A DNA stretch of 64,000 nt, taken from Guillardia theta CCMP2712 (taxonomy: Eukaryota; Protista; Cryptophyta). Position 1 is the first letter of the stretch. The number at the start of each line of letters is the position of its first letter. Positions 1 through 64,000 of this stretch are shown piece by piece. The stretch lies in assembly GCF_000315625.1 (NCBI RefSeq), contig NW_005434660.1:104023-168022 (forward strand). Reading direction: 5' to 3'. The notes under the pieces were generated by a model that saw only the letters and a program-made list of their open reading frames with translations, ran no database searches and was not told where the DNA came from. The translations under genes and the position numbers were made by a program.

Positions 1-1920
1 TCAGCTGAGCGAGAGCTGCAAGCTCCCGCCATGGAGTCGCTGGAGCAGGCGCAGGAGAACGAAGTGCTTGATATCCATCTCGCACAGGTGAGAGCAGAGC
101 TGAGGAGGAGAGGGGAAAGGGATGAAGAGGTCGGGGATGAGGAAGGGAAAGGGAGGGCGGGGGATCCAGGGACGGGGAGGTGGGAGGAGGTGGAAGGAGA
201 GGAGAAGACGTTTGAGCACTTTTATTTCAGTTCATCGTCGAGGAAATGCTGGTGATCGCCCTGCTGCCGAGGTGAGGCCGAGAGAGAGAGGAAGGGAGGA
301 GGGGAAGAGAGAGTCAGAGGATGAGGGGGGGAGGAGAGGACCGAGAGGAGGGGTGAAGGAAGGAAGTTGAAGGGAAGAGAGGAGAGAGAAAGAGATGTGT
401 GGAAAGGGAGTGAGAGTGAGGCGGGAGGAAGGAGGAGAGGAGAGGAGAGGAGAAGAAACGAGGCGGAGGGGGGGAAGAGGAAGGGAAGAGAGGGAGGGCT
501 GACAGTCATGCAGGTGGAGGAGCAGCTGCTTTCGATCCTCAGCGAGATTGTCTCTACCCTCCTCTCCATCCCCATGAGCCCCATGGGACCATCTACTCGT
601 TCCTTCAGGTGCCTCCTCGTCCTCTTCCTCCTCGCTCCCTGCTCCCTGCTCGCTTGCTGCTCCTCTCTCCTCCAATCATCTTCCTTCTACACCATCACCT
701 CCTCTCCTCCTTCTCCTCTCTCCTCTCTTATCCTCTACTCCTCCTTCACTCACCACCTGCAGGTTCTACCTGGCCGAGCACTGCCTGGGTTTTCTCTTCG
801 ATCTCTCCTCCTCCTCTTCTACCGAGGAAATTTCCCGCCAGTGGGAAGAAGGAGAGGGGGTGGAGGAGGTTCGGATACCCGAGGAGAGGAGGCTCAGCAT
901 CGCCAAGCTCGCTGCTCCCATGCTCGTCTCCGCCTGCCGCCACATCTTGGAGGAGTAAGTCCTCCCTCTTCAACCTTCTCTCCTCCTGCTGCTGCCCCTC
1001 CTCCTCCTCCTCCTCCTCCTCCTCCTCCTCTGCTCCGCCTCCGCCTCTTCCTCTTCTGCTCCTGCTCCTCTTCCCCCTTCCCTTTCCCCTTCCCTTACTA
1101 CTATTTCTCTGTTGCCTTCCTTCTTTCTTCCTCCTTCTCTTGTCACGCTCCATCAGGTACGTCAAGGATGAGTCCGAGGCTTCTTCTTGTCCCCTCCCCC
1201 GCGCAAGGACCGAGCAAGTCGTGGGCGCCGCTCGTCGTCTGCAGGTGATCTCCTCCTCCTCCTCCTCCTCCTCCTCCTCCTCCTGCTGCTGCTTCTCCTT
1301 GCTCATCTTTTCGCAGGGGCTCGAGCTTGACCCGGAAGTCAGTCAACATCTCTATCATCAAATGTCTCCTCCTCCTCCTCCTCCTCCTTCCTGTCGCTCA
1401 TCTCCTGCAGGTACATAAGGAATCAGCTTACTGGCTCCGACAACACTACCGACAGCATGTCAGTCCCCCTCTCCTCCTCCTCTTTGCTCTCTCCTCCCAC
1501 TTCCCTTCCCTCCCTTCCCTGTTCTCTTCTCCTCTCTCCTGCCTCCTCTCCGGCCTCCTCTCTCTCTCCCTACCTCTCTCTCTCCCTCTCCCTCCCTCCT
1601 TCCACCACCCTCGCTCCTCCCCTCCCCTCCTTCCCTCTTGTATCGCATGCTCACGTCAGCCTGCAGCACGGAGGTGCAGGTTGGAAGGTCGAGGAGACGA
1701 GCGCATCTTCTGCTCCTCTTCGAGCCCATGTGCAAGTGCATTTCATCCAACAATGTGAGCGAGAGGAGGAAGGAGGAGGAGGAGGAGGAGGAGGAGGAGG
1801 AGGAGGAGGGAGGAGGAGCTAATATGTGCTACAGCCGATGCTGAGAGACAGCTTGCGGTCCATGCTGGAAATGGTGGGAAGGGAAGTTGGAATTGGGGAG
1901 TGCGCAGCAATGTTGGTAGG
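1..1920 (+). CDS. 3' part of a hypothetical multi-exon protein (5'-truncated by the window edge)
   Basis: Short complex-sequence segments bounded by GT...AG and separated by GAG- or CTC-rich introns (donors near 88 and 272); no recognisable domain. Confidence 0.35.
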
Positions 1921-2207
1921 AGGAGCAGGAGCAGGAGCAGGACATGCGCAGTAAGGGGAAGAAATTCTTGAAATGTAGATGAAAGTGAAGGAAAACCTTT
2001 ATCACCGTCATGTTCGAACAAGAAGTTTCAGACGCTGATGGAGCGACAAGGGAGATGGGGGGAGGAGCGAGAGGAGCGAGAGGGGAGGAGAAGTTTGGAA
2101 GAAGATGAGATGGAAGGGGGGAGGAGGAGGAGGAGGAGGAAGGGAAGGAAGGAAGAGGACGAGGACGAGGAGGGGGAGGAAAGAAGGGAGAGGAGGAGGA
2201 GGATGCA

Positions 2208-5200
2208 TCAGGGCAAGCGTGATATCTCCTCCTCCAGCTGGTCGGTGAGGACATGGAGCTCGCGGCGGATGTCGGAGGAGAGCGACTCGCGCGCCCACCT
2301 CCTGCACTCGCCCAGCACGAAATTTCTCAGCTCCTTGAAGTGAGCGCGAACTAGGTCCTCGAACCCCATCTGAAGGCGAGTGAGGAGACGAGGAAGAGAA
2401 GCGAGGAGGGCAGGAGGGAGGGAGAGGGGAAGAGGAAGGGAGGACGAGGTGAGGGAGGGAGGGATGGGCAGTGGAAGAAGCAGGAGGGCAGGGAGGAAGG
2501 GGAGGAGGGGACTGGAGGTCACCGGAGGGTTTCGAAGGTGCTCGAGCATGGCATAGCGAACTGTGTTGAGACGGATAGTGTCGTTGTACTCCCTGCTCCT
2601 CCTCCTCCCCTCCGGCGAGGACTTCTGCAGCTCGTACCCTGATTCACCTGTCAACCCTCCACCTCCCTCCTCTCCCTCTGTGGTTACAAGACCCTTATCG
2701 CTCTCCTCCCTCCTCCCTTTCCTGCCCCCTACATCTCGTTTGGTCTAGTTGACAGCAGATAAGAGGGGAGAAGGAGGAGAGAAGGGGGAGATGATGAAGA
2801 GGAGGGAGGGAGGGAGGGAGGGAGGGAGGGAGGGAGGGAGGGAGGGAGGGAGGGAGGGAGGAGCACCGGGTTCATTGAAGTAAGGTTGATCAACGAGGAT
2901 GAGGCTCTGGATGGACACAAGAACCTGCGCGGTCTGAGCGCTGCGGGATGAAGCAGAGAAGGAGGCGGAGCAAGGGCAGCCGTTGTTAGGAGGAGGAGGA
3001 GGAGGAGGAGGAGGAGGAGGAGGAGGAGGAGGAGGAGGAGGAGGAGGAGGAGGAGGAGGAGGAGGGAGGAGGGAGGGAGGAGGAGGACGAGGATGAGGAG
3101 AAGCACTACCACCACCATGGTGGAGGATACCTGAAGGAAGGTGCTTGAGGAAGGGTTCCAGGCTTCTCCGTGCCAGGTGCCCAGGAGGGAGAGGCAGACC
3201 TTGCCGTCGGAGTAGAGGTTGGGGTTGAAGCGGACGAGGCCGTTGCCGGTAGTGCGGAGGAGGAGGAGAGGAGGAACGTCAGGGTAAAGGTCGGGGAAGA
3301 AAACATCGAAGAGGAAGAGACCAAGGGCGTACGGGGAGCCTGTGGGGCCGGAGATGGCGACCTGAGCGACGTCCATGCGCGTCTCGTCGACAAGGAGGAA
3401 GATGGCGGCGGCGGGGGAGGAAGGAAGACTTCCTGCTTGTGCGAGAGCATGCAGCTCCTGGACCAGCCGCTTCACCTTCCTCCTCGATGCCCCGAGCTTG
3501 CTCCCGGCTATCTCGTGCCGGAAGCTGTGCCCCACGTACCGCTCCTCCTCCCCCGCCATGTTCGCGTTCCTGAAGCTCAGGTGCTTCATCGTCTCAGAGT
3601 ACAAGAGCCTGTCTGCCTCCTCCGGCTCCCACGCCTTCTCCTCGGCCACCTCTTCTTGTCCTTCAGGCTCGGAGGAGGCGGAGGAGGCGGCGGGCAGGGA
3701 GTGAAGGTCGGAGGGCAGGAGGGAGAGGAGGGAGCTGATATCCTCCTCACTCAGAGAGGAGCTGGAGCGCAGCAGGCGGAGGAAGTGGTCGTAGCCTCCT
3801 GCCTCCTCCCTCGCCCTCGCTCGCAGGGCAGCCCGCAAAGTGTCTGCTCCCCTGAGCTGGAGCAGGAGCAGAGCAAAGCTCTCCATGAGCTGGGAGGGGA
3901 GCAGTCCGTAGGAGGAGGCATCCTCCACCAAGAGCCTCTCCCTCCCCTCCCCGCAGACCTGAGAGGCACAGGAGCAGAAGAATCCTGCAAGCTTGCTCCC
4001 CATCTTCTGCGAGCGGCCGAAAGTCTCCTGCACGTCGTGGAAGAGGAGGAGGCGCCGAACAAGCTCCATGCTCCTCCTCGTCAGGTTCAGAAAGTGGCGG
4101 GCGATCCCCTGCAGCTGCCCAAGGAGGACAAGCCGGTCCCTCCTTTCCTGCTCCTGCAGCTTCAGCCAGCGATCGTCCTTCTGCTCTCGCTGGATGGAGG
4201 CGATGTCCGCAAGGCGACTGAGAGCGTCGCTGACAACGAAGACGCAGTCGCTCAGCACGTCATCCAGCAGAGTCTCCACCAGCTCCTCCTCCTCCCACTC
4301 GTCAAGAAGGAATGCTCCTCCTCCTCCTCCTCCTCCTCCTGCTGACGGCTGCCTCACAGGAGAAAACAGCTGTGCGCCACATCCTGCTCCTGCTGCTCCT
4401 CCTCCTTCTGCCTCATCACGGGAGAAGAGGAGGAGGAGGCATCCGAGCTTGTACCTTGCAACGTTCTTGTCGAATACATGAGCTTCTGATGACAGAATTC
4501 CTTGCACATCACAGTAGACCTCTGCCAGCGACCTCCACATCCTCCTCCTCCTCCCTCCCACGTTCCCCTGCGGCCCTGCAAGGAAATTTGGTTATTTTTC
4601 CTCCTCCTCGCCATCGTTCTGCTGCTGCTGCTCCTCCTCCTCCTCCTCCTCCTCTTCCTCCTTCTAGCTGTCCTCCTCCTCCTCCTCCTTCACCCCCTCG
4701 TTGTGCTCCTCCACCCCCTCGTTGCTGCTGCTGCTGCTGCTGCTCCTCCTCCTCCTCCTCCTCGTTGTGCTCCTTCTGCTCCTCCTCTCAGCTCACCTGA
4801 GATGGGATAGAGTCGACTGTCCCAGGCTGGTCGCCGCTGGCTATCGTCTCTCTCGTACAAGTTGAACAGAAATTCCCCCAGGCGATAACGGAGGAAATTG
4901 CTGGTGACAAACGAGATTTGAATATCAGTATCTCGACATCTCAAGAATTGAAATCTCTCCCCAAGATTACGACATTTCAAATCAAGAAAGTCTCAAAGCT
5001 TTCACACTCCATCCCGTCAATATCCCACATTTCAATCGTCTCATCTCAATTTCCGCATCCCGGTGCTCCGCATTTCAACTCACTCATCTACATTTCAAAT
5101 CTTGTGAAACTCCGTTTCTCACCTCACCAAACCTCCAGCTCGCGACAGCAAGTACGGGAAAGAGTCAACGATCCAGGGGCAGGCAACTGACTCGCACAAG

Positions 5201-8200
5201 AAGGAGTGCTGAGATATAGTTTCATGAGCGACGTGTCATGAGAAAGAAAAAAGTCAAATGTCATGAGAAAGAAACAAGTCAAAGTCACCTCGTCCATCCA
5301 GATCATATTGAGGAATTGCAGACAATCTCTCAAGATGCAAGATGGAACAAAACACAGCTTCTCCCTCGTTTCTAGAGCCCTTTCCTGCACTCCTCCTCCT
5401 CCTCCTCCTCCTCCTCCTCCTCCGTCACTCTCGAAGCGGGAGGAGAAGGATGCTATCCAAGACAAGCAGAATCCAACGAGTCTGAGCACCAGCTCCTGCG
5501 TCCCTCCCTGCTCAACCGCTGAGCCTCGAGGAGCGACCAACAAGCACCGAGAGGGGAAGAAGAGGAGCGAAAGCAGTGCTTGTAGCTCATTCCTTCCCTC
5601 CGTCTGCTTCCTCAGGCGGAAAGCTGGGAGGAGGCACTTGTGAAAGCTGAGGAGGAAGAGCGGCCAGATGGCTGAGATAAAAGAAGTCTGTCTCTCCTCC
5701 TCCTCCTCCTCCTCCTCTTGCACCACCTGCTCTTCCTGATCAGAAACCAACGAATTTCTCCCCTGCTCTCTTCGAGTGTTTCCCTTCTTCCCCCTCTTTC
5801 TCTCTTCTCCAATGCATTCTTCCCCCTCTCCTCTCCCTTCCCTCCCGTCTCCTCCTCCTCCTCCTCCTTCTCATAAATTCTGCTCACCTCAGCTGACTCG
5901 CAGATGGCTTCTGCTATCTCCTCCGCCTCCTCCCCGCTCATCAAGAACTTGTCCTGCTGCCCCTTGACCTCCTTGCTGCTCACTTGCTTCTTCTTCCCAA
6001 GCGGATCCTCTTGGCCCTCGTCTATGATGAAGCTGTGGCCTTCCATCAGAAGGAGGAGGGGGAAGAGGGGGAGGAGAGGAAGGAGGAGGAGGAGGAGAAG
6101 CAGGAGGAGCAGGAGGAGCAGGAGCAGGAGCAGCCAGACCACATAAGAGTTGTCGAGAGCAGAAGGATGATGTACGAGACAACTGGATGGAAAGAGGAGG
6201 CGAGGAGGATTGAAGGTGACAGGGCGTATCAAGGAGGAAGGGAACATCTTGACCTGCTGGGATCGAGTCGGGACCAGTTGCGATGAAGAGCAGAGTGAGG
6301 AGCAGCGAAGGGCTCGCAGAGGAGGGCGAGGAGGAAGGAGAGAAGAAGAGCAGCGGCTTCGGGAGATGCGTGTGAGGATTTCGAGTCCTCCAACATCTTT
6401 TCCTCGTCGAACTGACAACACTGGAAGAGTTTTGCTGGAGGAGAAAGTCGTAAGTTGAGCAGGAGGAAGACAAGACAAGACAAGACAAGACAAGACAAGA
6501 CAAGACAAGACAAAAGCAAAGGAGAGAAGAGAGAAGAAGAGAAGGAGAAAAGGAGAGAGGAGAAGACAGGACAAGAGCGAAGGGAGGGGGAAAGAGGAGG
6601 AAGAGGAAGGAGGAGGAGTACAGGAGAAGCGAGGATTAAGGAGGAGAGGACAATGAGTTACCCACCTGCCATCTGAAAGAAACTTGATCGCAGATCAGCA
6701 TCGCGCAGATTCAGCGCAGATTTCAGTCCGAAGAGAGAGAGGAGGAGGAAGCGACGGGACTTGTCGTTGTCTTCCCTCCCTTCTCTCGCCCTGCCGTCTT
6801 ACGTCACAAGCGCCGACGCTGTCAGGCAGGTACAAGCTCGTCCATCCTCCTAGCATGCAGCAGATCGCACTTGTAGAGAATTCTGATCATCAACTCAGTC
6901 AATGATTCTCCTGCGTATCCCCTCTGCATCTTCCCTTCCTCTCTCCGTCCCTCCCTCTCTCCTCCTCTCCTCCCGCTTCTCGCTCCTCTCCTTCGACATG
7001 TTGCTAATTACCTTGACGGGGCTGTGGGCTCGCTAACAGATTGGTCGATTCTGAGAAAATCTGCAAACATGTAAAGGAAGAGAGAAGGAGGGATGGAGGA
7101 GAAGCAGAAGAAGGCTAGCGAGGACAAGGAAACAGGACGAAGAGGAGGAGGAGGAGGAGGAGGAGGAGGAGGAGGAGGAGGAGGAGGAGGAGGAGGAGGA
7201 GGAGGAGGAGGAGGAGAAGCAGAAGAAGTCTAGCGAGGACAAGGAAACAGGACGAAGAGGAGGAGGAGGAGGAGGAGGAGGAGGAGGACGAGGAGGAGGA
7301 GGAAGAGGAGGAGGAGGAGGAGGACGAGGAGGAAGAGTTACCTTGATCCATGCTGGTCTCAAGAGTGCTTCCCGCATGCTCCTGCCAATCGCATCGACCC
7401 TCCTGTTTCTGCCCTGCTGCTGCTCCTCCTCCTCCCAGACCCCCCGGGCGACGGCGAGGAGGGCAGGGAGCATCCTTTCCTCCACGTTGATAGAGATCAG
7501 AGAGCAAGGGAGATGTTGGGAGAAGAAGCAACTCGACAGTGACTGAGGATGTGATAGGCTCTGAAAGACATCCTTGGAAAAGTTTTCATGCTGAAACAGG
7601 AACGCTGTTTCTCGGCCCAGATCTGCGCAAGTGCAATGAGCAGAACATCTTCGTCAGAGTCCCCACAGACCGGAAGATAGGTTATCTGTGGACGATACTG
7701 GAGGAACGACATCGGGAGGGAGAGGGAGAGTTCCCTGTTTGAACAGAGTACCAACATTCACCATGACACTCAGTCTTGCTACTGCTGCGCATGCTGGAGA
7801 CATGCAGTCCAGCTTCTGCCAGACCCTGAAACACACAAGAAGAGCTATCTCACTCCTCCTCCCTCCTGCGATCTTGACGATCTGATCAGGTTGTGATGGT
7901 ATCGATTTGTACTTGACCCCCCAGAAATCTTCTGTCATCGCTTCACACATCTTTGCGTTCAGGGATGACAAAAGGTCGTCGAATGAAACAGCATCTTGCA
8001 ATCACTTTCAAAAGAGTAGAAAACGTGGCAGAGAGCAGCTCACCGGAAACACGGAACCCTGTCTTGTCCAAAATTTCAAGCTTCAACGCTTCCAGCTCAT
8101 CGACTTCACAATTAGTTTCTACAGTATCCTCGTTCAACTCGTCATCTGCCAAGACCACATTCCAATCATTCTGATCATCTTTTCCTGCCTCTATCACTTG

Positions 8201-9173
8201 CTCCGTCTCATGGCGCAAGAGAGGCTCTTCGCTCTTTTCCCTCTCAATCTTTTGTTCGGATTGCAACATGTCATCCTTCGGATTCAGAATCGAATTGTGT
8301 GCATACTTTCGGAGTAAATCATTCTCGATGTCTGAAAATCTGGAGAACAACAAGAACAACAAAACATTCGTCATTCAACAAACAAAACGAAGAAGCTGAG
8401 ACCGTTGCAAGTATTCTTCGCCGATCATCAAGATCTCCTCTTCTCTCCATGGTGCATTGACATCGATTATCGCAGCACTCTGACCTGTGAAGCTGTCAAA
8501 CTGGTGGAGACAGGTCAGGAGTGGCTAACAGATCCAAGTCATGCAGTCATAGAAAGTGCTCGACACCGAAGAAACCTTGCTCGAGCTCTCTGCATGATGC
8601 AGGAGGGATCTGATCGCTGCTCTTGCAGAAAACCCATCCTTGATCAACCTCTGAAAGACACTTTCCGAACTTGATAGAAACTCCCGAGCTGACTTGAACC
8701 TATCTTGACCTACCAAAGTTCCTCCTTTGAGCACCGGGGATCTCCCTTGTTCCTTGCCAAGACTGGGAAACTCTTCTTCCTCAGAATAGTTTTCGCCACT
8801 TTCTTGTAACAAACTGCTACTCTCTTTCCGCCCTCTGTCGTTCTCCAGTTCGATACCCTCCGACGGCACTTCAGACTCCTCACATTCTATCCCCTCAAAC
8901 TGCCTTCCATGGCTTTCTTTGCGATGGCTCACAGTAGAAGGTCTGCAAGAAACAACAATGTCACAATCAAAGTTGAAGTTCAGAAGCAGCTCACTTTGAA
9001 AGAGATGAAATCACGACTTCTGCACGGTCGTCTGCTTTTTGCCGCACCATTTTCTTTCGCTGTTCATCGTCCCTGTTCGTGTGCTTCTTGCCGCAGCTCT
9101 TGAGGAAGAGGAAGAAGAGCAAGGGAGCAAGAATCAGCAACAGCAACATCGATTCATCGTCCGACGCCTCCAT
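2208..9173 (-). CDS. Large multi-exon ubiquitin enzyme: N-terminal hydrophobic anchor, UBA-like motif, Ufd2/UBE4-core-like region, C-terminal BIRC6/UBE2O-type UBC (E2) domain
   Basis: UBC motifs ISGPTGSPYALGLFLFD, VRFNPNLYSDGKVCLSLLGTW, PYFNEPG and YNDTIRLNTVRYAMLEHL. Ufd2-like stretch DALSRLADIASIQ...KLAGFF...QVCG...LLVEDASSYGLLPSQL. Putative first exon MEASDDESMLLLLILAPLLFFLFL. Linkage of the 5' exons (7.3-9.2 kb) to the rest is inferred. Confidence 0.7.
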
Positions 9174-9950
9174 CTCTTCTGGGTAAAGTGTGGGAGCGCT
9201 TGTTCTTTCAGCACAACATGCTTCTCTCTGCAAGAGATCCTAACATGAGCTCTTGACGATAGTCAGTAAGAAGCAACCGAGGAATGAGGGTTGTGATGAC
9301 TTGATCGATCTTGATTGATACCTTGTCTGAATTGACGATCAGGAGCTGGGGGTGGGGTTGGGGCAAGGGAGGCAAGGGGGGCAGAAAGAGCAGGAGGGAC
9401 AAGATCAGGAGCAGGAGGAGCAGGAGGAGCAGGGGGAGCAAGGAGATACTGAGAGCATGGCAGGTGAAAGGCGGACGGACATGGCAGGTCGGGGGGGAGC
9501 TGGTCGGGCGAATTCCCGCATCATCAAGTCCCCCACGGGGCCGGCCCGGCCCGGGGAACAGTCTGAGTCTGCCACCGACTGTGAGTGGTGACGATCCGGC
9601 GGATGAACCCGCCGTGGACGGTGACCCCGGGCCCGGTACTGGCAGGCTGACTGCATTGGGGCCGCGCGGGCTCAGTCAGGGTTCGGGAGCGCCACGGGTT
9701 AGGCAGTAGCTAAAATCTGGGCTAATCCGGGAGTCCGATGATCAGTCAATAAACAGACCCTTTTATTGCAATACTCAGTGTGCTCGTTGAACAGATGAAC
9801 GTCACAGAGTCTATCCACCACGGGTAATCTGCTTCTCATGATAAAATAACGGCGTAACGAGATATTTGCAATCCGTCTCGCAGCTTCCCTCACGACCGAT
9901 GAGAACACTGCGGCAGCATCTGAGATGTGGAAGACGCAACTCCCACATAA

Positions 9951-10145
9951 CACGTTGGTAGTGGGCGAAGTTTAAATCATCTTTAGTCACTCAAAGTTAA
10001 GTTAAAAAATAGTACGAGGACAATTAGCCGACTCAGCCTGTCGAGGAGGCTTGACCTTTACACTTTTACTCAAAGTTAAGTCAAAAAAACAGTACGAGGA
10101 CAATCATGACATGGCCACTGATACGGCGAGAAGAGAAGAGACAGC
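9951..10145 (+). repeat. Dispersed ~150-200 bp repeat (homologous to 60368-60507, opposite strand) carrying two 39-bp core elements at 9989-10024 and 10065-10104
   Basis: Shares AGTGGGC, ATCTTTA, the 39-bp core, GTCGAGGAGGCTTGACC, ACACT and ACGGCGAGAAGAGAARAGACAGC in the same order with the reverse complement of 60368-60507. Confidence 0.85.
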
Positions 10146-10184
10146 TTGAGTACAGCCGCTTCTTAGTTCCGAGCCCGTGCCAGG

Positions 10185-11718
10185 CTATTCATCGGGGAAG
10201 ATCATTCCCTTGAGACCGAACCATGCTCGTATCTTATCCCTCAGCTTCAGCGCCTCCTCCGCCCAGTAGATCGCCTTGGCCTCCGCCTTGACAGCCCTCT
10301 CTGCTGCCTCCTTGGCGTAAACCTGCTTCGAGCGAGCGTTCTGCACGACTCTGGCGGCTTCTTGGAACTTCTTGTCTGCATGCATCTCGGCCTCTAGCGC
10401 GGGGAGTTCAATCTGTGAGTAGTCGGAGGCGTGGTAGGGGCGGGAGGAGATGTACTGCCCGTGAGTGTACAGCTGAACTTCCTTCGAGTTGGCCCGGAGC
10501 TGCTGGTATGCGTTGTACGTCACTACGTGCCCGTTGAGTTTGTCTCTCGACCACTGCCCCATGTGCTGCGTGCCGTCGGAAGCTCTTTGTATGCCCCACC
10601 CTTCCCTCATCCCGTCCACGTAGCAGCCCTTGTGATACCCTCCGTCAGCTGTTCGGTAGCAGCCGTTGCCCTCGATCTTTCCGTTCACCACCTCCCCTTG
10701 GTAGTAGTCTCCTGCTATCTCCCCGGAGTCCTGTCCCCACGTGTATCTCCCCAGTCCGTTCTTGAGATCGTGGGTCCAGTCTCCGACGAAGCTCTCGCCA
10801 TCCTTGTACCTGAGGACGCCCAGCCCATGAAACTTGCCCTTGAGCCACTGACCGATGTACTCGCCTCCTTGCGGCCTGTTCCCGTTGGGGTTGAACTGAT
10901 ACACTCCCTGCCCTGTGCGCTGCCCAGCAATGTAGCTTCCTCTGTAGACGTCTCCTGCAAACTCTCCTGTGTCGCCATAGCGGTAGACGCCCGACCCCTG
11001 GAACTTACCTCCCTCCGTGAACTCTCCCATGTAGATATCCCCGTTGAACCAGCACAGCACGCCGCTGGTGTGCGGTTGATCCCCCCGCCACAGGCCCAGG
11101 TACTCCTCGCCTCCTCCATCTGGAAATGCAGGTTGTCAGGGAACCAGTTCTAGAGGAAGCGCATGGAGAGTACATGGAGGGTCTGGCCACTTCGCGACAC
11201 CTCTTCCATCCTTCCTCCCTTCATCGTCTCGCTCCCCGTGATACTTGAGGCGAGTCGCCGCCTTGAGCTTGTACAGGGTTGACTCAGACAGCAGCATACG
11301 AATCACTCCTGCCTTGCGCATCTGACGAATCCAATCGGATATTTCAACCCTGCGTGATCTGCACAAGTCAAGTCACTGCCTGGTGAGTTTTGCTCGGATA
11401 TTGCATCAGTTCTTGCAAAGTTCGACTTCGAACGCACCTTTCCCAACGCTTCGGAGGAGGAGGAGCCGGCGTTAGCAGCCAGCGCCAAAACCCGATGTCG
11501 TTCTGCTGAGGGGACTTCTCTCTCCATGACTTCTCGAGCTGGTAGAGGTCAAGCTTGTCTGACTTCTCCTTCTCCAAATCGACGTTCTCCTCACTCGCCG
11601 AACTCTTGATCGTGTTCTTTGACTTGTCCGTGTTGATAGTCTGTCTGGACTCGACCGAGACGTTGAGGACATCAAGGCTGTCGGAGGCCTCAGGAGCGAC
11701 TCTCCTGCTCTTCTTCAT
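10185..11718 (-). CDS. MORN-repeat protein
   Basis: Many YxGxW/FxxGxxxGxG repeats (YIGQWLKGKFHGLG, YYQGEVVNGKIEGNG); acidic N-terminus from MKKSRRVAPE; helical C-terminal tail. Confidence 0.9.
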
Positions 11719-12179
11719 CCTATCTGCACGGCATGAGCTTGCTAAGCTCCGAACACCCCAGTCTCCCTCCTCCTCCTCCTCGTCCCTCTACTACAAGCGA
11801 ATTTGACAAGGCGGCTAACCGACTTCGAATTTTTACTCACTTGAACAGCTTCTTAGGCGACTCAGAGGACAGCAACTGAAACACTTGCAACAATAAAGCG
11901 AGTCACTGTCAAGTGTAGCCCTTCAAGCGGGTTTATTCAAGTGCTGGCCCTGGTATGGTACAGCACTCGTATCATGCCCGGCCTTTGTACACTCAATATA
12001 TATGATATCGCAGTGAGAAGAAGAAACGAGGAAGATCTTTTACTATAGCACTGCTAAGGTGAAGGACTGGGAACTGAATGAAAGAGCAATAAAGTCCCAG
12101 TCAAGTTCTCTTGGCCTTCGACAGCCTCAGGTTATCGCTCAGAACTGAGATAAGCTCTGCATCAACTCTCTTCGACGCT

Positions 12180-14271
12180 CTAGAAATTCATCTTTCCTGT
12201 ACAGTCCAGGCTCACAATACAAAACGAACTTTGGATCTCACTAACTCACATTCGGTTGTTCTGCGCATACACCACCAGCCCGCTTTGCAGCATCCTCCTC
12301 CACAACCTTTCGACTCTTGTCAAGATAGTTCGCTCTGCAAGCTCTCGCTCGATCTCACCCGATCCTGTGAGATATTGGCGCCTCTCCCTGACTCTCATCT
12401 GAAGTATCGTCAAGTGGAGCAGGAACAGCCGGGAGAAGCAACAGGGGAGGGGAGGGAGGGGAGTGAGTAAGTGAGAGAGAGAGAGAGGGAGGGAGGGAGG
12501 GAGGGAGGGAGGGAGGGAGGGAGGGTGGGAGGGAGGGAGGGAGGGAGGGAGGGAGCGAGGGAGGGGGAATGGGAGGAGATTGCCTTGCTCGTCCAAGTCG
12601 ACGCGAAGTAGCAGTGAGATGTCGTGAACCGAGTCGTGGGGGAGGATCCCCCACGAGCCTCTGTGACAAGAGCTCAAGGGAGGCTAGACAACATCGACCC
12701 AACCTCGAGATCTCTCCCAGCAGCTGCATCCTGCGGCCAACCATCGTCATCCCTCGACACAAGGCCAGCAGCCCTCACCTCGTCCACGTGGCATGTCCAA
12801 GAAAGATGTAGACGGGCACACAGATCTTGCCTTCCTTGTCTGATTTCTGAATCCCACACTCTGAGAGCATGAGGGCAACTACAAGGGAAGGGACCGGAGA
12901 AATACGTCAGAGCGTGCAATAGCGACATGTCAAGATCTTTCTACCTTCCTTTGCATCGCCGAATATTCCAAAGGATTGTTCACCTGCAGAGCAACTTCAG
13001 GGTCCAGGGCTGGCAAGAATTTCTCTTTACCCTGGCATATAACAGATACGCTGCTATTCTCTTGCATACCATCCACTGAGCTCACAAACTTTGGAACGAA
13101 GAGATGTCATCGCAAGGCTCTGGCACGTTTGGCTCCTCACTCACCCCGACTGCTAGAGCGTGATCAGGCATGACAGGTCCACCCCGGAAGTAGTATGGCT
13201 GGCAGAAGACGTCAGCATGCTTGTCTTAGGGAGTTGGGGCAAGTTGCCTCAAGTTTCGACTCAGTGCTGCCCAGCGATGAGATAAACTCGTTCAGCTCTG
13301 ATTGGATCTCCTGATCAACGAGGAGTGAGCGACATCGCGGACAAGGACAAGCGAAAGAATAAGAAGAAATCTCAGACGAGACAAACAGCAACCAAGGCCC
13401 TGCAAGCTGATATCTCACCCGTACGTTGTCCGTTGCGTCCATGATAGCCGTCACATTGACACCCTTCACAGCATCTCCCGGCAGCAGCTGCCCCTACTTA
13501 TCCATCACATCTTTCTTCTTTTCAGTCTTCATTCACCTCAGTCTCCTGCACGACTCTTGTTATGAGGTAAACTGCTCGATTCCAATGGGACCATCTCCGA
13601 TGGAACAACACCTTGAATCAAGTCATTCCCCACCCACCGCCGCCCTTGTCACCTCCAGCAACGTCGGCGATTCCGAGTTGCGAAGCAAGTTTTCGTTTTC
13701 CGTTGAGATGAGGGCGAGGCCACTAGAGATATCTAGATCAACAAAGTCACCGATGCCTTGAACGTCATGTCATGAAACGCACATCGAGGCGGAACTCCAC
13801 TGATCTCGGCTATGATGTCCATCCTTGACGCAGGGGGGCAGTTGAAGGGTTGACGACAGACGCTGCAGATCTTATGTCTGGGTGAGAGAGGATCAGCAAA
13901 GGAGCGCGCTGAAGGTAGTCAACTTACCTTTCATCCTGTGATTGGAAGAGCGGATGGTTGGGTGAGCTGATCTGGACGGAGAATTGCCAAGTTTTCAGGC
14001 ATTTGCTGTGAATGTACTTCTGACTTCCAGTGCAGTTGCAAGGAGAGATCAACGGGTTGTCTTCATCGTCTTCATGGTCAAAGCAGATTCGACAGTACCG
14101 CTCACTCTCTATCGCCTCAGATGTCTCTCCGACATCCATTTGCTGATGCTCATGTGCTGCATCGTCGCTCGCAGCATCCTCAGGGTTCAGATCAGGTTCT
14201 GATTGTGAGGATCGCTCTGAAGCATCTTCCAAAGCCTCGACATCTGCAGGAACATCTTCGTTGCTGGACAT
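12180..14271 (-). CDS. RING-CH (RINGv) E3-like protein fused to a DUF179 (YqgE/AlgH-like) domain
   Basis: CRICFD...LISPCNCTGSQKYIHSKCLKTW...CSVC; later exons give RAVYLI, GVNV, YFRGGPV and IFLGHATWTRMQLLGEISRGSWG. The 3' end is approximate. Confidence 0.75.
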
Positions 14272-15160
14272 CAACGTAGGCCTGAATTCTCAATTAGACC
14301 ACAAGAATGGATGACATGTCATATCAGGGATCGACAGAAGACATGTTGTTTGAACACCCTCTCCGTCATCACTTCTGATAGTCTATCTACCTGATCTATA
14401 TCGTGCTTTCATCCCTGTACTCTCCATATAGACACGAAAAACTCCCAACACCTTCCTGAGTCTCCGTCCAACAAACTCTTAACCCTACATGAATTGCAGC
14501 AGAACCAGGCTGATCTAGCTGCACCAATCATTGCAGCATCATCTCTCGTTACAACTCACCTTGTCTCTCCCTCCCTGCCCCGTCCCTCGCTCCCACCCTC
14601 CTCCCCTCGTCCTCTCTGACTAACACCATATTGATCTACGGCTCTAGTTGCGCTACCCTATGTACCCTCCTCCCCCCTCCTCCCCACTCAACTCTGAGGC
14701 TGGCCCGGACATATATTTTTGTTAATACTCTGCCGCAGCACGTGCCGCATGCAGAAATGGCGGGGATGGAGGAGGGAGGGGGAGAAAGGGGGGGAGAGGG
14801 AGGCGAGGAGGAAGGGGAGGGGCGAGAGACGAAGGGATAGGAGGGATAGGAAGGATTGAGGGGCTAGAGCAAGGAACATCTGAAAGTAGCAATAGGTCTG
14901 CAGCATGTCATAGTAGTCACGATCCATGTTCTTAACTTGTCGTTTCTGATCTCTTCTTTGCAGTCGTTGACACCTCCTCTCTTTCATACGGCCTGTCCAA
15001 CATTCTTGCTTTCGGGAGATCAAGTTTGTCAGCAGCAGCTGCTCGGCAGAACTGTTTTGCTTCAGGCCCGCCCGTTCTATCCCCCAGCCGCCAATACAAC
15101 TTTGCATGCCCTGCTAGAAGATCGGTGTCTGGGAGGAGATCGATACTTACCTTGCAGCTC

Positions 15161-16117
15161 ATGGCATCCATGAACGTTGCTCTTGTATTTGTGAAGCCTC
15201 ATGCTGTCAACGACAAAGTGCTTTCTCTCACAAGGTGAAAGCGTGTTGTTGCTTGCTCTGAGTGCTGACCCGGGAGCAGATCGCATCTTGAAGGGAAAGG
15301 TATCAAGATCTTGAAGCAAGGAGAGCTGACAGCTGATGTCATCAAGGCCAAGGGGATCATCGACGATCACTATGCTGCGTTGGCGGCCAATGCTGTCAAG
15401 CTTCACCCGCGAGAGCTGCTCGTGTCTGCTGACAGGCAGGCGGACTTTGAGAAGGAGTTCGGCAAGAGCTGGACCCAGGCCTGCTCGGATGGCTCCGTCA
15501 TGAACCTCGCGCAGTATCAGGAGAAGAATCCTTCCCTGGACGTGACCACCATCGAGAGCAGATGGAGGGCTGGCAAGACGTTCAAGCTCGCCCCTGGCAA
15601 CTACGTCTCGCTCATCTCCGACGATGGCGCGATAGTGGTCAACGGGTTCTACGGGAGCATGAGGGAGAAGTTCACGGCCCCGGGCGCGCAGGTCAACTGG
15701 ATGCAAGTTGAGTTCGACGAGGCGAGCCTGTCCTGGAAGGCCTTCCGCAACGAAGTCATCGGAGCGACTGACCCCAACGCTGCTGCCGGCGGGTCGTTGA
15801 GAAAGAGAGTCATGGAGGACTGGCAGAGCCTCGGCCTTGCCTTCCAGCCTAACACGAGCGACAACTCGATCCATGCGAGCGCCGGGCCGTTGGAGGGACT
15901 GAGAGAGCGAGAGATCTGGATGCAGGTCAGCCTCGAAGAAGATCCGTTTGGGAAGCAGCTCCTGTCCAAGGGAGTGAAGCTCGAGACGATAAGGAGACTG
16001 TGTGGTAACGAAGTTGTGTCCCTGGGCGGCTCGTCTGGTCCAGCCTTCGACGTGTTCGAGGAGATGGACTCCTCCAAGGCGATAGAGCATGTGCTGGAGC
16101 TGCAGAAGTCCTGGTGA
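15161..16117 (+). CDS. Nucleoside diphosphate kinase-like protein
   Basis: ALVFVKPHA, FRNEVIGATDP..A..GSLR and DNSIHASAG (catalytic His); one intron near 15235-15279. Confidence 0.85.
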
Positions 16118-16273
16118 TAGGTGAGGCTGCAGCGAGAGGAGGTTGGGGAAGGGGAGGAATAGGCAGATCAGGGAAGGAGTGGGGAGGAGCTAGAATTCCG
16201 AATGATGTCTGTCAAAAGCACTGGGTTCTGAACACGATGACGATGCTTATGAAATGACAGCCTGACGGGATAG

Positions 16274-16365
16274 CTTGTGTTATACGGCAGAAGGGGGAGA
16301 TGAAACTGTCCAGTCATTTCTTGTGTTATACGGCAGAAGGGGGAGATGAAACTGTCTAGTCATTT
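16274..16365. repeat. 46-bp tandem duplication between convergent genes
   Basis: CTTGTGTTATACGGCAGAAGGGGGAGATGAAACTGTCYAGTCATTT x2, one mismatch. Confidence 0.95.
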
Positions 16366-16724
16366 GACATGTGCGCAGCAGGTGTAGCAGCGTCGATAAT
16401 CAACGACATGAGCAAGGTAGAGCGAGAGACTGTTTGCTTGTCGACTCGTTCCCTATCGTTTATATCAACACGATGCAAACATATCTGCACATGATTTCCT
16501 ATGATTGTTTGTGCAAGCCTTCAAAGTTCGCTGATTGCTGCTGTCCCTCTTATCTTGCTGTTCTAGCGCACTCACTGCTTCGTAACACCGTACCACGGCA
16601 GGTGGCGAGGCCCTTCGCTTCTCGTTCCTCCTTCCATTATTTTTTCCCCCTTTCCCTTTAGCTCTTCAAACACCATTGCCCTCTCTCAATGAAGCATCAG
16701 ATTGGTTGCCCCTTTACTTGTCTA

Positions 16725-19179
16725 TCACATGTTGGCTCGCTCGTCCTCAGTCTTGTCGATGCGGATCATGTCGTCGATGCGGAGAATCGTCACCGCAGCC
16801 TCAGTGGCGAACGCGATCGACTTCGTCTTGCTCATCGTCGGCTCTAGGACACCAGCCTGCAGGCAATTGTGGATGACTCCCGTCCTGCACCAGCCATCAC
16901 GGAGGCGCGACAACGTTAGCGGTCAGTTACCTCAGGTTGAGGCCCGAGCACGACTTCTCCTTGAACTTGCCCGCGTCCTTCTCTTGCTGTGAGCAAGTGA
17001 GTGTGAGGGTGCAGCGGACTGCAAGTCTTGCCTGAGAGTGGTAGTGGTCGGCTCTGAGCTTCGCGACCAGCTCCGTAGCGTCGCATGCAGCGTTCACGGC
17101 CAGTGTCTTAGGGATAACAAGGAGAGCCTGAGCGAACTCCGCGATGGCCATCTGCAGAGCTGTTATCACACAAGGACGATGACGTCCAATCCAATGACCT
17201 GCTCACGTGACCCTAACGTGTGCGCAAAGTTCTCGAGGTAGATGGAAAGAGCAGCTTCAACCTGAGGGCAACGGCATTAGAGCAGTAGGGAACAATGAGT
17301 GCGCGTACCGCTCCTCCTCCTGGAACCACTTCGTTTGACTCCAGCACACGTTTCACAACGCACATGGCGTCATGGAGCGCTCTCTCCATCTCGTCGAGCG
17401 TGTACCTATGTCGAGTCAAACATGACCAATGTTCACGTTGATCCTTCCACTTACTCGTTGGGTCCGCGAAGAAGGATGGAGCCAGATTTTTGGCTGTGCA
17501 GGATGTCAGTTTCCATCAAAGTCTCAGCGTTGCACTTGTTACTTTGCGCATCCTTCAATCACGATGAGTTCGTTGTCACCAACTCGCTCCTCATAGACTT
17601 TGTCTGCTTGACCCAACATGGATGGATCAAAAGATTCTTCGCCTTCCATCCCAGCCATTGAAAGCATGATCGTTCCACCAGTCACCTTGGCAATCCTACC
17701 ACAACGAGTGAGCTCATGCCCCACATCCACGAGAGTTGAAACCTTCTCAAGTCATCCTTCTTCACTCTCCTAACTCCAATCGCTCCAGCTTGCACCAGCC
17801 ATTTCAGGCAAAGGTCATCGATGCCCTTGGAAGTAAGGATGACGTTGGCACCCTGCCCGATGTGTCAGCTTCCGATCCTCCGCTCCTGTTGGACTTACCG
17901 CCTTGATAAGGAGGTCGATTCTTTCCTTCATGATATCTTCTTCTCTATCGCGAATGGCTTGCAACTTGGAAGGATCCGTCACAACCACCTTCAATGTCCA
18001 GGTCATGTCAATTCCAGCAGCAGAAAGCAAGTTGCAGGGTCACCTGTACCCCAAGGCTCATCTTGTATTTCCTCAAGTCGTAATCTAGCAAAGCGATCTT
18101 CGCTTTGTTCACAACGGTCGGCATAGCCTTGATTCAAGATGTCATTTTCGAGTGAGAAACAAGGTAAAACCGATCACCTGGGAAGCCCTGGTGCAGTTCA
18201 AGGCGTAGCCTGCGATGCGTCGACTTTCCTGGCTACTCTTACCGTGGGCCTGGAAGCATAATTAGGCTTCGAAAGTAGGCAAGGGAACATTTGACCTTCA
18301 AGACGTTAATGGCCTTCACAGGATAGCGAACATCGCCAGAGCTGTTGACGGTCTTGACGGACATCACTGAATCAACCGCCATGGCCGCAAAGAAGTCTTG
18401 AATACACCATGAGCAACCATGCAAACAGAACAAGGGAAACATACCGGAATTAATGTTCAAAATCTTGGATGACATGGAAGTCTTTGCAACATTGATCAAG
18501 GCATCCCTCCCCAGCTTGTCAACCTGATCCAAACTGAGCCACTCTTGTGGTCAAACTCTCAAACATCCAAGTACCTTGGTGCTCAGTTTTTCATTCACAT
18601 ACTTGATCGCTTCCTTTTGAGCCAGTCGAAACCCGCTAATGATCGAGGTTGGGTGAATCTTCATGTTCACCAGCTCATTGGCTCTCTGCAATGTCATCAC
18701 AACTTTGTGCGCACTCAAGGACTAGACAATCACCCGAAGCAATTCTGCCGCTAAGATGACAACAGACGTTGTCCCATCCCCCACCTCCTTATCCTGAGCG
18801 GCAGCGTTACACCCGAGCAACAAAAGTCCATTTCTCGTTACCTGGAGTTGCGCCAGGTCTACCAAGACCTTTCCTGCAGGGTGATCCACTTCAAGGAGGT
18901 TTAAGATGGTAGCTCCGTCATTGGTGACGGTTGTGTCGCCAATATCGTCGACTAACATCTTGTCCAGTCCAACTGGTCCCAGAGAAGACTTGACAACATT
19001 TGCTATAGCCATACAAGCCATGACTGTAATGTGACAAAACAACATCAATTCAATCCACGATAACACAGCGTTCAACATGAAGAAATACCATTTTGCGTCC
19101 TCACATCCTGACCAGACTTGCGATCGCCTTCAAGTCCTGTAAGGCCTTCTCCACCGAAGGCATTGCTCCCTTTGACCAT
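16725..19179 (-). CDS. CCT1: T-complex protein 1 subunit alpha (chaperonin CCT alpha)
   Basis: [86 protein letters not shown]; many short introns. Confidence 0.95.
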
Positions 19180-20647
19180 GTCTGGAACAAACAGCATGTG
19201 TGAGTTTTCCACTGTGAGAAACGAGAGGCATGATATGGAAAGGAAATTATCTGCATGAGTCAGAACAGTAAACAAAGAATCAAAGAATCAAACAGGGTTG
19301 ATTACAAAGCATGACAGGTTAGATAGTTTGACTGGAAAGACTTCCATGAAGTCTATGGATGCCTTGCAGTGCGTGCAAGACTGAAAGAAGACTGGGTTGT
19401 TTCATACCAGACATTATCCGTTAGATTAGAATGGTTCTGAAAATCCAGTAATTTAATGACACGACATGCATCAATAGGGAAAATTGATCCCATTGTTAAC
19501 TCTCCTGACCTCTATTTGCTGGCCTTAGGGAACAGTCATGGAAGGATACAGACTTTCTGCAGAGACCTGAGTTTCTTACTCTCCTACACTGTCCGGCCCC
19601 CCAAAGGAGCAAGAAGTTACTGATATCCCCTGATATATGATAACCCTGGCCTTCGAATCACTCGTCACGTTAACTGCTCCTGTAATGTCCAACATTGGTG
19701 CCAACATTCTATTCTTTGTTCATAATTCATCTTCTTTGATCCTCCATTGTCTTTCTCCTTGTACAACTCAAGAACTTCTATGAATCATGTATCTGCCTCC
19801 TGCCTCCTGCCTCTCTTCCTCCGCTTCCCCCTCCACCCTCTCTCCTGCTCTTCCATTTCCCTTTCCCGCCTTTTCTGGTTAACTACCCTACCCACATACC
19901 CTACCCCCACGATCATCAAGGACCACCTTTAATGATGCCCCTACTTTCCTGATAAATTCATCCCATGAAGCACCGGGTCCTTAAATTACCACCCCTCAAG
20001 GAATCATTTGACCACCCCCTCTTTCTTCAAAAACAGATCGCATGCGGTGTCCTATCCTACCCCCTCGCTCCCTCCCTTTCTTACCACCCCCACCTCAACC
20101 TAATTGTACCCCCTACCCCCATATTGTTCTAGGTCCATTGGAGCCCTATTTCCGACCACCTTCCTAGGACCTCACTCATGGTACTACCCTACCCTCTCTA
20201 TTAGAACGTCTTCCTCGTTCTTCGTACCCCTCCTTGTTGCAGGAGTCGGAGGGCAGTAGTAGTTGAAAACGGATGAGGGAGGCGCAATGCTTTGTGCGAT
20301 GAGTCGGAGAGCGAGGCGACATGCAGCAGAAGAGGAAGAGGAGAGGGAGAGGGAGAGGGAGAGGGAGAAGAAGAGTAAGAGGAAGAGGAAGAAGAAGAGG
20401 AAGAGTAAGAGGAAGAAGAAGAGGAGGAGGAAGAGGAAGTGGAAGAGAGGGAGGGGAGGGAGAGAGGAGGGAGAGAGGAGGGAGAGAGGAGGGCGAGAGG
20501 AGGGAGAGGAAGAGCATTTGGAGGAGGGGAAGGGGGGTGAGGGGAAGGAATGGAGAAGCGAAGAAAACAGGGTTAGTTTGTAAACTGTCAGAGCTGGGAT
20601 GGTCGTGGACCTTGTTCAACTTGACTGACATCCTTGTTGCCCCCAGG

Positions 20648-21855
20648 ATGCCAGGGCTTCGACAAGACATCGACCCTAGTGGACTGCTGGAATATTCCGT
20701 CGTTTATACAGACAGGGCTCTCAACCACATGAGCCAGTCGTTTCAGGGGGTAATGAAGGATCTCAGTGCGTCGCTGAAGAGAGCGTACAATGCCAAGGAG
20801 CTGGTCGTCATTCCAGGGAGTGGAACCTACGGGATGGAGGCTGTTGCCCGGCAGTTTGCCAAGAACCAGCATGTGCTGATCATAAGGAATGGTTGGTTCA
20901 GCTTTCGATGGACTCAGATCCTGGAAACGGGAAAGATTGCGTCAAGGACAGTGGTGCTCAAAGCTAGGAGAGAGGGAGCTGGTGGGGATACAGACAGTTT
21001 CCGTCCTCCACCGATCGAAGTAGTGGTGAGTGAGGGGTTGGAATGGTGGCGATCGGATGACAAGTGCTCCAGGAAGATACCATCAAGCGGGAGAAGCCCT
21101 CTGTTGTGTTCGCTCCTCATGTTGAAACCAGTGTGGGGTTGATCTTGCCTGACGACTACATCCGACGAGTGGCAGAGGCGACCAGGTCGGTGGGCGGCAT
21201 CTTCGTGCTGGACTGCATAGCGAGCGGAGCCCTCTGGATCGACATGGCGAGCCTGGGGGTGGACGTGCTGATCTCAGCTCCTCAGAAAGGATGGTCGGGC
21301 CCAGCATGCTGTGGGCTGGTTCTGCTGGGTGAGCGAGCATGTGCACGAGCTTCGTGCTCCAACTCCGACAGTTTCTCCATGGACCTCAACGTCTGGAGAA
21401 AGTTGATGGGGACGTACGAGGCTGGCAAGCACATGTACCATGCTACCATGCCAACAGATGCTCTCCGGATGTTCCGAGACGTGGTGAAGGAGGCAGAAAA
21501 GTTCGGGCTAGACAAGCTGAAGCAGGAGCAAATTCTGCTGGGGAGAGAGGCGAGGGAGCTGGTGCATGCTAAGTTTGGCTTCAAGAGCGTAGCAGCGGAA
21601 GGGTTCCAGTCTCCCTGCGTCATTGTGTCATACACTCAAGACTTGCAGATCAAGAGCGGACAGAGCTTCGCTAAGGTCGGCATGCAGATCGCTGCTGGCG
21701 TTCCGCTCGCCCTAGATGAAGGAGATCGCTACAGCTCCTTCCGCGTCGGACTCTTCGGCCTCGACAAGCTGCTGAATCGTCGGCGAACGATCAAGTTGCT
21801 GGAAGAGGCGATGGAGAAAGTGGTCAAGGGGAGGAGCTCGACGTCGCGCCTCTGA
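20648..21855 (+). CDS. PLP-dependent class V aminotransferase (alanine-glyoxylate/serine-pyruvate-like) with C-terminal PTS1 (SRL)
   Basis: GLLEYSVVYTDRALNHMS, PGSGTYGMEA, HVETSVG, LDCIASG, ISAPQKGW (PLP lysine); one intron near 21026-21072; ends ...STSRL*. Confidence 0.9.
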
Positions 21856-21948
21856 GCTCCTCCTGTTCTCTCTCATGTCCTCTCTTTGTTTCATTACACT
21901 GATAACAAATGAGAAGTCTCAACACCAATATCGACACCCTTCCTTGAC

Positions 21949-21949
21949 G

Positions 21950-21994
<45 letters not shown>

Positions 21995-22012
21995 CCTCGT
22001 CCTCGTCCTCGT

Positions 22013-22081
<69 letters not shown>
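21949..22081. repeat. (CGTCCT)n hexanucleotide microsatellite
   Basis: About 22 near-perfect copies. Confidence 0.95.
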
Positions 22082-22082
<1 letters not shown>

Positions 22083-22511
22083 CCCCCATCAAACATTCTC
22101 CACTCCTCAATGCGCCTGCTATTCAATTTTGTGTCGAGGCTTTGGATTTAGTAGGTCCTCGCCCTACGAAATGCCGGTGCTGCGAGAGACCTGTGTGGAG
22201 TTGCCGCTGGGAGAGAGAGGAAGAGAGGAGGAGGAGGAGGAGGAGGAGGAGGAGGAGGAGGAGGAGACAGACAGACAGACAGACAGACAGACACGTGAAA
22301 ACTGGTATGAGCTCGTGGAGGAGGAAACCCTGGTGTGATGAAGATTACGGCGCGAATGAGAATGAGGATCTGCCATGCAGAGACGACGCAAGCAGGAGCT
22401 GACCTGGCAGTGTGTTCTGAGGAGAAGAGCAGCAGAGCAAGACCAGGCCACAACCCTTCCTCTCTCCCCCTCTCGTCTCCCTCCTATCACTGAATCGTCC
22501 GACCTTCTGCC

Positions 22512-24578
22512 ATGTCCACGACGCTCCCGCTCCTCCATGGCCGAGGAGGCTCGCGCAACGACGTATCTTTCCTTAGCGCATCGAGATCGTGGAGGAGGGC
22601 AGTTGTGTCTGCAGGAGCAGGAGCTTCCTGCTACCTGATGAAGAACAGCAGATGGGGGATTCTGCTTGAGCTGACGGCAGACGGCAGAATTTTCTTCACG
22701 CCCTTGGATTGTTGGCGGAGGGAGTTCTGCAAGGATGGGAAGGTGAGAAGGGCAGCAAGGAAGGATGGTTCAGAGAGAGGGCAGAGACATTCGGCGGACT
22801 TTGATGAGATCAGGTTCACCACTGAGAGCATGTTTGGCTGGCATGTTGTTGCACATGGGCAGGACATCTGCGTTCACCACCAGGAGCAGCCAAGTGCCAA
22901 CATGCCAACAGCGATCTTGGTCCCTGACTCTCTCTTCCTCTTCGGGTACGATGATGAGACAAGGGTCGTCCTCCCAAGGTCTTGTATCAAAGTCCGCAGG
23001 CAGGAAGACTACAAGCACGTCGACTCGCATGAAACTAGTTCAGTCCTACAGGCTTGTAAGCACATGAGCACGGAAGAAACGTACAGGGTCCCTGAAGTCA
23101 GTCAAGCTCCAGGAGAGCTGGAGGAGCCGGACACTCTTGGATCGTTGAGGAGATCGTACGAAAGAAGATCTGGGGAGCATCGGGAGAGGAGGAGGAGAAT
23201 GGAGGAGGTGTTCAAGTACCCAGCGGCGCTGAGGATGCGATGCTCATTGCTGTTCGAGCTGACGCACCTGCACCTTGAGGCAGAGGAAGGTATCATCGAT
23301 GCCCCTGCTCTCAAGAGCAGGAGCAAGAGCGTGCTGCAGTCAAACCTCAAGTGGATGAAGGAGGCGGGCAAGAGGAGCAGGAGCCTGTCTTCCCTCGGCG
23401 ACATATTCGCTGAGGGGCAGGACTCTCTCTGTCATGCGTGGGAGAGGCTGACGTGGGACGCGAAGCTGCGAACGATCCAGTTCCTCCTCAAGTGCGAAGA
23501 CGTGCAACTGAGCGAGAAGCATGCTCCTGTCACTGCTCTGCTGCAGGTGCTGCTCCAATCTGGTGCATGGAGGAGATTCGTTGCGAGCGAGACAGACGAG
23601 GCGGCAGAGAGGAAGCAGCCGGGAGAGGAGGAGGAGCGGGAGCTGAGGGGAGTGGCGGTCTGTGGGAGGGAGGAGATGGAGAGGACCAGGCGACTGTTCG
23701 CGTCCTTGTCGGGGAGGCAGGTGGGTCAGATGTACGACGAGTGCGAGCGGTGCGGCAGACCCTGCAACGTCGCTGGCTCGGGGATCTGCGTGCGCTGCCT
23801 CCAGCTGGGGGGGGACGGGGAGCTTGGAGATTTCTCAGCTGTCATCAGCGGGCCCTCCACCTACCTGGGGGACAGCCGGAACTTTCGTCGGCACTCAGGG
23901 TTCAGTGAGTACCTCGCTCCTCCCTCCGCCTCCCCCAAGAGGGCGGCGGCGGACAAGCTCGCGGCGGTGTCGAGGAGGAGGGAGGAGTTCGGGCGAGTGT
24001 TCCCTCCTATCGCACGTGGAGAGGAGGGGAGGGTGCTCAGGATGGCCGCGATGCTGGCCGAGAGCAAGAGGAAGCCTCCCTCCGACCGGCTCAAGTTCCT
24101 TCAGAACGTCAGGAGCAACGAGCTGGACCAGGTTCTGGACATGCTGCAGCAGTTACAGGACTCGAAGTCCTCCGTCAGCAAGCTGGTCGAGACGAGAGAC
24201 GAGGAGGGGAACACTGGCTTCATGATCGCAGCCGTGCAGGGGCTGAGGAGGATGTGCAGAGCGCTGCTGGACTTCAGCTGCAACGTGGACGCGCAGAACG
24301 TGGAGGGCAACACGGCATTGCACCTCTGCCAGATCAAAGGCCAGCACTCGATGATCCCCTTTATCCTCAAGAAGGTGTGTCAACCCCTCCCGACCCTCCT
24401 ACCTCCTCTCCTCCTCTCTTCCCTCCACTGGTCAACTTCTGTCCTCTCCCTTGATCTCTTCACCCCTCCTCTCCTTTCCTCTCCTCTCTCTCCCCCTCTC
24501 TCCTCCAGTCTGATCAGCTGGCAGGGAGCGGATCCCTCCATAGCGAACTTGCAGGGCAAGACCTACAACGAGTCCTAA
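22512..24578 (+). CDS. Protein with C-terminal ankyrin repeats
   Basis: GNTGFMIAAVQG...LLDFSCNVDAQNVEGNTALHLC...GADPSIANLQGKT; CxxC...CxxC upstream; start uncertain. Confidence 0.7.
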   Translation: MSTTLPLLHGRGGSRNDVSFLSASRSWRRAVVSAGAGASCYLMKNSRWGILLELTADGRIFFTPLDCWRREFCKDGKVRRAARKDGSERGQRHSADFDEIRFTTESMFGWHVVAHGQDICVHHQEQPSANMPTAILVPDSLFLFGYDDETRVVLPRSCIKVRRQEDYKHVDSHETSSVLQACKHMSTEETYRVPEVSQAPGELEEPDTLGSLRRSYERRSGEHRERRRRMEEVFKYPAALRMRCSLLFELTHLHLEAEEGIIDAPALKSRSKSVLQSNLKWMKEAGKRSRSLSSLGDIFAEGQDSLCHAWERLTWDAKLRTIQFLLKCEDVQLSEKHAPVTALLQVLLQSGAWRRFVASETDEAAERKQPGEEEERELRGVAVCGREEMERTRRLFASLSGRQVGQMYDECERCGRPCNVAGSGICVRCLQLGGDGELGDFSAVISGPSTYLGDSRNFRRHSGFSEYLAPPSASPKRAAADKLAAVSRRREEFGRVFPPIARGEEGRVLRMAAMLAESKRKPPSDRLKFLQNVRSNELDQVLDMLQQLQDSKSSVSKLVETRDEEGNTGFMIAAVQGLRRMCRALLDFSCNVDAQNVEGNTALHLCQIKGQHSMIPFILKKVCQPLPTLLPPLLLSSLHWSTSVLSLDLFTPPLLSSPLSPPLSSSLISWQGADPSIANLQGKTYNES

Positions 24579-24582
24579 CCCT

Positions 24583-29222
<4,640 letters not shown>

Positions 29223-29707
29223 GTTAGGCGCTTTCCTGTCCGGATCTCCTGCTACACCTTACCCCACTGCCCAGAGACCAGTGCTGATGTGCGGCTGAGT
29301 TGTAGACACGTCTTCATCTACACCCTGCCATAGTTCGCTTGCGGATCAGCAAACAGACTGACACTTGAGATCGCAATCTGATGTACTTCCTCCTGGTGCG
29401 AGGGTGATATCTAAGCCCAGAAGCAAGAAACTCTCCTCCTTGCTTCTCTCCCCTCTCCTCTATCCAGCGATCCGAGACCTCCTCCCCTTCCTCCCTTCCT
29501 CCGCCTCCTCCTCCTCCTCCTCCTCCTCAGTCCTGCATCGAGCAAGGCATGAAGCGCCTAGTGATCTCCGAGAAATTGCTGACACAAGGAAATGAGGGAG
29601 ATGATACAACGGAATGCGCGGGGAGGAGGGTAACCTCAAATGAATGCGGCAGGTTGTGATGAGATGCGGGTCCGAAGATAGAGATGATGAGCCGAGACGA
29701 ATGAAAA

Positions 29708-29841
29708 TGATGAGATGTTATGATGAGGTGTTATGATGAGGTGTTATGATGAGGTGTTATGATGAGGTGTTATGATGAGGTGTTATGATGAGGTGTTATG
29801 ATGAGGTGTTATGATGAGTTTTTATGATGAGATGTTGTGAT
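29708..29841. repeat. 13-bp minisatellite (ATGATGAGGTGTT)n
   Basis: About 10 tandem copies between the divergent TPR-like and kinase genes. Confidence 0.95.
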
Positions 29842-29975
29842 GCATGCATCATGTGTGAAGAGACGACGCAATGTGTTACGATGAGTCAGCACAACATGAG
29901 CTGGAGGCATGAAACGCCATCGTGAGACATCGGACGAGGCCTTGTGATTGGATCGAGATCAGCTCAGGTGTCTCA

Positions 29976-31622
29976 ATGGATCGATACCGCGTGATCAAGC
30001 AGCTGGGAGATGGCACGTACGGGGAAGTCTTGAAGGCTTCCAACAAGGCCACAGGAGAGATAGTGGCTGTGAAGCGAATGAAACGGAAGTATCGCTCATG
30101 GGAGGAGTGCATAGCGCTGAAGGAGGTGAAGGTGCTTCGCAAGATGAAGCACCCTAACATCGTCCGGCTCAAGGAAGTGATCAAGGAGAACGACATCCTC
30201 TACTTCGTGTTTGAGTTCCTCGACCAGAACCTGTACGAGCTGAGCAAGAATCGGAGGAAGGCCTTCCCGGAATGCGCGATAAGGAACTACATGTTTCACG
30301 TGCTCCAGGGGCTCAGCTACATGCACAAGTGCGGCTACTACCACCGCGACATCAAACCCGAGAACATCCTCGTATGCGGGGACATCGCTAAAGTAGCTGA
30401 CTTCGGCCTTGCCAAAGAGATTCACTCGCGCCCCCCCCAGACGGACTATGTCTCTACCCGATGGTACCGCGCTCCTGAAGTCCTCCTACGGAGCCCGAGC
30501 TACAACGCTCCCATCGACGTCTGGGCAGTGGGCTGCATGATGGTGGAGCTGATGATGCTGCGTCCCCTGTTCCCCGGCTCCTCGGAGGCGGACGTTCTCT
30601 TCAAGATCTGTACCGTCCTGGGGACCCCGACGGCAGAGACATGGAGAGATGGGATCAAACAAGTCGTTGCTCGTCCTCCTGTCACGTTGAGGCTGATCCT
30701 CCTGCAGGCGTCCATGATCAACTATCGGTTTCCCAAGCTCAGCCCAGCCCCCCTCCAAAGTATTGTCCAGCATGCAAGTCAGGTACAGCCTCCGCCTCCT
30801 CCTCAGCTTCTCCCTGACTCATGCCGCAGGAGTCGCTCGCCGTCATCGCCGACATGCTCCTCTGGGATCCCTCGCAGCGACCGACTTGCTCTGAGTGCCT
30901 GCAGTATCCCTTCTTCCGTGTGGGCCTGGACATCCCAGCTCCGGTACGGCCAAACGCCGACGTCGACGAGCTGAGAATCTCTGTAGGAGATGGATGGGGG
31001 TGAAACCCGCATGGTTGACCTCAGCAGCTGCCCAGCTGGATTAGACAGGCTCCCTTCCCAGCCCGACATTCCTGGAGGGCCAGGGCCTACGAAGGTGAGC
31101 AATAGGGTCAAGCATGTCGGATCAGTTGCTGATGCTCACGATACAGGTAGACAATCAAGTTGAGCAAGCAGAAGGAAGTTTGCAGGAGGCTGGTACCAAG
31201 AAGAGGGTCCCTTCCTCCCTTGCCCTCCTGCTGCAGTCAAGATACGTTGCCGGCACCGTCCTGACGGCCAACCAGAATCCTAAGGATTCCAGCCAAGTCA
31301 GCCAGCGCTTTCTGGAGCTTCCTGTAGAAACTGTTTCAGCAAACTACCGGGGGCCCAAAGGTAAAAGTGCGAGCAGGAGGAGAAACATACGTCACTGCTC
31401 GTGCTCCTGGCACTTGACGTCAAGTGCCAGGAGCAGGAGCGTGTGGTGGTGGTGGTGGTGGTGGTGGTGGTGGTTGTAGTAGTGGCGGTGGTAGTAGGTG
31501 CAGGAGGAGGAGGATTGTTAACTCGAGTAACAGACGCGGGATCATTGCTATCAAACCCGCTACAGGCAGCGGTGAAAGGCATCGCAGACATCTCCATACG
31601 GTATTCGAAATCCTTTATCTGA
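29976..31622 (+). CDS. MAK/ICK-family (RCK) Ser/Thr kinase
   Basis: GDGTYG, VAVKRMK, HRDIKPEN, DFGLAKE, TDYVSTRWYRAPE; the C-terminal exons are uncertain. Confidence 0.9.
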
Positions 31623-31869
31623 TCTCCACCTGACTCTAGAACGAAGTGCTGGGCCGTCGGAGTCCAACAGAAAGCAATATGATGCCTTTGGGAGGAGGAG
31701 ATATTGACTTTTGATACTGATTGGAGCCATGGAAGCCATTAAGGGCCATTGTTCCGCCATGAACAGAAGGGCAAAGAGACCGATGGTATTCGCATTTTCC
31801 AATTAACTTTTAATGATCAAGTTTCGCCTCCCTTGATACCCAACACATGTTGGCTGCTCCTAGCTTGTT

Positions 31870-32919
31870 TCAATAAAGTCTTAATCCCTACGTTGCCTTT
31901 TTCCTGTTCCCCTGTGACAGATCAGCGTCTTGTCGTCAAGAAGCTTTACTTGATGAAACTCACCTTGATCGCGACGATTCCCTCGATGAAGACGAGGAAG
32001 ATGACGAGGACGATGATGATGATGACGATGATGATGATGATGAGGAGGAGTCGCTGTCGCTGTCGCTGTAAAAGCCCACCATGAGAACACAAACTTGTTC
32101 GTCCAGCAAGCATGAGCATGTCTGGCCACCTGCTTGAGCTCGACGAGTCGCTGCTGGATGAGCTAGAGGAGGAAGAGGAGGGAGACGGGGATCGGCTCTT
32201 CTTCCTGTTAGCAGGAGAACCACCGATGAGACACAGGAAGCACAAACGACTCGCTCACTTCTTCTTCTTCTTGTCTTTCGAGACCACCGGCTTCGGGGGA
32301 GGCGGCAACCTGCGACGTCTCAATGGCGGAGGATGAGCAGGGGGGCCTATCGACCTGTCGAGGAAGCTACTGCGAGGCTCGTCGGGGGGCAGGCAAGGAA
32401 CTGCCTCCCTCGGCTTCAGAGGATCGCGAGATCGTGAGACAGGCTTCACGTGCTTTGGCTTCGATGTCGACAGGCCCCAGCATTGCCTTGAAACCCAACA
32501 AGAGTGAATCGAACGACAGACACGCCCTATCGTCCTCACCCCATCTCATACTTGGACTCGTTGAACGACCTCGGAACGTACTTCTGCACGGCCTCCCTCG
32601 GACGTTTCGTGATCTGCACGGACCCAACTTTCTCTGTGCTGCTGGCATAGAGCTGACGGAGAGCGGACGCCCTTGCTTCCCTTCGGCTGATACCGACCTC
32701 CTCCTGCCCAAAGGCATTGATGAACTGTCCTCCGACCTTGGGCTGGAGTTGGTTCTGCTGTGATGCCTGCATGCATGGTCAGCATTTCGTCTGCGAGCAA
32801 TCAGCCATGAAGAAGTTGATGGTCACCTGCAGAAGCCTCTGTGTGATCTCGGCGGCTTCCTTTCGCTGCTCCAGCTTCTCCTTCTTCTGATTGCGCACGT
32901 GGAAATCCTCTATGTCCAT
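31870..32919 (-). CDS. Hypothetical protein with a Ser-rich, basic C-terminus
   Basis: MDIEDFHVRNQKKEKLEQRKEAAEITQRLLQ followed by GT-AG-bounded exons ending in KKKKK and poly-S; 3' end uncertain. Confidence 0.5.
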
Positions 32920-33685
32920 CTTGAATCTGTTCTGACGGCCAGCACAGAGACAGCGAGAGAGGAGGGGATCTTGATGGTTTGTTACACCTTAGATGTGCGC
33001 TAGCAGCGAGGGCAGCAGGAAGTCGGAGTGAAAACCCTGCGCGTGCGGATTGGCAGACTCGGTGCAAGGGAGGAGGAGGAGAGCGAGAGCAAGAGGCAGA
33101 GAAGGGGGAGATTGAAGAGGAAGGAAGAGAAGTACGCTGGAGGGGGAGGGGGAGGGAGAGGGGGAGGGAGAGGGGGAGGGGGGGAGGAGGAGAAGGAGTA
33201 GGAGAGGGAGGGAGTTGGAGAGAGGGAGGAGAGGGCAGGAGAGGAAGTGGGCGATGTTCAGAGGGGGTAGAGGGTACAATCGGTTTCGTTTTAGGGGTGG
33301 GGGTGTTCATTGAACGGGTACCATAGAGCTTCAAATCACCTCCAATGCTGATGTACATATTCAGAATAAGGGTGGTAGGATTCCCGAGGAAGTACGGTAG
33401 GGTACTGAAAGGGGGTGGTACCCATGGTGGGTTTCCTGTGATGTGAACACGTCATGGTCAGAAAGAATCGAGCCGGGAAACGAGAACGATGTGGAGGAGA
33501 GCAGAGGGAGGGGAGGGGAGGAAGGAGAGGAGATGCGACAATGGGGCACAGATACTGGTCTGTTGTAGCATGAAGAGACAGGAGCGTACGAACACGGAGC
33601 ATACTTGATCGTTCCAGAGGAGTTGAGATTTTTTCCAGGATGTCGGAGAACTGAATTGAGCGGTCTGTCCTCGTAGCCCTTCAAG

Positions 33686-35836
33686 ATGCTGGCGTCTGTT
33701 GCGATAGCTGAGCTGGACAAGAACAACGACACCCTGCTAACATGGTACCGCCTCATTTCCCTTCCGTTGAACCCCTTGGGATCCCTCCCTCACGTATCCC
33801 TCATCCCTCATGGAAGTGCAGGAGCTACCCGTCCTTGGACGAGAAGATCGGCTCACGGTTGGTCAAGCTGTGTGACATGGAGCTGCATCGAGACGCCAAG
33901 GGTCGCCACTACCTCCACCATCTCCTCAGCATGCTGTGACAGTGCAGTGCAGATCTCCAGAAATCGCTCAGGGATGAGAAGGTCGGAGCAATGGGCAGCG
34001 TCATCTTCGCCCGCAGCCAGTGCGTCCCCCTGTGCCCGAAGCCTTCCTGATGGTGCGCGCGCAGAGGCCACTGGATGTACCTGCTGCCCTTCTCGGTAGG
34101 TGGTAGAAACTCCTCGTTGGACCAGGTACTGCCCCCACAAAGAGAGTTTGAAGGCGACGAAGGAGGAGAAGGGTGTGTTTGAGAAGCGATGGGGACTGAG
34201 GGAGGGATGATGAGAGGGGTAGAGAGGAGGGAAGAGCGAGGAGGAGGTTGTTACTGTTTGGCGAACACCAGACATGCAAACACTGGAGGAGTACAGTCGT
34301 TGCTCAGCTGCTGCTTGTTGGAGCGTACTGATTGAACCTGAAGGTTTCTTCGTTCGTGGTATCAGTTCAGAGCAGAGCATTCTTTCCCAACAAGTTCGAG
34401 GCACTCTTGAAGGTTGCAAGCAGCATGCATGCGGCTGGTAACGTGATGAGGATGTTTGCAGGAACTTGTCATGGTTTATGCCTCGGAAGGAACTCCTCTC
34501 AGAGTTCTTGAAGGCTACCTCTCTGCAATGACGGTCGGAAAGTGAGAAGATGACATTGTGGAGATAACGCCTTGTTCTTGTTCTTCTTTCCCTTCACTTC
34601 CTCCCCTTTCTGTCCTTTCCTTCATGCATGTCCTCCCCTTCCTTTCTTGCTGTGGTGCATCTTTGCTTTGCGAATTCTCAGGTTTATTGTCAGGTTCCAG
34701 AATTATGCTGAGAGTGCATTTCCTGACACGGACATGCAAACGTCGAACCTGCAAGTTCCGATCAGATGGATGATTGAGATGTTCGAAGTTGAGACTGTGC
34801 TGCTGTGGTCATGTATGCTATTGAAAAAAAGGTACAAACAATCATGACGAAGACTCATCTCTCATGGTTTTACGTGCGAAGGATGGTTGTTTACTCTAAC
34901 AAGGTTCTTGAACTTCAACGATTCCTCCGTATCATCCCGGTCTTGTTGAGGGTTCCTCCTGTTCACTCGCACTGACGAGGTCAACAGGCCCTGGTCCCAC
35001 ATCGAGAGTCATGGAATGTGCTGAAACCTTATTGCGTTGGTATGACCTATCTTGCTGTCACAACAGTATCCTCATCAGGCCTCGTGCAGGGGACGAGGAG
35101 GACGAGGAAGAGCTCAAGACAGCAAGCTTCTTCGTTGCTGGGGCCCTTCAGCCGATGGAGTCCAACAAGGTGGGGAGGCATGAACGGGATGAAGATGTGT
35201 GTGTCGTCAGTCCTTACCGACAGGAACTTTGGGACATTTATGTTGACATCCCTTCACAATCTATCACGGTCAGTGACTGTGAAGGGTTAAAGCCTGCATG
35301 ACAGAACATGAAGGTGGGAGATCATGCAAAGAGAGATTTTACAGCTACATCTGTGCACAAGGTATGTTCTCCGCCATTTCAGTTCATCTTGATTTTTCTG
35401 ATGTTATTCCTTCCTGTCTTGATGTTTCTGTTTCTTTCTTTAATGTCTGAGCACGATTGCCAGGACATCGCAAGCTTCTTGTCCAAAGCGCTTGAGGAGA
35501 ATGTAGAAGACCAAGCAATAATTTCAGGTTGCCAACCTCGTGCGGTTTGATCTCTGAAGTATGACGTGCAGGGCTGCAAGAGAAGAATCAAGAATTGATC
35601 GACAAGGTGTGATGTTGTTTTGTGTTCTTCATCCAACGAACATTCATACTTGATCAAACTAGCTGAAAATGTTGGCGGCGGACGAAGAGGACATGCTGCT
35701 AAGTTTGTCCTCCTTGCAAGAACAGGTAGAAGTAAGCAAGTTGCCTCTGAAGGACCCTTGACAACTTCTGCAGCTTCAAAACCCCAAGCTTGCATTCTTC
35801 CTTTACTCCGTCGCTCTTTCAGGTCAGTTGGACTGA
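33686..35836 (+). CDS. DENND10: DENN domain-containing protein 10 (FAM45-like)
   Basis: AIAELDKNNDTLLTW(S)YPS, ELWDIYVDIPSQSITV..HAK....SVHKDIASFL and C-terminal PKLAFFLYSVA resemble the FAM45A/DENND10 family. Confidence 0.75.
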
Positions 35837-36095
35837 CCATTCAGAGGTGTTGTTTTGATGTCGAAATGCAGAGGGACTTGCTAGACCTGAGGCTTGAAAT
35901 TCGCAACCAAGATGATTTGAATTGTTTTTATTTTGAGATAGTTAGAAAGATTGGAATAAGAGGAAAATGTTTTTCTCACACACTTGACTTCACTCCATGG
36001 AGACAGAGAAGGTAATTGGTTCAAATTGTGATACCAGGCCGAAAAAATGGGAATCGTTTGTTGAGACGAGAAAAAAAGAAACTGCCCGCCGTCAG

Positions 36096-36818
36096 TCATG
36101 AGCGAACCGAAACGCCAGTCATGTTCGTCGTCCACTGAGTTGGATGGAGAGATGAGGAAAGGAAGTCCAGGTATGTCCATGACAACCCATCATGCATCCC
36201 TGTATTGCCGCTAGCTTGCTCGCCGCTGCTCGCCGATCTGAAGGACGGGCAGTGATCATAGGACTGTTGGCAGAGGGGAAAGGCTTCCAGCACACACTCC
36301 GCCATGACTTCGCTAAACGAGAGATGCGGAGCGAAGTTTGACTGAGAAGTCGATGCCGATACCGATGGTGCCCTGCTTGGAGCAAATTCTTCGAAACAGG
36401 ACGCATATGACGTCTGCGGCACAGCTATAGCACCATCCTTCACTGAGTCATGCAGGTCCTTTAACGTCTGTTGTGCGCCGATTCCTTTCTGCTCCTTTTC
36501 CTCGTCCTTGATCGTTTTCCGTCTTTTTAGAAGCTTCTTCGAATTGTTCTCCTCTTCCGATGAGCCAACTTCGATCTCTTCGGGAGTCCAGAATTGTCTG
36601 GTCACCTGGGCCCAAGTTCGTCGATTCCATATGTCTCTGACTGTTTTTGCGCTTATGCCGTAGCAGCAGCCCACCACTTCGCTTGCTAAAGATTTGTCTT
36701 TTCTTGCATCATGACGCTCATTGAAGATCTTTACAACAAGCTCTTCGGTTAAAATTCTCCTTCTGTTCTCTTCCCTTCGCTTGCGAGCAGTTTCTGCCTG
36801 AGGAAGCAGTCCTTTCAT
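36096..36818 (-). CDS. Intronless helix-turn-helix DNA-binding protein (paralog 1)
   Basis: ILTEELVVKIF...SEVVGCCYGISAKTVRDIWNRRTWAQVT followed by a basic NLS-like patch and a low-complexity tail. Confidence 0.7.
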   Translation of the reverse strand: MKGLLPQAETARKRREENRRRILTEELVVKIFNERHDARKDKSLASEVVGCCYGISAKTVRDIWNRRTWAQVTRQFWTPEEIEVGSSEEENNSKKLLKRRKTIKDEEKEQKGIGAQQTLKDLHDSVKDGAIAVPQTSYASCFEEFAPSRAPSVSASTSQSNFAPHLSFSEVMAECVLEAFPLCQQSYDHCPSFRSASSGEQASGNTGMHDGLSWTYLDFLSSSLHPTQWTTNMTGVSVRS

Positions 36819-37370
36819 GACGAAATGTACAACCGTGTTAAGATTTTTACGATGGAATGCAATTGATCTCTGCTCTTTTTCGCCACTTGATTTCCTCCAC
36901 ACACCACCTCTTCTCTTCTCTTCTCTTCTCTTCTCTTCTCTTCTCTTTTCTCTGCTCTGCTGTCGCTCTTGGAGTTCCTCCTCCGTTATTTTACTTCTGG
37001 ATGAACTCCAAGGTGGTATCGTGACGTCTTGACTGGTTTAGTTTCCAAACCTATTCTTTTCGCAAGCGCTGAAAGGGTTATGTCTGGAAAACGCAACGTT
37101 CAGCCAAGAGCTGATGACAGGACTTATGAAAAGTATACTTTTTGATGGTATATGTCCAAACATATCATCTCGGAGGGTCGCAAGCATACCCCTCCAGGAA
37201 CATAAAAAGAGGGGTAGTGACAAGATCTTGACGTGCCAACGTCAGCCAGATGCAAAGACCCGAGATAGTCCCTGCCAATCGTCGCATTCTAACAGGCGTG
37301 TTCCTCTGAGGCCGTCACAAGTCACGGCCCCTCTCTATATTATTGAGCCTCCGGCGGACAGTCCGGCGCA

Positions 37371-37402
37371 GTGCTGATCTTTTAAACTTAACTTTGAGTA
37401 AA
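37371..37402 (-). repeat. 39-bp core element, partial copy
   Basis: Reverse complement reads TTTACTCAAAGTTAAGTTTAAAAGATCAGCAC. Confidence 0.85.
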
Positions 37403-37568
37403 ATGTCCGGCGGATCTTCTCGGCCGTCCGCCTGGGAAGCTGGCCGGGCGGCCGCCTCGGACAGCCTCGGCCCGGCCCGGGGGTCAGCCAAGGGTCAGGC
37501 CGGGCCCGGCCAGGCCGTTGGACCCCCGCGGGCCTCATAAAAGTCCGCCGGTGATCTTTACTGGTGCT

Positions 37569-39468
37569 ATGGCTGCGCTGCTCTTCATGTGCCCGACCCT
37601 ATCGTCTGCATTCCATGCCTCCCTTCCTCCCTCCCTCCACCTGCCCCATTCTAGGCTCCTCCTCCGCTCCTCTCGACACCTCTCACAAGGCCACCTGCGT
37701 AGGATGACTCGACCCTCGAAGTTCCCTGCAATGGCGGAGAAGACTGAGCAAGGTGGGATAGGGAGGAGGCAGCTGCTGCTCAGTGCCATGATCCCCTCAG
37801 TCGTGAGATGGAACAGCATGGGTGCTATGGCCTTTGAGGAGGAGAAGAAAGGAGCTGGTAGAGGGCTGAAGCTTCCCGTCATGGGCACAGGAGTTTGGGC
37901 TTGGGGGGACGAAGCGATCTGGAACTACGGTGCGCAGGGAGGAGCTTCAGTGCAATCCATAGAGGAAGCATTGGAGGTCGTTGTCAGCAGTGATCTTGGC
38001 TTCCTTGATACGGCTGAGGTCTATGGCAATGGAGAGAGCGAGCGCCTCGTCGGCTCCCTGCTCAAGAAGCTGCCGGAAGAGAAGCGGCGCAAAGTAAGGG
38101 TGGCCACGAAGTTTTACCCGGTTGTGCCCTCGACGAATCTTCCCCGGGGAGCTCAGGATCTGATCCCAGCACTTGATGCCTCCTTGGCTCGTCTTCAGCT
38201 ACCCAACGTCGACCTGTACCAGATTCACGGCCCTGGTCTTCAGTCCTCAGTACCCCCCCGATGTTGAGTAGGATAACTCTCACTTACCCACTTGCAGGGG
38301 GAGGAGATTGGGGAAGCGCTGGCAGAGGCTGTGATCTCAGGGAGGTGCAAGGCTGTTGGAGTCTCAAACTTTGCGTTCGAAGAGCTTCTGCCTGTCTACC
38401 GGATCTTGGAGAAACGAGGGATTCCGCTGACGTCAAATCAGGTGTGACATGCGGAAAGACGAGGAGCTGTAGCCTTTGTCGGGAGATGGTTCATGGATTT
38501 GTTTCTTCCTTGTCTGCATTTTGAATCATCTGCTTTGAATGTTGACGTCTTGTCTTGGATGTTATATCATCGGCTGTCGTGACCTGCTAGACCAAAAAGG
38601 GGCTTGTCGACTGCACCTTTCTATGTAGATATGTGAAAAATTCGTTTTCTTTCTTTCTGCCAGGTTGAATTTTCTCTGCTCCGAAGGCTACCTGAAACAG
38701 GAGGATTGCTCGAAGAATGCAGGAAGCTTGGAATCTCTATACTTGTAAGTACTGACGCCAACCCCAACTCCTCCCGTCCCTTCCTCACCTCACAACTGCT
38801 GCTCGCATCAGAATCTTATGATTGAAACTCCTCCTTCTTCTCTGTGCACGCTGCAACCTAAGAAAGCCTTAGGCATACTCGCCTCTGGGGATGGGAAGGT
38901 TGACGGGAAAGTACGGCAAGGACAAGAAGGCCCCTCGCTCGAGGTTCTTCGGGAGGGTTTCAGATACCAAGGCAAGATGGCTGCTCTGGAGTTTCTGATG
39001 ATGACAAGTCGTCCAGCTCGAAGCTCTGCTCGACCGCATGCGGGAAGTAGGAGCGGCGCATGGAGGGAAGACCCCAGGGCAGGTAGGAGAGCCCTGCTGC
39101 CTCCCCTACCACCCCGCCCCCCTCCTCCCTCCTCCTCCTCTACATCTCATCCTTCTTGTTCCAGGTCGCCCTCAATTGGGTCATGTGCAAGGTGACCTGC
39201 TCCTACTCTCTTCCTTCAATGCCCGGCGCTTCTGAAGCTTTATGACTGCAGGGCGCCATTCCCATCCCCGGATGCAAGAACGCCAGGCAAGCACAGGAGA
39301 ACGCAGGGGCCCTTGGGTGAGGGAGAGGAGGAACGTGAGTAAGTTCACCATGACCTGCTCATGTGCAGCTGGCGACTGAGCGATGAGGAGGTCCACAGTC
39401 TTGATCTCCTTGGCCAGGAGGGATCAATTAACTCCTGGCAGCATGATGCAAAAGTTGCAGGTAGCTAG
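37569..39468 (+). CDS. Aldo-keto reductase with a putative bipartite plastid leader
   Basis: MGTGVWAWG, FLDTAEVYGNGESE, VATKF, DLYQIH, AVGVSNF, AYSPLG, PIPG.K; N-terminal hydrophobic stretch ending SSA-F, then a Ser/Arg-rich transit-like region. Confidence 0.9.
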
Positions 39469-40052
39469 AATGTCATGACATCGTACTGGTGCCTACCTGC
39501 CGCCCCCCTGCCCCTTTTCCCCTTCCCCGCCGTACCCCTTGCCCGCCCGCCTGCCCGCCCGCCCGCCTCTTCCCCCTTACCTCATCCCCCAATGCACACC
39601 ATCTCCATCATCCTATCTTCGTTTGATTCCTTGCTCTCTCTACTTCTGCCTCCTTTTTCTTTGGCTTTGCTTTGTAATCTCTATCCTTCTCTTAACACGC
39701 CCTCGTGCTTGTCCGCAGTCTGAGCATCTCCTCTTTCTGCCCGTGTTTTGCCCCAAGGAGATGACAAAGGTTTGAAACAGGAAGAATAGCGATTGGATAA
39801 ACAAGTCATGACAGTTGTATGGCGCTGACATACAGACTGAATGTCAAGAAGGAGGACCGAGTGAGAGGGCTTGTCTCAAACTTCTTTGTCTTTTCGCAGA
39901 GTAATCTTCATGTACTTGTATGGTATAATGCACAGGCGCTAGTTCACAGCACGACACGAAGAAATATCACTGCAACCCCAACGATATTCCTAGGATGTTA
40001 TCACAAGAACTGCCCAAAAGCTCTTACCCTCCCTATATTGACACTCAGCCGA

Positions 40053-40826
40053 TCACTCAGGAGAGTTGCAAGTGTTTCCGCTGCTAGAGGTCGATTGCAT
40101 GAAGTCTTCAATGCAGCTCATACTGGGCTGAACATACCACTCGCTCCTGTAGTCCGAGGACCCACTGCTCTGCCCGAACGAGCCCTCCGACATCTCAGAC
40201 TCCTCGCTTTCCTCCCCCATACTCTCACTGTTGTTGTCAGCAGAAGCAAGGTTGTTGCTCCCTTCGCTGCCATGATCTTCTGGCTGTATGCTGTCGCTGC
40301 CCCCCGCCTGCGTCAGCGAAGCAGCGTATGAGGACATCGACATCGCTCTTTCTGACCCCCCCGAGGACGACGATGAACTGCCCTCCTGCTCAGTCGTCCT
40401 TTCTACAGGATTCTCTATCTCTGCTGATCGCTCCCTCTGCGTCTGCCCGGCATCGTCCTCACTCGATGCCTTTCCTGACGACGATGCGCTGGCAGACGTG
40501 TCGTCCCTTGCCTCCCTTGTCTCCAACGCATCTGTTACCTTGGCCCAGGACCTCTTGTCCCAGATGTCCCGCACCGTCTTGGCGCTGACGCCATAACACC
40601 TTGCGACAAGCTCACTCTCAACAGACTTGTTGCCTTGACAGAGAGCCTTCTCCTTGAAGATCTTCTTCGCCACTTCTGCGTTCAGCACCCTGTGCCGAGA
40701 GCCGTTGAGGTTTCTTGCGCGTGCATCCGTTGCCGCTCGATTGTTTTCAACAGCCAAGGCAAAGTGGAAGAGATCTGAGTGAAGCGGAAAGCTGCATGGA
40801 ATGCTGTGATTTGAAGGGGTTTGCAT
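40053..40826 (-). CDS. Intronless helix-turn-helix DNA-binding protein (paralog 2)
   Basis: VLNAEVAKKIF...SELVARCYGVSAKTVRDIWDKRSWAKVT followed by a Ser/Glu-rich tail. Confidence 0.75.
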   Translation of the reverse strand: MQTPSNHSIPCSFPLHSDLFHFALAVENNRAATDARARNLNGSRHRVLNAEVAKKIFKEKALCQGNKSVESELVARCYGVSAKTVRDIWDKRSWAKVTDALETREARDDTSASASSSGKASSEDDAGQTQRERSAEIENPVERTTEQEGSSSSSSGGSERAMSMSSYAASLTQAGGSDSIQPEDHGSEGSNNLASADNNSESMGEESEESEMSEGSFGQSSGSSDYRSEWYVQPSMSCIEDFMQSTSSSGNTCNSPE

Positions 40827-42200
40827 GCTTCGGTTCGTTGGGTTCAGATACTGCTAGGTTCAGAAGTTGTTGAGAGCAAAGCTGATGTCGGCTACCTCTG
40901 CATGAGCGTCTGGTGCAGATTCAAAGGGCTGACGGTGAGAAGGAAGCTTCTGTGTATAGTAATGTCTCACAAGGACCAGGACGCTGCTGCCGCCTCTGCT
41001 TGCGCGCTGTGGGAAAGGGGCAACGGAGTTGGGCTGCGATGATGACAAGGGGTGGGTGTACAGGAACAACTACCCCATTTTTCCATGGCACAAGTTGGAA
41101 ACAAGGGGGTACTCTGTACCCTCAAATATGGAAAAGAATATTTTTGGAAGGGATTTTCCTCCCAGAGGAACAATGGGGTAGGGGTACTGAAATACATGGT
41201 CTGAACCATGGTTTAGACCAGTCGATGGGATAGCAGACAAGGGGTCCATCATCAAATCTTCAGTGGGTGGGGCCCATAAAAAAATCTTTTTTTAACCCCA
41301 GCGAAAATAGCTGTTTTGAAAGGGTCCGCAGGGGGCTTATTATGGGCCTCAGACCTTAGGATTAGCTGTCCTTGTCGTTACGCGGCGGTTTTAACCTGAG
41401 TCTGATTTTGAGACGTTGTGATATAGGGAAAACGCAATCAAGTTTCCTTCTAAAATCAGTCAATAATTTGTACCATGACCTTAACTTTTAGATTTTTATT
41501 CTCTTTTTAGTTTATTTTTGGAAGTGTTGGATTAGTAGTGAAACTGAAATGCTTGCACAACGAGCGCTTGCAAGGTGTGCGAGATGTTAGCTTATGCTGT
41601 TGTAGGTGATGTTGCAAGCAAGTACAAGCAGGATGAAGAACAGCTTAATGCGCACGAGGTGTTGCATGGTCCAATTATATTACTCATGTTCTAATTACAA
41701 TGAACACAGGAACAAAGTTAAGATGCAACAAACCATCACACGTACTACTCAGATCCGTCGTGATGGTGTCAGACTCGGTTCTTTCACGAATCCAGGATGA
41801 ATAGGAAGCTTGCCTTGTTGTACTCCCGGAGAAGGCGATATCCATTTGTGTTGCTAAATCTTGTCAATCATGCGTCGAGGCGAAGCCAATGATTGATTGA
41901 TTGATTGATTGCTATGATACAAGTTTACCTCATGAAAACCGTTCACCATAGGAGTCCTCACCATAAGTCTGAAGGTCTTGACATTCCTGAGCTGCCGAGG
42001 CATCAATCCTCTTGTCTCACAATGGGAAGCACGCGACATACAGGAGCCACGGGTTGATGCGCACTCGGAGCATCAGGTCCAAGGTGGTTTGACTCGCTTG
42101 AACGTCCCTCGCGCGGGGGGAAGGGAGAACCTTGAACTCGCAACGGTTGGTAAGCCAAAGGTTATGGTTGTCCAGGGGATTAGCTACTTATTGCTAATTG

Positions 42201-42239
42201 ATTGTCCTCGTACTGATTTTTAACTTAACTTTGAGTAAA
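42201..42239 (-). repeat. 39-bp core element, exact copy
   Basis: Identical (39/39) to 45016-45054 and 60437-60475. Confidence 0.95.
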
Positions 42240-42623
42240 GAGACAGCCCCTTGGCGACCTTTAGCAGGGGATTAGCCCTCCGAGGCTCCGTTTGACTAAA
42301 ACATTTGTACCAGGAGGCTAATCCTAAGTTCAAGTTCTTCCGGTGCCCACTGATATTAAAAGCCCCCTAGTAAACTTTCCAAGTTCCGGCGGCCGCCCGG
42401 CTCAGTTCCAGCCGCTGAGCCTGAGCGGGCCCGCGGCCTTTCTCTCGAGCCGGGAACTTTCACTTCCGAGACTCGGAACAGTGACGGTGACAAGCCTGAA
42501 ACGCGGGCCGGGTAGGATCATGCCAATCTCCGAGCGCAGCCGAAGTTCAACGGTTGGCGGCCGGCGGGGCCCTCGATCAGGTGACTGACTCCAACTGGCA
42601 TGCCACGCTCAGTCACCGTCAAG

Positions 42624-42672
42624 GTCCTCGAGTCGTGCTGATCATCGGATTTTTAACTTCAACTTCAGTAAA
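42624..42672 (-). repeat. 39-bp core element, degenerate copy with short insertions
   Basis: Plus strand reads GTCCTCG agtcg TGCTG atcatcgg ATTTTTAACTT c AACTT c AGTAAA; consensus reverse complement is GTCCTCG TACTG ATTTTTAACTT AACTT TG AGTAAA. Confidence 0.65.
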
Positions 42673-42997
42673 CTTCGGAAGTTTGACAGCCTCCGAGGCT
42701 CCTCCCGGCGGCCCAGAGTTCTGAAGCCGGCGCGGCCCAGGATGGGCAGGCCGGCCGCGCGCGGTCAGATTGCAGCTACGCACACGGAGAGGCTGACTGC
42801 CCGGCGAACTTACTAAAGGCGGCTCAGTGTTGTCCACCAGGAGCCACGAAAGGCTTGCAGTCTGAATGCCGCGCTTCAACTAGAAATACAGAGAAGGCAG
42901 CCTGGCAGGCTTCTCAGGGATTTGCAGCAACCTGTTAGATGCAGTCACTGAAACAGATTGAACTTGCCATGAGCTAGGAGCTGACCTGCAGTTGACT

Positions 42998-44357
42998 TTA
43001 AAGATGCGTGCTCTTCATCTCCTCTACCCACCTCTTGACCACGCTGGTAAGGTGCGACAACCTGTCGTCTGCGCTGACCCGTAACTTTCTCATGAAGACG
43101 ATGGACTCCCTCGCCATTCTATCTTCTAAGTCCTCACGCCCTTTAGCGTGCATGGCAGGCGGGAGAAATCTGTTCTTGTACTGCCGGAAGTCCTCCAAGG
43201 AAGCCAGGTCGAAGACGATGGTGTACCCGAACTGTCTGCCTTGCTGATCAAAGCTCTTGTGTAGATTGCACTTGAGATACAAGGTGCGCTTCTCGCCATA
43301 TCTATCGCTCGTGGCTACTCTCATGTACCACACTGCCTCCTTGCTGAACGAAGCGAACAAGACTGACGTCCAGGCAACCAGGACCTCGTACTCGCTCATG
43401 GAGTGCACAATGTCATGGCAGAAGAAGCGAGAAAGGATCTCTGAGTGGTGATAGCCCAGCAAGTCCGCCACGTCATCGCCTATCCTCATCCTCCTGCAGT
43501 GTAAGTTGGAGTCGAACTCGACTGACAACCATCTACCATGTCCCCATCTTCTGTCGCTGGCAATCTGGTCGAAGCAATCCTCTGTCTCATCAAACTGCCA
43601 CCGCGCAGCATCGTTCTGTTGCCAGAAGTTGCTCAATCTCCCCAGCTCTTGCTGCTGAGTGAGAATCTGCTTAAAGCCAGGGTTGCTTTTCAAGTTTGAC
43701 ACCATCACCTTGCGCACCAAATCGACGGCGTCGTCCATGGCCACTTTGAGGTCAAGTGGAAGAATCCTGAAGGCCTTGTAAAGCACCGACACATCGAACC
43801 CCAACTCCCATAGAGGACGTACAATCGTGATGTTTACTCCGCTCTGCACCGATGCGTCTTTCAAGGAGCGAAGCGACGCGTCCTGTTCCTGGAGGTCCTG
43901 GAAAAATGCTTCTCTCAGGCTGTGGATTGTTGTTGATAGCGAGACATTTCTTGATTCCGACAAGCACTTGTCGCTCGTTCCTGCAACCACGCACATCGCG
44001 CACGGCCTAACATCGCTACACTTCCTCTTCTTCAGCTTGCACTCTGAGCAGGAGTTGGAGATGTACTTGGAGCGCTTCTTGCGAACAGCCGGTGCATTCA
44101 TCACCACGCCGGCGTTGACATGCTGCGGTTCGACGTACATAGCACCCGAGGGAGAAGAGCCCGCGGAAACATCCGGCGAGACGATTTCAAAGGTCCTGGC
44201 GAGGTTCTGTGCAGCTTCATGGTTGAAGTTTGACAGCCTTTCTGCCATTAGACGGCACCACTCGTCGTCATCTGCAGCCATGAGCCTCAGACTCACGAAA
44301 CATGGGTCGCATGTGCTTACCCACGAAATGCCTCTTCTCGCCGGCGTTGGCTGACAT
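42998..44357 (-). CDS. Zn(II)2Cys6 binuclear-cluster transcription factor with a possible C-terminal PAS-like region
   Basis: CSECKLKKRKCSDVRPCAMCVVAGTSDKC; short first exon MSANAGEKRHFV and GTAAG...CAG intron at about 44272-44320; DVADLLGYHHSEIL. Confidence 0.8.
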
Positions 44358-45015
44358 GCTGGGTCCTGATCAACCCTCGCCTACCAACCGTGAAGGAGAT
44401 CCTCTAACAGCCAAGGGACGATAAACGACTAACTGTGCAGGTATTAATGCGGCAAGCACGAGCAGAAATAGGCGGAGCAAGGAAATTGTGATGCGCTCGC
44501 TGCAAACAACAAATTTCTGAAAGCTCAGGGAATGATGAGGAAGTTGGAGAGATATGAGGTTGGGAGAAAGGCAAACGAGAAGAAGGAGAAGCAAAGATGA
44601 AGGTATCAATAGTATTTCAGATATAGCTTGAGTGACGAAAAGTCACGGAAAGAAGCAAAAACCGCTCACTCATCGCTAGGCGAAGGAAAACAGACAAGGA
44701 AGAGGCAAGGGCAAAGGGAAGATGGTCTGAGAAGAGATAAAGACGGAGGGGAGAGAGTTGAGCAAGAAGAAGACGACTAGAAGATAGGGGAGCACAGCAG
44801 TGGTCAGGTGAAACCACCGACGAACCATGGAGGAGTACGATAGGAATAGGTGAACAATGAAGGAGAGGATATGCAAGGAGAGGAAGAAAGAGCATGGAGA
44901 GAGGAAGAAAGCGTCAAGTGGAGGGGATGTGGCTAGCATTGAAGACAAGTGTGGGTCGCATTGTTCCTTCCACTCCCATCCCTCTCTCCCCCATTTCGTT
45001 CCTCAGTTTTACCAC

Positions 45016-45054
45016 TTTACTCAAAGTTAAGTTAAAAATCAGTACGAGGACAAT
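45016..45054 (+). repeat. 39-bp core element, exact copy with TSD-like flanks
   Basis: Flanked by TTTTACCACT (45007-45016, overlapping the first T) and TGTTACCACT (45055-45064). Confidence 0.95.
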
Positions 45055-45269
45055 TGTTACCACTATCGATTTTAAAACCGATGTCTCAGGTGTTGTTCGA
45101 GAAGGGATATCCACGATAATTGCTGCCCTTAATAATACTCGTTAAATCAGATGAGGGGGGCTCGACTTGTATAGGAGACGAATAAAAGTTTTAAATTACA
45201 AAAAAGATCCACTTTCTTCCTCGGCCCGGCCGGGGCCCGGCCGGGCCAATTGAGGCACCCCAACACCGT

Positions 45270-45305
45270 TTTACTCAAAGTTAAGTTAAAAATCAGTACG
45301 AGGAC
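45270..45305 (+). repeat. 39-bp core element, 36-bp copy immediately upstream of the HAD gene ATG
   Basis: TTTACTCAAAGTTAAGTTAAAAATCAGTACGAGGAC. Confidence 0.95.
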
Positions 45306-45311
45306 TCCTGC

Positions 45312-47580
45312 ATGCCCTCATGCGGCGCTGGGAGTAGGAGAGGGAGCAGCGCTCCTGTTGCTCTTTGTTGTCGGTCGACCCTTGCTTCCTCCTCGTCCGA
45401 CTTCCTCCTATATCTCCTCCTCTCCCTCCTCTCCCTCCTCTTCCTTCTTCCCGAGGTCGAGTCGTTCGACGACTTCACCCGCTTCCCCACGTCCAATTTT
45501 TTCAAAGGGCGAAGCACAACTTTGCTGCAGTCCTTCACCAAGACAAGACGACGCGAACCTCCTTCTCCGTGAGTGTATACTGCTTCTTCCGTCTGTCCCT
45601 CGATTCTTAATCGCTCTTTGGACAATGCGTAACGAGTGTCTTAGGGTACCTGTCTCTGCCGATATGTCTACGCTGGAGAAAGATCTCTTTGGCGACCGGA
45701 AGATCAGGATCAAGAGAATGTCGGAAATTTCTGACAAGTATGATGCCTTCATTCTTGATCAGTATGGCGTAATGCACAACGGAGCCATACCGCTTCCAGG
45801 AGCCCTGGAATGCTTTGAATCTCTGTAAGCAGCACTTGATGATTGGAAGAAGACGATAGATGATTCTTGCCGAACAGGAAGAAGGCGGGAAAGAGAATTG
45901 CCATATTGTCAAATACAAGCCGAAGGTCCAAAGACGCTCTGAAGAAGTTGCGAGGTGAGATCTGAGCGCAGACAGGATTTATGACTCAGAGGCCTGCAGC
46001 ATTGGGGTTTCAGCTTGATAGCGAGGAGTCAGTCATCACAAGGTTCGGCTTCCTTGTAAGACATCTTTTCTGCATCGATGACATTAAGAGACAGCGGCGA
46101 AGAATGTTGGAAGCACATGAACGAGGTCTCCCTGCCCTTGCACAGCCGAGAACCTGACGTGTTGGGAAGAGGATGAATGGCAAGTCCTGTGTGTACTTGA
46201 CATGGAAACGAGAAGTGAAGCCGGCGCTGCTTCAAAGCTTCTTGTCACCTTGTGGAGCAGGTTGAGGATGATGATAAATTTCTCGACGGGCTGAACATTT
46301 CAACGAGTGATGTTTCAACCGCCGATTTCATCTTGTGATTCATGGCTTGCTGTCGTGACGCTGTTGATCTGATCTGTTCGACAGATGCCACGGAAGTGAG
46401 ATCATTGTGGAGAATTCTTCATCATCCCCTGTAGAGACAGGATTCATCGAGCACGGAAACGTCCTCCTTGCTTATCAGAAGGTCACACGAAACTTTCACA
46501 CCTCACCAACCCTTTGCAACAAGTGGAGACCGACTGAGCAACATCAATTTATCGCAGGTCTTAGCAGTAGCACTCAACCGTGGATTGGAAATGTTGGTTG
46601 CAAACGCTGATTACAGGCATGCTAATAATTCTTCCAACCAGACAAGTGCTACTATGTTGCGCTCACCCTTGCTGCTACATCTTTGTCTATTTTTCCCTGT
46701 TATTGCCTCGTCCCTTCTTTAGAACTTACCTTGTACCTCCTCCCTGTCCCTTGTACCTCCTCCCTGTCCCAACCTCTGCATCCCCACTGAACTCTTCCTT
46801 ACGTGCTTGCTTGTCTTCTCCATGCCCCTCTTCCATTCGCTCTGCCCCATTCTCTGTCTCTCCGCGCCCATCCTCTTTTCTTGCACTTGAGCTCCCTGTT
46901 TTGCCCTCACACCTTCGACTTCCAGTGCCGTCCTTCCCGATGGTTCGTTGGGGCATATGCCAGGTTTGATCGGGCAGCAGTACCAGCTCATGGGGGGAAA
47001 GGTGATAACTCTTTCTTTCCTTTCCTCTCCTTCTCCTTCCATCCCCTCCTCCTTCCCTGACCCTTTTCTCTTCTCCCTACCTTTCCTCCCTGTCTCTTCT
47101 GTCTTCTTCTTCTAACCCGAGTGAAGGTGAAATGGTTTGGTAAACCTCACTCTGAGCATTTCCAAGCATGCTTGAAAACTTTCGGCGAGGACATCAAGTA
47201 CACTCGGGTGGTAGGATGGAGCAGCCCAGCATGCCTCCTGCTGCTGATGAAAGTCTCAGGTGCACGTCGGGGACTCTCTTGACCACGACATCCAAGGAGC
47301 AGCAGATGCAAACCTTGACTCCGTCTTCATCCTGGGAGGAGTGCATGTGATGGGCTACCCTTGCTGCCGCTCTCCGCCGCTCATAGTGTGTCAGGCTCAA
47401 GAGGTCGGCTTGACGACCGGTAAGGATGGCTTGACCACGGGGGAACAGGATGAGGAGAAGGTGGGATCGAGATCAGGTCACTTGTGCAGAGTGATGTACT
47501 CACAGTCATGATAGATCAACAAGCTCCTTGCTGATGAAGGATGCCACCCCAAGTGGATTCTGGAGAAATTCGTTTGGTAA
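45312..47580 (+). CDS. HAD-superfamily hydrolase (subfamily IIA-like) with a putative plastid leader
   Basis: YDAFILDQYGVMHNG..PLPGA, ILSNTSR, ANAD...HMPG, FGKPH, HVGDSLDHDIQGA; hydrophobic leader ending VES-F. Confidence 0.85.
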
Positions 47581-48439
47581 TGAAGATCAGATGGTATTGA
47601 TCCTGGTTCCGAAGTTCAGTACTCTTAAAGTTGATTTGCACGGTTTGTCAGAACTTGGCGTATCTAGTCCATTTGCACGTACCGTACTGTACTAGTACCG
47701 TAGCGGCGGCGCCGTAGCGGCGGCGGCGCCGACACTCGCCTTCCGGACTCCGGGGCCGAATCATCGGTCTACTAGGCTAGTACCCGGGCGGCCCGACGGT
47801 CTCAGTTGGGACTCACAGAGTCAAGCGTCTCAGTAGTGAGCCTGAAGTTTTTAGTACCGTAGTACGGGCCCGGCTTCCGACTCGCCGGGACTCGGGAGCC
47901 CGGAGTCCGAGGCCGGACGGTCCGGAGGCGGTCATCCGATCGGATCCGAGTCGGAGTATCCGATCGGGATGCGCTTGCATGATGCGGGGGTAGGTACTTA
48001 AGATTTGGTTGAGTTAAAAAGCATGATGGGTACTATGCACATCCAGGATCCTTATTTGAACTTAGTGCAACACATATATGATAGAGGAATCTGGGCTGAT
48101 AATCCATGGATGAAAAGAAATTCGGGGGTAGGGGTAGGTAATAATAGGGTGGGGGGTCAGTGTTGAAAATAGAAGAACGGGTTGTAGTCGGAAATGCCAG
48201 AAGGAAAGAACAAACCAGATGGCAAAGGATGGCAGCGGGGGCGTTGAGATACGCGATCTTGAAAGGAGAAGAATGTAGATGAGCATCTTCGAAGAAAATT
48301 TCCTTGCATCTTGAAGTGTTATTCCTCGAAGCTCTCCATCCATCGACATCGGCGTTGACATTCAGGACTGCCGCAATTGTTGTGCTGCTGTAGTCTCATA
48401 CAACATTGACAACTTTCGTTGGGTAGCATGGCCGACAAG

Positions 48440-50299
48440 GGTATGAATGATCATCATGGTTCTGAGGAAACTGAAACATGTATCCCGAATCATCAGCAGA
48501 ACATGGAAAACCAGATTCGCCCATTGATATCTGCACATGGATGGGATTTTGTACCCCAAAGAAGGGCCAGTCGGTGAATTATCCTCTTGTATGTGGGGAA
48601 GTAAACATTGTGACTGGCGTTCGTAGGATTTGAATGGCAAGTTCAACTCAAGGCAAGCCGGAATAGGAGTGATTCTGGGCCTGAACGCAAACAACTCCCT
48701 CTTCATTCATACGGTCGAAAAAAATCCTGGCTAACTCTATCCAAAGTTTGTGACGGATGTGTTGACAGGTCTGCCCAAAGGGCAGCTCCGACGGATATCT
48801 GAGGAAAGGAGACATCTTGATTGCCATAGGTTGTGATGTGCCTGCGAAGAGGATCTGTGTGAAAGATGCTGCAGAGAATGAAGATGTGTCAAGCAAGTCT
48901 GCTTCGAGTGTTGCGAATCTTCTACTCGGCCCCGAGGGTAGCCAAATTGACATCACAGTCATGAGAGGCAGCGATGGTTCTGTACATGATCAAGAATTCC
49001 TTTCCTTCTGCCTCACAAGGAAGAAAACCGACGCCGCTACTGCGAGGTATACGATAGCTTCGAGCATTCTTCTTGTCATGTTACGACGTGCAGGCATGCG
49101 ATACGCAAAGCTGTCAATGAAAGAAACCTTGCCTACAAATCATAATCTAGTTCTTAATTTAGATGTGAATGGTTTCATCAAGAGGCAAGTGTTGTTCAAG
49201 TGGAGGAAACCTGTTCCGCGGACTTCAAATCATGTCCAGGACAAGTGAAGTCCTGAATATTTCATGGTTGTTTGAATGTTTCAGAAAATACTTGAACACA
49301 CAGGACAACCAAGGCCTTCAAAACTGTTTTAATACTACAAGCTCAGAAATAATGACACAACGTCCTAACGTGTTCGTGTTGAATTGTACAAATCATTCTC
49401 TTGCTAATAAACATAAATCTATGCAGGCCTTGTTTCGAACTAACCTTGAGCTTGCATCTCGAAAGTTTGACCGCATGTGAAGATCTTTCATGCTGGCTTT
49501 CAAATCACCGATATGCATATCACGGCTGCTCAGTTTGCCAAGAGCTTGTTCGATCTCTGCATGTTCCACCTCCGACTGCCAACGTGTGACAGCCAGTGAA
49601 CAGGTATATCTTAGGAACTCATCCCCAATAAAGTGCCTTTCCACTCCCCGCGCATCGCATTCTGCATTTGAGCAGGCCTTTTCTCCCTGACAGCAACATT
49701 GTTGGGGAGATTCCGATCGTTTTCCGTTTCTCATGATCCCGCAGTCACGACCAAGGGGGTCGTTGTAGATCTTCATATTCGGCATCGGGCAGCAGCGCAA
49801 GTATGTGATCGACTGACCTACGGCCTTGCTAGGGTTTGAACCTCTGCAATTAGACGCTCCACCAGAGGAAAAGTCTTGACTGTACTTCTGAATAGTTTGC
49901 ATGCCTTCTGAGCTCAGACCGCACCAAACGTGTTCGACGGGCTTTCACAACAGCACACCATCTAACAGCTTCAATCAGTGTCTAGATCCAGTCAAGTGTT
50001 TCCAGGTTCCAGACTCTTGAAAAGCCAACAAACCGCTGCAAGCGATTTACGACCCTCAAAGAAAAATTGGTTGCAGGAAAAATTTGTTCGCAACCAAAGG
50101 TTTGACTTCGAGATCCCCCCCAGCAAATACAACAGCCTCCTTTAAGACTGAAAGCAGTCGGCTCAAACAAAATTCAAGACAGTCAGCAGAAAAAGTCGCT
50201 CAGGAGGACTTGCCGCTTTCTGACTTCTCACTTGCAGCCACCACAAGCGAAAGGCAGCTCACGTACACCCCGATCCACAGGACTCAGCAAACCTCTTAG
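48440..50299 (+). CDS. PDZ-domain protein (multi-exon, start uncertain)
   Basis: AGIGVIL...LRKGDILIAI...VANLLLGPEGSQIDITVMR. Confidence 0.55.
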
Positions 50300-51913
50300 C
50301 TTACGACGGAGGAACAGATCAAGAGAGATGGTGAGGGGGAGGAGGAGAGAGGAGGATGCAGGGGCGATCACTACAAATCGAGGCTGCGGCTACACCATGC
50401 ACTCCTGGCCTCATCTGAAGCACCTCCCCTCTTCTTTGTACCACCCCCACCCACCCCAAGCAAACCAGCTACTCTACAACCACCCTACTCGAAATCGACC
50501 TCTTGGGAGCATGTTAACTCCGTTTTCAGCAGGGTACCCAGTAGCTGCTTATTTCATATCATGTCAATTGAAATATGCATTCAAGACAGGTCAGGATTGT
50601 AGCTCCTCTGCAGGGGCCTCCACTCACCCCAGTACTGAATAGCACCCCCCCACCCCCACCGTTTAGCCCTATTAAGCAGATCACCCCCACCCCTCTGGTA
50701 GCCTCCATGGGCAGACGAATCCACCGGTGACCGTCTTAAAATTGTAAAACCAAACTTGTTGCGGAGTTCTTTCAAATACGTACCTGTTCTGAAACATACC
50801 TATCCACCACCCCCTACAAGACATCCCGTTGTGTACCCCCACCCCTTGTTTTCCATCCAACATCATACGCAAAACTGTGCCACTCATTTTCTAACCAGGT
50901 ACCACTACCCCCTTAGTAAAACATGTTATTAGACACCTGTTCGCCCTTCTGTGGTCACGAGGGGCTCCATTCTGTCTTAAAGGAGCAGAAGACCACTACC
51001 CCCTCTAAACGCTAAAATCTTTCTACATACCCGGTGCTCTCTACAGATTTCTCTGGGAAACATTACCGGTTCTTTTTGCAAAGGAACCAAGGGTGCATTT
51101 CCTGGGGAGATTGGAGGAGATTCCAGAAGATAACGGCTTCCCGCCGGCCTCCATTTGCTATAAGTGTATTTTAGCAATAACAACAAAATTAAACTAGTAC
51201 GCAAGTAGTTTTAAAAGTCGGGGTCGCGGTATCCTGTGACCACTCCGGCAATATGACGGACATATTGGTTTCACACCATTTTGAACGCCCGGCCGCTAGG
51301 AGACACTCAAAGACCTCGGATCATGTAGTAAGTCTGTGATGAAAAGGAATTATTTCGAACTCCTATATGTCCAAAAGGTGTGTTTTAATGATCACGACCT
51401 TGTGTTGTATCGAACTGGTCACGTGGCCCGTAATAAATTTCCCCTTGTTCATAACCAGCGTAACGGTGTAACGGCGGTTTCCATCGCAATGACTGCCACA
51501 ACTGTAACCGTCCATGGTTGTTGTAACGATACGTACAACGTCCCAGCTTCTGGTCCCGCAGCTAACGACTCTCCCTCCCTCCCTCCCTGCCTAGTAACGC
51601 CTCCCTCCCTCCCTCCCTCCCTGCGTACTTCACTCCGTCCCTGCGTACTTCCCTCCGTCGTCCCTCCCTCCCTTCCTCCTCCCTTTCATGTGCTTGCAGT
51701 ATAGTTGTACATCATTGGGGTAAAGTGGGAAGATCGGGATGCAGATGGCTATCCATACCTGCTAGGGCAAGAAATTTCTCCTTCCTACCAGGGCTGATAT
51801 ACAAAACTCATGAGAATGCCCGAAGATGAAATCCTTTGATTGAATTCCTTTGACTCCGTCGGGAATTCGGAGGAAAGTCCGTGCTTGACGTCCTCTCTTT
51901 GAGGAACGTAGGA

Positions 51914-52417
51914 ATGGCGATGCCCAGCGCATGCAGCGGGTGTGGTATCATCTTGAACAGACTCGCGACAGACGAATCGCACTGCAGTATGCACGACATG
52001 TACGCCCTCAATGGTTTCTTCACCTGTTGTGTGTGTGCGAGGAATGGCGGTTGGCAATTCTTTGAGAGCAGTGCCTGCGCCTCCTGCAAGTCAAGAGCTG
52101 AACATATTCATCTGCAGAAGGAGCACAGCGTTGCCGCGCCTGCTAATCCTGTCAAGGAGTATCCTTCACTCTCCAAGCTGAGGGAGAACTCCTTGACGCC
52201 CCTTGCGCGTCAGGAACGATTCGAGCACATGCAGGCTAGGGTCCGCCAGAAGGTGATGGAGAAGCTGAACCCCAGGAAAGACACGGAAGTCATAAGCACC
52301 AGGAGGACTTCCAGTATGGGCTCAAACATGAGCTCGACGTCGTCGAGGAGAAGGGCTCGACGACTGAAAGCCCTCACACCAGATAAACGAGGGGAGCAGA
52401 GTGACTCTAGCGCTTGA
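51914..52417 (+). CDS. Small hypothetical protein with an N-terminal Cys/His cluster (possible zinc finger) and a basic tail
   Basis: CSGC...CSMH...CCVC...CASC in a single ORF. Confidence 0.55.
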   Translation: MAMPSACSGCGIILNRLATDESHCSMHDMYALNGFFTCCVCARNGGWQFFESSACASCKSRAEHIHLQKEHSVAAPANPVKEYPSLSKLRENSLTPLARQERFEHMQARVRQKVMEKLNPRKDTEVISTRRTSSMGSNMSSTSSRRRARRLKALTPDKRGEQSDSSA

Positions 52418-52859
52418 GATCCCGGAGACGAATTAGCTGTAGCAAATGCGTTGCCAGCTGAGTGTGTTTTCCTCAAGTTGTACTTCTACACTGAGTAATC
52501 TCGAGTTGTACTTGTTGATGTACACTGAGTGATCTCAAGTTGCACTTCTTGTCTTGTACACTGAGCCGACTGAAGTCTCGAAATCTAGTGGAATATTTTA
52601 CTCTATTGGAATATTTTACTCACAATCACTTGAGTAATAATGTACGTGTCAGCCTCACGCGATGAGGGGCTGGGGAGGGCGAGGTGACATGGGGCGGTGA
52701 GGAGGAGGCGGAGCGAGAGAGGAGGAGGAGGAGGAGAGAGGTGAAAACTATGAGGAGAGCCGAGATCTGCAACGACGTCCACCTGCTGTCAGGCAAGCAA
52801 GGCCATCAGTAGACTTGTTCTCTTCCTGAGCATCAGGAGATTGGTTCCTTCCATCCATC

Positions 52860-53516
52860 ATGTCGGTTCAGCAGATGTCTCGCAGAGATGCTGCAGACAT
52901 TCTTGGAATCCGTGAAGACGCTTCTGTGAGAGCGATCAAGATGGCATACCGCAAACTGGCGATCAAATGGCACCCGGACAAGAACCCGGGGGACGAGGAC
53001 GCGACCGCGATGTTCCAGATGATCGGCAACGCGTACGAGACCCTCTGCAGGGAGCGGCAGATCGTGTGTGAGTTCTTCTCCTCGGAGGACTTCCTGTACG
53101 CGGCAGACGAGGGAGACTTGGAGGAGGTGCAGGCGCTGCTCGAGGCAGACGTGGACATCTTCACTACCAACAAGTGGGCGTTCACGGCGCTCCACAAGGC
53201 GGCCCAGAGGGGGCACTGGAGGATCTGTGAGGTCCTGTGCTCCCATCCTGCTGGGCCGAACCTGGTGAAGAAGCAGATCAGGCTAGGGGGGAGCACAGCC
53301 CTGCATCTGGCAGCGGAGAAGGGGCACTTCAGGGTGATCGAAGTGCTCCTGCGCTGCTGCTCCTCTCCTGATTTCATCAACACCAAGGACAGGAACACCG
53401 GCATGTCGGCCATGCAGATCGCGCAAGATCGGTTGGCAAAGAGCATCAAGTATGGAGGGAACGTGGGGTCAGACCAGATGGTCGTCGACCTGCTGCAGAG
53501 ATATGGAGCTGAGTGA
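52860..53516 (+). CDS. DnaJ (J-domain) plus ankyrin-repeat protein
   Basis: ILGI...IKMAYRKLAIKWHPDKN...FQMIGNAYETL; TALHKAA and TALHLAA ankyrin repeats; intronless. Confidence 0.9.
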   Translation: MSVQQMSRRDAADILGIREDASVRAIKMAYRKLAIKWHPDKNPGDEDATAMFQMIGNAYETLCRERQIVCEFFSSEDFLYAADEGDLEEVQALLEADVDIFTTNKWAFTALHKAAQRGHWRICEVLCSHPAGPNLVKKQIRLGGSTALHLAAEKGHFRVIEVLLRCCSSPDFINTKDRNTGMSAMQIAQDRLAKSIKYGGNVGSDQMVVDLLQRYGAE

Positions 53517-53593
53517 AGCTGACGAGGTGGAGGAAAGGAGGAAATGGGCAGGGGGAGGAGGCGGAGGAAGAGCTCTTGTTTCCAGCTACGCTT

Positions 53594-56500
53594 TCATGTC
53601 CTTAATGACAGGATGTGGTTGGCTAGATCTGGTTTGCGCCATTCTCGCGCAAAGTCGGCGACCTGGAGGAGGGTGAGATGGAGCCCGAGGAGGTGGAGGA
53701 GGCACCTGGCTGAGGAAGTGTCGCACGATGTTGGGCTCTCCTCGCAGACGCTCCAGGCGCTTCAGCAGGATCTTGGTCTGTTTGCACGCGCAGTCAGGAC
53801 AGGGAGGAAGAGGAACGTCGTCAGACCTGCTGGGCCTTGCCCCGCACAAGCTTGAGCATCGCGAGCTTGAGGCTTACCCTGCTGAATATCAACGGATTGA
53901 AAGTATGGTGTTGTTGATGACGGTGAACAAAAGAAGAGAAGGAGGTGGAGGAGGGAGGAAGGGAGAGAGGAAGACATCGGGGACGAGGGAGCAGGGCCCC
54001 ACGCTGAGATTGGAGGGCTGAGGAGTGAAGAGAGATAGTGAATACGCGAAGGAAAGAAACTCGCCTGTTCTCCTTGCTCAGAAAGTCGGACTCGTCGACT
54101 GAAGAAGAAGTTCGTAGAGAGTTGGACTGAACAATCTGTGAGCCACAAAAGGAAGGAACATGGAAAGAGGGAAAGGGGAGGAAGGGGAAGGGAAGGGAGA
54201 GAGGAGGAAGGGGAAGGGAAGGGAGAGGGGAGGAAGGGGAAGGGAAGGGAGAGGGGGGAAAGGAGGAGAAGTCACCATCTTGACATCTGTGGAATCAGAT
54301 GAAGCATTTGTTGGCTTTGCTCCAGGGCGTGCGATGGCTCTGCGATGTTACTTAGCTGGTGAGGGCAGGGAAGGGGAGAGGAGAGTAGCAGAGAGGAGGA
54401 GCTGGGAGCAAGTGAGGGAAGGAGGAGGGAAGGAGGAGGCAGAGAGAAGCTGCAGCGACACCTTGCCGTCGCTGTCTTATCAGGAGCAGGGCTGCAGTCT
54501 CTGGTCAGGCGGAGCAAGGAGACAGCCACGTCGCTGCTGACCTCGTCTCCCTCGAGGAGGCNNNNNNNNNNNNNNNNNNNNNNNNNNNNNNNNNNNNNNN
54601 NNNNNNNNNNNNNNNNNNNNNNNNNNNNNNNNNNNNNNNNNNNNNNNNNNNNNNNNNNNNNAGGAGACCTGATGGAGATTGATTGGACGTGACGTCTCTA
54701 TCCTTATCTCTCTCGCCCTGCTCAGCTGTCAGACGTCGAGGCTAGTCAAATTCTCTCGACCTTGACAAACTTGAGCCTTGTGAGCGCGTGAACAAGATGC
54801 TGTCATTGACATCAGAAGGGTCAACAAGCTCCTGCCCTCCTCCGCGCTCCTCTCCTCCCTCTCCTCGGTCTCCGTCCCACATACGCCTTCGCTCCACTCC
54901 CTCTTTTCTGCCTCCGGCTGCTCTCTCCCTCCCTCCCTCCCTCCCTCCCTCCCTACTCCTCCCCGTAGCCGCCACCGCCTCCCTCCTACTTGTGAGTGCA
55001 TCGGCTCGGTCCGGTCAGCAATGGCGATCCCCAGATTCCTTAGCAGCTTCTGCGGACCAAGATCAACTCACTAGATCGTCGCGCCACGATCGCTGACCCT
55101 GAGAGACTTAAGGTAGTAGGGCGGAACGGATCGCACGTAAGCCTCCAACTCCTGAGAGAGGGTTCAGCAGGAGGTGAGGTAGGAGGAAACTTGGAGGGAG
55201 GGCACGACTGTGAGAGACACGAGAGAAAAGGCGGAGAGGATGGGGAAGGGAGAGGGGGGAAGATGGAGGAAGGGAAGGGAGAGGAAGAGGAGGCAGAGGC
55301 AGAGACAGAGAGAGATGTAAGCAGCTAGGGGTGAGGGGGTGAGGGTTGAAGGAAACTGGAGCAGAACGGGAAAGCAAGGAAGGACCTGTCGTGTTTGTGT
55401 CGATTTGTTTGCGATCCCCCCGGCATTCTGCAAAGGCCATCAGCAACCTCTCAGCTCTTGAGCCCTCCCTTGTCAGAGAAAAAAAGTCAAACTGACAGGT
55501 TTTCTCAGCTCCTCCACGATCTCATAGAGCTGCCACAACCAGTTCAGCACGAGCCCAGCTGGACAAGACAAGTTGACAACCTTGGGGTAATTATACGGCA
55601 GGAGAGCAAGCTCCACCCCCTGCTCAACCTCGTCAGACAGGAAAGTCCAGCAGCAGTCCAGCTCTTGCCGAGCTGCTCGAAGGACGGATCCTCCCCATCC
55701 CGTCTTGTGGTATCAGCCTGTTCCCCGTCACATCTAGAAGGCGGCGCATGCTCAGCTCACCGGAGGAACCCGAAAGGCTCTCCAGCACATGGTGAAATGC
55801 TGAGCGGCATCTCGCCCGCAGCTGGGCAAGGCGTCGAGGAGCCTTTCACGTACAGTTGAAGGATCGCCTGGGAGCAGAATCAGCCAACAATGCCAACATT
55901 ACCACAAACCTCCTTCTCCTCCTCCTCCCTCTCTTCCTGCTCCTCCCTCTCTTCCTGCTCCTTCTTCCACTTATCTATCACACCCCCTTCTCCTTTGTCT
56001 CTCCCCCAGCTCCTCCTCTTACACGCGGGTTCTTCAGAGCATTGCAGCGTTCGCGCAGGTAGTCGGTGACAGCACAGGGCTGAAGAGAGGGTCAGGCGTG
56101 TCGGGGCGGAAGGAAGGAGCCGGCTACCTCGACCTCGTAGAACTCTGGGAAAAGGATCGTGTGGTCGTGCGCAGGATCTTTCTGACCTTCTCCTCCTTGA
56201 CCATCGCCGGTTCCTGCAGCTGACAGTGAGCAAGTGGAGGGAGGAGGCGGGTCTACTGACCGCAGACAAGTTTGTAGGAGAGGACTGGGAGTGCGGCGCG
56301 GGGGACTACAAGTGAGTCAGGGCAAGCTATTCCTCCAGGTGACCTGAGTGGTTACCGATGCTCGTTGCGCTCTCAGTGAGCAGCGTGCTGTCAGGAATCT
56401 GCCCTGGCGCTCAGGCGCAACTCCGAGATCCAAGGGGAACTTACCGGCCAGAACTGAGGAGCCTTTGAGGCTACGACGAGGATGGTATTGGCCTGCTGCC

Positions 56501-58134
56501 GTGTCAACGGTCATGTCAAGTGCAGCCCTCCTATCACCTGAGGAGGAGCCTTGATCCTGGTTGCATCCTTGAACCCGTTCTCCTCATCGTCCTGACCGTC
56601 CACATCATGAACTACCTCTGCCCAACATCTGCTGCTGCTCTACCTCGAGAGGGACGATCTTGACCCCGACACTCGCGGCGATCAGCCGGCTTGACAGGCT
56701 CTCCACAGCCTGCAAGCCGTCAGGTCCTTGACTGAAGGAAGTTACTCCTCGGCGGCTGAATCCAACCCACCTTCATCAACTCTCGCATGTTCTGCACCAC
56801 CTGCAAAGATTCTCATTCCCCCTACCCCCGATCGGTCGCTATGAAAGTCTCACTTGCGCCCTTCCTGCTGTCATGTCTGCTATAGAGCCGGCGGGTCCAG
56901 GATTATTTGCCAGCTCCTGAAAAGGAGAGGTTATAAAAAGCAAAGGTTAGCGGAAGCATACCTGAGGTAGACTGCCGCATCCCGGACAACGCAAGATGGT
57001 CATCCAAACTCGCTGGTCCCACCGGAAAGGCTCCTTGTGTGCAGTCAAGTCAGAGGTAGGAGTCGGACAGAGGTGAGTGGAACCAGGAAGAGCTCAGCAG
57101 AAGTCGGAGCCTCTGAGCGGGGCAGATTGAAAGATGAAAGAATGCCTGCAACAGAACAAGTTGTGAGTGCAATCAATGTCATGTTCGATGAATCTTCGTC
57201 ATCGCCATGAACATCTCAGATTGCACATATGCAATGCCCGATATATAACCAAATCAGACTCAGACTCAGACTCAGACTCAGACTCAAACGCCTTCCTCAA
57301 TTTTGACCACAGCCACTATTATCATCATAAACACCATCCAACAAACCATCATCGTCACCGTCACCGGCACCGTCACCGTCACCATCACCATCACCATCAC
57401 CATCACCATTACCATCACCATCACCATCACCATCACCATCAAAGAGAACAACCTGTATCATTGGAGATGTCGCATCCATCGCTCAGAATCCACACAGACG
57501 CCGCTTCCATGGTCATCCATGGCCATCGACCCTGTACCCAGCACTGGTCACCATGAAGGCAAGAAACCTCCTCCTCACCTGTCCGTAGTTGTCGATGTCA
57601 TACGTCGATCGTCCCTGGGACTGGAGTCAGAGGTACACCCAAGGAGGAGGAGGAGAAGCAACGACTTTCTCCAGCAGGTCGAAACAGCAGCGGACTGCCG
57701 ACGGAAGATCCGAGAGGTCTCTTGCCACAGCGTTCTTGACCTGGTCAGTGTTAAGCAATGGAAGAACGAAAACCTCTTCGCTCTTGACCTTCTGCAGGAA
57801 CACATGCTGGCTGTCTCCCCATCCAGCTTCGACTGTTCCTCCTGCCATGACCGATCTCGTCAGGACAGTACGAGTTCATAGAGTAGGGGACCGTATCGAG
57901 TTGTGACCAAGAGGAACCTGTGCTGCCGCTCGTTGGGAAACCTTCGCACCTACGAGCAACGAGGTCATGGCGAGAACCAACATCGTGGGAATGGAAAATT
58001 TCTACCATCTGCTCAATGGCGGCTTTCGCCATGTCGAGTAGAGAGATATTGGATGACGTCCTCTGATTCATGGACGCTGAAGTGTCGAGCAGAATGCAGG
58101 TGCAGGGAACCTGCCCTTTCACATTCGCCGCCAT
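53594..58134 (-). CDS. INTS6: Integrator complex subunit 6 (INTS6/DDX26-like)
   Basis: N-terminal VWA motif ILLDTSASMNQRT...LLDMAKAAIE; C-terminal LERLRG...FLSQVADFAREWRK..L resembles the INTS6 C-terminal domain; spans an assembly gap. Confidence 0.8.
54562..54661. other. Assembly gap (100 N)
   Basis: Run of n characters. Confidence 1.
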
Positions 58135-59154
58135 TGTTTCGCTAGGAGCCTGCCATGTCAACAAATCAGCCACTGAGCATCGGATTTCAAGGTGATCTTC
58201 CCAATCCTTGACCACGCTGACAGTCCCATTCTCCCTTCCTCTTTGATAGGATCTGACAGAACCCCGCACTTGTCGCAGTCAAGATTCAAGGATCAGCAGC
58301 TCTGACATGACCATCTCTCCTCCGCCTCTATGCCTGTCTAGCCAACCCTTCCTCTCCTCTGCCGTCTCCCTCCTTCGCTGCAACTACCACCCCCGCCATG
58401 CCCTGCCGCTCTGAGCTGCATTGCCACATGGAAACTTGTGCAAGACATCATCAAATTTTATTAGAGCTCCAATTAGAAAAGTGAAGACCTTGAGGGTACT
58501 AGCATCTAGCTCAAATTGCAATGGCCCGCCGGCTCAGTCGGACGTCATGTGGGCTGATCGGAGTCACCCGGCGTGCGGAAGCCGCCCGGCTCCGAGTCGG
58601 CCGGCCGAGAGCGCGACAGTTTTTGCTCAAGACCGACTCCGGCGAGTTTAATGCACACAAAAACGGATGATATTGAGGAGCACATGAGAGATAGACTGTA
58701 TGCTAAGATGTGAAATCCAAGCATCCAGACATGAGGGGACCTTAGCAAGACCGGGCTAGGAAGGCCTCCTCTTCGTCTCTCAGTGAACTAAATTGCCGCC
58801 TTGAAAACACGTAAGAGTTGTTTTGGTTTACGGGAGAGTTTTTGTTAACTCGGCGCTATCTGACTGGCACGGCTGGCATACGATCCATCAGAGTGCTAAA
58901 GTCTTGTTCGGGAATCGGAAGACTCTGATGATTCGCTGGGTACTGAACTTGCCAAGTTGAACGGAAGTTGCAGCGGCCTAGCTGAGCACTGCCGTTCTGC
59001 AGCGGAAATCCTGGCAATGCAGCGCTGTGATAAGCCACTCCGGGATATCCGATGATGATCACTTTAGGGTCTAACAGAGGTCCCTAATGCATTGAGAGTG
59101 GAGCATGTTGAAGTACGGTATTCACACGGCGGGGAAGCCCCAGGAGAGCTCGGA

Positions 59155-60168
59155 TCACTTTTCTGCCACTCTCTCTCTTAGGTAAGCCGGGCTAACCCCG
59201 CAAGCAAGCGCCACTTTTGCGATATCCGCAGCGCCAGGAGCTTTTGCTGCCCACACCTTGTAGATGACGATGGCAGCAACTGTGGCTGGAGCTCCTTGAA
59301 GTTGCTTGTCAGACTGCAGCTTCAATGCTTCCTCTGCGTAGCTGAAGGGGAGCTGGAGGCTTCCCAAGAAACGATCAAGATGATGCTTGAACGACTGGGG
59401 CTTGGTGCCCTGCCCATGCTTTAGGACTAACTTGCTGACCTTAGAGTACACTGCTCCCGTTGCTGCACATATCTCACGAAGCGTCCTGCTCTGTGCGAGC
59501 TCTTTGCAAGCCAGATACAGGCAGGCTGATGCAACCGACTCTTGTTCGCGCTTGTTGCGAGGTATGGATGCGGCGAAGACAAGAGCCTGCTGCAGTACTT
59601 GCTCAGAGACCTCAAGTTTGTGACCGAGGTCTTGGATCAACTCTTTCAGCTTCACTTCATATGGGTCAGACTCCTTGCAAATCTTTTGGTTCGCTCGCTG
59701 GATGTCGCGTGCAGCCTCGGGTTCGATCTTCCTCTTTTTCGTACCTCCTTCTCCACTGACGATGCCCATATCAGCAAAAGAATGCTCGCGGATAGAGGTT
59801 CTATGCATTACACCGCAGTTGGTGCATACAATACATCCTTCCTGCTCTATCACTTGCATGCCGGTTGCCCCGCAGGAAGCACAGATGTCTCGAAGGATGC
59901 GGACGAGGGTCACCCTACACGCCCCTCCGGCAAGCAGCTTGGGGTGTCTGCCATCCTGTCGGATGTACTCAATAGTATCGTCATACTCGAGCTTGACGAT
60001 CCGATCGCCCTCCTTCACACCCTTGGCGCTGGCTTCAGAGTCTGGATGGACTCGATTGACAACGATTGGGAAAGCAAAACAGCCTTCATCCCTCAGACGA
60101 GCAGATATGCCCCAGTGAAGTGACTCGAAGTCAACTACAAGCTCTGCGCTTCTGTCCATTTTCGCCAT
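59155..60168 (-). CDS. TFIIB/BRF-like factor with an N-terminal PDZ-like domain, intronless
   Basis: IVVNRVHPDSEASAKGVKEGDRIVKL (PDZ-like); CASCG...CIVCTNCG zinc ribbon; cyclin-fold motifs VASACLYLACK...RTLREI, PATVAAIVIY, VALACGVS. Confidence 0.85.
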   Translation of the reverse strand: MAKMDRSAELVVDFESLHWGISARLRDEGCFAFPIVVNRVHPDSEASAKGVKEGDRIVKLEYDDTIEYIRQDGRHPKLLAGGACRVTLVRILRDICASCGATGMQVIEQEGCIVCTNCGVMHRTSIREHSFADMGIVSGEGGTKKRKIEPEAARDIQRANQKICKESDPYEVKLKELIQDLGHKLEVSEQVLQQALVFAASIPRNKREQESVASACLYLACKELAQSRTLREICAATGAVYSKVSKLVLKHGQGTKPQSFKHHLDRFLGSLQLPFSYAEEALKLQSDKQLQGAPATVAAIVIYKVWAAKAPGAADIAKVALACGVSPAYLRERVAEK

Positions 60169-60367
60169 GCTGGGATGCAGCTGTCGAGTACCCTACCCCT
60201 ATTCGTCGTAGCCATTTACTATGAGAGTACCCCCCGTTCTCCGAGCAACCAAATGACCAGGCAGGTCTTTGGCCATGTCATGCCGCGATGCTGGGAGTCC
60301 GGGGCCAGGACAATATTAATCAGTTAAGTTTGGGGGACAGCAGTCGGCAGGATTAGGTTTGGTTCTC

Positions 60368-60507
60368 GCTGTCTTTTCTCTTCTCGCCGTTTGGCCTGTG
60401 CGACAGTGTCAGGGTCAAGCCTCCTCGACTCTCCTGATTGTCCTCGTACTGATTTTTAACTTAACTTTGAGTAAAGATTAATCTTTCGTCAGCCCACTCT
60501 CGACGTC
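60368..60507 (-). repeat. Dispersed repeat homologous to 9951-10145, with one exact 39-bp core (60437-60475)
   Basis: Collinear sequence similarity on the reverse strand. Confidence 0.85.
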
Positions 60508-60630
60508 GTTGGAATGATGATGGGCCAGGGCGGGGTCCGTCGGGCCGGGCCCGGGCGCCGCCCGGCCGGTCGGGCCGCGCGCCGAAAATTCAGAACTTCT
60601 TGATGCGACATTGGCCTGAGCGGCGCTCCA

Positions 60631-60662
60631 TTTACTCGAAGTTAAGTTAAAATCAGTACGAG
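60631..60662 (+). repeat. 39-bp core element, partial copy inverted relative to 60437-60475
   Basis: TTTACTCGAAGTTAAGTTAAAATCAGTACGAG. Confidence 0.9.
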
Positions 60663-61523
60663 CTCGAATCTAGTAATGAGTTGACTAAAATAATTCCTTT
60701 ATGTGGTGTCGGGTAGGGTAGCCGCACCCAAGCATTGGACTACAAGGGTGGGTCCCCCCTGTCAAGTATGGTAGGATTTTAGGATTCCAAGGGGGGTAGG
60801 TGGTTTTGCATGAGGTAGGGGTACTTATTACCCCATGGTTCCACCGGCAGGAGCAAGTTGGGGTCAACCGGCAGGGAAAGGAGGGATTTCAGAGTTGGCG
60901 TGTTTTTTAGTATTAGATATTATAAAATAAAAGCCAGATTGTACTGGAATAATTCTAGGTGGGGGTGAAGCACGGCAAGGAAGGGGGTACTAGACGTTTG
61001 GTGTGATAATCAAGGGGGTGGGAGCAAGTTGGAGTGGGTAGGGGTACAAAATAACAAAACATTATAGGGTACTATAGCCAAAAAATAAGGGATAAAATGG
61101 GGTATACCTGATGTTGGTGTGGGTCATTACTCAACTAGGTGGGTAGTCCTGGGACCGGTGGTGTCACGAGAATGGCGGCGGCGGCATGTAAGGGGGGAGG
61201 CGAGGAGTGAGGATTGGCAGCAGGAGGGAGGAGGAAGTCAGACTGTCAGCGATGAGGACAAGAGAGGAATCGACCGCGATGGCGGAAACCATGCTTCTTG
61301 TGCCACCTGCGTAGGGTTGACGTACCTGACCAGTCCATTGAAGATCCCAGCAGGCGAGCCGAAGACGGTTATTTGAAAGCGGGAGAAACTGTGGGATGAA
61401 CTCGCATCGGATTCTTTCTTGCACGACATAACGCATCCTCCCTGGTCTTGCAGCTCTCCCGTGCTGCTGGTCTGGATCTATCGCATTCCGTAGACCACAG
61501 CTACTCTTAGGCAGAGCGTAACG

Positions 61524-63663
61524 ATGAATCTCGGACTGGGAACGCCTGTACGGCGGTATATGATCCTGATGCTCCTGACAATCGTCTTGGTTGGAGGGTT
61601 TGCAAGGTACCGAGAGCTCGCCTCCATCGACTCTGGCGGGATCCGAAGCGCGGTGGGCCGGTTCGACTTTCTCCAGTCGTTTGGTCAGTTCTCGCAGTCC
61701 AAGGAGGTGGTCCCTGCTGTCTTCGACTCGAGCAAGAATGCGCTGTCTCTGCATGTCTCTCCCATGGACGGATTCTCTTGGAGCGGCATCTCAGGGCTCA
61801 TCGGCGGCGGCAACGCCACAATGCAGGAAAGCGCCAAGGTACATGGGCCGGTGAAACTGAGCATGGAGAAAGATAGGGCGGAGGGGATGCTGGAGTGCGA
61901 CGTCGTTCTGAACCTCTTCACCACCTTTATCGACAACGGGGACAACCGCAAGATCGGAGCGCAGGAGAACGTCCTGAGGGCCTACCAGAGGCTGAGGAAG
62001 CATGGGGTAATGCCATGGCTCTTCACCACATCCGAGAAGTGGACCAAGAAAGCGATGGAGCACGATGTGATGGTGGTGTCGGACATCGCAACGAATCGTC
62101 ATGGTACTCCTCTGCTCGGGCACATGTACGAGACTGTTCGCAACATAACTGAGAAGCACTGCACCCCGTACCCCCGCTACGTGTTCGACTCCTACACCAA
62201 CGGCGACATCGTGTTCACCAAGGGGCTGGCGGACACGCTGTCGGAAGTGAGGAGGGTGTGGGGGCATGAGATCAGTCAGGGGAGGAGGAAGGGGGTGATG
62301 GTGATCGGGAAGAGAACCAACGTTGATTATTTTGACACACAACTCAAGTCCGACGCGGAAGTCGAGGAGTTTTCGAAGAAGGGACATCTGTTCCAGAACG
62401 ATGCCATAGACTACTTCGCCTACCTGCGAGGGACTGTGGACTGGAATCGGATGCCCAAGTTTGCGGTCGGAAGAAGAGCATACGACAACTGGCTTGTGGA
62501 CAACATGTTCCACAAGGATGAAGCTGACATGATCGACGCGACCCACACGGTCCTCGCCCTTCACCTCACAGCATCTGATGGCAACCTGGCTGGTCACAAG
62601 AAGGGAGTAGACAATGACTGGAACAAGCAGGTGATCAACCCTGTCACAAGGAAGCAAGTCGGAGGCCACGAGTGGGACCACGGGAGGACGGATCACGCAC
62701 AGTTCTTCACGCGCTGGGACATCCATGATCGCGTTGCCTTCCACCTTCGAAGTGGGAGGAAGGAGGGGAGGAGCATGCCAGAGCTGGCAACAACGCTCAC
62801 ACCGGAGACCGTCAAGATGACTCCCTCCGTCATCCTCCCCACGGCGATCCGAGCGCCCGCTCCGAGCCCGGACGCTAGCAAGCCCAAGGACCCTGTTCCT
62901 CTCTCCCCCCGACCTGTGACGATCGAAGATATTCAGGCTCAGGACAACAAGGACAATGGGCCCCACTTCGAGCTCGAGCCCTGCAAGGTTGTCCTCAACC
63001 TCTTCACCACCTTCATCGAGAACTCGCACGACAACAGGAAGCAGACGGCGCAGGAGAACGTGCTGCGGTCGTACCAGAGGCTGCGGGAGTTCGGGATCCA
63101 GCCATGGCTCTTCTCGCGCTCGGAGGACTGGACGGTCAAGGCAATGCAGCACGACGTCAAGGTCGTGTCCCAGTTCGAGACGAACCCTGCGGGTACTCCC
63201 TACCTTGGTTCCATGTACCGCCACATCGCCAACATCACGACTGGCCGATGTGGGGACCCGGAGCCGTTCGTCTTCGACGCGTACGTGAACGGGGACATTG
63301 TCTTCACCAGGAGCCTTGCAGACACGCTGATCAAAGTAAGGAGCAAGTGGGAGATGGCGGTGCGGTCGGGGAGGAGGAAGGGGGTGATGATAGTGGGAAA
63401 GAGGACCAACGTCGAGTGCCCCAAAGGGCTGAAGCTGCACTCTGACAAGGCGGTGGAGAAGTTCTCACAGCTGGGGAGGGTGTTTCAGAACAATGCGCAG
63501 GACTTCTTCATCTACTCGAGGGGAGCTGTGAACTGGGATCAGATCCCCGCGTTCGTGGTGGGGAGGAGGGCCTACGACAACTGGCTGGTCCATAATGCGC
63601 ACCATGACCCGCTCCTCGACCTCATCGACGCGTCTAACACGATCCTTGCTGTCCACCTAACAG
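61524..63663 (+). CDS. Type II membrane protein with two tandem glycosyltransferase-like (GT-A-like) domains; probably continues after an intron
   Basis: N-terminal TM (YMILMLLTIVLVGGF); duplicated domain NLFTTF...GTP.LG.MY...YxNGDIVFT...GKRTNV...VGRRAYDNWLV...IDA; Pro-rich linker. Confidence 0.75.
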
Positions 63664-63679
63664 GTGGGTGCCGGATGTT

Positions 63680-63802
63680 AGGGGAGAGGTGGAGGGGGGG
63701 GATGATAGGGGAGAGGTTGGGGGGGGAGGATGATAGGGGAGAGGTTGGGGGGGAGGATGATAGGGGAGAGGTGGGGGGAGGATGATGGATAGGGGGAGAG
63801 GT
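63680..63802. repeat. Intronic G-rich minisatellite (GGGGGAGGATGATAGGGGAGAGGT)n
   Basis: About 4-5 tandem copies after the GT donor at 63664. Confidence 0.85.
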
Positions 63803-64000
63803 CAAGATCTGTCGCTACAGGCTTCCTGGCATACCCAGGATTGGGAAAAAGAAATCAGTTCACCTCCGCGAAAATGGGGAAAGGACGATAGAGTGTGATG
63901 ACACTCATGTGACTCAGCAGGGTACTGAATACATAGAAGATGGGCGAGTCGCTCAAGAATATATCTATCTCTTCGTAGTGAAGCACGGTTTCATTGGATC

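Follow-up and report, generated by a model that had tools for sequence, protein, structure and literature searches.

A probable retrotransposon tail nested within an older tail copy in the Guillardia theta nuclear genome

Two copies of a repeat and the filled site

The stretch of DNA analyzed here (hereafter the window) comprises 64 kb of eukaryotic nuclear sequence on contig 14 of the Guillardia theta CCMP2712 assembly. Its open reading frames (ORFs) encode MORN, ankyrin, TFIIB and protein-kinase domains, GGA-type simple repeats are spread throughout it, and scans of the window for tRNAs and Rfam families returned zero matches. A 39-nt core sequence occurs in it 7–8 times as against 0 in shuffled sequence, i.e., beyond what chance would furnish. 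Two of these occurrences belong to a longer repeat, and the original prediction that one repeat is present both near 10 kb and near 60 kb is borne out, with the copies lying at 9982–10145 and 60319–60475. As set out below, core and longer repeat belong to the 3' tail of a retroelement, and we term their occurrences tail copies. Tail positions are numbered from the 3' terminus of the element in the reference copy L088, natural copies serving as the reference throughout in place of a consensus or repaired element. The relevant features of the window are:

9982..10064, minus strand: older tail copy, 3' part, reference positions 1–71 (from an alignment to 13 other copies and L088)
9982–10024, minus strand: core 1, interrupted close to the terminus by a private insertion of 4 nt
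Within the older tail copy, after core 1: private insertion of 8–12 nt
10065..10106, minus strand: extra tail copy (core 2), 41 nt, starting exactly at the element terminus
10107..10112: filler TGACAT, 6 nt, separating core 2 from the rest of the older copy
10113..10145, minus strand: older tail copy, 5' part, reference positions 80–113, with the 5' truncation at 10145
37374..37402, plus strand: tail copy, about 29 nt; the 7-bp word GCCGGAC is repeated close to it on either side
42201..42241, plus strand: free-standing 41-nt tail copy, with the 12-bp direct repeat GCTAATCCCCTG on each side
45016..45054, minus strand: tail copy of 39 nt, free-standing; target duplication of 7 bp, TTACCAC
45270..45305, minus strand: free-standing tail copy, about 36 nt, adjoining a GC-rich island; no flanking duplication is seen
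60319..60475, plus strand: young 157-nt tail copy with 1 substitution, the "empty" member of the comparison
60315–60321 and 60477–60483: 7-bp duplication of the 60-kb copy, ATTAATC on the plus strand
60631..60663, minus strand: tail copy, about 33 nt; a GC-rich spacer of 155 bp separates its terminus from the facing terminus of the 60-kb copy

Read from the core onward, both longer copies open at a sharp terminus, TTTACTCAAAG..., and pass through the 39-nt core into a common continuation. In the 60-kb copy (60475 down to 60319), the junction within this continuation is uninterrupted, ...CTGACACT|GTCGCACAGGCCA..., whereas in the 10-kb copy (9982–10145) a second core of 40 nt, which had been predicted at this very place, follows at 10065–10104 after ...ACACT. 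The two had been described as a pair of filled and empty sites; this holds as far as a gain is concerned, but the filled site is not a clean one, for it carries 41 nt of tail with 6 nt of filler and is missing 8 nt of the common form (GTCGCACA). Eight positions had been aligned as homologous in the original prediction, of which one agrees, and the approximately 31 nt past the terminus in each copy (9951–9981 and 60476–60507), which it took to be part of the repeat, are only weakly alike, with 10 of 500 shuffles scoring equally.

With about 10% substitutions, the older copy at 9982–10145 is the most diverged of the 54 longer copies that were sampled, and on account of this age the details of its junctions are blurred. 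No clean target duplication flanks core 2: the TGACAT beyond it could have decayed from a second TGACACT, the word to the left of core 2, and would then be the remnant of a target duplication; alternatively, it may consist of untemplated bases or filler. The private changes of the two cores are distinct, with the 4-nt insertion and a C-to-T change of core 1 being absent from core 2, and a T-to-C change of core 2 being absent from core 1.

The polarity of the difference between the two sites is apparent from their frequencies in the genome. For the uninterrupted junction, a 28-nt pattern spanning the site has 234 genomic matches at up to 3 mismatches and 0 control matches. Patterns for the left and right junctions of the filled site, likewise with up to 3 mismatches, find a true match genome-wide only at the window's own site: five other matches to the left pattern (2–3 mismatches) share the terminus half only, and the one viewed in context, L135, lies outside any tail copy. 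At this stringency the genome yielded no second copy with two cores from which the one at 10 kb might have been derived. Thus, with 234 uninterrupted junctions and one filled junction, the extra core was gained at 10 kb rather than lost at 60 kb, in keeping with the original prediction, and it is the uninterrupted form, not one with two cores, that is common among the copies of the longer repeat.

The composite tail copy at 9982–10145 probably lies within the 3' untranslated region of a MORN-repeat gene: the stop codon of a MORN-repeat ORF (10185–11060, minus strand) is about 40 nt away, and the two share the same orientation. Right after the truncated end of the composite copy, at 10146–10155, the window has TTGAGTACA, with 8 of 9 positions matching the inverted terminus of the element; this may be a trace of second-strand priming or a chance resemblance. 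Elsewhere in the window, the 12-bp repeat GCTAATCCCCTG (in the region 42150–42290) lies 25 nt past the terminus and 14 nt past the inner end of the 42201–42241 copy, a placement that may reflect a carried-along flank (3' transduction) together with extra 5' bases.

The parent retroelement and its truncated copies

At 30 loci around exact matches to the core, the sequences upstream of TTTACTC are unrelated between loci, while downstream of the core many of the loci share one continuation over differing distances. A continuation shared over differing lengths indicates that the longer repeat continues the core and does not host it. The 39-nt core is very probably the last 39 nt of a Guillardia theta retroelement, and what had been read as a discrete moving cassette is the 3' end of an element that encodes a reverse transcriptase; core and supposed host repeat together form one 3' untranslated tail of about 160 nt in a retroelement of about 3.65 kb. 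With the core at the 3' end of the element, reading from the core onward follows the direction of first-strand cDNA synthesis.

Over 3645 bp, the long copies L088 and L089 share 99.8% identity, and they carry, on the reverse of the strand that begins with the core, a single ORF spanning at least 1138 codons. The Pfam reverse-transcriptase domain RVT_1 is detected in the ORF at L088:306–3722 on the minus strand (E 4.7e-8; 33.4 bits against a cut-off of 29.6) and also in the relative P0003, and the reverse-transcriptase motifs GVxQGDP and YADN/YLDD can be aligned between the element and its relatives. The ORF's stop codon lies about 160 nt short of the element's 3' end, and the last bases of this tail are the core in reverse complement. 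A repeat search over L088:100–3900 found no terminal direct or inverted repeats, its sole find being one internal palindrome. The terminus reads ...GAGTAAA and is followed by flanking sequence or by up to 4–6 extra bases, without a poly(A) or simple-repeat tail. Several accepted non-LTR clades likewise lack poly(A), and such an absence does not bar membership.

The relatives of the ORF product are few: among 5.8 billion proteins, 5 are related at E ≤0.001, and two of these come from this genome or are near-identical. Over the matching part, the element protein is 100% identical to GUITHDRAFT_110080 of Guillardia theta CCMP2712. The closest solved structure is that of the Bombyx R2 protein (8gh6), with a weak match (E 0.024). 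Neither the N- nor the C-terminal part of the ORF gave a Pfam or PDB sequence match. The C-terminal part contains a Cys/His cluster along with a conserved Asp, Asp and His; in three distant relatives the cluster is not conserved and the Asp and His columns are invariant. An AlphaFold2 model of the C-terminal 284 residues, built from a 4-row alignment, reached a pLDDT of 42, too poor for a fold search, and in this low-confidence model the order of elements is a helix, three strands, a helix and a strand; a search of the ESM atlas with the same region returned unnamed clusters only. The element family itself is poorly known, and literature searches for it in G. theta found no description.

Two smaller observations concern the same element. 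At the active site, YADN is shared by the G. theta element and two of the distant relatives P0003–P0005, and the third has YLDD, the usual reverse-transcriptase active-site motif having two aspartates. In the 5' flank of one long copy (L088:3795–3825), a terminus piece of 9–11 nt (TTTACTCAA) is found between two copies of GGCCTAC, an arrangement suggestive of an extremely short insertion that duplicated 7 bp of its target.

The relationship between the element and its short copies was surveyed by pattern counts over the 87.1-Mb, 669-contig assembly of Guillardia theta CCMP2712, all such counts being lower bounds:

Tail positions 1–18, up to 1 mismatch: at least 1808 copies
Tail positions 11–38, up to 2 mismatches: at least 819 copies (0 for the control 28-mer)
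Tail positions 61–88, up to 3 mismatches: at least 234 copies (0 control matches)
Tail positions about 205–231, up to 3 mismatches: at least 61 copies

The outer end of the copies is sharp and common to all of them, and the inner ends vary. Among 144 sampled copies the inner ends fall at 30 to >390 nt without a step at 39 nt, and once the genome counts are included they range from <18 nt to >390 nt. A further 30 loci, anchored about 220 nt into the tail, lose their likeness at many different points, with 7 remaining alike to the end of the 3-kb loci. The window presents the same picture, its copies having inner ends at about 29, 33, 36, 39, 41, 113 and 157 nt. Hence, of the proposal that the extra core has the same end points as the free-standing cores, the part concerning the outer end, TTTACTC, stands, and that concerning the inner end does not, since the short copies in the window end at about 29, 33, 36, 39 and 41 nt.

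The insertion sites are dispersed, numbering >800 over all the large contigs, with a weak base bias around the nick (C at -1, A at -3 and T at +3). Exact flank repeats of at least 7 bp accompany 20 of the 127 copies, where random pairing of flanks would give 1.0, and repeats of at least 6 bp accompany 33 of them, where it would give 3; their lengths are 6–10 bp, and the window's 45016 and 60475 copies are among those with repeats of at least 7 bp. Most copies show no flank duplication by this strict test, and many copy junctions carry a few extra bases. The shared outer end, the variable inner ends and the target duplications of 6–10 bp together point to target-primed reverse transcription with 5' truncation, and with copies made in this manner 39 nt is not a fixed unit.

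Origin of the extra tail segment

The interruption of one tail by another is not confined to the 10-kb site. At locus L011, a 13-nt tail piece follows ...CCCTGACA and the bases GC, after which the copy resumes with CCCTGACA repeated; at L042, a 22-nt piece follows ...CCCAGACA and TGTA, after which CCCAGACA is repeated. Both pieces start at the terminus, both lie within a few nt of the spot at which the window's tail copy is broken, and both are flanked by perfect 8-bp duplications (CCCTGACA and CCCAGACA, respectively), of the size class of ordinary target duplications. At L133, a 38-nt tail piece directly follows ...ACACTG and the first copy does not resume, the DNA beyond being unrelated. The nested pieces, of 13, 22, 38 and 41 nt, all begin at the exact terminus and end at differing points.

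The recurrence of this break point was gauged by counting junctions that consist of a tail segment, 0–30 nt and a fresh terminus. The census combines exact-pattern counts, which miss diverged copies, with approximately 145 sampled copies picked with a 28-mer:

Anchor at positions 52–61: 11 junctions in about 250 copies
Anchor at positions 82–92: 3 junctions in about 220 copies
Anchor at positions 31–41: 11 junctions in about 800 copies

At least 4 of the junctions after positions 52–61 break at exactly ...CCCTGACA. The break point at reference positions of about 68–72 (CCCTGACAC) is accordingly a hot spot of about 3-fold relative to the neighboring stretches, while plain truncations in the sampled copies show no enrichment at 66–74. 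The fold of the tail RNA, considered as a cause of a preferred stop, was no better than that of shuffled sequences (z -1.08).

As to how the second core arose, we infer a separate event, namely a second, severely truncated retro-insertion into the older tail copy, to which we assign a probability of roughly one half. In such a scenario, reverse transcription would start at the 3' end of the element RNA on a nicked chromosomal site, and early stops would be common, scattering tails of about 10 to 400 nt with a common outer and a variable inner end. The old 113-nt tail copy at 9982–10145 would then have been struck a second time by a copy that stopped after 41 nt and inserted within a few nt of the recurrent break point (CCCTGACAC, positions of about 68–72), with the second event adding 6 nt as filler or as a since-decayed target duplication and losing 8 nt of the target. 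This origin is favored by the nested pieces of L011 and L042, as they carry 8-bp duplications of the ordinary size class, by the commonness of very short copies with duplications, and by the age of the older copy, which has been exposed the longest; the near-collinearity of its two halves (ending at 71 and resuming at 80) fits an insertion into one copy. Against it stand the lack of a clean duplication, since reading TGACAT as TGACACT needs an extra 8-nt deletion, and the hot spot at about 68–72, which it would explain only via an unproven endonuclease preference in an element whose target bias is weak elsewhere. L133, with its first copy not resuming, is also better accommodated by a template jump.

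The chief alternative, less probable but possible, is that the composite copy arose in a single insertion event with template jumps, in which case the core would still be a retrotransposon tail and only the number of events would differ. The enzyme would have dropped off the RNA near position 71 and switched to the 3' end of an element RNA, whether a second molecule or the one it had just left. After 41 nt of copying and the addition of a few bases, it would have gone back to the original RNA about 8 nt beyond the point of exit, and a return so close to that point accounts for the near-collinearity of the older copy. Template jumping and untemplated extension are among the activities documented for a non-LTR reverse transcriptase (PMC8857657). 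In G. theta, head-to-tail junctions (a truncated copy, 0–25 nt and a fresh terminus) are common and cluster after reference positions 52–61, L133 shows the shared break point followed by a tail and then by unrelated DNA, and the short fillers at junctions (G, GC, TGTA and GATTC) resemble untemplated additions. However, in documented jumps the enzyme leaves one template at its 5' end and enters the next at its 3' end, and two of the three switches envisaged here would be internal. Moreover, the identical 8-bp duplications at L011 and L042 would have no obvious cause, whereas staggered nicks predict them, and plain truncations in the sample are not enriched at 66–74.

A duplication of core 1 at the DNA level, by slippage, unequal exchange or break repair and without any reverse transcription, had been offered alongside the original prediction as its alternative, and is unlikely. 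The two cores are just 80 nt apart in the same orientation, both show a lengthened A-run relative to the common form, copies of the family bear many short private insertions, some of which duplicate adjacent sequence, and a tail array with a 51-nt period exists on contig 56, all of which could be accommodated by such local processes. But core 2 and the nested pieces of L011, L042 and L133 start at the exact terminus, a junction that thus recurs elsewhere, while repair would start at arbitrary points; the private changes of core 1 and core 2 are not shared; and the base that precedes the nested terminus of L011 is not the one that precedes the locus's own core.

Least probable, and to be regarded as very improbable, is that the 39-bp core is itself mobile or duplicating, be it as the end of a MITE moved by a transposase or as a tail-only RNA copied as a unit: 39–44 nt is indeed the most frequent inner-end class in the sample picked with a 28-mer, and at L004 a spacing of 34 nt separates two inverted cores, an arrangement reminiscent of a very small inverted-repeat element, but the peak is largely a selection effect (the 28-mer reaches position 38, and about 1000 more copies end before it, 1808 against 819), the inner end is not fixed even among the nested pieces, the full element is without inverted ends, the duplications vary from 6 to at least 10 bp in a manner unlike the signature of a transposase, and inverted pairs with outward termini are rare (2 loci as against 7–9 with facing termini). 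Of the notion that the core was added as a unit, there survives the start at the usual terminus, with the 41 nt and filler speaking for no fixed unit.

Certain other identities for the core were also considered and set aside. An inverted-repeat transposon or MITE, an idea that came from L004, was ruled out by the long copies without inverted ends and by the variable inner ends. A spliced-leader-like or small-RNA gene, suggested by a GT in the core and by tandem relics, does not agree with a junction to downstream DNA that is not at one point, with empty Rfam and tRNA scans, or with the continuation of the core sequence into the 3' tail of the ORF. An introner, suggested by donor-like and acceptor-like motifs in the core, was dropped once the reverse-transcriptase parent was found.

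Affinities of the element and the wider occurrence of its tails

Returning to the separate second insertion and the element behind it, the copies resemble the 5'-truncated, "dead on arrival" copies of non-LTR elements (L1, CR1, R2 and R2-like) in deriving from an element with a reverse-transcriptase ORF and, behind it, an untranslated 3' tail, in having a common 3' end with a variable 5' cut-off and duplications of variable length, and in having no terminal repeats; as in other non-LTR litter, truncated copies vastly outnumber long ones. Unlike typical non-LTR elements, the G. theta element ends in ...GAGTAAA with no poly(A) or simple-repeat tail, its copies are extremely short (about half of the approximately 1800 are <38 nt), and its ORF has no endonuclease domain recognizable by sequence. 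With the R2 group it shares one long ORF with a central reverse transcriptase and about 500 residues after it, along with a best, albeit weak, solved-structure match to the Bombyx R2 protein; R2-group elements have, behind the reverse transcriptase, a C-terminal CCHC motif and a restriction-like endonuclease of the PD-(D/E)XK kind, and the C-terminal part of the G. theta ORF contains a Cys/His cluster, which is not conserved in the three distant relatives. The insertions of R2-type elements are directed at one specific target, unlike the dispersed insertions in G. theta, where just the weak bias at the nick is seen. Sequence comparison thereby offers a lead only toward placing the element in the R2 group. 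Truncated R2 copies and non-site-specific R2-like copies are among those described (PMC7650587), and the biology of R2 has been reviewed (PMC12203849).

The composite copies may also be compared with the chimeras generated by template jumps, of which the L1-U6 chimeras of mammals are an instance. The likeness lies in a truncated copy joined head-to-tail to a fresh 3' terminus with 0–6 extra bases; the unlikeness lies in a join that keeps recurring at a single position inside the tail and in a first copy that resumes at three loci, with an 8-bp duplication at two of them. Like MITEs, the tail copies are short and abundant with one sharp boundary, and one locus has an inverted pair, but unlike MITEs they have a parent without inverted ends, duplications of no fixed length and a variable second boundary.

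Thus, both the core and the extra core are ordinary litter of a retrotransposon of the non-LTR type rather than a new self-moving cassette. This removes a false lead, in that the pair of sites reveals a retrotransposon tail nested in an older tail and no 39-bp mobile cassette. For the annotation of G. theta, it means that approximately 1800 short dispersed matches can be attributed to a single reverse-transcriptase element, of which they are truncated copies. The tail's recurrent break point and the excess of short insertions in its copies may bear on the behavior of such enzymes in vivo, with template jumps and abortive events as candidate activities. That the enzyme very often makes abortive or jumping events, inserting tails of 10–40 nt or bare duplications with a preferred break point in the tail, and is thereby a main source of word-sized insertions and mosaic GC-rich islands, is doubtful; were it true, the element would have a mutational role in the Guillardia theta genome beyond that of ordinary transposon litter.

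Several further patterns were noted among the tail copies. They are rich in private short insertions of 3–28 nt, with 131 insertions, 36 deletions and 238 substitutions over 13.2 kb of aligned sequence, and even nearly unmutated copies have 6 insertions of at least 3 nt as against 1 deletion. Such insertions are found at L006, L007, L019, L024, L030, L041, L056, L071, L079, L103 and other loci, as well as at 10027–10040 and 10118–10122 of the window. Certain words recur in them (CTCAG/CTGAG, CGTG, CACTG and GGCCG), and the GC-rich islands beside the copies hold the same words; some of the insertions are duplications of the adjacent 4–9 nt and some are small palindromes.

Pairs of tails with facing termini, 13–190 bp apart and often with GC-rich sequence between them, occur at 7–9 loci, whereas pairs with outward termini occur at 2. 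The facing pairs include those at 60437–60663 of the window and at L007, L019, L024, L027, L032, L006 and L017, and suggest repeated insertion on both strands of the same small targets. Finally, at 2622–2703 of contig 56, at least 2 successive 41-nt tails are each followed by a 7-nt filler (GCCTGGC/GCCTCGC) and a fresh terminus with a period of 51 nt, forming a small tandem array built from tail copies.
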